This document shows positions 1 through 32,000 of a stretch of DNA of 32,000 nucleotides, in pieces. Within the stretch, counting starts at the first letter, position 1, and the number at the start of each line of letters is the position of its first letter. Location of the stretch: NCBI GenBank assembly GCA_022705575.1, contig JAKJED010000004.1, positions 1 through 32,000 on the forward strand. Direction: 5' to 3'. The notes beneath the pieces were generated by a model. The model saw nothing but the letters and a program-made list of their open reading frames with translations, did no database searches and was not told the DNA's origin. The stretch comes from Patescibacteria group bacterium. GTDB lineage: Bacteria; Patescibacteriota; Minisyncoccia; RBG-13-40-8-A. The position numbers and the translations under genes are program-made.

Positions 1-2
1 CA

Positions 3-1280
3 GTACAAAATACTCCGACTTGTTCGATTTATGCAAGTCCGAGTTCGATTACCAATGGAAATTATTCAACTTTGAATTGGACTTCAAGCAATGCCACATC
101 TTGTTATGCTTCAAATGCTTGGAGCGGAAACAAATCATTGTCCGGAAGTCAGTCAGTTTCTCCGAGCAATAATTCTACCTATGCTTTGATTTGCTCTAAT
201 GGATATTATTCAACCACATGTTCGGCAACAATTGATGTAACTACAGTTTATAATAATCCTAATTTAAGCATTGAAAAATTAGTCAGAAATACCACTAACA
301 GCAATACAAGTTTTTACGATACGGTTAATGCTAATCTTGGAGATGAGGTGGAATTTTTGATTAAAATTAATTCTATTGGCACGGGAACTGTTTATAATGC
401 AAAAGTTAAAGATATTTTACCTTCTGGATTAACATATGTTTCTGGCAGCGCAACTGTTAATGGTTCTTATCTTGTTGATGGAATTATAAACGGATGGATT
501 TCAATTGGAGACATAATTCAAGGAAGTTCAAAAGAAATTAAATTTAAAGCAAAAGTTTCTTCAGTAATTCCGGGAGTTTCCGGCGGATCAGCAACAATTA
601 ATGTTACAAATCAAAATATTCAGACATCAAACAATGTTTCTATTTCTACATCAGGAAGAAACATTACTCGTAATGGCAATTGGGGTAATTCATTTCAGGC
701 ATATTATGGCGATGAAGCTGAATTTTCAGTTCAAGTCATTAATAATACTGCTTATTCTTTGACTAATGTTATTATTAAAGAAACAATGCCGTCGAATCTT
801 TCGTTGATTAAAAACAGTACCGCTGTTGATGGTATGAATTGGGGTGGTGATATTATTGGTGCAGGATTAAATTTAGGAACTCTTGCTCCGGGGCAATCAA
901 AGACAATAAAATTTAGAGTCACGGTTTTAGAACAAACATCCAATGCGGGCGGGTCAGTTACTTTGACAAACACCGCATATGCAAGCGCGGATAATGTTTC
1001 GCAGCTTTACGATAATGCATCTATCATTATCAGCTCTGGAGATGTTTTAGGGGCAATAACTGTTGCTACTGGTATGAATTTATTCGGATTAATTTTTTTG
1101 GTGATTGTTAGTTGTTTGATTGCAATTGTTGTTTATTGTCGAGTACGAGAAGATAAATTATCAGGATATCTTAGCAAAGAAAAGGGAAATAGATTTTTGA
1201 AATGGTTGATAGGTTTATATTTCAACATCAAATTAAGATTTAAGCTTGCGAATTTAAGATTCAAACAAGTTTATCTTTAA
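3..1280 (+). CDS. Cell-surface repeat protein, C-terminal portion (5' end lies upstream of the window); two DUF11-like repeat domains plus a C-terminal membrane anchor
   Basis: Frame 3 is open from nt 3: VQNTPTCSIYASPSS... precedes the TTG at 72 used by the ORF track. Cys/Ser/Asn-rich modules. A pattern typical of DUF11 conserved-repeat domains occurs twice: LGDEVEF...YNAKVKDILPSGLTYVSGS and YGDEAEFSV...NVIIKETMPSNLSLI. The hydrophobic helix LFGLIFLVIVSCLIAIVVY is followed by a ~45-aa basic tail. Confidence 0.7.
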   Translation, partial: VQNTPTCSIYASPSSITNGNYSTLNWTSSNATSCYASNAWSGNKSLSGSQSVSPSNNSTYALICSNGYYSTTCSATIDVTTVYNNPNLSIEKLVRNTTNSNTSFYDTVNANLGDEVEFLIKINSIGTGTVYNAKVKDILPSGLTYVSGSATVNGSYLVDGIINGWISIGDIIQGSSKEIKFKAKVSSVIPGVSGGSATINVTNQNIQTSNNVSISTSGRNITRNGNWGNSFQAYYGDEAEFSVQVINNTAYSLTNVIIKETMPSNLSLIKNSTAVDGMNWGGDIIGAGLNLGTLAPGQSKTIKFRVTVLEQTSNAGGSVTLTNTAYASADNVSQLYDNASIIISSGDVLGAITVATGMNLFGLIFLVIVSCLIAIVVYCRVREDKLSGYLSKEKGNRFLKWLIGLYFNIKLRFKLANLRFKQVYL

Positions 1281-1307
1281 TAAAATAATTTCTATTCTCG
1301 AAAATAC

Positions 1308-1338
1308 AAAAATCCTCTGCGACCACAGAGGATTTTTG
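1308..1338. terminator. Bidirectional rho-independent terminator between convergent genes
   Basis: The stem ATCCTCTG (1312-1319) pairs with CAGAGGAT (1326-1333). An A-run lies on the left and a T-run on the right, between the stop at 1280 (+) and the stop at 1364 (-). Confidence 0.75.
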
Positions 1339-1363
1339 TATTGTATCGGATTAATAAAATGTA

Positions 1364-1585
1364 TTACATTTGATATACATCAATTTTTCTGTTTTTTACT
1401 TTTTCTTTACTGATTTCTATTTTTCTCAAAAACATTTCTAATTGTTCGGTTTTATAAACGCGATAATTATTTAAAGGGTGGCGGTAGGCTTTTAATTTTC
1501 CATTTTTGTCCCAGTTTCTTAATGTAAGCGGAGTGACATGTAAAAGTTTTGCTGCCCGTTTAATTGTATAATATTTTTGTTGCAT
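1364..1585 (-). CDS. Small MerR/excisionase-type helix-turn-helix DNA-binding protein (73 aa)
   Basis: YTIKRAAKLLHVTPLTLRNWDKNGKLKAYRHPLNNYRVYKTEQLEMFL matches the MerR-family/HTH_17 N-terminal HTH-wing pattern. There is no effector domain. Confidence 0.75.
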   Translation of the reverse strand: MQQKYYTIKRAAKLLHVTPLTLRNWDKNGKLKAYRHPLNNYRVYKTEQLEMFLRKIEISKEKVKNRKIDVYQM

Positions 1586-1591
1586 AAGACA

Positions 1592-1600
1592 TTATTAACA
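1592..1600 (-). promoter_or_regulatory. Candidate extended -10 (TGtTAATAA) placed 6 nt upstream of the ATG at 1585, implying a leaderless transcript
   Basis: The minus strand reads TGTTAATAA-tgtctt-ATG, with no Shine-Dalgarno sequence in between. Confidence 0.4.
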
Positions 1601-1622
1601 ATTGAGGTATTGCATTAATAAA

Positions 1623-1648
1623 ATTTATGTTATAATTATAACATAAAT
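1623..1648. promoter_or_regulatory. Perfect 26-bp palindrome, candidate operator
   Basis: ATTTATGTTATAATTATAACATAAAT equals its own reverse complement. It sits in the divergent region between the HTH gene (ATG 1585, minus) and the 1743 (+) gene. Confidence 0.5.
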
Positions 1649-1742
1649 AAAAATTAATAAAATATTTACCCCATTAAATTTTGCATAGCGAAAATTATAA
1701 AGAGGAATTATTTTAAAAAATAAATATAAAGTAAACAAAAAT

Positions 1743-4166
1743 ATGGAAAACGAAAATATGCAATCTCCAAAATTATCTATTTTTGCCAGATTAAATATTT
1801 TTAAATCAACAATCGGCAAAGACATTTTAAATGAAGCGATTAAAAAAATTATTTATGTGTTGGTGTTTTTAATTCCGATATGGTTTTTGCCGATTACTAT
1901 TAATGCGGTGGAGTTGAATAAGCAGGTTGTAATGGTTTTATTAATTATCGCAAGTTTGATTTTGTGGTCAATAAAAATTTTGAATCGCGGAGAAATAAAA
2001 TGGAAAAGTAATATTTTAAATGTTGCTTTTGGAGTTTTTGCATTAATTTGCATTATTTCGACCATATTTTCAATTAGGCCTTATGGAAGTTTGGTTGGCT
2101 GGTCTGATCACTTGAGTGGTAGCTTAATCAATATTTTATGTTTTATCGCGCTGTATTTTTTGATTGTAAATAATTTTAAAGAATTAAAAGAAACTTTCAA
2201 TCTGCTTTTCATTTTCACTGTTTCTTCGGCAATAGTTTCTGTAATTGGAATGTTGCAGATTTGGGGTAAATTTATTCTTCCGTTTGGAATTACTAAAATA
2301 ATTTCGTTTAATACCATTGGTTCGGTAAATACTTTAGGCATTTTTGTTGCCGTAATGACAATATTGATTACAGCAATGTTATTTATGGTTAAACGAAAAG
2401 GAATCAAATTATTTCTTATATTACTCGGATTATTAAATATCTTTATTTTAATTAGTATTAATTTTTGGGTGCTATGGCTGGTTTTAGGGGTGGGAATGAT
2501 AATTATTTTATTGTTTGGTTTAATGCAGATGGTTAAGCTTGGCGAAAAAATAAGCTGGATTGCTCTTCCTATAACATTGTTGGCAGTTGCGTTGATTTTT
2601 TTGTTTTTTAGACCAGTGCTTCCGCTCAGGCCGAATTTGCCGATAGAGGTTGGTTTGAGTTATAAAAGCGGATTATCGATTGTTGGAAATGTTCTTCGTC
2701 ATAATCCCATTATTGGAACCGGGCCAGAAACATTTGTGTTTAATTACGCAAAATATAAACCAGAAGGCATAAATCAAACAGCGTATTGGAATGTAAGATT
2801 TTTGAACGCACCGGCGAAAATTTATTCTTTAGCTTCTGATTTAGGAATTTTAGGACTATTGGGATTTTTAGCGATTATAATTATTTTTGCGGTTAAAGCA
2901 ACAAAAAATCTTATAAAAGAAAAAGAAGAAAGCAATATTTTGAAAAGATTTTTAAGTATAGGATTTTTTGCAGCATGGATTGGCATTGCCGTGTGTTGGT
3001 TTATCTATTCTCAAAATCTTGTTTTGATGTTTGTATTCTGGTTATTATTGAGTTTATTTTTGACAGAAGAATCAACGTCTAAAGAAAAAGTTTATGATCT
3101 TAAAAAATCTCCAAAAATATTATTAATTGCCAGTATTTCTTTTATGGTAATTATAGTTTTGGTTATTGGGTTGTTGTATGTTATTGGCACAAAATATATC
3201 GCAGAAATAACATATAAACGAGGCGTAAGCTTGATTGAAACCAATGAAAATGTTAACAATGGATTAAATAAAATTATAAAATCTACAATAATTAATCCTC
3301 ATGAAGATAATACTTATAAGGTTTTATCGCAATTGTTTATTTATAAATTGGAACAGGATGCAGTTAATACCGCATTAACGCAAGCAGAAAGGGCCAATAT
3401 TGTTCAAACAGACGCAATGAGCGCTATTAATTCCGCTATGCAAACAACCAATCTTTCTCCTCGGGATGCCTCAAATTGGTTATTGCGTGGTCAGGTTTAC
3501 AGAAAATTGATGGCGATTATTGACGGTGCTTCGGATTGGGCAGAATCTTCGTATAACAAAGCAATTGAATTTGAACCGTCAAACCCTTTTGTTTATCTTG
3601 AATTGGGTCGTTTATACGCGAACAAAGCGGACATGATTGTAGAAAAAGCTCGCAATGATCAAGAAACAAGGAAAACATGGAATGAATATATTGCAAAAGC
3701 AATGGAAAACTTTAATAAATCAATTGAATTGAAAATAAATTATTCCGATGCTTATTATGAACAGTCAAAAATTTATGACAGACAAGGAAAAATAGCGGAA
3801 GCAATTCAAAAACTTGAAATTAATAGGCAATTGTCTCCAAGCGACAAAAACATTGCTTTTCAATTAGCGGTATTGTATTATCGTTCGGAAAAATTCAAAC
3901 AAGCGAAAGCCGAATTTATCAGAGCAATTGTTTTGGATGATAATTTTTCCAATGCAAGATATTTTTTGGGATTATTGTATGATTGGGAAGGGGACAGAGA
4001 ATCAGCATTTGATCAATTTGACAGAATTGCGGAACTTAACCCAGACAATGAGCAGATTAAAGACATATTGGAGAATTTAAATGCAGGCAAACCGGCGTTG
4101 GGAAAACCGATTAGCGCAAAAACTCCCGCTGAATTATTGGTGGAAGAGCAACCGATTAATCAATAA
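1743..4166 (+). CDS. Polytopic membrane protein with an O-antigen-ligase (Wzy_C)-like core and C-terminal TPR repeats
   Basis: About 12 hydrophobic helices over aa 30-480. A NPIIGTGPETF loop motif resembles the O-antigen ligase/polymerase family. The C-terminal ~300 aa carry repeated TPR-like A..Y..A..L.P.N / Y..LG.Y modules. The start could also be the ATG at 1758. Confidence 0.75.
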   Translation: MENENMQSPKLSIFARLNIFKSTIGKDILNEAIKKIIYVLVFLIPIWFLPITINAVELNKQVVMVLLIIASLILWSIKILNRGEIKWKSNILNVAFGVFALICIISTIFSIRPYGSLVGWSDHLSGSLINILCFIALYFLIVNNFKELKETFNLLFIFTVSSAIVSVIGMLQIWGKFILPFGITKIISFNTIGSVNTLGIFVAVMTILITAMLFMVKRKGIKLFLILLGLLNIFILISINFWVLWLVLGVGMIIILLFGLMQMVKLGEKISWIALPITLLAVALIFLFFRPVLPLRPNLPIEVGLSYKSGLSIVGNVLRHNPIIGTGPETFVFNYAKYKPEGINQTAYWNVRFLNAPAKIYSLASDLGILGLLGFLAIIIIFAVKATKNLIKEKEESNILKRFLSIGFFAAWIGIAVCWFIYSQNLVLMFVFWLLLSLFLTEESTSKEKVYDLKKSPKILLIASISFMVIIVLVIGLLYVIGTKYIAEITYKRGVSLIETNENVNNGLNKIIKSTIINPHEDNTYKVLSQLFIYKLEQDAVNTALTQAERANIVQTDAMSAINSAMQTTNLSPRDASNWLLRGQVYRKLMAIIDGASDWAESSYNKAIEFEPSNPFVYLELGRLYANKADMIVEKARNDQETRKTWNEYIAKAMENFNKSIELKINYSDAYYEQSKIYDRQGKIAEAIQKLEINRQLSPSDKNIAFQLAVLYYRSEKFKQAKAEFIRAIVLDDNFSNARYFLGLLYDWEGDRESAFDQFDRIAELNPDNEQIKDILENLNAGKPALGKPISAKTPAELLVEEQPINQ

Positions 4167-4170
4167 ATAA

Positions 4171-4398
4171 ATGTGTTTAAGTGTTCCTGTTAAGATATTA
4201 GAAATAAAAAATAATAAAGCCGTTGTTGAAATAAATGGCAATAAGCAGGGAGTGGGGATTGACTTGATTCCTGAAATAAGAGAGAATGATTATTGTCTGG
4301 TTAGCAACGGTTTTGTTGTTAAAAAGATATCTGCCAAAGAAGCAGAAGAGATCTTTAAAATTTTAAAGCCCGTTAAAAACGAGGCGAAAGGAAAATAA
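4171..4398 (+). CDS. hypC: [NiFe]-hydrogenase maturation chaperone HypC/HupF family
   Basis: N-terminal MCLSVPVKILEI (the essential Cys2 motif MCL.VP), a beta-barrel-like core, DYCLVSNGFVVKKISAKEAEE matching the family C-terminal block, and 75 aa. The ATG lies 4 nt after the upstream stop. Confidence 0.8.
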   Translation: MCLSVPVKILEIKNNKAVVEINGNKQGVGIDLIPEIRENDYCLVSNGFVVKKISAKEAEEIFKILKPVKNEAKGK

Positions 4399-4403
4399 AC
4401 AAA

Positions 4404-4712
4404 ATGAAATACACCACGCAAGCATTAGATTTGATGAAAAAATATACAGTCAAGTGTAAAATTAATTGGGATAACTTAGATGGTACGATATTCCAATTTC
4501 ATATAGAAAGTCGTGCTAAACAATTGGGTTTAAATGAAATTACGGTTAATGTCGTAAGGTGGTATTGGTTAGAAAAGCACAACGAGGTGCTTGAAAATCT
4601 TTATGTTGCTGGCAAAATCGAAGAAGATGAAAAAAATTATTGTAAAACATTTGTTAAAAACAGAGAAGTGTTTCATAGAGATGAGTTTATTGAAAAATTG
4701 GAGGGCGTATAA
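4404..4712 (+). CDS. Hypothetical protein (102 aa), no recognisable family
   Basis: Clean ORF 5 nt after the hypC stop, with coding-like composition. It has only 2 Cys and no TM segment or signal peptide. A hairpin plus T-run follows it. Confidence 0.55.
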   Translation: MKYTTQALDLMKKYTVKCKINWDNLDGTIFQFHIESRAKQLGLNEITVNVVRWYWLEKHNEVLENLYVAGKIEEDEKNYCKTFVKNREVFHRDEFIEKLEGV

Positions 4713-4740
4713 AAATTAATATCGCCCTCTTTTAATTTTT
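4701..4740 (+). terminator. Rho-independent terminator overlapping the stop codon of the 102-aa ORF
   Basis: GAGGGCG (4701-4707) pairs with CGCCCTC (4723-4729) across a 15-nt loop, followed by TTTTAATTTTT. Confidence 0.55.
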
Positions 4741-4748
4741 GCTATAAT
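4740..4748 (+). promoter_or_regulatory. Extended -10 (TGcTATAAT) 6 nt upstream of the small-subunit ATG, implying a leaderless transcript
   Basis: TGCTATAAT-ataaat-ATG(4755). There is no Shine-Dalgarno sequence, and it lies directly after the terminator hairpin. Confidence 0.5.
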
Positions 4749-4754
4749 ATAAAT

Positions 4755-5531
4755 ATGATTGAAATAAAAAGAAAACCAGTAATCGCAATTTTATCCTTAA
4801 CCTGCTGTGAAGGTTGCCAGGTTGCGATTTTTGATTTAGGTGAAAGGTTCCTAGAATTTTTAACTAAAGTAAATATTGGAGATTTTAGATTGGCCGAAGA
4901 TTTGCCCGATGTTGATAAATACGACATCGCAATCGTTGAAGGAACAGCAATTACTAAAGAGCAAAAAAGAAAACTTAAAATAATCAGAAAAAAATCAAAA
5001 ATTGTCGTTGCCATTGGAGCTTGCGCTTTGCTCGGAGGTCCGCAGGAAATAAAAGATTACCGAGGAGATAAAAAAGCATTGATTAGGCAGATTTATCCGA
5101 ATGTAAGAGGAATTAATAATCCAAATGTGAAATCAATTAAAGAAATGATAAAAGTTGATTATGAAATTCCCGGATGTCCGATAAATAAGGAAGAATTTTT
5201 CAGAATTATAAACGAGATTTTGGAAAATAAAATTCCAAAAATAGAACAAAAGTCGGTTTGTGAAGAATGCGTCAGAAAAAACAAAATGTGCTTGCTTTTG
5301 ATTGGGAAGCCGTGTTTGGGAGCAATAACTTTGGCTGGTTGCGGAGCGCCATGCCCAAAAAATAATTTTCTTTGCGATGGATGTCGTGGACCAAAACAGA
5401 AAATAAATTTAGAGGCAATGAAAAAAGCGCTAAAAATTAAATGCCGATTGGATGATAAGAATATTGAAATGTTGTTACAAAGATTCGGCAAGCGTAATGA
5501 ATTAAAAATTAGCGATATTAATTATAAATAA
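4755..5531 (+). CDS. [NiFe]-hydrogenase small subunit, cytosolic group 3 type (delta-like)
   Basis: LTCCEGCQ, GACALLGGP and IPGCP supply the proximal-cluster Cys ligands. The C-terminal 8-Cys block CEEC..C..C..C..C..C..C fits two more 4Fe-4S clusters. There is no twin-arginine signal. Length is 258 aa. Confidence 0.85.
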   Translation: MIEIKRKPVIAILSLTCCEGCQVAIFDLGERFLEFLTKVNIGDFRLAEDLPDVDKYDIAIVEGTAITKEQKRKLKIIRKKSKIVVAIGACALLGGPQEIKDYRGDKKALIRQIYPNVRGINNPNVKSIKEMIKVDYEIPGCPINKEEFFRIINEILENKIPKIEQKSVCEECVRKNKMCLLLIGKPCLGAITLAGCGAPCPKNNFLCDGCRGPKQKINLEAMKKALKIKCRLDDKNIEMLLQRFGKRNELKISDINYK

Positions 5532-5591
5532 CATGCAAATTTACAAATATTGGTAAATTAGTCTTAATTAATAATTAGTATTGAGTTTTGT

Positions 5592-6872
5592 ATGAAGCTA
5601 AGAATAGATCATATTGCAAAAATTGAAGGACATGCGAGTTTTACCGCTGACATTGTCAACGGAGATGTGCGTGCAGCAAAAATAAAAATTGAAGAAGGCG
5701 CACGGTTGTTTGAAGGAATTATGCAAGACAGAAAAGATGAAGAAATTCCGGAGATAGGTTCACGAATTTGTGGAGTGTGCCCGGTTGCGCACAGTTTTGC
5801 CGGATTTAAAGCAATTGAAAAAGCATATAATATTGAAGTTGCAGAGACGGCATTGTCTTTAAGAAAATTAATGGCACTGGGTCAGTTGATAAATAGTCAT
5901 GCTTTGCATTTATTTTTCTTTTCTTTGTCCGACTTTTTTGGATTTAAAAGTGATTTGCAATTAATTAATGCTTATCCGGAAAAAACCAATGACGCAGTTA
6001 AAATTAGGGATTTGGGCAATAGGTTGGTTGAAATAATCGGTGGGCGTTCCGTGCATCCTTTAACTCCATGTATTGGTGGAATAAGTAAAGCGCCGGATAT
6101 AGATGAATTAAAACAAATTTTGAATGACTTTCAAAATAATTTGGAATTGGCAGTTAAATTAGGAGAATTGTTTGTTGATTTAAAATATCCTGAATTTGAA
6201 AGAAAAACGACTTTTGTTTCTTTTTATAACCCAAACGAATATGCAATTTATGACGGACAGATTAGGGTTGACGATAAATTAATGCGTCAAGAAGAATTTG
6301 CGTCTTTAATAAAAGAAATTCAAAAAGACAATGACCCCGCAAAGAGAAGTTATTTTGCAGACAAAACTTATATGGTTGGCGCTTTGGCGCGATTAAATAA
6401 TCACGGTTATCAGTTAAATCGATATGCAAAAGAATTATTGAAAAAATCAGAATTGAAATTTCTTGTCTCGCCGAATAGCGGATTATGTTATAATCCTTTT
6501 TATAATATTTTGGCGCAGGCGATTGAGGTAGTGCACTGTTTTGAAGAAGCAATTAAAATTTTAAGTGAGTTGATTAAAGAAGATAAAATTGAAATCGTGG
6601 AAACAAAAACACAAAATAGAACAGGTGAGGGATTGGGAGCTTTTGAAGCACCGAGAGGGTTGTTGTTTTATGATGTTAAAATTAAAGAGGGAATTGTAGA
6701 AAAAGTGAATATTATTTCTCCAACTTGCCAAAATCTTGCAAATTTAGAAGCGGATTTGGAAGAATTTGAACATATGAATGGTTTTGATAATTTAAACACT
6801 GACGAACGTAAAGAAAAAATTAAAATGTTAATCAGGGCGTATGATCCGTGTGTAACATGCGCCGTTCATTGA
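5592..6872 (+). CDS. [NiFe]-hydrogenase large (catalytic) subunit, group 3 type
   Basis: N-terminal IEGHA, the L1 motif RICGVCPVAH and the L2 motif DPCVTCAVH immediately followed by TGA. The 426-aa length is typical of group 3 alpha subunits. Confidence 0.9.
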   Translation: MKLRIDHIAKIEGHASFTADIVNGDVRAAKIKIEEGARLFEGIMQDRKDEEIPEIGSRICGVCPVAHSFAGFKAIEKAYNIEVAETALSLRKLMALGQLINSHALHLFFFSLSDFFGFKSDLQLINAYPEKTNDAVKIRDLGNRLVEIIGGRSVHPLTPCIGGISKAPDIDELKQILNDFQNNLELAVKLGELFVDLKYPEFERKTTFVSFYNPNEYAIYDGQIRVDDKLMRQEEFASLIKEIQKDNDPAKRSYFADKTYMVGALARLNNHGYQLNRYAKELLKKSELKFLVSPNSGLCYNPFYNILAQAIEVVHCFEEAIKILSELIKEDKIEIVETKTQNRTGEGLGAFEAPRGLLFYDVKIKEGIVEKVNIISPTCQNLANLEADLEEFEHMNGFDNLNTDERKEKIKMLIRAYDPCVTCAVH

Positions 6873-6873
6873 T

Positions 6874-7131
6874 ATGCACGATATGCATTTGGCGGAGCAG
6901 ATATTAAAAATTGTTCTGGAACACGCCGAGAAAAACAATTTTAAGCAGATTAAAAAAATCGAGCTGGAACTCGGTTCAATTTTAGAGCACGGAGAATACA
7001 TTTCTCCAGAAAATTTGATTTTTAATTTTAAATTACTTTCTAAAAATACTTCCGCTGAAAATGCAGAATTAAATATTGAAAAAGTTTCCGGCGATGATTG
7101 GAAACTTGTTTCTATGGAGGGAGGTGAGTAG
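6874..7131 (+). CDS. hypA: HypA-like nickel metallochaperone lacking the zinc-finger domain (85 aa)
   Basis: It begins MHDMHLAEQILKIV (compare the HypA Ni-binding MHE + LA..I) and ends GDDWKLVSMEGGE (compare HypA G.EL.I.S.E). It contains no Cys at all, so both CxxC pairs are missing. The ATG is 1 nt after the large-subunit TGA. Confidence 0.65.
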   Translation: MHDMHLAEQILKIVLEHAEKNNFKQIKKIELELGSILEHGEYISPENLIFNFKLLSKNTSAENAELNIEKVSGDDWKLVSMEGGE

Positions 7132-7147
7132 AAGTGTTCTTTAAAAT

Positions 7148-8161
7148 TTATTTTAATGTGGTTCTAACAATTTTTTTGTGGCCGTTAAGAAAATCTTTTG
7201 CCGACATTGAATTTTTGCCCTCCAGTTGGAGGGTTTTTAAAATTAAAATGCCATTGCCGGTTTGGACGGCAAGATTTCCTTGATCTGTAAGGAATGTGTT
7301 GCCAATCCCTTTGATTTCCCCTTGAGTTCCCTCCATCGACGGATTATTCGAAGGGTTATCCATGGGGCTACCTAAAGAGTTCGAAGGGGATTCAATGTTT
7401 GCCTCTAATATTTTTAAAACCTTACCATTGAAATCCGTATAACTTTCCGGCCATTCTTGAAACGCCCGAATTTGACAATCAATTTTTTCCGCTGATTTGT
7501 TCCAATCAATTTTTCCATCTTCTTTTCTAATCAACTTGCAAAGAGTTGCCTGCGAATGGTCTTGTTCTTGTGGTTTGATTTTTCCATCAATATAATCCGG
7601 CAGAACTTTAATTAAAAGTTTTGCACCTAAATCAGAAAGTTGTTTTGATAATTCTGTATATGTCGGTTTATTGGAAATTGAAAATTGTAAATTAGAAATT
7701 ATTTGACCATGATCCATTTCTGCGTCCATAATCATTAAACAAACCCCTGTTTCTTTTTCGCCATTTAATATAACTGATTGGATAGGGGATGCACCTCGAT
7801 ATTTTGGCAAAAGTGAGGGGTGAATGTTTAAAGCTTTATATTTTGGTATGTCCAAAATTTCTTGGGGAATAATTTGGCCAAAAGCAGTCAAGATTATTAA
7901 ATCCGGATTCAAATTCTTAATTTTAGCCACCCATTCGGGTTTTCTGATTTTATCAGGCTGTAGAACCATTAATTTGGCCTCTGTAGCCCATTTTTTGACA
8001 GGAGAGGGGGAAAGTACCTGTTTTCTGCCAATGGGCTTATCAGGGGCTGTAACCACTGTTATTATCTCAAATTGATCTTTAAGAGAATCATAAAATTTAC
8101 GAAAAATGCTTTCCGCAAATTCCGGCGTCCCCATTAAAATTGTTCTAATTTTATTTTGCAT
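7148..8161 (-). CDS. fmt: Methionyl-tRNA formyltransferase
   Basis: ILMGTPEFA, NIHPSLLPKYRGASPIQ and the C-terminal LQLEGKNSMSAKDFLNG match Fmt family blocks. It overlaps the def stop by 11 nt. Confidence 0.9.
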   Translation of the reverse strand: MQNKIRTILMGTPEFAESIFRKFYDSLKDQFEIITVVTAPDKPIGRKQVLSPSPVKKWATEAKLMVLQPDKIRKPEWVAKIKNLNPDLIILTAFGQIIPQEILDIPKYKALNIHPSLLPKYRGASPIQSVILNGEKETGVCLMIMDAEMDHGQIISNLQFSISNKPTYTELSKQLSDLGAKLLIKVLPDYIDGKIKPQEQDHSQATLCKLIRKEDGKIDWNKSAEKIDCQIRAFQEWPESYTDFNGKVLKILEANIESPSNSLGSPMDNPSNNPSMEGTQGEIKGIGNTFLTDQGNLAVQTGNGILILKTLQLEGKNSMSAKDFLNGHKKIVRTTLK

Positions 8162-8594
8162 TGTCGCAGATTAAAATTCCGTTAAGATGATCGTTTTCGT
8201 GTTGAATTGCGCGTGCCAGTAAATTTTTTGCCTTTAATTTGAATTGTTTGCCTTTTTCGTCAATTGCTTTGATTTTTAATGATTTCGCACGTTTGATTGG
8301 CATAAATGTATTTGGCAGGCTCAAACAACCCTCTTCAATAATTTCTGTTTTTGATGATAATTTGATAATTTCAGGATTTATAAATACGCAATTTTTTGAA
8401 TAATTGTTATCAATGACAAATAATTGTATATTTTTTCCAATTTGGCACGCGGATAGTCCAATGCCATTATCTTTTTTCATTGTTTCTTGCATATTTTCAA
8501 TTAAATTCAAAATTTCCGCATTTATTTCTTTTACGGGTTCTGATTTTTTTCTTAAAACAGGATTATTTTTTCCGGTTTGGATTTCCAGTTTCAT
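8151..8594 (-). CDS. def: Peptide deformylase
   Basis: All three PDF motifs are present: GIGLSACQIG, EGCLSLP and QHENDHLNG. Confidence 0.9.
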   Translation of the reverse strand: MKLEIQTGKNNPVLRKKSEPVKEINAEILNLIENMQETMKKDNGIGLSACQIGKNIQLFVIDNNYSKNCVFINPEIIKLSSKTEIIEEGCLSLPNTFMPIKRAKSLKIKAIDEKGKQFKLKAKNLLARAIQHENDHLNGILICDNAK

Positions 8595-8823
8595 TTTTTT
8601 TATCTTTTTTATCTTTAGACAAATACATAAAAAGTTTTGCTCGAGATTCGATATCTTTCAATTGTTTCATTTCTGAAAATATTTGGTAAGCTCGGTTTTT
8701 ACCGATTCTTTTTATTACGCCTAAATATAATGCAAATTTTTTTGGTTCATTGCAATATTCGCTAATGTCTTTGGCAATGGCATGTATTTCTGAATGTATG
8801 CCATGAATTGGTTTGGTTAGCAT
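8563..8823 (-). CDS. Hypothetical small protein (86 aa) with a Lys-rich tail
   Basis: ORF preceded by TGaTAAAAT-N6-ATG, the same promoter geometry as other first genes here. Its 3' end overlaps the def start by 32 nt. No family recognised. Confidence 0.5.
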   Translation of the reverse strand: MLTKPIHGIHSEIHAIAKDISEYCNEPKKFALYLGVIKRIGKNRAYQIFSEMKQLKDIESRAKLFMYLSKDKKDKKNETGNPNRKK

Positions 8824-8829
8824 ATTTTT

Positions 8830-8838
8830 ATTTTATCA
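8830..8838 (-). promoter_or_regulatory. Extended -10 (TGaTAAAAT) 6 nt upstream of the ATG at 8823
   Basis: The minus strand reads TGATAAAAT-aaaaat-ATG. Confidence 0.45.
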
Positions 8839-8846
8839 CTTTTAAA

Positions 8847-8855
8847 TGGTATAAT
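8847..8855 (+). promoter_or_regulatory. Extended -10 (TGgTATAAT) 6 nt upstream of the ATG at 8862
   Basis: TGGTATAAT-aaagat-ATG. It lies back-to-back with the minus-strand element 9 bp away. Confidence 0.5.
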
Positions 8856-8861
8856 AAAGAT

Positions 8862-9467
8862 ATGATCAAGAAAAGAATATTTATTGCCATTAATTTATCA
8901 AAGCAAATAAAAAAACAACTTTTTGATTGGGAGCTGAAATTAGAACAAGAATACAAATTAGGAGAATTTCGCGGGAAAAACATTAATTGGGTAATTAAAG
9001 ATAATTTGCACATTACCTTGGTTTTTATCGGTTATGCCACAGATGATGAAATTTATGATATTGCTAAAAAAATGAAAAGTGTTGCTAAAAAACATCAACC
9101 ATTTTTTATAAATTTAGAAAAAATTATTCTTGGCCCCGCATCATCAATAAACAGGCCGCTGAAATCAAAAAGAATGTTCTGGGTTGAAGGAGAAAAAAGC
9201 CAAGAATTGGCAAAATTACAGAATGATTTAGAGGGTGCATTAAACATGAATGATAATTATCAAAAAGAACTTTATGTTTTTAATCCGCATATTACTTTGG
9301 CAAGATTCAAATCATCCGAGGTTGTTAAAAGAATTAAAGAGCAGGGGATAGTTGATAAAAAAATAAGTTATCAGATTTCAGTAGACAATATTGAATTAAT
9401 GCAATCAAATCTTAGTCGTCGTGGTCCGGAATATATAGTTTTAGAATCAATAGAATTAGGAAAATGA
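8862..9467 (+). CDS. thpR: RNA 2',3'-cyclic phosphodiesterase (2H phosphoesterase, LigT/ThpR family)
   Basis: Two H-x-T-x motifs (HITLVF and HITLAR) at the correct spacing. The start is moved to the ATG at 8862 (MIKKRIFIAINL); the track start at 8808 overlaps the divergent ORF. Confidence 0.8.
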   Translation: MIKKRIFIAINLSKQIKKQLFDWELKLEQEYKLGEFRGKNINWVIKDNLHITLVFIGYATDDEIYDIAKKMKSVAKKHQPFFINLEKIILGPASSINRPLKSKRMFWVEGEKSQELAKLQNDLEGALNMNDNYQKELYVFNPHITLARFKSSEVVKRIKEQGIVDKKISYQISVDNIELMQSNLSRRGPEYIVLESIELGK

Positions 9468-9518
9468 GCTTTGTTAGATATCTTATGGATGTTTGCGAGG
9501 TTCATAATTAATAAAACC

Positions 9519-10289
9519 ATGTTTAACGAGGCGAAGGTTGAAATTTTTGGAATAAAATTTGATAATTTGACGATGGAAGAGGTGGTGGAAAGATTAGAAA
9601 AGTCTTTATTCGTCAGCAAGCAGAAATTCGTAGTTTTGCCGTATTCGGAATTTGTGGTTAGAGCGCAAAAAAATGAAGAATTCAGAAATATTTTGAATAG
9701 CGCAGATTTTTGTTTGTGCGAAGGAAAAGGATTGTATTTGATGGCAAAATTGATTGGAAAAAAATTGAAACAAAATATAAACGGAATAGAGTTAATTTAT
9801 AATATTTGTAATAATTTCCAATTTTCAATTTCCAATTTTCAATCAAATTTCAATAATCAATTTTCAAAACCCAAGATATTTTTATTTGGCGGAACTGAAA
9901 ACATTGTTAAAAAAACAGCGGAGAAATTAGGAAATAATGTTGTTGGGTTTGATCATGGATATCTGGAATATGACCCAGTAATTCAGAAAATAAACTTAAT
10001 TGAACCAAATATTCTATTGGTTGGATTAGGAAGCCCGAAACAGGAAGAATTTATTTATGAAAATTTACATAAAATGCCGAGTATAAAATTAGCAATCGGC
10101 GTAGGGGGGGCATTTGATTTTATTTCCGGACAGGTTAAACGCGCTCCAAAATTTATGCAAAAAACAGGCACAGAATGGTTATGGAGATTAATTATACAGC
10201 CAAAAAGATTCAAAAGAATTTTTAAGGGGGTTGGCGGTTTGATTTGTTTAACTTTCAAAAATATGTTATGTTTATTAATTCGGTTTTAG
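9519..10289 (+). CDS. WecB/TagA/CpsF-family (GT26) glycosyltransferase
   Basis: IFGIKFDNLTMEEVV, LLVGLGSPKQEEFI, GVGGAFDFISGQVKRAP and EWLWRLIIQPKR are family blocks. The likely start is the ATG at 9519 (MFNEAKVEIFG) rather than 9471. Confidence 0.8.
   Translation: MFNEAKVEIFGIKFDNLTMEEVVERLEKSLFVSKQKFVVLPYSEFVVRAQKNEEFRNILNSADFCLCEGKGLYLMAKLIGKKLKQNINGIELIYNICNNFQFSISNFQSNFNNQFSKPKIFLFGGTENIVKKTAEKLGNNVVGFDHGYLEYDPVIQKINLIEPNILLVGLGSPKQEEFIYENLHKMPSIKLAIGVGGAFDFISGQVKRAPKFMQKTGTEWLWRLIIQPKRFKRIFKGVGGLICLTFKNMLCLLIRF
9815..9870 (+). repeat. Heptanucleotide-phased simple repeat inside the TagA-like CDS
   Basis: TTTCCAA TTTTCAA TTTCCAA TTTTCAA TCAAATT TCAATAA TCAATTT TCAAAAC. It encodes FQFSISNFQSNFNNQFS, an apparent insertion relative to the family. 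Confidence 0.7.
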
Positions 10290-10315
10290 TATACTAATTT
10301 TTAGTAAAATAAATT

Positions 10316-11410
10316 ATGGCTTCTGTAAATAATTATAATAAAAAAATTGGAATTGATTGTCATGTACTGGATAAGACAAGAACCGGCGTAGCTCGTTATT
10401 TGTCGAATTTGTTGGGTTATTGGAAAAATGAAAAAAACACGGAATTTATTTTTTATTCAATGCAAAATGTTAAAAACCCGTTTAAAATTAAAAGTACTGC
10501 ATTGTATTATAATTTTTCTTTGCCACGTAAGGCAAAAAAAGACAAAGTTGATATTTTATTTCTTCCGTTTTATATGCGCCCGTTTTTTTGTAGCGTTCCA
10601 ACCGTTGTAGCAATACATGATATTTCTTATATTACACATCCTGAATGGTTTAATCTATATCATAGATTGGCTTATAAAATATTGGTTCGAAGAGCAGTTA
10701 AAAAATCAAAAGTAATTTTTGCTTGTTCGGAATATACTAAAAACGAAATTTTAAAATATTATTCTTCTTCTGCAAACATATATGTTGTTCCTCTTGCCGC
10801 AGACAAGAAATTCAATGCGATAAAAAACGAAAATAAAATTCAGACAATTAAAAATAAATACGGATTAAAAAATAAATATTTATTTTATGCTGGAACAATT
10901 TTTAATCGTAGGCATGTGTTGGAATTAATTGAAGCGTTTAAATTGATTTTAACGGAATTTCCCGACCGTCAATTGTTAATTAGCGGAAAAGATTTAACAA
11001 ATCCACATCAAAATATCGATAAAATAATTGAAAACGTTCCTCAAATTAAAAAAATTAATTATGTTGATGAAGAAGATTTGATTTATTTGTATCAGGGAGC
11101 AGAAATTTTTATTTATCTTTCCGAATATGAGGGGTTTGGTTTGCCTCCCTTAGAAGCAATGGCTTGCGGAACGCCAGTTTTAACCACAAGAATGACTTCG
11201 TTAAACGAGGTTTTGGGTGATTATTCGATTGCAGTTGATAATCCGTACGATGTTAATGAAATTAAAGATAAAATAACAAAAATATTAAGTGATGAAAATT
11301 TAAGAAAAAATATGATTGAAAAAGGATTGCAGCGCGTTGAAAATTTTTCTTGGGAAAAAACAGCGCAAAAAACATATAAAATACTAATTTCTAATTATCC
11401 TGATGTCTGA
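10316..11410 (+). CDS. Glycosyltransferase family 4 (GT-B, RfaB-like)
   Basis: C-terminal [22 protein letters not shown] (the E-x7-E motif region), with length and layout typical of GT4. Confidence 0.85.
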
Positions 11411-12926
11411 ATATTCTAAAAACAACACCGTATTTTGGATTTTGTTAGGAATTGAAATTTTAGCATTGGTTCTGGTTTGTTTGAATGTGTTACCAAGAGA
11501 ATTGGTTTTAGTTTCTAATGCTATAGTGTTGTTTTATTTAATTGTCAGTCCGATAGAAGACGGATTATTTCTTTTTGTCGCTTCTATCCCTGTTTTGGTT
11601 GCTTTACCGATATCGGAAAGCTTTGATTCATTAAGTGTCGGCAGAATATTTATTTTGGTTTTATTTTTTAAGTGGTTGTTGTCTAAAAAACAAATTAAAT
11701 TTCAACGAATAGAAATTTTATCGATTTTATTATTATTAACGATGACTCTTTCAATTATACCGGCAATAGACAAAATAGTAGCAATTAAAAAAATTATTTA
11801 TTTGGTCAATTTAACCGCTTTAATTATAATTGTTAAAAGTACAATTAAAGATAATGTTGTTTTTAATAAAATAGGCAAGGCAATTTTAATTTCCGGAGGG
11901 ATAGTATTTTTAATTGCGTTAATCCAATTGATTATTATTTATTTTTTTACACTCGGCGGATTTTGGGATTGGTGGGCTAATCATGTTTCTTATAATTTTT
12001 ACGGAGAAAATTTAAAACAAATCGTTAAAACAAATAATGCTTGGTTTGCCTCATCGCCAAATAGTTCATCGGTATTAAGAATTTTTGGTTCGTTTACCGA
12101 TCCACACAGCTTTTCTTTGTATTTATTATTAGTTATTCCTTTTATGATTGTTTATGCGATTCCATTTGTGCAAAATAAAATTCGAGAAGGAAAAATTTCA
12201 AAACAACAAATTATTTGGTTGATTTGGCTGGTTTCTAGTTTGTTTTTTGTTATTCTTTCAGGAACCAGAGGAATATGGTTTGGGATTGTTTTTGCGATTT
12301 TTGTTTGCATATATTTGTTTATTAAAAAAATGAATTCAAACTGTGTTGTTTCTGCCATTATGATAGTTTTAATAATTTTTATAATATTAATTCCGATCGT
12401 TTCTGCTTTTACAGCCATTCCGCAATTTAAAGAATCGGGAGGGAGCGATGCGAGTTTAATCATAAAAAGATTAGTATCAATACTTAATTTAGACGAAACA
12501 TCCAATCAGGGGCGAGTATATATTTGGAAAAAATCTTTTGAAAGTTTTAAGAAATATCCGATATTGGGAATTGGTGCGGGAAATTTTCCGATTATATTGA
12601 AACAAGATATAGCGCTGGCAAAAGCCGGTTCTTCTGCACATAATTTATATTTGAATTTTTTAGTTGAAAACGGTATTTTTGCATTTATTTTGATTGTTTT
12701 GATTGTTTTAGAAATTTTATTAAATATTTTTACTGTTTTGAAAAAAAATTTGTCGCCGGATAAAAGAAAATTAATTACTGCAATATTTGTTTTTTTTGTG
12801 TGGATTTTTGGTTATAGTTTATTTGATATTGCGCTTTTGGACGAAAGAGTATTTTTATTATTTTTAACAATTTTGGGAATGATTTTGGCAATTGAAAGAA
12901 ATCCCGAAGTTTTAAAATATGAATAA
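11403..12926 (+). CDS. O-antigen ligase/polymerase (Wzy_C)-family polytopic membrane protein
   Basis: At least 10 TM helices, GTRGIWFG, PILGIGAGNFP and SSAHNLYLNFLVENGI blocks. It overlaps the upstream gene by 8 nt. Confidence 0.8.
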   Translation: MSEYSKNNTVFWILLGIEILALVLVCLNVLPRELVLVSNAIVLFYLIVSPIEDGLFLFVASIPVLVALPISESFDSLSVGRIFILVLFFKWLLSKKQIKFQRIEILSILLLLTMTLSIIPAIDKIVAIKKIIYLVNLTALIIIVKSTIKDNVVFNKIGKAILISGGIVFLIALIQLIIIYFFTLGGFWDWWANHVSYNFYGENLKQIVKTNNAWFASSPNSSSVLRIFGSFTDPHSFSLYLLLVIPFMIVYAIPFVQNKIREGKISKQQIIWLIWLVSSLFFVILSGTRGIWFGIVFAIFVCIYLFIKKMNSNCVVSAIMIVLIIFIILIPIVSAFTAIPQFKESGGSDASLIIKRLVSILNLDETSNQGRVYIWKKSFESFKKYPILGIGAGNFPIILKQDIALAKAGSSAHNLYLNFLVENGIFAFILIVLIVLEILLNIFTVLKKNLSPDKRKLITAIFVFFVWIFGYSLFDIALLDERVFLLFLTILGMILAIERNPEVLKYE

Positions 12927-13884
12927 ATTGGTTTCAATCATTGTTTTGACCTATAATTCGGAAAAATACATTAAAAACTGTCTGCAGTCTATTTTTAAGC
13001 AGACATACAAGAATATTGAATTGATTGTTATTGATAGTAATTCTGAGGATAAGAGTGTAGATTTAATAAGGGAAACTCTAAGGGAGTATAAGGGGGCGCA
13101 AAAGGTAATTTTAAGTGATAAAAATTTAGGATATGCAAAAGGAAATAATCTCGGAATCAAACAATCTAAAGGGGATTATGTCGTAATTTTGAATCCTGAC
13201 ATTGTTTTAGATAAAGATTTTATTCAAAAAATAATTGATACTTTTGAGAAAGATAAAAAAATCGGTTCGGTTCAGGCAAAAATTTTACAGCTTAATCATG
13301 GAATAAAAACAAACATTATTGATACTGTTGGATTCAAATTTTTAAAATCAGGAGAAATAAACGATTTAGGGCAAGGAAATGAAGATAAACAACAATACGA
13401 TAATTTACAGCAAGTTTTTGGGACAAACGGAGTAGCGCCGGCGTATAGACGAATTGCTTTAGATAGTATAAAATTAAAAGAAGAATATTTTGATGAAGAT
13501 TTTTTTTGTTATGTAGAAGATTTTGATTTGGCATGGAGATTAAATTTACAAAATTGGCTATGTGTTTTTGAATCCAAGGCAATTGTTTGGCACGATAGAA
13601 CAAGTTCAAAATCAATCAGTGGGGGATGGAAAGAGTTTAGGCAAACCAGGAAGTCGCAATCGTTATGGCTACGAAGAATCAGTTGGCGTAATATGTGGTT
13701 GACATATATTAAAAATCTTTCGTTGAAATTATTTTTTCATCCGCAATTCATAAAACGTCAAATTAAATTCGTTGTTTATCTTTTATTTTTTGAGCCGCGA
13801 GTTTTATTCGCAAAATTTGAAATTATAAAATTTTTGCCAAAAATGTTAAAAAAGAGAAAATTAATGCAAAAAAAATTATGTTAG
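12919..13884 (+). CDS. Glycosyltransferase family 2
   Basis: VSIIVLTYNSEKYIKNCLQSIFKQTY, IVIDSNSED, GYAKGNN and ILNPD (the DxD region) are GT-A/GT2 signatures. It has an 8-nt overlap with the upstream gene. Confidence 0.85.
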   Translation: MNKLVSIIVLTYNSEKYIKNCLQSIFKQTYKNIELIVIDSNSEDKSVDLIRETLREYKGAQKVILSDKNLGYAKGNNLGIKQSKGDYVVILNPDIVLDKDFIQKIIDTFEKDKKIGSVQAKILQLNHGIKTNIIDTVGFKFLKSGEINDLGQGNEDKQQYDNLQQVFGTNGVAPAYRRIALDSIKLKEEYFDEDFFCYVEDFDLAWRLNLQNWLCVFESKAIVWHDRTSSKSISGGWKEFRQTRKSQSLWLRRISWRNMWLTYIKNLSLKLFFHPQFIKRQIKFVVYLLFFEPRVLFAKFEIIKFLPKMLKKRKLMQKKLC

Positions 13885-14975
13885 ACTCAATTACTCCTCC
13901 GAAAGGATTTAAAAAAATATTCAGAAGGCACGATAAGAAACAAAATGATCGATTTGAAACAAAAATTTCTAAAAAAATCAATAAAAAGAAATTAATTATT
14001 TGGATTGTAATTATCGTTATTTTGCTTGTTCCGGCCTTTTATTTGTTTAAAACCGGGTCTGCTTTTTCTAAAATTATTACGATTAAAAATATCGCTTGGG
14101 AGAAAATTTTTGGTAAATTGCCGAGTTCGGAATATACTCCGCTTAAAGATGAAAACAGAATTAATTTTTTGCTTTTAGGCATAAGAGGGGACAATGATCC
14201 TAACGCCGGAGCATGGCTTACTGATGCGATTATGATTGTGAGTATGGAAAAAAATACAGGAAAAATCGCATTAATTTCTGTTCCGCGGGATTTATATCTG
14301 CAAATGCCAGGAGAGGCAATTTATGAAAAAATTAATACTGTTTATGCGATTGGAAATAAAAAGTATGACAGCGGGTTAGATTATGCAAAAAAAACATTGG
14401 CGTATTTGACTGGAATTTATATTGATTATGCTATAGAAGTAAATTTTGATGCTTTTAAAGATATCGTAGAAATTTTAGGAGGCATAAAAGTTAATTTAGA
14501 AAAAGCATTTATAGAAAGTAATCAATGGGGGTGCGACGCAATGGGTAAAAATTGTATGGTATTTAAAATTGATGCTGGAGAGCAAAATTTAAACGGGGAA
14601 AGCGCGTTATTGTATGTGCGTTCAAGATTTTCCAGTAGCGATTTTGACCGCATCAGAAGACAACAGCAGGTGATGATAGCTTTAAAAGATAAAATTTTAT
14701 CGTTGGGAATATTGGCAGATCCGTTAAAGGTGAGTGGAATTATTGATGTATTGTCGAAAAATATTGTAACCGATGTTAGTCCATGGCAGATTCCGGAATT
14801 AATTATTTTGGCAGGTAAAGCAAAAACCGACAATATTACCAGAAAAGTTTTTGAGAATTCTTCGGAAGGGATGCTTTATGAATCAAAAATTAATGGAATG
14901 TATGTTCTTTTGCCTACAGATGCAACCTTTAATAATATTCGAGAAGCGTGTCAAAATATTTTTAAACAAAATTAA
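13878..14975 (+). CDS. LytR-CpsA-Psr (LCP) family glycopolymer-peptidoglycan ligase
   Basis: N-terminal TM helix, then LLLGIRGD, TDAIMIVSM, ISVPRDLY, KINTVYA and LLYVRSRF blocks typical of the LCP domain. Confidence 0.85.
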   Translation: MLDSITPPKGFKKIFRRHDKKQNDRFETKISKKINKKKLIIWIVIIVILLVPAFYLFKTGSAFSKIITIKNIAWEKIFGKLPSSEYTPLKDENRINFLLLGIRGDNDPNAGAWLTDAIMIVSMEKNTGKIALISVPRDLYLQMPGEAIYEKINTVYAIGNKKYDSGLDYAKKTLAYLTGIYIDYAIEVNFDAFKDIVEILGGIKVNLEKAFIESNQWGCDAMGKNCMVFKIDAGEQNLNGESALLYVRSRFSSSDFDRIRRQQQVMIALKDKILSLGILADPLKVSGIIDVLSKNIVTDVSPWQIPELIILAGKAKTDNITRKVFENSSEGMLYESKINGMYVLLPTDATFNNIREACQNIFKQN

Positions 14976-14981
14976 ATAAAA

Positions 14982-15770
14982 ATGAAGCTTTCCATTATTA
15001 TTACTCATCATTTGACTTCAAAATTGCTGGATCTTTGCATAAATTCAATTAATAAAACAATTGGAGGATTAAAGCATGAAATTATTGTGGTAAACAGTGA
15101 ATCAAAAGAGAAAGACGAGGAATTTATTAAAGACAAATGGCAAGAAATAGAAATTATTTCTTTTAAAAAAAATACCGGATATTCAAAATTAGTGAATACA
15201 GGCATTAAAAAAGCGACAGGGGACTTTATTTTGCTTTTAAATGCGGATATAATAGTTTTAGAAAATACAATATTAGAAATGATAAATTATCTGGAAGAAC
15301 ATGAAAATGTCGGAATCGTCGCTCCAAAATTAGAAGATTATATCGGAAATTTGCAGATTTCCTGTTTCAGCGATCCGATTCCCAGTATTATTCTTGCACG
15401 GCGTACATTTTGGGGGAAAACCAAAAAAGGCAAAAAATTATTAGAAAAAATTTCAGTTTTACACGATAATAATTTAGCAAAAGAAGTTGATTGGGTTCAG
15501 GGTTCGGCAATGATGTTTAAAAAAGACATAATCGATAAAGTTGGGTTTTGGGATGAAAGATTTTTCATGTATTTTGAGGATAGTGATTGGTGTAGAAGGG
15601 TAAGAAAAAAAGGATATAAGGTTATTTATTTGCCGACAGCAAAAATGGTGCATTATTACCACAGAAGCAGCAAAAAATTTGGAGTTTTGGGAGATTTAAT
15701 TTTTAACAAATATGCGCGTATTCATATCCTTAGCGCAATAAAGTATTTTAAAAAATATGGTTTTAAATAA
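14982..15770 (+). CDS. Glycosyltransferase family 2
   Basis: LSIIITHH, GYSKLVNTG, LLLNADI and FFMYFEDSDWCRR are GT2 (rhamnosyltransferase-like) blocks. Confidence 0.8.
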   Translation: MKLSIIITHHLTSKLLDLCINSINKTIGGLKHEIIVVNSESKEKDEEFIKDKWQEIEIISFKKNTGYSKLVNTGIKKATGDFILLLNADIIVLENTILEMINYLEEHENVGIVAPKLEDYIGNLQISCFSDPIPSIILARRTFWGKTKKGKKLLEKISVLHDNNLAKEVDWVQGSAMMFKKDIIDKVGFWDERFFMYFEDSDWCRRVRKKGYKVIYLPTAKMVHYYHRSSKKFGVLGDLIFNKYARIHILSAIKYFKKYGFK

Positions 15771-16974
15771 AAGAAAAATTGTACGTATAATTATTATAGT
15801 GGTTTTAGCCGTGATATTGTTTGGCGGAGGATTTGTAATTGGTAAAAAATCAGTTGATAATGTGCAAATTGCCAATAGAGTATTTTTTAATAGAGAGTTA
15901 GGAAAGCCGGAACCGATTGATTTTAGTTTGTTTTGGCAAGTACTTGATACAATTGAAGATAAATATGTTGATAATTCAAAAATAAACTATAAGGAAATGT
16001 TATATGGCGCAATATCCGGAATGGTTGATTCGTTAGGAGACGATTATACTGTTTTTATGAGACCGGATAAAACCGAAACATTTATAAAAAGTGTTAGCGG
16101 AGACGATAGTTTCGAAGGGGTAGGCATGGAAATAGGAGTAAAAAATAAAATTTTAACGGTTATTTCTCCGATTGAAGGAACTCCGGCGCATAAAGCAGGA
16201 ATACAGGCAGGAGATTTAATTCTTAAAATAGACGAAAAAGAAACTGACGGAATGACATCAGAAGAAGCTGTAGGATTGATTCGAGGAAAAAAGGGAACAG
16301 AAGTTATTTTAACTATAAATAGAAATGGTTTTAATGAGCCTAAAAAATTTACTTTAGTAAGAGATACAATTCAGGTGCCAGTTATTAAATGGGAATTGAA
16401 AAATAGCGATATTGCTTATATTAAAATTTATCAATTTACCGCCAATCTTCCGGCAAAATTTAAAAGCATTGTTGCGGAAATTTTAAAAAGTAATGCAAAA
16501 AAAATAATTATTGATGTTAGAAATAATCCCGGAGGATATCTTGATTCTGCAGTCGAAATTTCCGGTTGGTTTTTACCTAAAGATTCGGTTGTTGTAAAAG
16601 AGGAATTCAAAAATGGAGAAGGATATGAATATAAAAGTAACGGATATAAAGCAATACAAGATTTTCCGGTGATTATATTGATTAATAAAGGATCTGCATC
16701 GGCATCAGAAATTATGGCTGGAGCACTTAGGGATATTGAAGGAATAAAATTAGTTGGAGAAAAAACTTTTGGCAAGGGTTCTGTTCAACAAATGGAAACA
16801 TTTAAAGACGAATCATCGTTAAAAGTTACTATTGCAAAGTGGTTGACTCCTTCTGGGGTATCAATTAACGAAGAGGGACTATCTCCGGATTACGAAATTG
16901 AATTAACTGAAAACGATTATAATAATAATTATGATTCGCAATTAGATAAAGCAATTGAATTGTTGAATAAATAA
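15757..16974 (+). CDS. ctpA: Carboxy-terminal processing peptidase (S41 family) with a PDZ domain
   Basis: N-terminal TM helix, a PDZ block (GMEIG...PAHKAGIQAGDLILKID), DVRNNPGG, the catalytic Ser region GSASASEIMAGAL and the Lys region GEKTFGKGSVQ. Confidence 0.85.
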   Translation: MVLNKRKIVRIIIIVVLAVILFGGGFVIGKKSVDNVQIANRVFFNRELGKPEPIDFSLFWQVLDTIEDKYVDNSKINYKEMLYGAISGMVDSLGDDYTVFMRPDKTETFIKSVSGDDSFEGVGMEIGVKNKILTVISPIEGTPAHKAGIQAGDLILKIDEKETDGMTSEEAVGLIRGKKGTEVILTINRNGFNEPKKFTLVRDTIQVPVIKWELKNSDIAYIKIYQFTANLPAKFKSIVAEILKSNAKKIIIDVRNNPGGYLDSAVEISGWFLPKDSVVVKEEFKNGEGYEYKSNGYKAIQDFPVIILINKGSASASEIMAGALRDIEGIKLVGEKTFGKGSVQQMETFKDESSLKVTIAKWLTPSGVSINEEGLSPDYEIELTENDYNNNYDSQLDKAIELLNK

Positions 16975-16977
16975 TTT

Positions 16978-17436
16978 ATGAAAATAATTCTATTAAAAGA
17001 TGTTGTTGGATTAGGTAAAAAGGGGGAGATAAAAGATGCGGCTGACGGGCACGCAAAAAACTTTTTAATTCCTCGTAAATTAGCAAAAGTTGCTACCGAT
17101 AAAGCTATTAAAGAATTAGAACAAGAGAAAGCAATGGAAGCGCAAAAAGCAGAACAAGAATTGCAATATGTTGAAGAAATGGTTTCGCAGATTGATGGAT
17201 TAGAAATTGAAATTCCGGCTAAAATGGATGAAACAGGAAAACTTTATGGTTCAATTAATGATCAGAAAGTCAGTCAAATATTTAAAGATAAAGGATTCAA
17301 TATAAAAAAGAATCAAATTAAAATTCTCCAACCCATTAAAGACGTTGGAGAATATCCAATAACAATTACTTTTGATCACGGATTAGAAGCAGAAATAAAA
17401 TTGATAATTATTGATGAGTCTTTGAACAAAAATTAA
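16978..17436 (+). CDS. rplI: 50S ribosomal protein L9
   Basis: [36 protein letters not shown] is the canonical L9 N-terminus. Length is 152 aa. Confidence 0.9.
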
Positions 17437-17453
17437 TTCTATAAAAGAATTAA
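17433..17453. terminator. AT-rich hairpin spanning both stop codons of convergent rplI and rpmA (weak bidirectional terminator candidate)
   Basis: TTAATTCT (17433-17440) pairs with AGAATTAA (17446-17453) across a 5-nt loop. Only one G:C pair. Confidence 0.3.
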
Positions 17454-17722
17454 ACAACATCAACAGTTTTAAAAAGTTTTCTTTTGCCGTTAAATCCTGT
17501 TTTGGCGGTTGTTTTGAATTTGACTATTCCTGATTTAAGCGCGTAAAGAGTATCGTCTTTTCCTTTTTTAACATTTTTTCCGGCAATAAATCTAGTTCCG
17601 CGTTGACGAATAATAATATTGCCGGTTTGAGCTTTTTGTCCCTGGTAGAGTTTTACGCCTAAATATTTTGGTCGCGAGTCTCGTCCTAATTTAGTTGATC
17701 CCGCGGACTTGGTTGTTGACAT
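17450..17722 (-). CDS. rpmA: 50S ribosomal protein L27
   Basis: [25 protein letters not shown]...[17 protein letters not shown] is the L27 signature. Confidence 0.9.
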
Positions 17723-17767
17723 ATATTTTACAGATTTACAAATTAATTATAGATTATAGATATACAA

Positions 17768-17899
17768 ATGTTAGCAAAATTAAAAGAATTTGTCAAAAGA
17801 AACAACCATGACATTTTTATTGTTATGGTTATTATTTTAATTGCACTTATATTTTTTGGTCTTGGCCGTCTTTCTGTATTTTCTTCAAACTTGCCTTAA
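17768..17899 (+). CDS. Candidate small membrane protein (43 aa), below the ORF-track length cutoff
   Basis: ATG at 17768 translates to MLAKLKEFVKRNNHDIFIVMVIILIALIFFGLGRLSVFSSNLP, an amphipathic N-terminus plus one clear TM helix. TATAGA lies 7 nt upstream of the ATG. The 3' 53 nt overlap the convergent nuclease gene. Confidence 0.3.
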   Translation: MLAKLKEFVKRNNHDIFIVMVIILIALIFFGLGRLSVFSSNLP

Positions 17900-18980
17900 T
17901 GACAGTATATTTTTTATCCTCTTTTTTTGCCTGATGAATCTGGTCTTGGATGGACCGGGGTAAAGTCTTGATGATTTGTTCCAGTTTTTTGAGATCATAA
18001 CCGCCAGTACGGATTTGGTTTAAACGAGTAATAAATCCAGCATCGCCAAAAATTCTTTCTATTTTTTCATTGTTTAAGTATCTTTCAATGATTTCTTTTA
18101 ATTCATTGATTTTTTTGTTGTTTTGGGTGTTGTTTTCTTTTAATGCCAAATATTCGTTAACCACTTTTTTTGCCTGCTCGTCGTCAATAGAAAATTCTTT
18201 TTTATAGAGATGTTTCCACATTGAGCAGATTTTTTTGTATCCGCACCAATCACACAAGACAGAGGGAAGAGGTTCAAATTTGCTGGCCTCTATTTCTTTT
18301 AATTTTTTCCAAACGTGTTCTTGAATTTTATTTAATTGTTCTTGTGTTCTGTGCGTGGAAATTGTTTCTTGGTGTTTTAAATAATATAAAGTTAATTTAA
18401 TGTTTTCAATTCCTTTTTCTGCAAATTGAGGCCAGCGGTTGATTACACCTAAGCAATAAAGGGACATTTGCATACTGTTATGGATATCTTCCTGTGAGGG
18501 AAGTTTTTTTGTTGTTTTATAGTCAACAACTTCTATTCCTTCTTTGGTTTTATCAACGCGGTCAATAATACCAGTTAAAAGGCATTTTTCTTTTTTGTTT
18601 TGCGGATTTTCAAGCATAACTTCAAATCTGGTCTCGGTTCCAAGTACGGAAAAATTATCTTTGATTTTTAAATAATTTTCATAATAATTTTTCAGAATTT
18701 TTATTGCTTCGGAAAAATAAATCATATCTTCATCTTCAGAAAAAACAGATTCATTTTTGGGCCAAATTTCTTTAAATTTATTCAGCAATTCGTCGGAAGT
18801 AGGGGATACCGGCGTTTGTTTATGGAACCATTCGAGTGCTTTATGTAAAACGCTGCCAAAAACCGCTTCTTTGGTTTTTAGAGTTTTAATTTTATCAACA
18901 ACCTGATATTTATACTTAAGCGGACACTGTTTAAAAGTGTCTAGTGCCGAGTATGAAATTCTTAATATTTTTTGTTCCAT
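17847..18980 (-). CDS. PD-(D/E)XK nuclease, RecB/Cas4-like with a 4-Cys cluster, plus a ~120-aa C-terminal helical extension
   Basis: ISYSALDTFKQCPLKYKY (first Cys), GIIDRVD...IEVVDYKT (the D..(D/E)xK core), QMSLY (QxxxY) and CDWCGYKKIC (CxxCx5C). Confidence 0.75.
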   Translation of the reverse strand: MEQKILRISYSALDTFKQCPLKYKYQVVDKIKTLKTKEAVFGSVLHKALEWFHKQTPVSPTSDELLNKFKEIWPKNESVFSEDEDMIYFSEAIKILKNYYENYLKIKDNFSVLGTETRFEVMLENPQNKKEKCLLTGIIDRVDKTKEGIEVVDYKTTKKLPSQEDIHNSMQMSLYCLGVINRWPQFAEKGIENIKLTLYYLKHQETISTHRTQEQLNKIQEHVWKKLKEIEASKFEPLPSVLCDWCGYKKICSMWKHLYKKEFSIDDEQAKKVVNEYLALKENNTQNNKKINELKEIIERYLNNEKIERIFGDAGFITRLNQIRTGGYDLKKLEQIIKTLPRSIQDQIHQAKKEDKKYTVIKASLKKIQKDGQDQKI

Positions 18981-18986
18981 AGATTA

Positions 18987-18992
18987 ATCATA
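18987..18992 (-). promoter_or_regulatory. Candidate -10 (TATGAT) 6 nt upstream of the nuclease ATG
   Basis: The minus strand reads TATGAT-taatct-ATG(18980), immediately downstream of a terminator. Confidence 0.35.
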
Positions 18993-19010
18993 CAATAAAT
19001 TTAAATAAGG

Positions 19011-19035
19011 AAAAACCCTGACGTGAAAGGTCGGG
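19011..19035 (-). terminator. Rho-independent terminator (minus strand)
   Basis: Minus-strand CCCGAC-ctttcac-GTC(A)GGG stem with one bulge, followed by TTTTT. Confidence 0.55.
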
Positions 19036-19041
19036 ACAGGC

Positions 19042-19066
19042 AAAAAAAAGAGAGATTATTTTCTCT
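19042..19066 (-). terminator. Rho-independent terminator (minus strand), first of a tandem pair
   Basis: Minus-strand AGAGA-aaataa-TCTCT followed by a run of eight T. The stem is short. Confidence 0.45.
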
Positions 19067-19173
19067 ATTTTATAATGCTACCCAATTTTGGACTCGCAAG
19101 GTAATTAAATTATATGCGGTATGGTCTGTAACGTTACCATTTGTTCTTTCTGCCATTGTACCATAATTAATAA

Positions 19174-20145
19174 TTATTCCTTTAATTTTTTTCCACTATG
19201 AAATTGGCGGTGGATGTCGCGGAGATGCTTGTTGGTGACGTGAGTGTAAATTTGAGTTGTGGCAACGCTTTGGTGGCCGAGAATTTCTTGAACAGTTCTT
19301 AAATCAGCTCCTTGATTTAATAAATCCGTTGCCAATGTGTGTCTTAGAACATGCGGAGTAACTTTAATTGGTAATCCTGCAATATGCGAATATTTTTCAA
19401 CCATGCGTTCAATAGAACGCACAGTGAGTCGGGCAGGGGATATATCATTTTCTTTTTTTGCCCGATAATTGATAAATAATGCTTTATCATCATCGTTTCT
19501 TGTGTCCAAGTATTTTTTTAGCCATCTTACAGCGCGGTCAGAAAAATAAACAGTTCTTACGTGTCCGCCCTTTCCAGTAATGCTTAATTCAATATCTTTG
19601 GTGTCGGGTTTTATTTTAAATTGGTTTCTGTCTAATGCAACTAATTCTGCAATACGCAAGCCAGTAGAGAAGAGGATTTCCAAAATTGCGCGATCCCGTA
19701 GCCCAATATTGTGCGACGTAGTAGGTGTGAGCAATAATTTTTCCACCTGGTCTAAGGTCAGGAATTTTACGGTTTGTTCGCTTTTTTCACGTTTTGTAAG
19801 TTTTATTTTTTCCATAGGCAATGAATCAATATCTCTATCGGTAAAAAAAGTTAATAAATTTCTTAGTGCAATCAAATAAAAATTTTGTGTTTTTTTGCTT
19901 AATGTCTTGGTGCTGGTTTCGGAAATAGGTGAGCGTGCCAAAAAGATGCGGTACTGCCAAACATGTTCCGGGGTCAGTTCGTGAGGCTTTAAATTTTCGC
20001 TTTTGGTTGACCTGAGCCAGTTGGCGAACTTATGAAGGTAGCGGGAATAGTTTTCTTGGGTTTTGGACGCAGCCCCGCGCTCAATTTCAAGATATTCAAG
20101 AAAGTCGGTAATATGTTTTAATATTGGTAAATTAGATTTTTGCAT
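19174..20145 (-). CDS. xerC: Tyrosine site-specific recombinase, XerC/XerD family
   Basis: N-terminal SAM-like domain (FLEYLEIERGAS..T...Y). The catalytic domain carries GLRIAEL (Arg), HVLRHTLAT (HxxR) and LGHQSVATTQIYTHV (the nucleophile Tyr). Confidence 0.85.
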   Translation of the reverse strand: MQKSNLPILKHITDFLEYLEIERGAASKTQENYSRYLHKFANWLRSTKSENLKPHELTPEHVWQYRIFLARSPISETSTKTLSKKTQNFYLIALRNLLTFFTDRDIDSLPMEKIKLTKREKSEQTVKFLTLDQVEKLLLTPTTSHNIGLRDRAILEILFSTGLRIAELVALDRNQFKIKPDTKDIELSITGKGGHVRTVYFSDRAVRWLKKYLDTRNDDDKALFINYRAKKENDISPARLTVRSIERMVEKYSHIAGLPIKVTPHVLRHTLATDLLNQGADLRTVQEILGHQSVATTQIYTHVTNKHLRDIHRQFHSGKKLKE

Positions 20146-20151
20146 AAAAGT

Positions 20152-20157
20152 TTTATA
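20152..20157 (-). promoter_or_regulatory. Candidate -10 (TATAAA) 6 nt upstream of the xerC ATG
   Basis: The minus strand reads TATAAT-t-TATAAA-actttt-ATG(20145), with no Shine-Dalgarno sequence. Confidence 0.35.
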
Positions 20158-20356
20158 AATTATAAAAAATAAAAGGGAAAAATAAGGGGAACAACAAATC
20201 TCAAATGGTAACAGAGGGGGAGTGGTCTCTAAGAAAATGTCTCTATAGAACGTCGCTTAACTATGATTGTCCGACGTTATTAATATGTATAATAAAGCCT
20301 CTTTGGCCTCTCTCCTCTATTGATATTATATAAATATATTTTATTATTAAATAAAT

Positions 20357-21583
20357 TTATTGTAAATATTTTTGCGGATCTAAGTGCGCGCCAATCGGCA
20401 CTGTGCCATACCATACTTTTTGTACTTGAATTGATTCTGAAGTGTAAACCCCGAAATGTAGGTGCGCTCCGGTTGAATAACCTGTACTCCCCTCATATCC
20501 GATAACGTCCCCTCTTTCTACTGAATCACCCGCCTTAAATGATCCGTAGTTTGATAAGTGTCCATATAAAGTAGTTAATTTGTTGTCATGTTCTATAAGA
20601 ACCCATTTGCCATAAGCATATTTACCACAATTTCCTATTGCCAGAATTTTTCCCCCTCTTGCCGCTTTTATCGGTGTTCCATATTTTGTGGATATGTCTA
20701 TGCCGTTATGGAACCCGCTTTTATACATTTTTTTACTAAAGGCGGTATAACCATATCCTTGGGTTAAAATCCCTTCCAGCGGCCAACTAAGGGCACCAGG
20801 ACGCGCCTCGGGCGTGGAACTGGGATCTAATGTGGCCTTTATCTTATCTTCCAGATCAAATATTTGTTGTTCAATTTCTTGTTGTTTTCTGAGCGTATCA
20901 TTAAGCAATGTTTGATATTGTTTTTCTTGGCCCTTGGTTTGGGTTAATAAATAATTTTTTTCTGTTTTTTCTTGATCAACTGCGCCCTTTTGTCCTATGA
21001 GTTGATTATTTAGTGTTGTTAGTTGTGATTTTTGATATTCGGCTTGAGATTTACTTTTTTCCATTTCTTGTTTGATAGTTGAAAGTTCGGTAATGGTTTT
21101 TTGAATATTTTCTTGAAGCAATTCGATGTTGTGTAATTGGTTTATAAAGTCAGAAAGGCTGTTTTGGGTTAAAATTATTTCTAGTAAAGACTCTTTGTCA
21201 TATTCTGCCAAAGTACGTATAATATTTGCTATTTCTGTTCGTTTTTTGTCTATTTCGTCTTCTTTTTGTTGAATGTCAAGTTTCAACTCTTCGATTGTTA
21301 ATGTTGTTGAAGATATTTTAGCATTAGTAATAGAAATATCATTTTGTAAATTCTTAATTTTGCTGGCGATTATCGCAAGTTGATTATTAAGAGTATTTTT
21401 TTGCGATTGCGCGTTTTGCAATTCTTTTTGGTATTGTGTCGCTTGTGCTTCAAGTTGTTTTATTTCCGCTTCTTTTTGGTTTATTTGTTTTTGTAAATCA
21501 TCAATTAAACTGGCCGAACAAGTATTCGGCAAAATACAAAATACAAAATACAAAATACAAGGTATAAGAATTAGTTTTTTCAT
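20357..21583 (-). CDS. Secreted coiled-coil M23 metallopeptidase (EnvC-like architecture with the catalytic residues retained)
   Basis: A signal peptide, then ~230 aa of Gln/Glu/Lys-rich coiled coil, then an M23 domain with HNGIDIS (HxxxD) and GAHLHFGVY (HxH). Its start overlaps the gltX stop (ATGA). Confidence 0.85.
   Translation of the reverse strand: MKKLILIPCILYFVFCILPNTCSASLIDDLQKQINQKEAEIKQLEAQATQYQKELQNAQSQKNTLNNQLAIIASKIKNLQNDISITNAKISSTTLTIEELKLDIQQKEDEIDKKRTEIANIIRTLAEYDKESLLEIILTQNSLSDFINQLHNIELLQENIQKTITELSTIKQEMEKSKSQAEYQKSQLTTLNNQLIGQKGAVDQEKTEKNYLLTQTKGQEKQYQTLLNDTLRKQQEIEQQIFDLEDKIKATLDPSSTPEARPGALSWPLEGILTQGYGYTAFSKKMYKSGFHNGIDISTKYGTPIKAARGGKILAIGNCGKYAYGKWVLIEHDNKLTTLYGHLSNYGSFKAGDSVERGDVIGYEGSTGYSTGAHLHFGVYTSESIQVQKVWYGTVPIGAHLDPQKYLQ
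21531..21560 (-). repeat. Perfect heptanucleotide tandem repeat (AAAATAC x4 on the + strand, GTATTTT x4 in gene sense) within the signal-peptide codons of the M23 peptidase
   Basis: Four exact copies at 21531-21558. They encode CILYFVFCIL. The inverted repeat GCCGAA-N6-TTCGGC (21513-21530) follows directly. Confidence 0.85.
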
Positions 21584-23061
21584 TTTAGCCTATTAATTGC
21601 TTTTTGAATTCGTTTTAATGTTTCGGTCTTCCCTAATATTTCCGCAATTTCAAACGGACCTGGTGATTTTTCTTTTCCGCTTAATGCGACACGCATCGGC
21701 CACAATAATTGTCCGCGGTCTATTTTTCCTTCTGAATTTATAAATTTTTCTGCTTCCGGCATTAGAATTTGTTTTAACTTTTCAGCTCCAAAACTCCCAT
21801 CTTTAACGTCGCACAATATTGAGTATGTTTTATTTAATGATTCTAATGTTTTTTCTTTTGGGGCATCTTTCTCTCCGGGCCTTTGGCCTCGTAGAGCCGG
21901 AGGCCATGTCAATAAATCCTTATTATAGTCCAATTCTTTAAAAAAGAAATCGCTACTCTCTCCTATATCCGATAGTTTATTCATTCTTGGTTGTTCTAAT
22001 TTGATTATTTTTTCAATTGTTTTTTCATTTAAATCAGAATCTTTTGGTAAATATGGCAAACATAGTTTAGTTAATTCTTTTATCGGTATTTGTTTGATGT
22101 ATTGGCTATTGATCCAATCTAATTTATCAATATCTAAAATTGCTGGATTTTTATGTACTTTGTTCCAATTAAACATTTTAATCAAATCATTTAAACTTAA
22201 AATTTCTTTTTCCTTGTCTTTAACGCTTAAAATTGTCAGTCCGATAAAATTAATCAGCGCTTCGGGTAAATATCCGTTTTCCAAAAAACTTTCTACTGCG
22301 ACGTCGCCTTTTCTTTTGCTTAATTTTCCGCCATTTTTATTTAGCATTAAAGACAGATGAATAAAAATCGGCGGTTTCCAGTTTAAATATTTATATAATA
22401 AAAGATGTTTGGGTGTTGAAGAAATCCACTCCTCTCCTCTCATTGCGTGTGATATTTTCATCAAATGATCGTCAATAACAACTGCAAAATGATAAGTTGG
22501 AAATCCATCGGATTTGATTAAAATTTGATCGTCAATTAAATCAGTTTTAAATTCAATTTCTCCGTGAAGCAGGTCGTGAAATTTAATGGTCTCCCCTGCT
22601 GGCACTTTCATTCTAATTGTATATGGAGCTTTATTTTTTAAATTTTCTTCAATTGTTTTTTTATCTAAATTTCGGCAGTGCTGGTCATACATCGGCGCCT
22701 GCTTGTTGGCAATTTGTTCTTCGCGCATTTTTTCTAAACGTTCTTTGGTGCAAAAACAATAATATGCTTTTTCTTCTTTTAATAATTGTTCGGCATGTTT
22801 ATTGTAAATATCAAGTCGTTTTGATTGATAAAACGGACCTTCATCAAATTTAATTTTGAAAGTTTTTAAAGTTTTAAGCAAGGATTCAATTGCGCCTTCG
22901 GTAAATCTTTCTTGGTCAGTATCTTCAATGCGTAAAATAAAATCACCTTTTTCTTTTTTAGAAAAAAGGTAATCTAACAAGACAGTGCGCAAACTGCCAA
23001 TATGTAAAAATCCCGTTGGCGACGGCGCAAAACGAACCCTAACTTTAGAGTTTTTAAACAT
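21580..23061 (-). CDS. gltX: Glutamate--tRNA ligase
   Basis: RFAPSPTGFLHIGSLRT (the HIGH motif), KLSKRKG (the KMSKS motif) and the class I Glx catalytic core blocks. Confidence 0.9.
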   Translation of the reverse strand: MFKNSKVRVRFAPSPTGFLHIGSLRTVLLDYLFSKKEKGDFILRIEDTDQERFTEGAIESLLKTLKTFKIKFDEGPFYQSKRLDIYNKHAEQLLKEEKAYYCFCTKERLEKMREEQIANKQAPMYDQHCRNLDKKTIEENLKNKAPYTIRMKVPAGETIKFHDLLHGEIEFKTDLIDDQILIKSDGFPTYHFAVVIDDHLMKISHAMRGEEWISSTPKHLLLYKYLNWKPPIFIHLSLMLNKNGGKLSKRKGDVAVESFLENGYLPEALINFIGLTILSVKDKEKEILSLNDLIKMFNWNKVHKNPAILDIDKLDWINSQYIKQIPIKELTKLCLPYLPKDSDLNEKTIEKIIKLEQPRMNKLSDIGESSDFFFKELDYNKDLLTWPPALRGQRPGEKDAPKEKTLESLNKTYSILCDVKDGSFGAEKLKQILMPEAEKFINSEGKIDRGQLLWPMRVALSGKEKSPGPFEIAEILGKTETLKRIQKAINRLK

Positions 23062-23134
23062 ACATGGTATATTATATCCTTTCTATAAAATTAGGGCAAG
23101 CAAAAATATAAAAATCAAGAAATAAGAGCCAATT

Positions 23135-23163
23135 TTAAAACCGCTCTTTTGGAACGGTTTTTA
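23135..23163 (-). terminator. Rho-independent terminator downstream of murG
   Basis: AAAACCG (23137-23143) pairs with CGGTTTT (23155-23161) across an 11-nt loop, with T-rich flanks in both directions. Confidence 0.5.
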
Positions 23164-23183
23164 TAAATTATATTTTGTATTAT

Positions 23184-24290
23184 TTATTGTTTTGGTGTAA
23201 ATTTTAGGATTTCGTCTCTGATTAACTCTGCGGTTTGGGGATTGTAGAAGGATTTGGCTTTTTGCGACATTTCAGACATTTTTTGCGGATTGGATAATAA
23301 GTTTGAGATTTGCTCTATTAACATATTTGGTGTTAAATTTTCTTGTTCTAAAACAATTGCATCACTTATTTTTTTGTATTCATATGCGTTCTCTTTTTGG
23401 TGGTCCTGTGCCGCGTTTGGCAATGGAATTAAAATACTTGGCTTTCCTAACGCTGCAATTTCAAATATTCCTCCTGCTCCGGCACGGTTAACAATCAAAT
23501 CCGCCAACGTATAAGCATGTTTTTGTTGTTCGGTGTTTAGAAATGGATATAAATGATATTCTGGAGACTTAATTGTGTCTTTTTCTAATTCCTTAAAATT
23601 ATTTTCTCCGCAGGCATGAATTATCTCTGTAATTTCCAATAATTTCGGTAGATTTACTGTAACGGTTTCGTTTATTTTTTGCGCTCCTTGCGACCCTCCA
23701 AGAATTAAAGTTATCGGTTTATTTATCCCGAACGTAGTCGAGGGGGTTGAAACAATATTAAACATTTTTCTGCCTTCTTCTTTATTTCCATTTAATAATT
23801 CTTGTCTGATTGGATTGCCGATTACAATAATTTTTTCTTGTTGTTTTGGTTTAAAATATTTTTTTGCATTCTCAAATGATAAAATAATTTTTTTGGCAAA
23901 TTTGGCTGTTTTTTTTGTAACTCTTCCGGGCACTGCATCGGAATCGTGAATAATAATTGGAATTCTATACAAACGCGCAGCAAATAAAACTGGAAAAGCG
24001 CCGTATCCGCCTTTAGAAAAAACAACGTCAGGAATCCAGATGAAAAGATAAAACAATGATTGAAAAAATCCAACGATTGTTTTGGTAATTTCAATTAATA
24101 TTAATGGATTGAAAAATCTGTACAATTTACCCGCCAAAATAAACCTTGTTTTAATATCTTTTAAGTTTTCTTTAATAAAATCATCAGGTCCGAGATATTG
24201 AAATTCCGGATTATTATTAAATGTTTCCTTTATGGCAGTGATGGGGAAAATGTGCCCACCCGTTCCGCCTCCAGTAAATAAAATTCTCAT
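23184..24290 (-). CDS. murG: UDP-GlcNAc:lipid I N-acetylglucosaminyltransferase MurG
   Basis: MRILFTGGGTGGHIFP, the GT28 N- and C-domains and GGSQGA. Confidence 0.9.
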   Translation of the reverse strand: MRILFTGGGTGGHIFPITAIKETFNNNPEFQYLGPDDFIKENLKDIKTRFILAGKLYRFFNPLILIEITKTIVGFFQSLFYLFIWIPDVVFSKGGYGAFPVLFAARLYRIPIIIHDSDAVPGRVTKKTAKFAKKIILSFENAKKYFKPKQQEKIIVIGNPIRQELLNGNKEEGRKMFNIVSTPSTTFGINKPITLILGGSQGAQKINETVTVNLPKLLEITEIIHACGENNFKELEKDTIKSPEYHLYPFLNTEQQKHAYTLADLIVNRAGAGGIFEIAALGKPSILIPLPNAAQDHQKENAYEYKKISDAIVLEQENLTPNMLIEQISNLLSNPQKMSEMSQKAKSFYNPQTAELIRDEILKFTPKQ

Positions 24291-24298
24291 ATGATTAA

Positions 24299-24385
24299 AT
24301 TTTCAATTTCTAATTTTCAATTTTCATTGAATGTTTCATTGATTCATTGAAAATTGATTGTAAATTGTAAATCGATAATTGTAAA
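24299..24385. repeat. The murG-ftsW spacer is composed of three consecutive short-repeat blocks
   Basis: On the + strand: (ATTTTCA/ATTTCTA) x4 in tandem at 24299-24326. TTCATTGA x3 at 24323, 24335 and 24343. ATTGTAAA x3 at 24357, 24364 and 24378. Confidence 0.8.
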
Positions 24386-25486
24386 TTAATTTGCGTGTTT
24401 AGCTATATTTACCAATATTCCCGCAGCCACAAGATTAATAATTAACGCCGAACTTCCGTAGCTTACAAATGGCAAAGGAATTCCGGTTAAAGGAATTAAT
24501 CCCGTAATCGCTCCAATATTAATCAATGTTTGAAATCCGAACCAAACAACAATTCCGCATGTCAATAATTTTCCGAAATCATTATTACTTTTTTGCGCTA
24601 TTTTAAATCCTTCTAAAATAAATAGAGCCATTAAAATTATAAAAATCAAACATCCGATAAATCCGATTTCCTCCGCCATAATTGCAAATATAGAATCACT
24701 CATTGCTTCAGGCAGATAATTATATTTTTGAATACTGTGACCCAATCCTCTGCCGGTTAATCCGCCGGAACCGATTGCTACAAGCGCTTGATTTATTTGA
24801 TAACTAATGCCTTGCGGATCAAGAGACGGATTTAAAAATGTCATTATTCTTTGTATGCGATGCGGGAAAAATTTAATTAAAGCAAGAAATCCTAAAATAT
24901 AAACAAAAGCAACAATAACAATATTCAATAATTTCGTTCCACTTAAAAAATACATTACAAAACCGATAATCGCGATTAAACTTAATGTGCCGACGTCATT
25001 TTGTAAAGCAATCAATCCTCCTGAAATAGCGATAATTGTTAAAAATGGCAAGAGCGTAGTTAATTTATTGGTTGAAGAATAATTTTTGCCGTTTTTACTG
25101 AAAAAGGCGGCCAAATATATTATTAATCCGAGTTTTAAGAGTTCTGATGGTTGAAAAGTGATTGGTCCGAGACTTAGCCATCTTTGCGCTCCTCCGTACT
25201 TCATTCCCAACGAGGGTACAAAAACCAAAACACAGAGAGTTAATGAAATGAAAAAAAATAAAAGAGAAAATTTTTTGAATATTTTATAATTTATTTTTGA
25301 AGCAATAAAGAAGCAAATTATTCCCAGTAACCCGCCATATAATAATTGGTGAAAAAAATAATAATACGGTTTTCCGGTTTGTTCTTGAGAAATTACAGTC
25401 GAAGCATTAAAAAGTATTCCTAATCCGAAAATTAATAAAAAGAAAATTAATATAATTAATCTTTTGTGCGACTTTTTTTTCTTCAT
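24386..25486 (-). CDS. ftsW: SEDS-family peptidoglycan glycosyltransferase FtsW/RodA
   Basis: 10-TM profile, with RWLSLGPITFQPSEL, SDSIFAIMAEE and LIPLTGIPLPFVSYGSS blocks. It sits between the mraY region and murG. Confidence 0.85.
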   Translation of the reverse strand: MKKKKSHKRLIILIFFLLIFGLGILFNASTVISQEQTGKPYYYFFHQLLYGGLLGIICFFIASKINYKIFKKFSLLFFFISLTLCVLVFVPSLGMKYGGAQRWLSLGPITFQPSELLKLGLIIYLAAFFSKNGKNYSSTNKLTTLLPFLTIIAISGGLIALQNDVGTLSLIAIIGFVMYFLSGTKLLNIVIVAFVYILGFLALIKFFPHRIQRIMTFLNPSLDPQGISYQINQALVAIGSGGLTGRGLGHSIQKYNYLPEAMSDSIFAIMAEEIGFIGCLIFIILMALFILEGFKIAQKSNNDFGKLLTCGIVVWFGFQTLINIGAITGLIPLTGIPLPFVSYGSSALIINLVAAGILVNIAKHAN

Positions 25487-27057
25487 ATTCTTTTTAAAAC
25501 CTGTCCTGTTTTTTTTCCGGTAATTTGTTCGTTTTCAACAGCCAATTCGCCGTTAACGATAACATATTTTATTCCCGTTGGAAATTGATAAGGATTTTCA
25601 AATGTTCCTTTGTCTGAAATTTCATTCGGATTGATTAATACTAAATCTGCCCAATAGTCTTTTTTAATCAGTCCCCTGTTTTTTAATCCGATTTTTTTTG
25701 CCGGACCATGGGTTATTTTATAAATTGCTTCTTCCCAGCTAAGTAAATGTTCTTTTTCAACATATTTACTTAAAAATCTCGGAAAAGCGCCAAAACACCT
25801 AGGATGTACCAAGTCATTTTTTTTCCGATAATAATCAATGTTGTAACCAGCACTATCGGATGCGACAAAACTTAATTTATGAGTTAATCCGGCTTTAATA
25901 TTTTCTTCGCTTAAAGTATTCAAAAAAATATTAACTCTTCCCTCTGAAATTAAGAGTAAATTAATAATTGCTTCTTCTACACTTACTTCTTGCGCTTTGG
26001 CGATCTCTGTAATTTTTTTTCCAATAAAAGCACGGTTGATTGGTGATGTGGCAATGGTTATATTGCCGTATTCATAAGATTTTTTTTCTTGCATTTCTCT
26101 AATAACTTTTTCTTTGATTGAGGCATCTCTTAATCTTTTTAATAATTGTGTTTTTCCTCCCTCGGCGACCCAATCGGGCAAAAGAATATATAGGACCGAA
26201 CCAGTCACTGTATAAGGATAAACATCAAAATTAATATTGGCTTTGGTTTTTTCAATCATTTCAATTGCTTTTTTCATGTTTGGCCAGTGATTTTCACCCA
26301 TTGCTTTTAAATGTGAGATTTCGGTATTTACTCCGGTTTTTTTGGCAATTTCAATTGTTTCTTCTATCGCTGGAATTAGTTCTTCTGCTTCGCCTCTGAT
26401 ATGGCTTGTGTAAAGTCCGTTAAAGGCTTTTACTGTTTTTGCCAGTTCAATTATTTCTTTAGTTGTTGACATTTTGGCATGACTATAAGCTAATCCTGTA
26501 GAAAATCCAAATGCACCTTGTTTCATTGCGGTTTTTAACATCTCTATGATTATTTTCAATTCTTTTGGTTTGAGTTCTCTGAATTCGTCTTTTATCAATC
26601 CTCTTCTTAATGTTGAATGTCCAACCAAACTAGCGAAATTAACTCCAATTTTTATTTTCTTTAATGAATCTATAAATTCTTGAAATGTTAGCCAGTTTAA
26701 ATTTATTTGTTCCGGATCAGTCCATTTTTGTATGGCCTTTAATCCATCTTCAGAGATTAAAGGAGCCAAAGATGAACCACAATTTCCTCCCAAAATTGTG
26801 GTTATTCCTTGGCGCAATAAACTATCTTGATTAGAAATTGTAAAAAGGGTTAAAAATGTGTCAGAATGATTATTCAAATCAATAAATCCGGGAGTTAAAT
26901 ACATATCTTTAGCAAAAATAACCTTTTTGCCCTTTTTGGCATTAATGTTTTTATCGATTTTATCTATTTTGCCATCACATATTCCGACATCAGCTCGATA
27001 TTTGGCACTATTGCTTCCATCAATTATAATTGCATCTTTTATTAAAATGTCATACAT
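25483..27057 (-). CDS. Amidohydrolase-superfamily protein, N-acyl-D-amino-acid deacylase (D-aminoacylase) family
   Basis: DILIKDAIIIDG..PGFIDLNNHSD, GGNCGSS, YTSHIRGE, ISHLKA, VASDSAG, HPRCFGAFPRFL and WADLVLINP follow the family block order. A 4-nt overlap (ATGA) links it to the ftsW start. Confidence 0.75.
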   Translation of the reverse strand: MYDILIKDAIIIDGSNSAKYRADVGICDGKIDKIDKNINAKKGKKVIFAKDMYLTPGFIDLNNHSDTFLTLFTISNQDSLLRQGITTILGGNCGSSLAPLISEDGLKAIQKWTDPEQINLNWLTFQEFIDSLKKIKIGVNFASLVGHSTLRRGLIKDEFRELKPKELKIIIEMLKTAMKQGAFGFSTGLAYSHAKMSTTKEIIELAKTVKAFNGLYTSHIRGEAEELIPAIEETIEIAKKTGVNTEISHLKAMGENHWPNMKKAIEMIEKTKANINFDVYPYTVTGSVLYILLPDWVAEGGKTQLLKRLRDASIKEKVIREMQEKKSYEYGNITIATSPINRAFIGKKITEIAKAQEVSVEEAIINLLLISEGRVNIFLNTLSEENIKAGLTHKLSFVASDSAGYNIDYYRKKNDLVHPRCFGAFPRFLSKYVEKEHLLSWEEAIYKITHGPAKKIGLKNRGLIKKDYWADLVLINPNEISDKGTFENPYQFPTGIKYVIVNGELAVENEQITGKKTGQVLKRI

Positions 27058-27069
27058 ACAATAATTATT

Positions 27070-27103
27070 CGAATGATACGAATCTGTGTCCGAATCAACG
27101 AAT
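27070..27103. repeat. Four CGAAT (ATTCG in gene sense) pentamers in the 49-bp mraY-amidohydrolase spacer
   Basis: CGAAT occurs at 27070, 27079, 27091 and 27099, at spacings of 9, 12 and 8. Confidence 0.6.
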
Positions 27104-27106
27104 ATT

Positions 27107-28189
27107 TTATTTTATTAAATTAGAATCAATAAAAAATAAAATTAAACCGATAACAGTCATTACTCCGGAAATAATCCAAAAACGCATTGTAACTTTCGTT
27201 TCTGGCCATCCTTTTGCTTCAAAGTGGTGGTGAATCGGTGTTGATAAAAATATTTTTTTATGGCGGATTTTTTTAGAAATAACTTGTACAATAACGGATA
27301 GCGATTCAATTAACAGAATAAATCCAATTAATGGTAGAAAAAATAAAGTATTAGTAAGCATAGCAATAACTCCCAGCGTAATTCCTAATGCCATAACGCC
27401 AGTATCGCCCATAAAAAATCTGGCAGGATGAATGTTGAACCAAAGAAACGCTAAAAGCGCTCCTACGATTGCTCCGCATAAAGTCGCCAATTCTATTCTT
27501 CCTTGTTGAAAACAAATAACTCCATAAGCAGCGAATGCAGATAAAAGAACTCCTCCGGATAAACCATCTAATCCATCAGTCTCGTTAGCAGAAAACGCAG
27601 ATGCTACAATGGCAAAAATGAAAATTGGAATATACCAAATCCCGATATTAAAATCTCCAATAAAGGGAATATGCAATAAATCCCAATCAAGTTTGAAATA
27701 AAACCAATAAGCAGCAACGCAAGCAATTGCCGTATAAACAATAATTCGTTCGCGCATTAACAGTCCTTTTCCGGTTTTGCCCATTCTGCTTATGCCCATA
27801 AAATCATCAATTAAGCCGATTAATGCGGCAAAAAACATAACTCCCAAAGGTAATAAAGTTTGTTTTCTGCTTAAAAAATTGTAATCCGAAAAAATAGTAT
27901 CTGGTCCGAAAATTTTAGTTAAAATTAGAATAATAATTGCAAGTCCGATAACTGTAACCCAAATTAAAATTCCTCCCATTGTCGGAGTGTTTTCTTTTTT
28001 TTTGTGCAATGCGGTAAAAACCGGAGTCGTGCCTTCGTCCCTGATCCCTTTGCCTAGTTTGTATTTATACAAGAAATGAGTAAGAATCGGAGTTGAAAAA
28101 AGCGCAATTACAAAAGCAACTGCGGCGATGATTAAAATTTTTATTATTGGAAAAATATCTACTTCCATATCCATGCAGTTTGCGTCCAA
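27107..28189 (-). CDS. mraY: Phospho-N-acetylmuramoyl-pentapeptide transferase MraY
   Basis: GTPTMGG-type block (TPTMGGILIW), NETDGLDGLSGG, FMGDTG and PIHHHFE. The true start may be the ATG at 28174 or 28168, since the track start overlaps the upstream gene by 31 nt. Confidence 0.9.
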   Translation of the reverse strand: MDANCMDMEVDIFPIIKILIIAAVAFVIALFSTPILTHFLYKYKLGKGIRDEGTTPVFTALHKKKENTPTMGGILIWVTVIGLAIIILILTKIFGPDTIFSDYNFLSRKQTLLPLGVMFFAALIGLIDDFMGISRMGKTGKGLLMRERIIVYTAIACVAAYWFYFKLDWDLLHIPFIGDFNIGIWYIPIFIFAIVASAFSANETDGLDGLSGGVLLSAFAAYGVICFQQGRIELATLCGAIVGALLAFLWFNIHPARFFMGDTGVMALGITLGVIAMLTNTLFFLPLIGFILLIESLSVIVQVISKKIRHKKIFLSTPIHHHFEAKGWPETKVTMRFWIISGVMTVIGLILFFIDSNLIK

Positions 28190-29109
28190 TCAATGAGTTT
28201 TTCGGTGTCATTTTCTCTTTGAGTTGAACCCAAAATTACTGTAATTAAATAATTATTATCTATGATATTTGAAATCGTCATTAAACATCCGCCAGCCTCT
28301 TCGGTGTATCCTGTTTTACCGCCGATTAATTGAGGAATTTTTCCCAACAATTTATTGGTGTTAGTAATTTTATGAATAATATTTTTATTTATAGAATAAA
28401 CTGTGGCTTCGGATGTTTTTAAAATTTCCGCGAGCAAAGGAGAATTGAAAGCATATTCGGCAATAACCGCTATTTCAGAAACGGTTGATTGATTATAAGA
28501 GTCAAGGCCAACCGGTTCTTTAAATGTTGTGTTGAATAATCCTAATTCTTTTGCCTTATCGTTCATCAGTGTAATAAAATTTTCATAGGACATTTTTGGA
28601 TTGTCTTGAGCCAATGACATTGCCGCATCATTTGAAGATTCAACAAGCATAATGTACAATAGATCCTTAATTTTTAATTCTTCTTCGGCAATCAGTCCCC
28701 CGCTGTTTCCATCTATAAGCACTGAATTTTCAGAAACTTTAATGATTTGTTCCGAATCATAGTTTTCGATTACTACGATTGCGGTCATTAGTTTTGTTAA
28801 ACTGGCAACAGGCAGTATTTTTCCGGTATTTTTTTGATATAAAATACTGTTTTTTTTGTCGTTTTTGAAATTTAAGACTATTGCCGATTTGGCGGAAATT
28901 TCCGGTTCATTTATTGCCCAATTTCGAATAGGTAAAAAACTATTTTCAATGTTATTAGCAATGGGAAGTTGAGAAATAATTTTATCTCCTTGTGTTTGAT
29001 TGAGATTCGCCTGCATCGGCTGGTTATTTTTTTCAATCAATAGTAAAACCCACGCAATTGCGATTAATAGTAAAATTATCAATATTTGCAGATAATATTT
29101 TTTCAGCAT
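28159..29109 (-). CDS. D-alanyl-D-alanine carboxypeptidase (S11, PBP5/6-like) with an N-terminal TM anchor
   Basis: SxxK (ASLTKLMTA), SxN (ESSNDAA) and KTG (GKTGYT) motifs in the correct order. The ATG abuts the aspS stop (TAAATG). Confidence 0.85.
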   Translation of the reverse strand: MLKKYYLQILIILLLIAIAWVLLLIEKNNQPMQANLNQTQGDKIISQLPIANNIENSFLPIRNWAINEPEISAKSAIVLNFKNDKKNSILYQKNTGKILPVASLTKLMTAIVVIENYDSEQIIKVSENSVLIDGNSGGLIAEEELKIKDLLYIMLVESSNDAAMSLAQDNPKMSYENFITLMNDKAKELGLFNTTFKEPVGLDSYNQSTVSEIAVIAEYAFNSPLLAEILKTSEATVYSINKNIIHKITNTNKLLGKIPQLIGGKTGYTEEAGGCLMTISNIIDNNYLITVILGSTQRENDTEKLIDWTQTAWIWK

Positions 29110-30519
29110 TTATTTTTTAGTCTTTTTTTCCGCAAACTTTATACCTAATTCTTTAAGTTGTTCTTTGTCAATTTTGCTTGGCGAATTCATCATCAAATCT
29201 CTGCCGTCTCCTGCTTTGGGAAACGCAATCACCTCGCGAATGCTTGGTTCGTTATTTAAAATCATAATCAAACGGTCAATTCCTATGGCAATTCCTCCGT
29301 GTGGAGGTACGCCATAACTGAATGCTTCAAGCATATGTCCGAATTTTTCAATAACATCTTCGGTTTTATTACCCATTAATTCAAATATTGCTTGTAATAT
29401 TTTCGGATTATGTTCTCTGATTGACCCTCCGCCAATTTCATATCCATTACACACAAAGTCATATTGATGCGCTAAAATTGTTGCCTGATTTTTGTTTAAA
29501 TGTTTAATAAATTCTTTTTCGGGCAAATTATCGGGATTTTGCGCTTTAGTAAATGGATGATGGGTTGCGTCCCAACGTTTTTCAGTTTCTTTCCATTCAA
29601 ATGCCGGAAAATCAATAACAAATCCAAATGCTAATTCATTTTTATTGTTTTTATCTTTTCTTAAATCCGGTTTATCGGAATTATATTTTTCCATTGCTTC
29701 TTTGTGGGTTAAGCGCGGAAATGGAATTTGCGAAATATGTTTTTCCGGGCAAATTTTAGCAACCATTTCAATGGTCATTTTTTCCATTAAATCTAAAATT
29801 TCATTTTGGGTTGGAAAACTCATTTCAACATCAAGCTGGGTAAATTCCGGTTGTCTGTCTCCTCGTGCATTTTCATCCCTGAAACATCGTGCAATTTGAA
29901 AATATTTTTCTATTCCACCCACCATTAATAATTGTTTGTATTGTTGCGGTGATTGCGGAAGTGCATAAAAAGTTTTGTGCCATAATCTTGACGGCACAAC
30001 ATAATCACGCGCTCCTTCAGGAGTTGATTTGGTTAAAATTGGTGTTTCTATTTCTAAAAATTCTTTATCGGACAAAAAATTTCTGATAAATTGAATAACA
30101 TTATGTCTCAAAATTAAATTATTTTTTACTCTTTCTCTGCGGACATCAAGATATCTGTATTTTAAGCGAAGTTCTTCATTAATTTCATAGCCGTTAGTGT
30201 CAACAGCAAATGGAGGTGTTTCTGCTTTATTGATGATTTCTAGTTTTTTCGCCTGCATTTCCACTGTTCCTGTGGGAATATTTTTATTTACCATTTTTTC
30301 CGGTCGGGCATTAATTGTTCCTTCAATTGCAATAACCCATTCATTTCTTAACTCTTTAGCAATTTCAGCGTCGGCAAATACAACTTGCAAAACTCCTGAT
30401 CTGTCGCGTAAATCAATAAAAATAATCTTGCCGTGGTCTCGGCGATTATGCACCCATCCGGCAACTTTTATTTTCTCCCCTATTTTATTTATTGTTTCAT
30501 TAATATTAGTCCGTTCCAT
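29110..30519 (-). CDS. aspS: Aspartate--tRNA ligase, bacterial-type sequence but lacking the GAD insertion domain (469 aa)
   Basis: [15 protein letters not shown] (OB fold), [45 protein letters not shown] (motif 2) and GGGSIR...GIAIGIDR (motif 3). [21 protein letters not shown] runs almost directly into VIDFPAFEW. Confidence 0.9.
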
Positions 30520-30560
30520 GCCCCGTAGTAGATTTCTTATTAATTAAAATTAATATTGCC

Positions 30561-30592
30561 GCTCCGCAGCAGTGAGAAATTCACTACGGAGC
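30561..30592 (-). promoter_or_regulatory. Two-stem hairpin in the putative aspS 5' leader
   Basis: GCTCCG (30561-66) pairs with CGGAGC (30587-92). AGTGA (30571-75) pairs with TCACT (30581-85). One arm can alternatively pair with ACTACGG/CCGTAGT at 30523-30529, just upstream of the ATG. Confidence 0.4.
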
Positions 30593-30619
30593 ACATCTTT
30601 TATTTTATCATAAATATTT

Positions 30620-30654
30620 AAAAAATAAAATAAAATCCCCCGCAACTGCGGGGG
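30620..30654 (-). terminator. Strong rho-independent terminator of greA
   Basis: CCCCCGC (30637-43) pairs with GCGGGGG (30648-54) across a 4-nt loop, starting 3 nt after the greA stop. ATTTTATTTTATTTTTT follows on the minus strand. Confidence 0.85.
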
Positions 30655-30657
30655 TTT

Positions 30658-31107
30658 TTATTCAATGCTTAAAATTTTATAATGAATTTTACCGTTTGGG
30701 GTTTGGACAATTGCTTCATCTCCCTTTTTTTTACCTAAGAATGCCCTACCCAATGGCGATTCATTTGATATCATTCCTTGCGAAGGATTAGCCTCTTCCG
30801 ACCCCACCAGCACAAATTCTTTTTTGGTTTCGCTGTTTTTTATAACAATTCTGCATCCGACTTCAACTTTATCGTATTTGTGTTTTTTGTTAACAATAAC
30901 TGCTTCGTTTAATAATTGTTCAATTTCTCTTATTTTTCCTTCATTGAATGCTTGCGCTTCTTTCGCTTCTGTATATTCGGCACTTTCTGAAATATCTCCT
31001 CTTTCTTGGGCTTCTTTGATTTGTTTGGAAATTTCTTTTTTATTTTCTTTTAATTCCTTCAGTGTTTCATGAAGTTCTTTGAATTTTTCTTGGCTGATAT
31101 ATTTCAT
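30658..31107 (-). CDS. greA: Transcription elongation factor GreA
   Basis: N-terminal coiled coil (EKFKELHETLKELKE...AQERGDISESAEYTEAKEAQ) and a C-terminal FKBP-like domain (ISNESPLGRAFLGKKKGDE). The start is placed at the ATG at 31107 (MKYISQEKF), because the track extension to 31152 runs through a leader hairpin. Confidence 0.85.
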   Translation of the reverse strand: MKYISQEKFKELHETLKELKENKKEISKQIKEAQERGDISESAEYTEAKEAQAFNEGKIREIEQLLNEAVIVNKKHKYDKVEVGCRIVIKNSETKKEFVLVGSEEANPSQGMISNESPLGRAFLGKKKGDEAIVQTPNGKIHYKILSIE

Positions 31108-31120
31108 GATATTTATAAAA

Positions 31121-31148
31121 CTGCAAAGCCATTCGAAATGGCGTGCAG
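31121..31148 (-). promoter_or_regulatory. Terminator-like hairpin in the greA 5' leader
   Basis: The minus strand reads CUGCA-c-GCCAUU-ucg-AAUGGC-uu-UGCAG, followed by UUUUAUAAAUAUC-AUG. That is 11 bp in total. Confidence 0.5.
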
Positions 31149-31176
31149 ACATTAATAATTTTTTTATTATTATTTA

Positions 31177-31204
31177 ATAATACCGTAAATAAAACCTTTG
31201 TCAA
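31177..31204 (-). promoter_or_regulatory. Sigma70-like promoter for greA (TTGACA-N16-TATTAT)
   Basis: On the minus strand, TTGACA is at 31204-31199 and TATTAT at 31182-31177, 16 nt apart. It lies in the 126-bp gap after the PBP stop. Confidence 0.5.
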
Positions 31205-31233
31205 TCTTTTCAAATGTGTTTGAGAGCAAAATT

Positions 31234-32000
31234 TTACTTTGTGAAATACCAATTTAATGTTTCTTTGGCAACAGCGACTGACATTCCCCCTATTTCTGCG
31301 CCGTTTTCAATAAGTACTACAATGACAATTTCCGGATTTTCATAAGGTGCAAAAGCCGTAAACCACGAATGCGCATAGGTTTTATTTTTGAATGTTTCTG
31401 CTGTTCCGGTTTTTCCCGCAACATGCACGGATAAATTATTCAATGATGTTGCGCTTCCAGAAACAATGGTTTCTCTCATGCCCTGTTTTACAATGTCAAA
31501 ATATTCTTGTTTAATTGAAATTTTTCTGATTATTTCTGGTTTTGAATTTTGAAGTAATTGAGGTTCATATAAAGTTCCATTATTGGCAATAGCCGAAATA
31601 GCTAAAGCCAGTTGTAAAGGACTTATCGTAACATCTCCTTGGCCAATAGATGTATTATAAGTGTCGCCAATATACCATTTTTCATTTTTGTTTTCTTTTT
31701 TCCATATTTCATCGGGAATTAGCCCGGTTTTTTCCTCGGGTAAATCAATTCCTGTTTTTTGTCCCCATCCGAATAATTCAAGATAATTTTTTATCCTGTC
31801 TATGCCTAATCCTTGTTGGTTTCCATATCCTCCGCCAATAGTGTAAAAATATACATCACAAGATTCGGCAATTGCTTTAATCATATTAACTGTACCGTGT
31901 ATACTCCAATCTTTAAATGTCCAATAAATTTTTCCTGATTCATTATACAGATTAATATATCCGGGACAATTTATTGTTTTTAAAGGATTAATAATATTTT
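31234..32000 (-). CDS. Class B penicillin-binding protein transpeptidase domain, C-terminal part (5' end beyond the window)
   Basis: The minus-strand frame stays open from the track Met (31884) to nt 32000 (..INCPGYINLYNESGKIYWTFKDWSIHGTVN-MIKAIAESCDVYFY). It has SCDVYFY, SIGQG and the KTG motif AGKTGTAE. FtsI versus PBP2 cannot be decided from this fragment. Confidence 0.8.
   Translation of the reverse strand, partial: NIINPLKTINCPGYINLYNESGKIYWTFKDWSIHGTVNMIKAIAESCDVYFYTIGGGYGNQQGLGIDRIKNYLELFGWGQKTGIDLPEEKTGLIPDEIWKKENKNEKWYIGDTYNTSIGQGDVTISPLQLALAISAIANNGTLYEPQLLQNSKPEIIRKISIKQEYFDIVKQGMRETIVSGSATSLNNLSVHVAGKTGTAETFKNKTYAHSWFTAFAPYENPEIVIVVLIENGAEIGGMSVAVAKETLNWYFTK

Follow-up and report, generated by a model that had tools for sequence, protein, structure and literature searches.

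A group 3b-like [NiFe]-hydrogenase encoded without its beta and gamma subunits in Candidatus Portnoybacteria, and their probable loss by deletion

The best-characterised relatives of the hydrogenase described here are the cytosolic group 3b enzymes of archaea, Pyrococcus furiosus SHI and SHII (sulfhydrogenase) and the cytosolic NiFe hydrogenase of Thermococcus kodakarensis (PDB 9nez, 9e15, 5yxy). They share its cytosolic location and subunit sizes, but they are alpha-beta-gamma-delta tetramers coupled to NADP(H), whereas the present enzyme is encoded without beta and gamma. An engineered alpha-delta heterodimer of P. furiosus SHI is highly active (Hopkins et al., 2011; PMC3200332), and does not accept electrons from ferredoxin (PMC3200332). 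Within the CPR, four-subunit relatives are found in Berkelbacteria and Moranbacteria (PMC10811913), in contrast to the two-subunit clade treated here. Jaffe et al. (2020; PMC7304191) defined the 3b-related hyd1 enzymes by co-located beta and gamma, and reported some hyd1 genomes in which these were “not detected at all,” leaving it undecided whether this reflects incompleteness or loss. A second 3b-related CPR enzyme, hyd2, has no adjacent beta or gamma, and its electron partner is unknown (PMC7304191).

We analysed a 32-kb stretch of DNA (hereafter the window) from Candidatus Portnoybacteria (CPR/Patescibacteria), which holds a hydrogenase locus at positions 4171-7131. On the forward strand, the order is hypC (4171-4398), a 102-aa ORF (4404-4712), a hairpin terminator followed by an extended -10 element (4701-4748), the small subunit delta (4755-5531; 258 aa, Pfam Oxidored_q6), the large subunit alpha (5592-6872; 426 aa, Pfam NiFeSe_Hases), and a HypA-like gene (6874-7131), here called mini-HypA. 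Our ORF calls reproduced in full the gene order and ORFs given in an earlier note on this DNA. They also agreed with its flanks: 4 nt separate the upstream TPR gene (ending at 4166) from hypC, and the stop of the convergent fmt gene (7148-8161, reverse strand) lies 16 nt past the hypA-like stop. Of the O-antigen-ligase/TPR annotation proposed for the upstream gene only the TPR part held, as Pfam returned TPR matches alone for its 807-aa product.

The large subunit carries the motifs KIEGH, RICGVCPVAH (L1, RxCGxCxxxH) and DPCVTCAVH (L2, DPCxxCxxH), with both Ni-Fe CxxC pairs present. It ends on the His of DPCVTCAVH, directly followed by the stop codon, so that no cleavage of a C-terminal extension would be needed. 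The P. furiosus alpha subunit has 4 residues past this His, whereas the window alpha has none; a comparison of C-termini showed that the extension is also absent from all four-subunit CPR relatives. Among NCBIfam models, alpha scored highest with ShyA (259 bits) and HydA (253 bits), as against 157 for VhuA and 132 for FrhA, although both best scores lie below the equivalog cutoffs of 700 and 880, respectively. Among PDB entries, SHI alpha was matched over its full length at 238.6 bits (E = 1.2e-69), compared with 164 bits for Mvh, 116-143 for Hox and about 90-140 for Frh.

In the small subunit, 12 of the 14 cysteines (C18, C21, C90, C141, C169, C172, C180, C188, C197, C201, C208, and C211) align with those that bind the clusters in P. 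furiosus SHI delta, in keeping with the three clusters and 12 cysteines claimed earlier, and the ligands of the proximal, medial and distal [4Fe-4S] clusters are all retained. No twin-arginine (RR) motif or other export signal was found in its N-terminus, MIEIKRKPVIAILSL, as had likewise been noted. The best NCBIfam matches of delta are ShyD and HydD, below the equivalog cutoffs in both cases (136 vs 460 and 133 vs 500 bits), and among PDB entries it is closest to P. furiosus SHI delta (E = 5.6e-34). Together, the L1 and L2 motifs, the group 3b references as closest sequences, and a three-cluster delta without signal peptide support the assignment of the enzyme to the cytosolic group 3 hydrogenases, as the earlier note had proposed, and refine it to 3b-like, an assignment that rests on NCBIfam and PDB sequence-match scores for alpha and delta. 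The co-encoded beta (FeS, HydB/AsrA-like) and gamma (FAD/NAD(P), HydG/AsrB-like) subunits of group 3b are missing from the locus. Membership in hyd2 was considered and ruled out: the small subunits of hyd2, being truncated, average 164 aa and form a long branch, whereas the window delta is full-length, with all three cluster motifs.

The accessory genes are very small. The hypC product (75 aa, starting MCLSVP, with the essential N-terminal Cys2) qualifies as a HypC/HupF-type Fe(CN)2CO-carrier chaperone, scoring above cutoff both for Pfam PF01455 (HupF_HypC; 69.8 vs 28.5 bits) and for TIGR00074 (57.9 vs 48 bits), and the position of the gene is constant across all related loci. The 102-aa ORF, whose size and position were as the earlier note had given them, has no direct match in Pfam or NCBIfam and only 9 representative homologues among 1.84 billion proteins. 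It need not be called unknown, however: it occupies the slot held in relatives by DUF6390 (PF19927), a protein of about 245 aa that is associated with hydrogenases and has a HypC-like C-terminal domain. In hhalign, a profile of four short forms matched the DUF6390 profile over 51 columns (76% probability, E = 2.3e-5), whereas the single 102-aa sequence reached a probability of only 3.6% against the family. The DUF6390 motifs are CGP, PHHxFHV, D-x-CRIxxG and FHW. PHH is lost in the 102-aa ORF; its invariant C18, C80 and H91 correspond to the cysteines of CGP and CRI and the histidine of FHW, respectively. Lengths within the clade form a series from about 245 through 199 to 102-128 aa, and the ORF may be a lineage-specific, shrunken DUF6390 derivative.

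Mini-HypA (85 aa) matches Pfam HypA at 50.7 bits over profile positions 1-69 of 112 only, and falls below the TIGR00100 cutoff (50 vs 88.1 bits). The hypA-like label given earlier thus stands for the N-terminus, which keeps the Ni-binding-type start MHDMH; the protein has no Cys at all, and therefore lacks the zinc site (two CxxC) of a true HypA. In 30 CPR loci, a mini-HypA gene follows alpha; the products start MHD[LFWMI][HY] in all 30 and are Cys-free in 24. In the roughly 50 kb examined around the locus, we saw no hypB, hypD, hypE or hypF. Related CPR loci hold the [FeFe]-type maturases HydG and a HypC::HydE fusion within the [NiFe] operon.

The terminator and -10 element that the earlier note had placed before delta were upheld by fold energy and by recurrence. 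The stem pairs GAGGGCG (4701-4707) with CGCCCTC (4723-4729), followed by a T-run, and folds at -14.9 kcal/mol (z = -4.36 against shuffles); a generic terminator scan missed it because its loop is 15 nt long. The extended -10, TGCTATAAT (4740-4748), ends 6 nt upstream of the small-subunit ATG, a spacing that suggests a leaderless delta transcript. A hairpin and TGnTATAAT at equal distance to the ATG recur in five of eight related loci (L009, L001, L011, L095, and L097), and a sixth (L002) has a plain TATAAT at that position.

Beta and gamma were found neither in the window nor in about 8.5 kb past each of its ends, which upholds the earlier claim that the locus has no partner subunits. The same holds for related loci: both genes are absent within 10 kb in L001, L002/L003, L008, L009, L010, L011, L095 and L097; all nine distinct organisms inspected in the two-subunit clade lack them over this distance. 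Relatives whose alpha is 39-52% identical show the order beta-gamma(-hypC)-DUF6390-delta-alpha-miniHypA, with beta and gamma immediately upstream. In our tree, the two-subunit loci form a single clade, recovered in 100/100 NJ bootstraps, that is nested among these four-subunit loci. By its delta of hyd1-like size (about 250 aa), the adjacent hypC-family gene and this placement, the window enzyme is assigned to the hyd1 lineage, from whose definition it departs in having no co-located beta and gamma. A comparison of synteny across related genomes, which the earlier note had suggested, was informative about how this came about. In four-subunit loci an RNaseH-like gene precedes LemA-DsbA-beta-gamma, whereas in two-subunit loci it is the immediate upstream neighbour of hypC (the window, L008 and L009 have lost it), and this shift indicates a single deletion of LemA-DsbA-beta-gamma.

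The earlier note had left two options, a stand-alone heterodimer or partner genes dispersed in the genome. If beta and gamma were encoded elsewhere, they could still assemble an NAD(P)-coupled heterotetramer with alpha and delta. Dispersal does happen somewhere in the Portnoybacteria-labelled group: other genomes so labelled carry beta and gamma, and one of them (L005, GCA_016207815.1) has beta-gamma without alpha or delta in the following 10 kb. Jaffe et al. also recorded cases in which beta and gamma are not immediately upstream of the small subunit (PMC7304191). Against this, reported Portnoybacteria genomes measure about 0.55-0.69 Mb, and among the best 120 of 465 beta homologues there is no contig with the length of any of the clade's long contigs (150, 230, 326, 395, 522, 552, and 626 kb), the longest of which are near whole genomes. 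The JGI contigs Ga0315277_10000002 and Ga0366832_1000001 are likewise missing from the 80 best beta loci of a metagenome scan, the coverage of both searches leaving dispersal some room. The RNaseH-like-to-hypC junction has the form of a clean deletion, DUF6390 appears degenerate in most two-subunit loci, and the charge of the delta surface near the distal cluster is altered, all of which speak against a retained tetramer. We therefore regard dispersed partners as unlikely. Of the two options, clade synteny and the beta searches favour loss of beta and gamma by deletion, leaving a stand-alone heterodimer, and we infer that both genes are absent genome-wide in the window lineage.

Loss of two subunits could also have left an inactive enzyme that is disappearing in the course of genome reduction. 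The stepwise reduction of accessory genes (the apparent DUF6390 shrinkage and the lost RNaseH-like gene) and the lack of hypB/D/E/F nearby would agree with such decay, but the catalytic genes do not behave accordingly. Their frames are intact, the 12 FeS and four Ni-Fe cysteines are kept, with Ni-Fe and FeS ligands retained in every clade member, and the promoter and terminator architecture is conserved. Within the clade, synonymous sites are saturated and dN/dS lies at 0.02-0.12 (alpha) and 0.04-0.09 (delta); more than 110 distinct 90%-identity clusters fall at 62-100% identity to the window alpha. Given this strong purifying selection on both subunits, the two-subunit hydrogenase is probably functional, and decay appears very improbable. 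A functional enzyme might instead sense H2, or serve a non-energetic role such as redox poising. Group 2b sensory hydrogenases are two-subunit, cytosolic enzymes whose large subunit has no C-terminal extension, a layout that the window enzyme shares. Its sequence similarity is clearly to group 3b, however, the extension is missing from the four-subunit CPR relatives as well, and none of the loci inspected has a linked histidine kinase, PAS or regulator gene, so that we would give a sensory or regulatory role hardly any credence.

We consider it reasonably probable that the locus encodes a functional, cytoplasmic, 3b-derived [NiFe]-hydrogenase cut down to the alpha-delta catalytic heterodimer, which passes electrons via an unlinked carrier. 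The ancestral CPR operon would have comprised RNaseH-like, LemA, DsbA, beta, gamma, hypC, DUF6390, delta, alpha and mini-HypA, from which the LemA-DsbA-beta-gamma block would have been removed by one deletion in the ancestor of the Portnoybacteria lineage. With neither the FeS subunit (beta) nor the FAD/NAD(P) subunit (gamma), coupling to NAD(P)H would be impossible, and the surface-exposed distal [4Fe-4S] cluster of delta would pass electrons straight to and from a low-potential partner whose gene is unlinked. Periplasmic two-subunit group 1 [NiFe]-hydrogenases, which reduce soluble cytochrome c3, follow the same logic of a bare large/small pair whose distal cluster serves an unlinked soluble carrier. 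They differ in being Tat-exported, periplasmic, built of larger subunits, and dependent on a C-terminal endopeptidase. In the Portnoybacteria enzyme, the likeliest partner would be ferredoxin, or pyruvate:ferredoxin oxidoreductase (PFOR) itself, and a fermentative cell could discard reductant as H2, or take up H2. Since genes for ferredoxin, PFOR or flavodoxin are not linked to the locus, this choice of partner is a guess. Maturation would be minimal, with HypC, the putative shrunken DUF6390 and the zinc-less mini-HypA encoded nearby, and without C-terminal proteolysis.

The surface of delta bears on the question of a carrier. Its net charge ranges from +4 to +18 in the two-subunit clade, as compared to -6 to +5 in four-subunit relatives, and the basic substitutions are concentrated in the segment that holds the medial and distal clusters and in the C-terminal tail. 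A basic delta surface would fit the docking of an acidic carrier. However, alpha in the same clade shows the opposite shift, mirroring that of delta, and the change in delta may thus be unrelated to partner docking. The engineered SHI heterodimer offers the nearest comparison, having the same two subunits and likewise no diaphorase module. That heterodimer is an artificial, thermophilic protein of lower stability than the tetramer, whereas the Portnoybacteria enzyme belongs to a natural lineage under selection and has the more basic delta surface.

A bolder reading, which we put forward only tentatively, is that of a self-sufficient natural minimum, in which the bare alpha-delta pair would be wired straight to ferredoxin or a fermentative oxidoreductase, would need no endopeptidase and would be matured by miniaturised factors, namely HypC, a DUF6390 relic of roughly 100 aa and a HypA without its zinc site. 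The canonical HypDEF pathway might be absent as well, since related CPR loci carry HydG and HypC::HydE in the [NiFe] operon. In that case, no smaller natural gene set would be known for making and operating a [NiFe] hydrogenase.

The earlier note had called the locus an unusual minimal module. The minimal dimer holds up, but its novelty is moderate, because missing beta and gamma in some CPR 3b enzymes were already known (Jaffe et al., 2020; PMC7304191). What our genome comparisons newly show is that their absence beside the hydrogenase genes is a monophyletic, conserved loss in one hyd1 clade. On the question left by Jaffe et al. (2020), our results favour, for this clade, a loss that is real, ancient and selected over an assembly gap. 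The enzyme would be a naturally occurring “minimal hydrogenase” of the kind that has been engineered from P. furiosus SHI, and its mesophilic source, lack of C-terminal processing and very small accessory proteins make it a candidate for heterologous H2-producing modules. Group 3b enzymes are usually read from genomes as NAD(P)-coupled tetramers; a dimer-only lineage would be mis-annotated as “NADPH-dependent sulfhydrogenase,” whereas ferredoxin or PFOR would be the actual link of its hydrogen metabolism.

The six-frame ORF list returned the gene order given in the earlier note, and the Pfam and NCBIfam matches agree with it: hypC (4171-4398; HypC in both databases), a 102-aa ORF (4404-4712), a 258-aa small subunit, delta (4755-5531; Oxidored_q6), a 426-aa large subunit, alpha (5592-6872; NiFeSe_Hases), and an 85-aa HypA-like ORF (6874-7131; partial HypA match). 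The spacing of the flanks was likewise as described, with the gene for an 807-aa TPR protein ending 4 nt upstream of hypC and the stop of the convergent fmt gene lying 16 nt past the hypA stop. Alpha carries the motifs KIEGH, RICGVCPVAH and DPCVTCAVH and terminates on the histidine of the last. Of the 14 cysteines in delta, 12 align to cluster ligands of the delta subunit of P. furiosus soluble hydrogenase I (SHI), and no twin-arginine signal was found in it, in keeping with the small subunit with 12 cluster cysteines and no Tat signal first proposed. The proximal-cluster motif, LTCCEGCQ, has an extra cysteine, C17, beside the ligand C18 (window 4803-4808), where P. furiosus has TSCYGCQ; C17 is invariant in the aligned CPR small subunits (16/16), from two- and four-subunit loci. 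GC content in the window is 29-37%, and an identical large subunit, labelled Candidatus Portnoybacteria at NCBI, occurs on 44 contigs, the longest of 150 kb.

Family and structure matches, together with the missing Tat signal, sustain the original placement among cytosolic group 3 hydrogenases. By these matches the enzyme is group 3b-like, since sulfhydrogenase subunits and P. furiosus SHI are the top hits (NCBIfam bits for alpha: ShyA 259 and HydA 253 vs VhuA 157 and FrhA 132), and a distant member, since its scores fall far under the equivalog cutoffs. Among solved structures, SHI ranked first for both subunits, above those of Mvh, Hox and Frh: its alpha matched over the full length with E = 1.2e-69, its delta with E = 5.6e-34. 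Groups 3a, 3c and 3d were set aside on their lower scores, and an exported group 1 enzyme was excluded by the missing Tat signal. Two CPR hydrogenase clades have been described previously (Jaffe et al., 2020; PMC7304191). In hyd1, beta (FeS) and gamma (FAD/NAD(P)) subunits are encoded close by and the small subunit measures about 250 aa; in hyd2, the small subunit is truncated and the vicinity lacks beta/gamma. Unlike in hyd2, the small subunit in the window is full-length (258 aa), which excludes that assignment. The same study also noted hyd1 genomes in which beta/gamma went undetected, and the locus in the window represents such a case.

We compared the locus with relatives whose alpha is 63-77% identical to that of the window (loci L001, L002/L003, L008, L009, L010, L011, L095 and L097), on contigs reaching 626 kb. 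Their common order is TPR, in some an RNaseH-like gene, hypC, a short or degenerate DUF6390, delta, alpha, a small HypA-like gene (mini-HypA) and convergent fmt-def. Neither beta nor gamma was found within 10 kb in any of them, and only housekeeping genes lie in the ~8.5 kb past each end of the window on its own contig. The reported lack of partner subunits at the locus thus stands, and the beta/gamma-free layout is common to these two-subunit loci. Loci retrieved with a beta query, where contigs were long enough, read beta, gamma, in some hypC, then DUF6390, delta, alpha and mini-HypA, with an alpha 39-52% identical to that of the window. Neighbor-joining of 40 large subunits groups the two-subunit loci into a single clade, recovered in 100/100 bootstraps and nested among the four-subunit CPR loci.

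The RNaseH-like gene (PF04308, formerly DUF458) is a conserved marker of the upstream boundary in four- and two-subunit loci alike (L001:5741-6331, L002:5995-6573, L004:12-260 and L005:218-754; also L013-L016, L018 and L023); the window, L008 and L009 have lost it as well. It lies 5' of LemA-DsbA-beta-gamma in four-subunit loci and abuts hypC in two-subunit loci, so that a single deletion of LemA-DsbA-beta-gamma would explain the layout. A separate CPR lineage, L096 (5380-10156; alpha 53% identical to that of the window), likewise lacks beta/gamma over the 8.9 kb that precede its delta-alpha pair, on a contig that stops 345 bp past alpha; beta/gamma may therefore have been lost more than once. 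Our scan of genome contigs with alpha yielded five loci, too few for a taxonomic survey.

Proxy comparisons support, without proving, the absence of beta/gamma genome-wide, as both cover the best-ranked beta relatives. The best 120 of 465 beta homologues include Portnoybacteria-labelled proteins, and none of these 120 lies on a contig equal in length to any of the long contigs of the two-subunit clade (150,367; 230,691; 326,327; 395,555; 522,900; 552,694; and 626,281 bp). The 626,281-bp sequence is chromosome OZ246412.1, those of 522,900 and 552,694 bp are Ga0315277_10000002 and Ga0366832_1000001, and the 150-kb contig is ERZ27247363 k141_905255. Portnoybacteria genomes are reported at ~0.55-0.69 Mb, so these long contigs represent near-complete genomes. 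When JGI metagenomes were scanned with a beta alignment, Ga0315277_10000002 and Ga0366832_1000001 were absent from the best 80 of 441 relatives, which reach down to 28% identity. Among Portnoybacteria-labelled loci, L007 is a classical four-subunit locus, and in L005 the 10 kb that follow beta-gamma contain neither alpha nor delta. Protein accession numbers were uninformative for tying an alpha and a beta to one assembly.

The 102-aa ORF fills the slot that in relatives holds DUF6390 (PF19927; about 245 aa), a near-constant partner of CPR 3b hydrogenases that lies just 5' of the small subunit and was counted in 27 loci, L007:4803-5534 and L008:9273-9995 among them. Its conserved motifs are CGP, PHHxFHV, D-x-CRIGWG and FHW. 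An AlphaFold model (pLDDT 88, pTM 0.88) shows a helical N-terminal domain, containing CGP and PHHxFHV, and a C-terminal HypC-like OB domain with D-x-CRIGWG internal to it. This OB domain resembles T. kodakarensis HypC 2z1c_B (target TM-score 0.70, rmsd 2.2 Å, 25% identity), which is the top match among hydrogenase-related structures only, ribosomal S17 OB folds being better by E-value. DUF6390 is probably an as yet uncharacterised maturation factor. By sequence comparison, it is degenerate inside the two-subunit clade: in L001 and L010 the CGP and PHH motifs are lost (about 199-205 aa), and what are probably shrunken forms, of 102-128 aa, occur in L002, L009, L011, L095, L097 and the window. 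As a group these short forms match the DUF6390 profile (hhalign probability 76%, E = 2.3e-5) and keep three residues aligned to its conserved Cys, Cys and His; the 102-aa ORF as a single sequence gave an insignificant hhalign match. Nine representative homologues of the short form were found among 1.84 billion proteins. The exception is L008, sister of L009 in the clade: its hypC is not followed by a short ORF, and an intact DUF6390 of 240 aa separates delta from alpha (L008:7408-11254). This suggests that L008 recombined with a locus of the four-subunit type or re-acquired DUF6390 from one.

Between the 102-aa ORF and delta, the terminator and -10 element recorded initially also hold up. A GC-rich 7-bp stem (4701-4707 pairing with 4723-4729) leads into a T-run and folds at -14.9 kcal/mol (z = -4.4), and downstream of it we read TGCTATAAT at 4740-4748. 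The arrangement recurs in L009, L001, L011, L095 and L097, where a hairpin and a TGnTATAAT ending 6-7 nt 5' of the small-subunit ATG are present, and L002 has a plain TATAAT in that position; because synonymous sites are saturated among these loci, the hairpin and TGnTATAAT constitute a conserved feature. Both elements were established by direct reading, folding and cross-locus comparison, as a generic promoter/terminator scan overlooked the hairpin on account of its 15-nt loop and gave promoter matches at chance level. The -10 to ATG spacing suggests that the delta-alpha-hypA mRNA is leaderless, conserved across loci. No Shine-Dalgarno sequence is present between the extended -10 and the small-subunit ATG (window 4740-4757).

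CPR-type 3b large subunits from 36 two- and four-subunit loci end at the DPCxxCxxH histidine (window 6846-6872), whereas the more distant 3b enzymes L083, L087, L090 and L091 extend 7-9 residues beyond it. In [NiFe] maturation, an alpha that stops at this histidine makes the endopeptidase step unnecessary; the lack of further residues implies that CPR-type alpha would mature without a C-terminal endopeptidase. In 30 loci, L007:8259-8492 among them, mini-HypA (window 6874-7131) lies 3' of alpha. It represents a conserved CPR family whose members measure 75-105 aa, start MHD[LFWMI][HY], share a conserved EHG motif, entirely lack the zinc-binding CxxC pairs and score under the HypA equivalog cutoff.

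Several CPR group 3b [NiFe] operons also contain a HypC::HydE fusion followed by HydG (L005:5524-8194, L006:5413-8083, L038:12000-14644 and L096:5380-8091), both of which are missing from the window. The fusion (TIGR03956, 284.5 bits; cutoff 254.6) and a bona fide HydG (TIGR03955, 565 bits; cutoff 312) lie between gamma and delta in L038 and directly 5' of delta-alpha in L096. HydE and HydG are [FeFe]-hydrogenase maturases, and this placement may reflect a hybrid maturation in which they supply the Fe-CO/CN unit to the CPR [NiFe] site. Our literature search found no report of [FeFe]-type maturases serving a [NiFe] enzyme in CPR bacteria.

A locus stripped of its partner genes might be a decaying relic, encoding an enzyme past functioning. 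Against this reading, dN/dS within the clade ranges over 0.02-0.12 in alpha, 0.04-0.09 in delta and about 0.08-0.17 in mini-HypA, with synonymous sites at or near saturation; the Ni-Fe (4/4) and FeS (12/12) cysteines are invariant, and the clade comprises >110 clusters at 90% identity. Delta has a net charge of +4 to +18 in the two-subunit clade vs -6 to +5 in four-subunit relatives, and the charge of alpha shifts in the opposite direction. The basic changes cluster in the C-terminal tail and the medial/distal cluster segment, which reads ECxRKNKxCLLLxGKPCL in two-subunit and ECQLKQNxCLLQEGxPCL in four-subunit loci. We cautiously read this as remodelling of the former beta-docking surface, possibly to suit an acidic carrier.

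With beta and gamma gone, NAD(P)H would be out of reach, and electrons would have a single path, via delta's distal cluster to an unlinked partner. A direct precedent for a bare dimer is the engineered P. furiosus SHI heterodimer: when only PF0893-PF0894 (delta, alpha) were expressed, the product showed high activity with methyl viologen and was unable to use NADPH (Hopkins et al., 2011; PMC3200332). Given this precedent and the missing beta/gamma, we propose a stand-alone alpha-delta hydrogenase; we infer that it would couple to ferredoxin or PFOR and probably evolve H2 in fermentation.

Literature searches on Portnoybacteria hydrogenases, DUF6390 and HydG/HypC in CPR returned nothing specific, the supplementary genome lists, trees and alignments of Jaffe et al. 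(2020) include no per-genome subunit tables, and our search found no paper on this beta/gamma loss and its accompanying features. What is new here is a loss of beta/gamma that is monophyletic, fits one deletion in synteny and is kept under purifying selection, accompanied by changes in delta and decay of DUF6390, in loci with a conserved promoter and terminator architecture.
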